From Marsupella aquatica (taxonomy: Eukaryota; Plantae; Marchantiophyta): 23,834 nt of DNA. A program made the position numbers and the translations under genes. Where the stretch lies: positions 1-23,834 of the forward strand of contig CCZZQB010000012.1 in NCBI GenBank assembly GCA_973895155.1, written 5' to 3'. How positions within the stretch are numbered: position 1 is the first letter of the stretch; each line of letters opens with the position of its first letter. The notes below the pieces were generated by a model. The model was not told where the DNA came from and made no database searches. It worked only from the letters and a program-made list of their open reading frames with translations. Below are positions 1-23,834 of this stretch, in pieces.

Positions 1-18701: not shown

Positions 18702-19409
18702 ATGGTGTCATATGAAATAAGTTGGATCAAGAAAAGGAAACAACCGCTGACCGCACTCATCGTCATCGTCTGGAGTGTCATCGGCCTTATCGCGGGCGGC
18801 ATGATCGCGACCGAATTCGGCCCGCTGTTCGGCTGGCGCAACATGGAAGGCATGTCGGCCTATTTCGGTCTGCTGTTCGGTTCGCCGCTGGGTCTCATCG
18901 CGGGCGCGGTGTTCGGCTATCGCATGTCGCGCGGCTTCGGCGAGGACGCCAAAAAGCGCGGCAACTTCCTGTTTCTCACGTTTGTCGGGGTCGGCGCGCT
19001 TATCGCGGGCATCGTTGCGCTTGAGGCGTATCGTACGCGCGATCATCTCGACCCTTCGCTGTCGATCACGTGCTACATGCGGCTGCCCGAAGGCGTGGCC
19101 ACGCCGCCGAAGGATACGAAGTCAACGCTTGAACTGCGCAGCGACAAGGAGACGCGCAGATCGTCGCCCTACAATGTGCCGGAGTGGGAAATGAAGGACG
19201 GGCGCGCGACCGCGCAGAACAGCGTCGAGGTCTATCGCGCGACCGTGAATCGCGAGGCGGCGGTGACGATTGGCAATGGCCCGACCTATGTGTTCAGGCT
19301 CAACGCGCCCGCGCGGCCGAAGATCTATTCGTACGAGGGTGCGTGGCAGAAGGCGGACGCGGTGGAAGGCGCGGGTGGTGTGGGGATGGAGGCGAGGTGC
19401 GGGATGTGA
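18702..19409 (+). CDS. Hypothetical membrane protein (about 3 N-terminal TM helices plus a soluble C-terminal domain)
   Basis: Hydrophobic segments LIVIVWSVIGLIAGGMIA, YFGLLFGSPLGLIAGAVFG and FLFLTFVGVGALIAGIVAL, with high-GC codon usage. The start is uncertain (18702 ATG or 18747 CTG). Confidence 0.75.
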   Translation: MVSYEISWIKKRKQPLTALIVIVWSVIGLIAGGMIATEFGPLFGWRNMEGMSAYFGLLFGSPLGLIAGAVFGYRMSRGFGEDAKKRGNFLFLTFVGVGALIAGIVALEAYRTRDHLDPSLSITCYMRLPEGVATPPKDTKSTLELRSDKETRRSSPYNVPEWEMKDGRATAQNSVEVYRATVNREAAVTIGNGPTYVFRLNAPARPKIYSYEGAWQKADAVEGAGGVGMEARCGM

Positions 19410-19413
19410 GGAG

Positions 19414-21093
19414 CTAATTGAAAGAGTTGCGAAGATCTTTTTGCACAGCCTCGAGCAATTTTGGGCCCTTCGCAATAATATCGGTCGCGCCCAACTTGTC
19501 ATAGCAAGCTTTGACGGCCTTAATGCTTTCCTCAATCACGTCTTGTTTGATCGCCTTAGGATCGATAGCTGCGATGTGCTTCACTGCCGGTTTTGCGCTC
19601 TTCGTTAAGATCGCTGCTGCATACATGACGACGTAGAACAAAAGATTGTTCTTATCTTTTGGCAGAAGGTCTTCACGCGATCTTAGATTTGCTTGCGCCA
19701 ACTTTATTATGCTAGTCGCGACCAAATAAAGCTCGATGGGATAGTCAGTGCTGAAAATCTTGCCGTAGTCCTCGTCTTTCTTGAGAAGTGATGAAGGGCG
19801 CGCGCGCGCGTCATCGGGTCGTTGCATAGCAATGGACATAATCGATTGAGCAACCAGCGGGATGCTGATTATTTGTTCGACTGCACGACCTTCGTTTTTG
19901 TGTCCATTCTTTCGTCGATCGTAGAAAAATCCAAACGGACGTAGGAATTCTTCGATGTCTCGTTGAATTTTATCCGTCGCGCGGAGCGATGCCGGAGGAA
20001 TATTGGTTTGACTATTGGTTGCCTTGATAATTCGGTCGCTACTTTCCGCGTTTGACGGTATCACGACTCGAACCATGACACTCCGGTCGTCGTCGGCGGT
20101 GTTAGAGTCGCGAAAATACTTGAATATTTCGGTAGACGTTTGAAGTCCGTTCACTAATTGCGGGTCTTCGATTGTGAGCGTCTTACTGCTTTGTACCGCT
20201 TTATGCGCGATGATAGTGACACCGTTATTGAGCCACCAAAAATCCTCGCCACCCTTCTTTTTGAGGGATTTTTGAATCTCATCGTTGACTTGATTCGTGC
20301 CTTGGTAGTCCCGCACGTTAGCTTCAAATAAATTCTTTCGAAGGTTCCCGTGAGTGTCGGTGATGAATTTATCGAATTCACCCAGCTTGACTAGCGCTAT
20401 ATATCCACCTTGGGCGCTGATGCTTTCGTTGACGGTTAGGTTGAAAGATGTGAGTGGCTGTCGTCGTGCAAATTCTAACAAATCTGAAGCGCCAAAGAAT
20501 TCGAAACTAAAAGTTGCAGACGAAAACAGGCTTTTCACTGCTTTCTCTAAACTTAAGACTTTACGAGCAACGTTTGGATGAACTTCTTTTGAATTTCCCC
20601 GCGTAGCGTAAATGTAGGAAAATTTTAGCGTTGGGAATCTAGCTGCTAGAGCTTTATAGACATTTCTAAAGTTCGATATGTTTGATCGGACGCCTTCATT
20701 GTATACTTTTTTGAGTGCCTCAACTTGCTTGCTAAGATCAAGCAGATCGTTGGTTGCCGCAACAAATCGATTGATAGTGTCTTCGTCAAATCCGTCAGAT
20801 TGTTTGCTTTGAACTATGATTATTTCAAGTGCTGCATTCTTTTTTAAGCTGGTTGCGTCGAAATCGTCCTGTACCAATTCGCCGTTTGCAAAGATATATA
20901 TTCCATCAATGCCTCCGTCGCCGCCGTTTCCTACAAGGCCTGACTCAATTTCTTCTTCTGAAAGATCGTAGTCCTTCAAAACCTGCTCAACTACATACAT
21001 TTCGAAAAATGCAGATTTAGTAATTGAAGCCGCGCGCTGGCTTCTTTGCTGCTCTAATGCTTGGTCTAAAATGATCTGATCATTGTTCGCCAT
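19414..21093 (-). CDS. AIPR family protein (abortive infection phage resistance), about 559 aa
   Basis: Contains LFEANVRDYQG, FWWLNNGVTII, PQLVNGLQTSTEI and IIKATNSQT, characteristic AIPR motifs. The N-terminus carries GDGGIDG...IVQSK. The start is MANNDQ at 21093, or the alternative at 21111. The gene is clearly AT-richer than its flanks. Confidence 0.9.
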   Translation of the reverse strand: MANNDQIILDQALEQQRSQRAASITKSAFFEMYVVEQVLKDYDLSEEEIESGLVGNGGDGGIDGIYIFANGELVQDDFDATSLKKNAALEIIIVQSKQSDGFDEDTINRFVAATNDLLDLSKQVEALKKVYNEGVRSNISNFRNVYKALAARFPTLKFSYIYATRGNSKEVHPNVARKVLSLEKAVKSLFSSATFSFEFFGASDLLEFARRQPLTSFNLTVNESISAQGGYIALVKLGEFDKFITDTHGNLRKNLFEANVRDYQGTNQVNDEIQKSLKKKGGEDFWWLNNGVTIIAHKAVQSSKTLTIEDPQLVNGLQTSTEIFKYFRDSNTADDDRSVMVRVVIPSNAESSDRIIKATNSQTNIPPASLRATDKIQRDIEEFLRPFGFFYDRRKNGHKNEGRAVEQIISIPLVAQSIMSIAMQRPDDARARPSSLLKKDEDYGKIFSTDYPIELYLVATSIIKLAQANLRSREDLLPKDKNNLLFYVVMYAAAILTKSAKPAVKHIAAIDPKAIKQDVIEESIKAVKACYDKLGATDIIAKGPKLLEAVQKDLRNSFN

Positions 21094-21161
21094 ATCGGAC
21101 CCAAATTTCAATTTGTGAAAAAATCGGTGAATACTGGCCGTATATCTTTTGCGTTACAACC

Positions 21162-21190
21162 TTGACTTAGCTTTGGACTAAGATTATATT
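21162..21190 (+). promoter_or_regulatory. Sigma70-type promoter TTGACT-N17-TATATT
   Basis: The -35 box is at 21162-21167 and the -10 box at 21185-21190, with an exact 17-nt spacer. The predicted TSS is about 21197-21198. Confidence 0.75.
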
Positions 21191-21196
21191 CCTATT

Positions 21197-21570
21197 CATC
21201 CCGCCCCACCTGAGGGGCGTTGTCCGGGACGCTTGATTGCGCGGGGCGGGATGCGGCGCCCGCGCGCGTGAGGAGTGACGCACTCCTTCGCACCCGGGAG
21301 GCCCCGGTTCGCCGACCGGCTCCACTACGGGAGCCTGCCTTCGGTGGCTGCACGCGGCGCAGGTGACGAGCGGCGAAATCCGCTCCGATGAACGCAAAGT
21401 CAAAAGCTTTGCGGATCCCGCGCCCGGAAGAGCGGCACCGGGGACTGAAAAACCGCGACGGAGCGTCGAAAGGCGTTACGCGATGAGTGCGGTGTTTCGA
21501 AAACATCGCGGCCCATCGCGGCACTACCAAGTCGCGCCTTTCGGCGCTCCGCTCCCTCTTCGATGAGGGA
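21197..21570 (+). ncRNA. Candidate highly structured non-coding RNA or repeat element (unassigned family)
   Basis: Perfect 11-bp stem 21197-21207/21243-21253, several hairpins, a 17-bp inverted repeat 21459-21475/21535-21551 with nested stems, and a terminal hairpin 21553-21570. There is no convincing ORF. Confidence 0.55.
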
Positions 21571-21659
21571 CGAATTGAAAAATTGGACGACATCGTTGGA
21601 CGGACACCCGCTTTGGCGCGGAGACGTCATTCATCATGCGCGATCGGAAAGGACTAGCG

Positions 21660-21911
21660 ATGCAAACCACAAATCCACATCATGCCCGCAAGCTCTACGA
21701 CGTGCTGACGCGCATGGCGCAGATTCGAAACTGTTCGGCGACCTGCGATCTGGCCGATTGCCGACGCGCGCGAAAATGCGTGGGCATCGAACGCCGATGT
21801 GTGTGGACGCTGCCGGATCGGCCTTTCTGGCTGGCGCGGGATCATGTGGCCGAGTGGCACGACCTGGTGCGCTCCCGGCAGCAATGCCTCAAGGCACTCA
21901 GAGCCAAATGA
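21660..21911 (+). CDS. Small Cys-rich hypothetical protein (83 aa; C-x3-C-x4-C-x5-C-x6-C), putative metal-binding
   Basis: AAAGGA RBS precedes ATG 21660. Sequence ...RNCSATCDLADCRRARKCVGIERRCVW... Confidence 0.65.
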   Translation: MQTTNPHHARKLYDVLTRMAQIRNCSATCDLADCRRARKCVGIERRCVWTLPDRPFWLARDHVAEWHDLVRSRQQCLKALRAK

Positions 21912-22037
21912 TGCGGCAATTTGCGGCAAAGGTTGTTGGCCCAATATTTTCTCAATATTTTCTTGGCAACTTGCGCGGCGCTCAGGCGTTCCTATGTAGC
22001 GTTGTTTGCGCCATTCGGCGCTTTTGAGGATCGCGTG

Positions 22038-22625
22038 ATGCCGACCCATACGCCCGACGATATTCTGGAGCCGACGCGGGCCAAACCAAGGACTGGCGAA
22101 AAGGCTGGCGGGCCGCAAAAGCGCAGCACCACCATCGATCAGGACGGCAACGAAGTCCACGGTTCAAGGTCCGGCGGCTTTGCAGGCCGCATGAACAGCG
22201 GACCTTTCGGCGCGTCGGGACTGGATTTCGAGAATATTTCCGGCGCCATCGGCGGCATTTCGTTCGGCGCGCTCACGCGCGAACAGCGGTTCGCGCGGCT
22301 CGATGCGCTGGCGAAGCTGCTCGATGTCGCCTTCGTGCTGCCCGGAACGAATATCCGCTACGGCATCGATGGGCTTGTGGGTTTGATCCCGGTGGTCGGC
22401 GATTTGCTCACGACGGCGATCTCATTGTGGATCGTGCGCGAGGCGCGTTCGCTCGGCGCGCCGCGTCATGTGGTGGCGCGGATGCTGGGAAATGTGGCGC
22501 TGGATGGCGTGGTGGGACTTGTGCCGTTTGTCGGCGACGCGTTCGACGTGATGTTCCGCGCCAACATCCGCAACATGCGGCTGCTGCGAAAGTGGATGGA
22601 GAAGCAGCCGCGTCAGGACGTGTAG
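22038..22625 (+). CDS. DUF4112 domain-containing membrane protein (about 195 aa)
   Basis: LAKLLDVAFVLPGTNIRYGIDGLVGLIPVVGD...RMLGNVALDGVVGLVPFVGDAFDVMFRANIRN is a typical DUF4112 pattern. GAGGA RBS lies 7 nt before ATG 22038. Confidence 0.88.
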   Translation: MPTHTPDDILEPTRAKPRTGEKAGGPQKRSTTIDQDGNEVHGSRSGGFAGRMNSGPFGASGLDFENISGAIGGISFGALTREQRFARLDALAKLLDVAFVLPGTNIRYGIDGLVGLIPVVGDLLTTAISLWIVREARSLGAPRHVVARMLGNVALDGVVGLVPFVGDAFDVMFRANIRNMRLLRKWMEKQPRQDV

Positions 22626-22646
22626 GGAATTGAAAGCGGCCGGCGC

Positions 22647-22940
22647 TTAACCGGCAGCAGCCTGCTTTTCATCGTCCGAGGTCGGCGCAGGCTCTGGACG
22701 GTTGCGCTTGAGCGGAAACTCGGCCGACTCATAAAGAGTGCGGATGCCGCTCTGGTCGAAACGGGCCTCGTCCACCTGGAGGTAAGCGCCGTTCAGCGAG
22801 TCGGCGGGAAGCTGCTCGATGGCAAATTGCACGGCTTCGGCTGCGGTCGGAAAGCGGCGGTACGCGAAGCCGGCACGTTTCTTCTTGCGGATCGCCGCAG
22901 GAAACAACTCAGCTTCGGTATTGTAATTAAACGCAGCCAT
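22647..22940 (-). CDS. Conserved hypothetical protein (97 aa) of Rhizobiales type
   Basis: [14 protein letters not shown]...[19 protein letters not shown]...[11 protein letters not shown]...LYESAEFPL resembles an uncharacterised family I recall from this group. An AAGAAGG RBS-like motif lies upstream. Confidence 0.8.
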
Positions 22941-23160
22941 GGCTTCGGCCTTCTTGATGTTGATTTCGCTGACATGACGGGCGTGGCGCGGGTCGGAAGT
23001 GCCGTCGCGCGGCGTGCGTCATTCATTCCAAGAACAGTCCCTAATATAGGCCTTTTTCCGCCAATTGCGACCCGTCATTGGAAGCATGATGAATGGCGCG
23101 ATGAAACCTTCCGGTTCCTGATAAATGCTTGGAAATCAAGGCTCTATTGGTAAACGCGCA

Positions 23161-23190
23161 TGAAAATGCCCGCAGCGTTTAGCTGCGGGC
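23161..23190 (-). terminator. Rho-independent terminator of the 23204-23641 gene
   Basis: A 9-bp perfect stem GCCCGCAGC/GCTGCGGGC (23168-23176/23182-23190) is followed by ATTTTCA on the minus strand, 13 nt after the stop codon. Confidence 0.75.
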
Positions 23191-23203
23191 TCGAGCGCTA
23201 TTT

Positions 23204-23641
23204 TCAGCGGATTTGAACGGTATCTGCGAACGGGCGCGGGCTCGATTTGTCCGTATCGGCAACCGCCATTTTTTCTTCGGTGATCGGCACGACGCGAAGC
23301 TGCGTTTGATAGGGCTCAATCTGCACGGCGGTGTTCGCCGTCAGCACGAATTTCTTCACGGGGGCCTGTTCCTGTTCGCCGCTGATGCCGCGCCTCTCGC
23401 GATATTGCCAAACCTGCATGGAACCGCGTTCGACAAGCAGCTTGGTGACGCCATCGGCATTCTTGCCGGGGAGCGCATCGACTTCCTGCTTGGTGAGACC
23501 GATGATGATCGCGTCTTTCGGCGTGCTCACCTTGAACAGCTTCACCTTATCCACGGCCAATGCTGGGTGTGATACGATGGCCTCGACGATGAGGCCAACG
23601 AGGCCAAGGCCCAGGACGATATTGGTCGAGGTGCGAGACAT
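23204..23641 (-). CDS. Secreted hypothetical protein (about 145 aa)
   Basis: Signal peptide MSRTSTNIVLGLGLVGLIVEAIVSHPALA|VDKVKLFKV. AAGGA RBS lies 8 nt upstream of ATG 23641. Confidence 0.8.
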   Translation of the reverse strand: MSRTSTNIVLGLGLVGLIVEAIVSHPALAVDKVKLFKVSTPKDAIIIGLTKQEVDALPGKNADGVTKLLVERGSMQVWQYRERRGISGEQEQAPVKKFVLTANTAVQIEPYQTQLRVVPITEEKMAVADTDKSSPRPFADTVQIR

Positions 23642-23834
23642 TGCACAATTCCTTCGAGTGATTTGGCGATTTTTTTGTTTTTGAGACCGGGGGCCGGAAC
23701 ATAAGGCCTCCTGCGGCAACAATGTGGCCGCAGGCGCCCGCCGGTCCTTTATTTTGGTAGATATAGAGACGTTGTTACTTCGGCAAAAGTTTCAGTGCCG
23801 CCGAGTTGATGCAGTAACGCAGCCCGGTGGGGCC

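Follow-up and report, generated by a model that had tools for sequence, protein, structure and literature searches.

A structured RNA of ~430 nt is conserved on the plus strand of the bacterial part of the analysed DNA (the window, 23,834 nucleotides in all), where it extends from position 21197 to ~21628, and 17 distinct homologous copies of this non-coding region, 71–96% identical to the window over ~430 nt, have been identified. As judged by comparison of these copies, the conserved plus-strand fold, with its covariation, is that of a genuine structured RNA, which belongs to a previously undescribed family confined to an Afipia-like clade and precedes the gene of a small basic protein with four invariant cysteines (the mini-protein).

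Large, intricately folded bacterial RNAs without an assigned function are rare and, to our knowledge, each large folded bacterial RNA has opened new biochemistry, including ribozymes, guide RNAs and RNA-only assemblies. The candidate described here is well defined, with a promoter, a predicted 5′ end, a covariation-backed fold, a putative partner gene and a relative that serves as a natural knock-out, and is therefore directly testable; being restricted to an uncultured Afipia-like clade, it is of limited general importance. Existing annotation is also corrected, in that the protein of 133–190 aa called opposite the RNA is very likely false.

Genomic setting and homologous loci

The window is chimeric, with eukaryotic rDNA from position 1 to ~17395 and bacterial DNA from 17396 onwards. 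The rDNA holds two complete 18S–5.8S–28S units and a third 18S gene broken off after ~280 nt, with the following rRNA genes:

679–2488 and 8894–10706: 18S rRNA genes, rDNA part of the window
3314–6711 and 11533–14929: 28S rRNA genes, rDNA part of the window

In a blastn comparison with the Afipia metagenome contig L025, similarity at 94–95% identity sets in exactly at 17396, midway through a GGDEF gene. The junction at 17395/17396 joins rDNA to the middle of this bacterial gene, and the chimera is probably an artefact of assembly or contamination rather than biology. The DUF4112 protein encoded downstream of the mini-protein gene is 98% identical to a protein labelled Afipia sp.

The setting is chromosomal and syntenic across loci, in the order rpoD, SLT, GGDEF, a 32-aa Lys-rich ORF, a gene of ~250 aa, variable cargo, the RNA, the mini-protein gene, sometimes a GreA-like gene, DUF4112, a 97-aa ORF, msrB and msrA. 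The Lys-rich ORF (MAKGKDKGSKEKKKPK...; 17745–17843, plus strand) is conserved and comes after GGDEF at every syntenic locus. The relative L030 (a 3.7-Mb contig; 3721–5549) has DUF4112 only 75 nt after GGDEF and is without the whole module, comprising the 32-aa ORF, the 250-aa gene, the cargo, the RNA and the mini-protein gene; this arrangement is a natural deletion or the pre-insertion state of the module. Since RNA, mini-protein gene and cargo are all missing there, the module is accessory.

Homologous loci were collected through homologues of the mini-protein, a 21-nt RNA pattern in metagenomes, the DUF4112 neighbour, and blastn among the loci already collected. Where a source is named, it is Afipia sp., Hyphomicrobiales/Rhizobiales (including unclassified members) or a metagenome genome of Pseudomonadota. 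The adjacent mini-proteins are 29–86% identical across loci, falling to 29–38% in the most distant ones. The 21-nt core pattern gave true homologues in four of nine metagenome matches (L010, L012, L014 and L015); the other five (L008, L009, L011, L013 and L016) were rejected as chance matches by alignment and by a covariance model of the central domain of the RNA. Over 171 kb, this model picks out a single copy per locus, in every case on the strand of the RNA, and has no match in the chance-match loci, the rDNA or L030. A suggestion in the initial annotation that similar sequences recur in Bradyrhizobium-related genomes was not borne out: in the related DNA covered (~170 kb), each of 31 loci has the stem motif once, and no Bradyrhizobium locus was recovered.

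Promoter, 5′ boundary and upstream cargo

The features at the 5′ end of the RNA are as follows:

21162–21167, plus strand: −35 box TTGACT, a sequence match, found as TTGAC[A/C/T] in 11 loci
21185–21190, plus strand: −10 box TATATT, after a 17-nt spacer
21197–21198, plus strand: predicted transcription start, 7–8 nt past the −10 box by promoter geometry
21197 to ~21628, plus strand: conserved structured RNA

The near-consensus promoter TTGACT-N17-TATATT, first noted from the window by itself, is present as described, matches the sigma70 consensus at 10 of 12 positions, and keeps its distance to the RNA across 11 loci: in each of the 11 with an intact 5′ end, a TTGAC[A/C/T] box lies 28–30 nt 5′ of the first conserved base. 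Promoter-like sites number three in 20800–22000, against 0.7 expected. Two alleles of the downstream element are evident, one with TATATT followed by cctatY (the window, L003, L014, L015, L021/L022 and L027), and the other with CATCTT after a conserved AGGAAAATAATCC (L025, L006/L007 and L031); L002 has, as read by eye, a shortened version of the CATCTT allele. The spacer and the DNA further upstream are not conserved across the 11 loci. Hexamers 17 nt apart, within the 16–18 nt expected of such promoters, and kept together with their spacing while the spacer drifts, point to a selected sigma70-type promoter at 21162–21190, from which transcription would start at 21197 or 21198.

That the promoter is placed for the first base of the structured RNA, as had also been proposed, agrees with the homology between close strains, which starts at 21196, and with the covariation, which backs the plus-strand fold. 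The span originally given, 21162–21390, does contain structured RNA but was drawn too short, the conserved block reaching ~21628 and being more than twice as long.

Immediately 5′ of the RNA lies a region that varies between strains:

19410–21195, unstranded: strain-variable AT-rich cargo slot directly 5′ of the RNA, GC 40–47%

Here the cargo is an AbiU/AIPR abortive-infection gene on the minus strand (19414–21093; PADLOC AbiU, E = 7e-199; Pfam AIPR), and the promoter also falls within the slot. Homology between the window and L025 ends at 19409 and returns at 21196, the base before the 5′ stem. Closely related strains differ in cargo, with a DUF1232 gene and a 240-aa ORF in L025 (3816–5155), and MgtC and Abi_alpha (PF14337) in L021/L022 (about 600–3240 in L021); other slots were seen at 6300–7500 in L006 and 3890–5138 in L027, and ORFs without assignment at further loci. 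PADLOC and Pfam searches of the cargo genes of other loci mostly gave no match. The occurrence of two different abortive-infection genes suggests a small defence-gene hotspot, bordered by the first base of the RNA. A possible recombination repeat, GGTGCGGGATG at 19396–19406, which resembles the 3′ arm of the stem, was rejected as a chance-level likeness inside a conserved gene.

Two further observations concern this boundary. Metagenome contigs often break inside the RNA, as at the contig starts of L001, L004, L005, L010, L012 and L017–L020, and L010 and L012, from one assembly, have the same first base and ~100 nt of identical sequence; such breaks fit an assembly graph interrupted where coexisting strains have a common invariant RNA and differ upstream. 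The 5′ hairpin of L021 is interrupted at 3298–3546 by a MITE-like, AT-rich element of ~250 nt that has terminal inverted repeats (GGGGGTATAGCGA...), is flanked by ~17 nt of duplicated hairpin sequence and parts the promoter from the remainder of the RNA; L022 has the same insertion.

Fold of the RNA and covariation

The fold consists of a 5′ hairpin domain, a separate hairpin, a central multi-helix domain, a 3′ domain and a last conserved hairpin, with the following elements:

21197–21253, plus strand: 5′ hairpin domain, an 11-bp stem (21197–21207/21243–21253) around a hairpin (21215–21221/21228–21234)
21270–21288, plus strand: hairpin GAGGAGUG/CACUCCUU, four of eight pairs with compensatory changes
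21302–21443, plus strand: central multi-helix domain, from RNAalifold on a MAFFT alignment
21302–21308/21437–21443 plus 21311–21314/21433–21436, plus strand: long-range closing helix (11 bp) of the central domain
21318–21335, 21337–21348, 21368–21385 (GAAA loop) and 21393–21413 (variable), plus strand: hairpins inside the central domain
21353–21363/21417–21426, plus strand: inner stem of the central domain, above the variable hairpin 21393–21413
21459–21570, plus strand: 3′ domain, a 17-bp helix around a long hairpin (21479–21520), and then a hairpin (21553–21570)
21599–21628, plus strand: last conserved hairpin, a CCCGC/GCGGG core (21607–21621) within GACG/CGTC

For the central domain, a plain MAFFT alignment of 14 sequences over 21300–21446 was folded with RNAalifold, giving 39 pairs, 17 of them with compensatory changes. 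An alignment fitted to the covariance model has 96% of cells paired and 23 pairs changed on both sides, against 7.9 ± 1.7 in shuffled controls and 3–8 when the pairing partner is slid; this alignment includes one chance row, and 17 of 39 is the conservative figure. Over the whole RNA, an 87-pair model on the MAFFT alignment has 95% of cells canonical and 18 pairs with compensatory changes, compared with 6.6 ± 1.6 in shuffles (none of 500 reaching 18) and 2–8 in slid controls. Covariation among homologues thus exceeds both shuffled and slid controls, and G–U pairs are found only on the plus strand. Folding energy relative to dinucleotide shuffles depends on the span considered, being marginal for 21197–21390 alone (z = −1.78, with 12 of 200 shuffles as good) and strong for 21197–21640 (z = −5.5 on the plus strand, −4.25 on the minus strand).

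All seven helices named in the initial annotation are present in the window as sequences and form part of its minimum-free-energy fold, and five hold in the homologues. The AGGAGTG/CACTCCT and GGCTCC/GGAGCC hairpins each have four covarying pairs and GAGCGG/CCGCTC has one, while the inner GGCGT/ACGCT hairpin of the 5′ domain stays paired through C/U changes opposite G. The perfect 11-bp stem at 21197 is likewise present and 97% paired across homologues, with changes only from C to U opposite G and no double compensatory changes; a competing fold, in which 21202–21207 pairs locally with 21214–21219 and 21239–21245 with 21259–21265, fits the data equally well, and the stem is best described as compatible with pairing rather than proven. 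As the 5′ domain has only C/U changes opposite G, the plus strand is the folded one. Two of the seven helices do not hold. CGCGTG/CACGCG, proposed to close the multiloop, is 84% paired without covariation and has its terminal pair broken in four sequences; the CCGGT arm of the supposed local CCGGT/ACCGG hairpin pairs instead with ACCGGGG at 21437–21443, ~130 nt downstream, in a long-range helix with five covarying pairs. A minimum-free-energy pairing of 21309–21316 with 21341–21347 was also discarded, a G-to-A change breaking it in half of the sequences.

Several hairpins vary in sequence and keep their form: the variable hairpin 21393–21413 differs in almost every homologue and refolds every time, the long hairpin 21479–21520 has a mid-stem sequence that differs in nearly every homologue yet always refolds, and the hairpin 21599–21628 refolds in all homologues despite different sequences. 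The 17-bp helix (21459–21476/21534–21551) is almost invariant, with no double compensatory changes, and could alternatively form a pair of local hairpins capped by GNRA and UUYC loops; a GAAA to GUGA change keeps the GNRA loop at the expense of the helix. Competing folds therefore exist at two places, the 5′ domain and the 3′ domain. Unpaired purine-rich stretches, such as 21422–21450, are highly conserved.

On the opposite strand, an ORF of 133 aa (21192–21593) is called as a 190-aa gene in L025–L029 (5017–5589, minus strand). The longest open frame over the RNA switches strand and frame between homologues, none being common to them, and both the RNA and the minus-strand ORF contain indels of 1, 2, 18 and 35 nt; with no shared reading frame and such indels, the 190-aa call is spurious, and the ORF called opposite the RNA (133–190 aa) is in all likelihood not a real gene.

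The mini-protein gene and the proposed role of the RNA

Downstream of the last hairpin, the following features were identified:

21645–21652, plus strand: Shine-Dalgarno-like GGAAAGGA of the small ORF, read from the sequence
21660–21911, plus strand: gene for the basic Cys4 mini-protein, 83 aa, always downstream of the RNA

The mini-protein family comprises proteins of 83–111 aa, all basic (pI 9.3–11.1), with invariant C29, C34, R35, R36, C40 and C47 in the motif C-x4-CRR-x3-C-x6-C, and is tiny, with six clusters, at 50% identity, in a collection of 1.8 billion representatives. Structure prediction gives a helical hairpin that carries a Cys-rich loop (pLDDT 78); no Pfam family was assigned, and a fold search of the PDB gave no match below E = 5. 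Nucleic-acid binding by the mini-protein is a prediction from its charge and cysteines only.

Wherever a locus extends far enough upstream, the RNA precedes the mini-protein gene on the same strand; this holds even for P0014, where protein identity is 30%, and both are absent from L030. No intrinsic terminator was found on the plus strand between the RNA and the ORF, and in 9–10 loci the ATG lies 25–35 nt past the last hairpin with a good ribosome-binding site, for which reasons a single transcription unit is the simplest reading. Purine-rich sites precede the ATG in homologues too; the conserved fold does not reach the Shine-Dalgarno site, and no sequestering helix was seen. In ~5 lineages, REP-like or other insertions of 55–170 nt separate the RNA from the ORF, so that tight translational coupling is not required. 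REP-like GC hairpins (GTCCCCGC...GCGGGGAC) occupy this position at 820–925 in L003, 440–565 in L004 and 1–115 in L023.

Strict co-inheritance with a basic Cys4 protein, together with the better conservation of the RNA, indicates an RNA–protein partnership. The favoured reading, held tentatively and with slightly less than even confidence, is that a leader RNA co-transcribed with the mini-protein gene is the binding partner of the encoded protein. The promoter at 21162–21190 would start a ~430-nt RNA at 21197 or 21198, running to ~21628, which would fold into the 5′ hairpin, a central domain with its 11-bp closing helix, and a 3′ domain with the 17-bp helix and long hairpin, and the RNA and mini-protein gene would be transcribed as one unit. 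The mini-protein may then bind the folded leader, perhaps in a manner set by the metal or redox state of the four cysteines, and could either feed back on its own mRNA or build a stable RNA–protein particle with the leader; candidate switches are the two sites at which a long helix competes with two local hairpins. The promoter motifs and their conservation, the fold with its covariation, the strict association of RNA and gene and the lack of a match to any known family are observed, and it is predicted that the unit is transcribed, that RNA and gene share a transcript, and that the protein binds and regulates. A bolder form of the proposal, that the RNA (~430 nt, at least 12 helices) founds a new class of large non-coding RNA, forming with the Cys4 mini-protein a ribonucleoprotein that has a cellular role of its own beyond that of a leader, seems doubtful, and if true could tie that role to redox or metal state or to the adjoining defence-gene slot.

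Among alternatives, a stand-alone large non-coding RNA acting in trans, alone or in a particle, with the mini-protein gene merely co-located or read through, is rather unlikely and ranks next after the leader model. The conserved, near-consensus promoter, the far better conservation of the RNA than of the mini-protein, a size and helix count resembling those of large ornate bacterial RNAs, the lack of a visible expression platform and the tolerance of insertions between RNA and ORF would all suit such an RNA. Against it, no terminator or other 3′ end signal is visible past 21628, and, over deep divergence, the RNA strictly keeps its place beside one gene family, in the same order and on the same strand.

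A riboswitch-type leader, sensing a small molecule or ion and controlling the mini-protein gene, and perhaps DUF4112 as well, appears unlikely. Its position as a 5′ leader on the strand of the gene, the conserved unpaired purine-rich stretches (for example 21422–21450) and the mutually exclusive pairings of the 5′ and 3′ domains are consistent with this role, but neither a terminator nor a Shine-Dalgarno-sequestering helix is seen, the RNA is tied to a single tiny gene family that gives no clue to a ligand, no riboswitch in Rfam matches, and the length of ~430 nt is about double that of the largest known aptamers.

A diverged member of a described RNA family, missed by covariance models, is very improbable. 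Rfam searches can overlook remote members, and the best match, to Burkholderiales-2 (RF02917), reached 20.9 bits (E = 0.96) through a likeness to the GC-rich two-hairpin motif overlapping 21190–21267; this score is, however, far under the gathering score of 67.9, and the match, to the opposite strand, extends over the 5′ hairpin only, a chance-level resemblance. Against Rfam 15 at gathering scores, only eukaryotic rRNAs pass in the whole window; a permissive search of 20900–22000 gave no match with E below 0.96, and five homologous loci gave none within the RNA. The original impression that the RNA corresponds to no known riboswitch or housekeeping RNA is therefore upheld by covariance search. 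ARAGORN reported no tRNA or tmRNA in 17000–23834, no reverse transcriptase domain suggestive of a retron was found in the neighbouring ORFs of the loci examined, no tandem repeat family of the type III toxin–antitoxin kind was found in 21197–21650, and no paper describing the RNA was located in literature searches.

A DNA-level element, either a dispersed repeat of REP/MITE type or a recombination site, is more improbable again: the 5′ edge of the RNA does coincide with the boundary of the cargo slot, and the 5′ hairpin of L021/L022 carries a MITE-like insertion, but the element is single-copy per locus in the ~170 kb of related DNA, holds a syntenic chromosomal position and has strand-specific covariation with G–U pairs, and no match was obtained by blastn of 21150–21660 against plasmids or phages, or with two degenerate RNA patterns in viral contigs. 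Scarcely credible is a protein-coding origin through the minus-strand ORF 21192–21593, for, although the ORF exists and genes are called over the same stretch in L025–L029, it has no Pfam family, its frame is not kept between homologues or through their indels, and substitutions track helices, not codons.

Among known systems, the large ornate bacterial ncRNAs offer one comparison: as in OLE (and also ROOL and GOLLD), a large multi-helix RNA is better conserved than the neighbouring genes; further likenesses to OLE are a membrane-protein gene close by, here DUF4112, and an RNA encoded beside and co-transcribed with genes for small partner proteins, co-transcription and partnership being putative in the present case. 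There is, however, no sequence or covariance-model similarity to OLE, ROOL or GOLLD, and in contrast to OLE the RNA is ~430 nt rather than ~600 nt or more, is found in Alphaproteobacteria rather than Bacillota, and has as its putative partner a soluble basic Cys4 mini-protein. HEARO/omega RNA with IscB, and the bridge RNA of IS110, are likewise structured RNAs in a 5′ UTR with their own promoter, and form a particle with the protein encoded just downstream, a step that is proposed here; the protein in the window is, by contrast, 83 aa long and without a nuclease or recombinase domain, there are no transposon ends, the chromosomal copy is single and syntenic, and the Rfam HEARO model gives no match.

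Autoregulatory leaders, such as the rne 5′ UTR and ribosomal-protein leaders, also place a long structured leader before the gene of the binder, proposed as such here. Conservation in such leaders is usually lower than in the protein, and the ribosome-binding site is involved, whereas the present RNA is better conserved than the protein and its ribosome-binding site lies outside the fold. Riboswitches, exemplified by cobalamin and T-box leaders, are comparable in their 5′ leader position, covariation-backed multi-helix core and competing helices; the RNA described here differs in matching no family, in being about twice the size, in lacking a terminator or anti-Shine-Dalgarno platform, and in a gene association that indicates no ligand.
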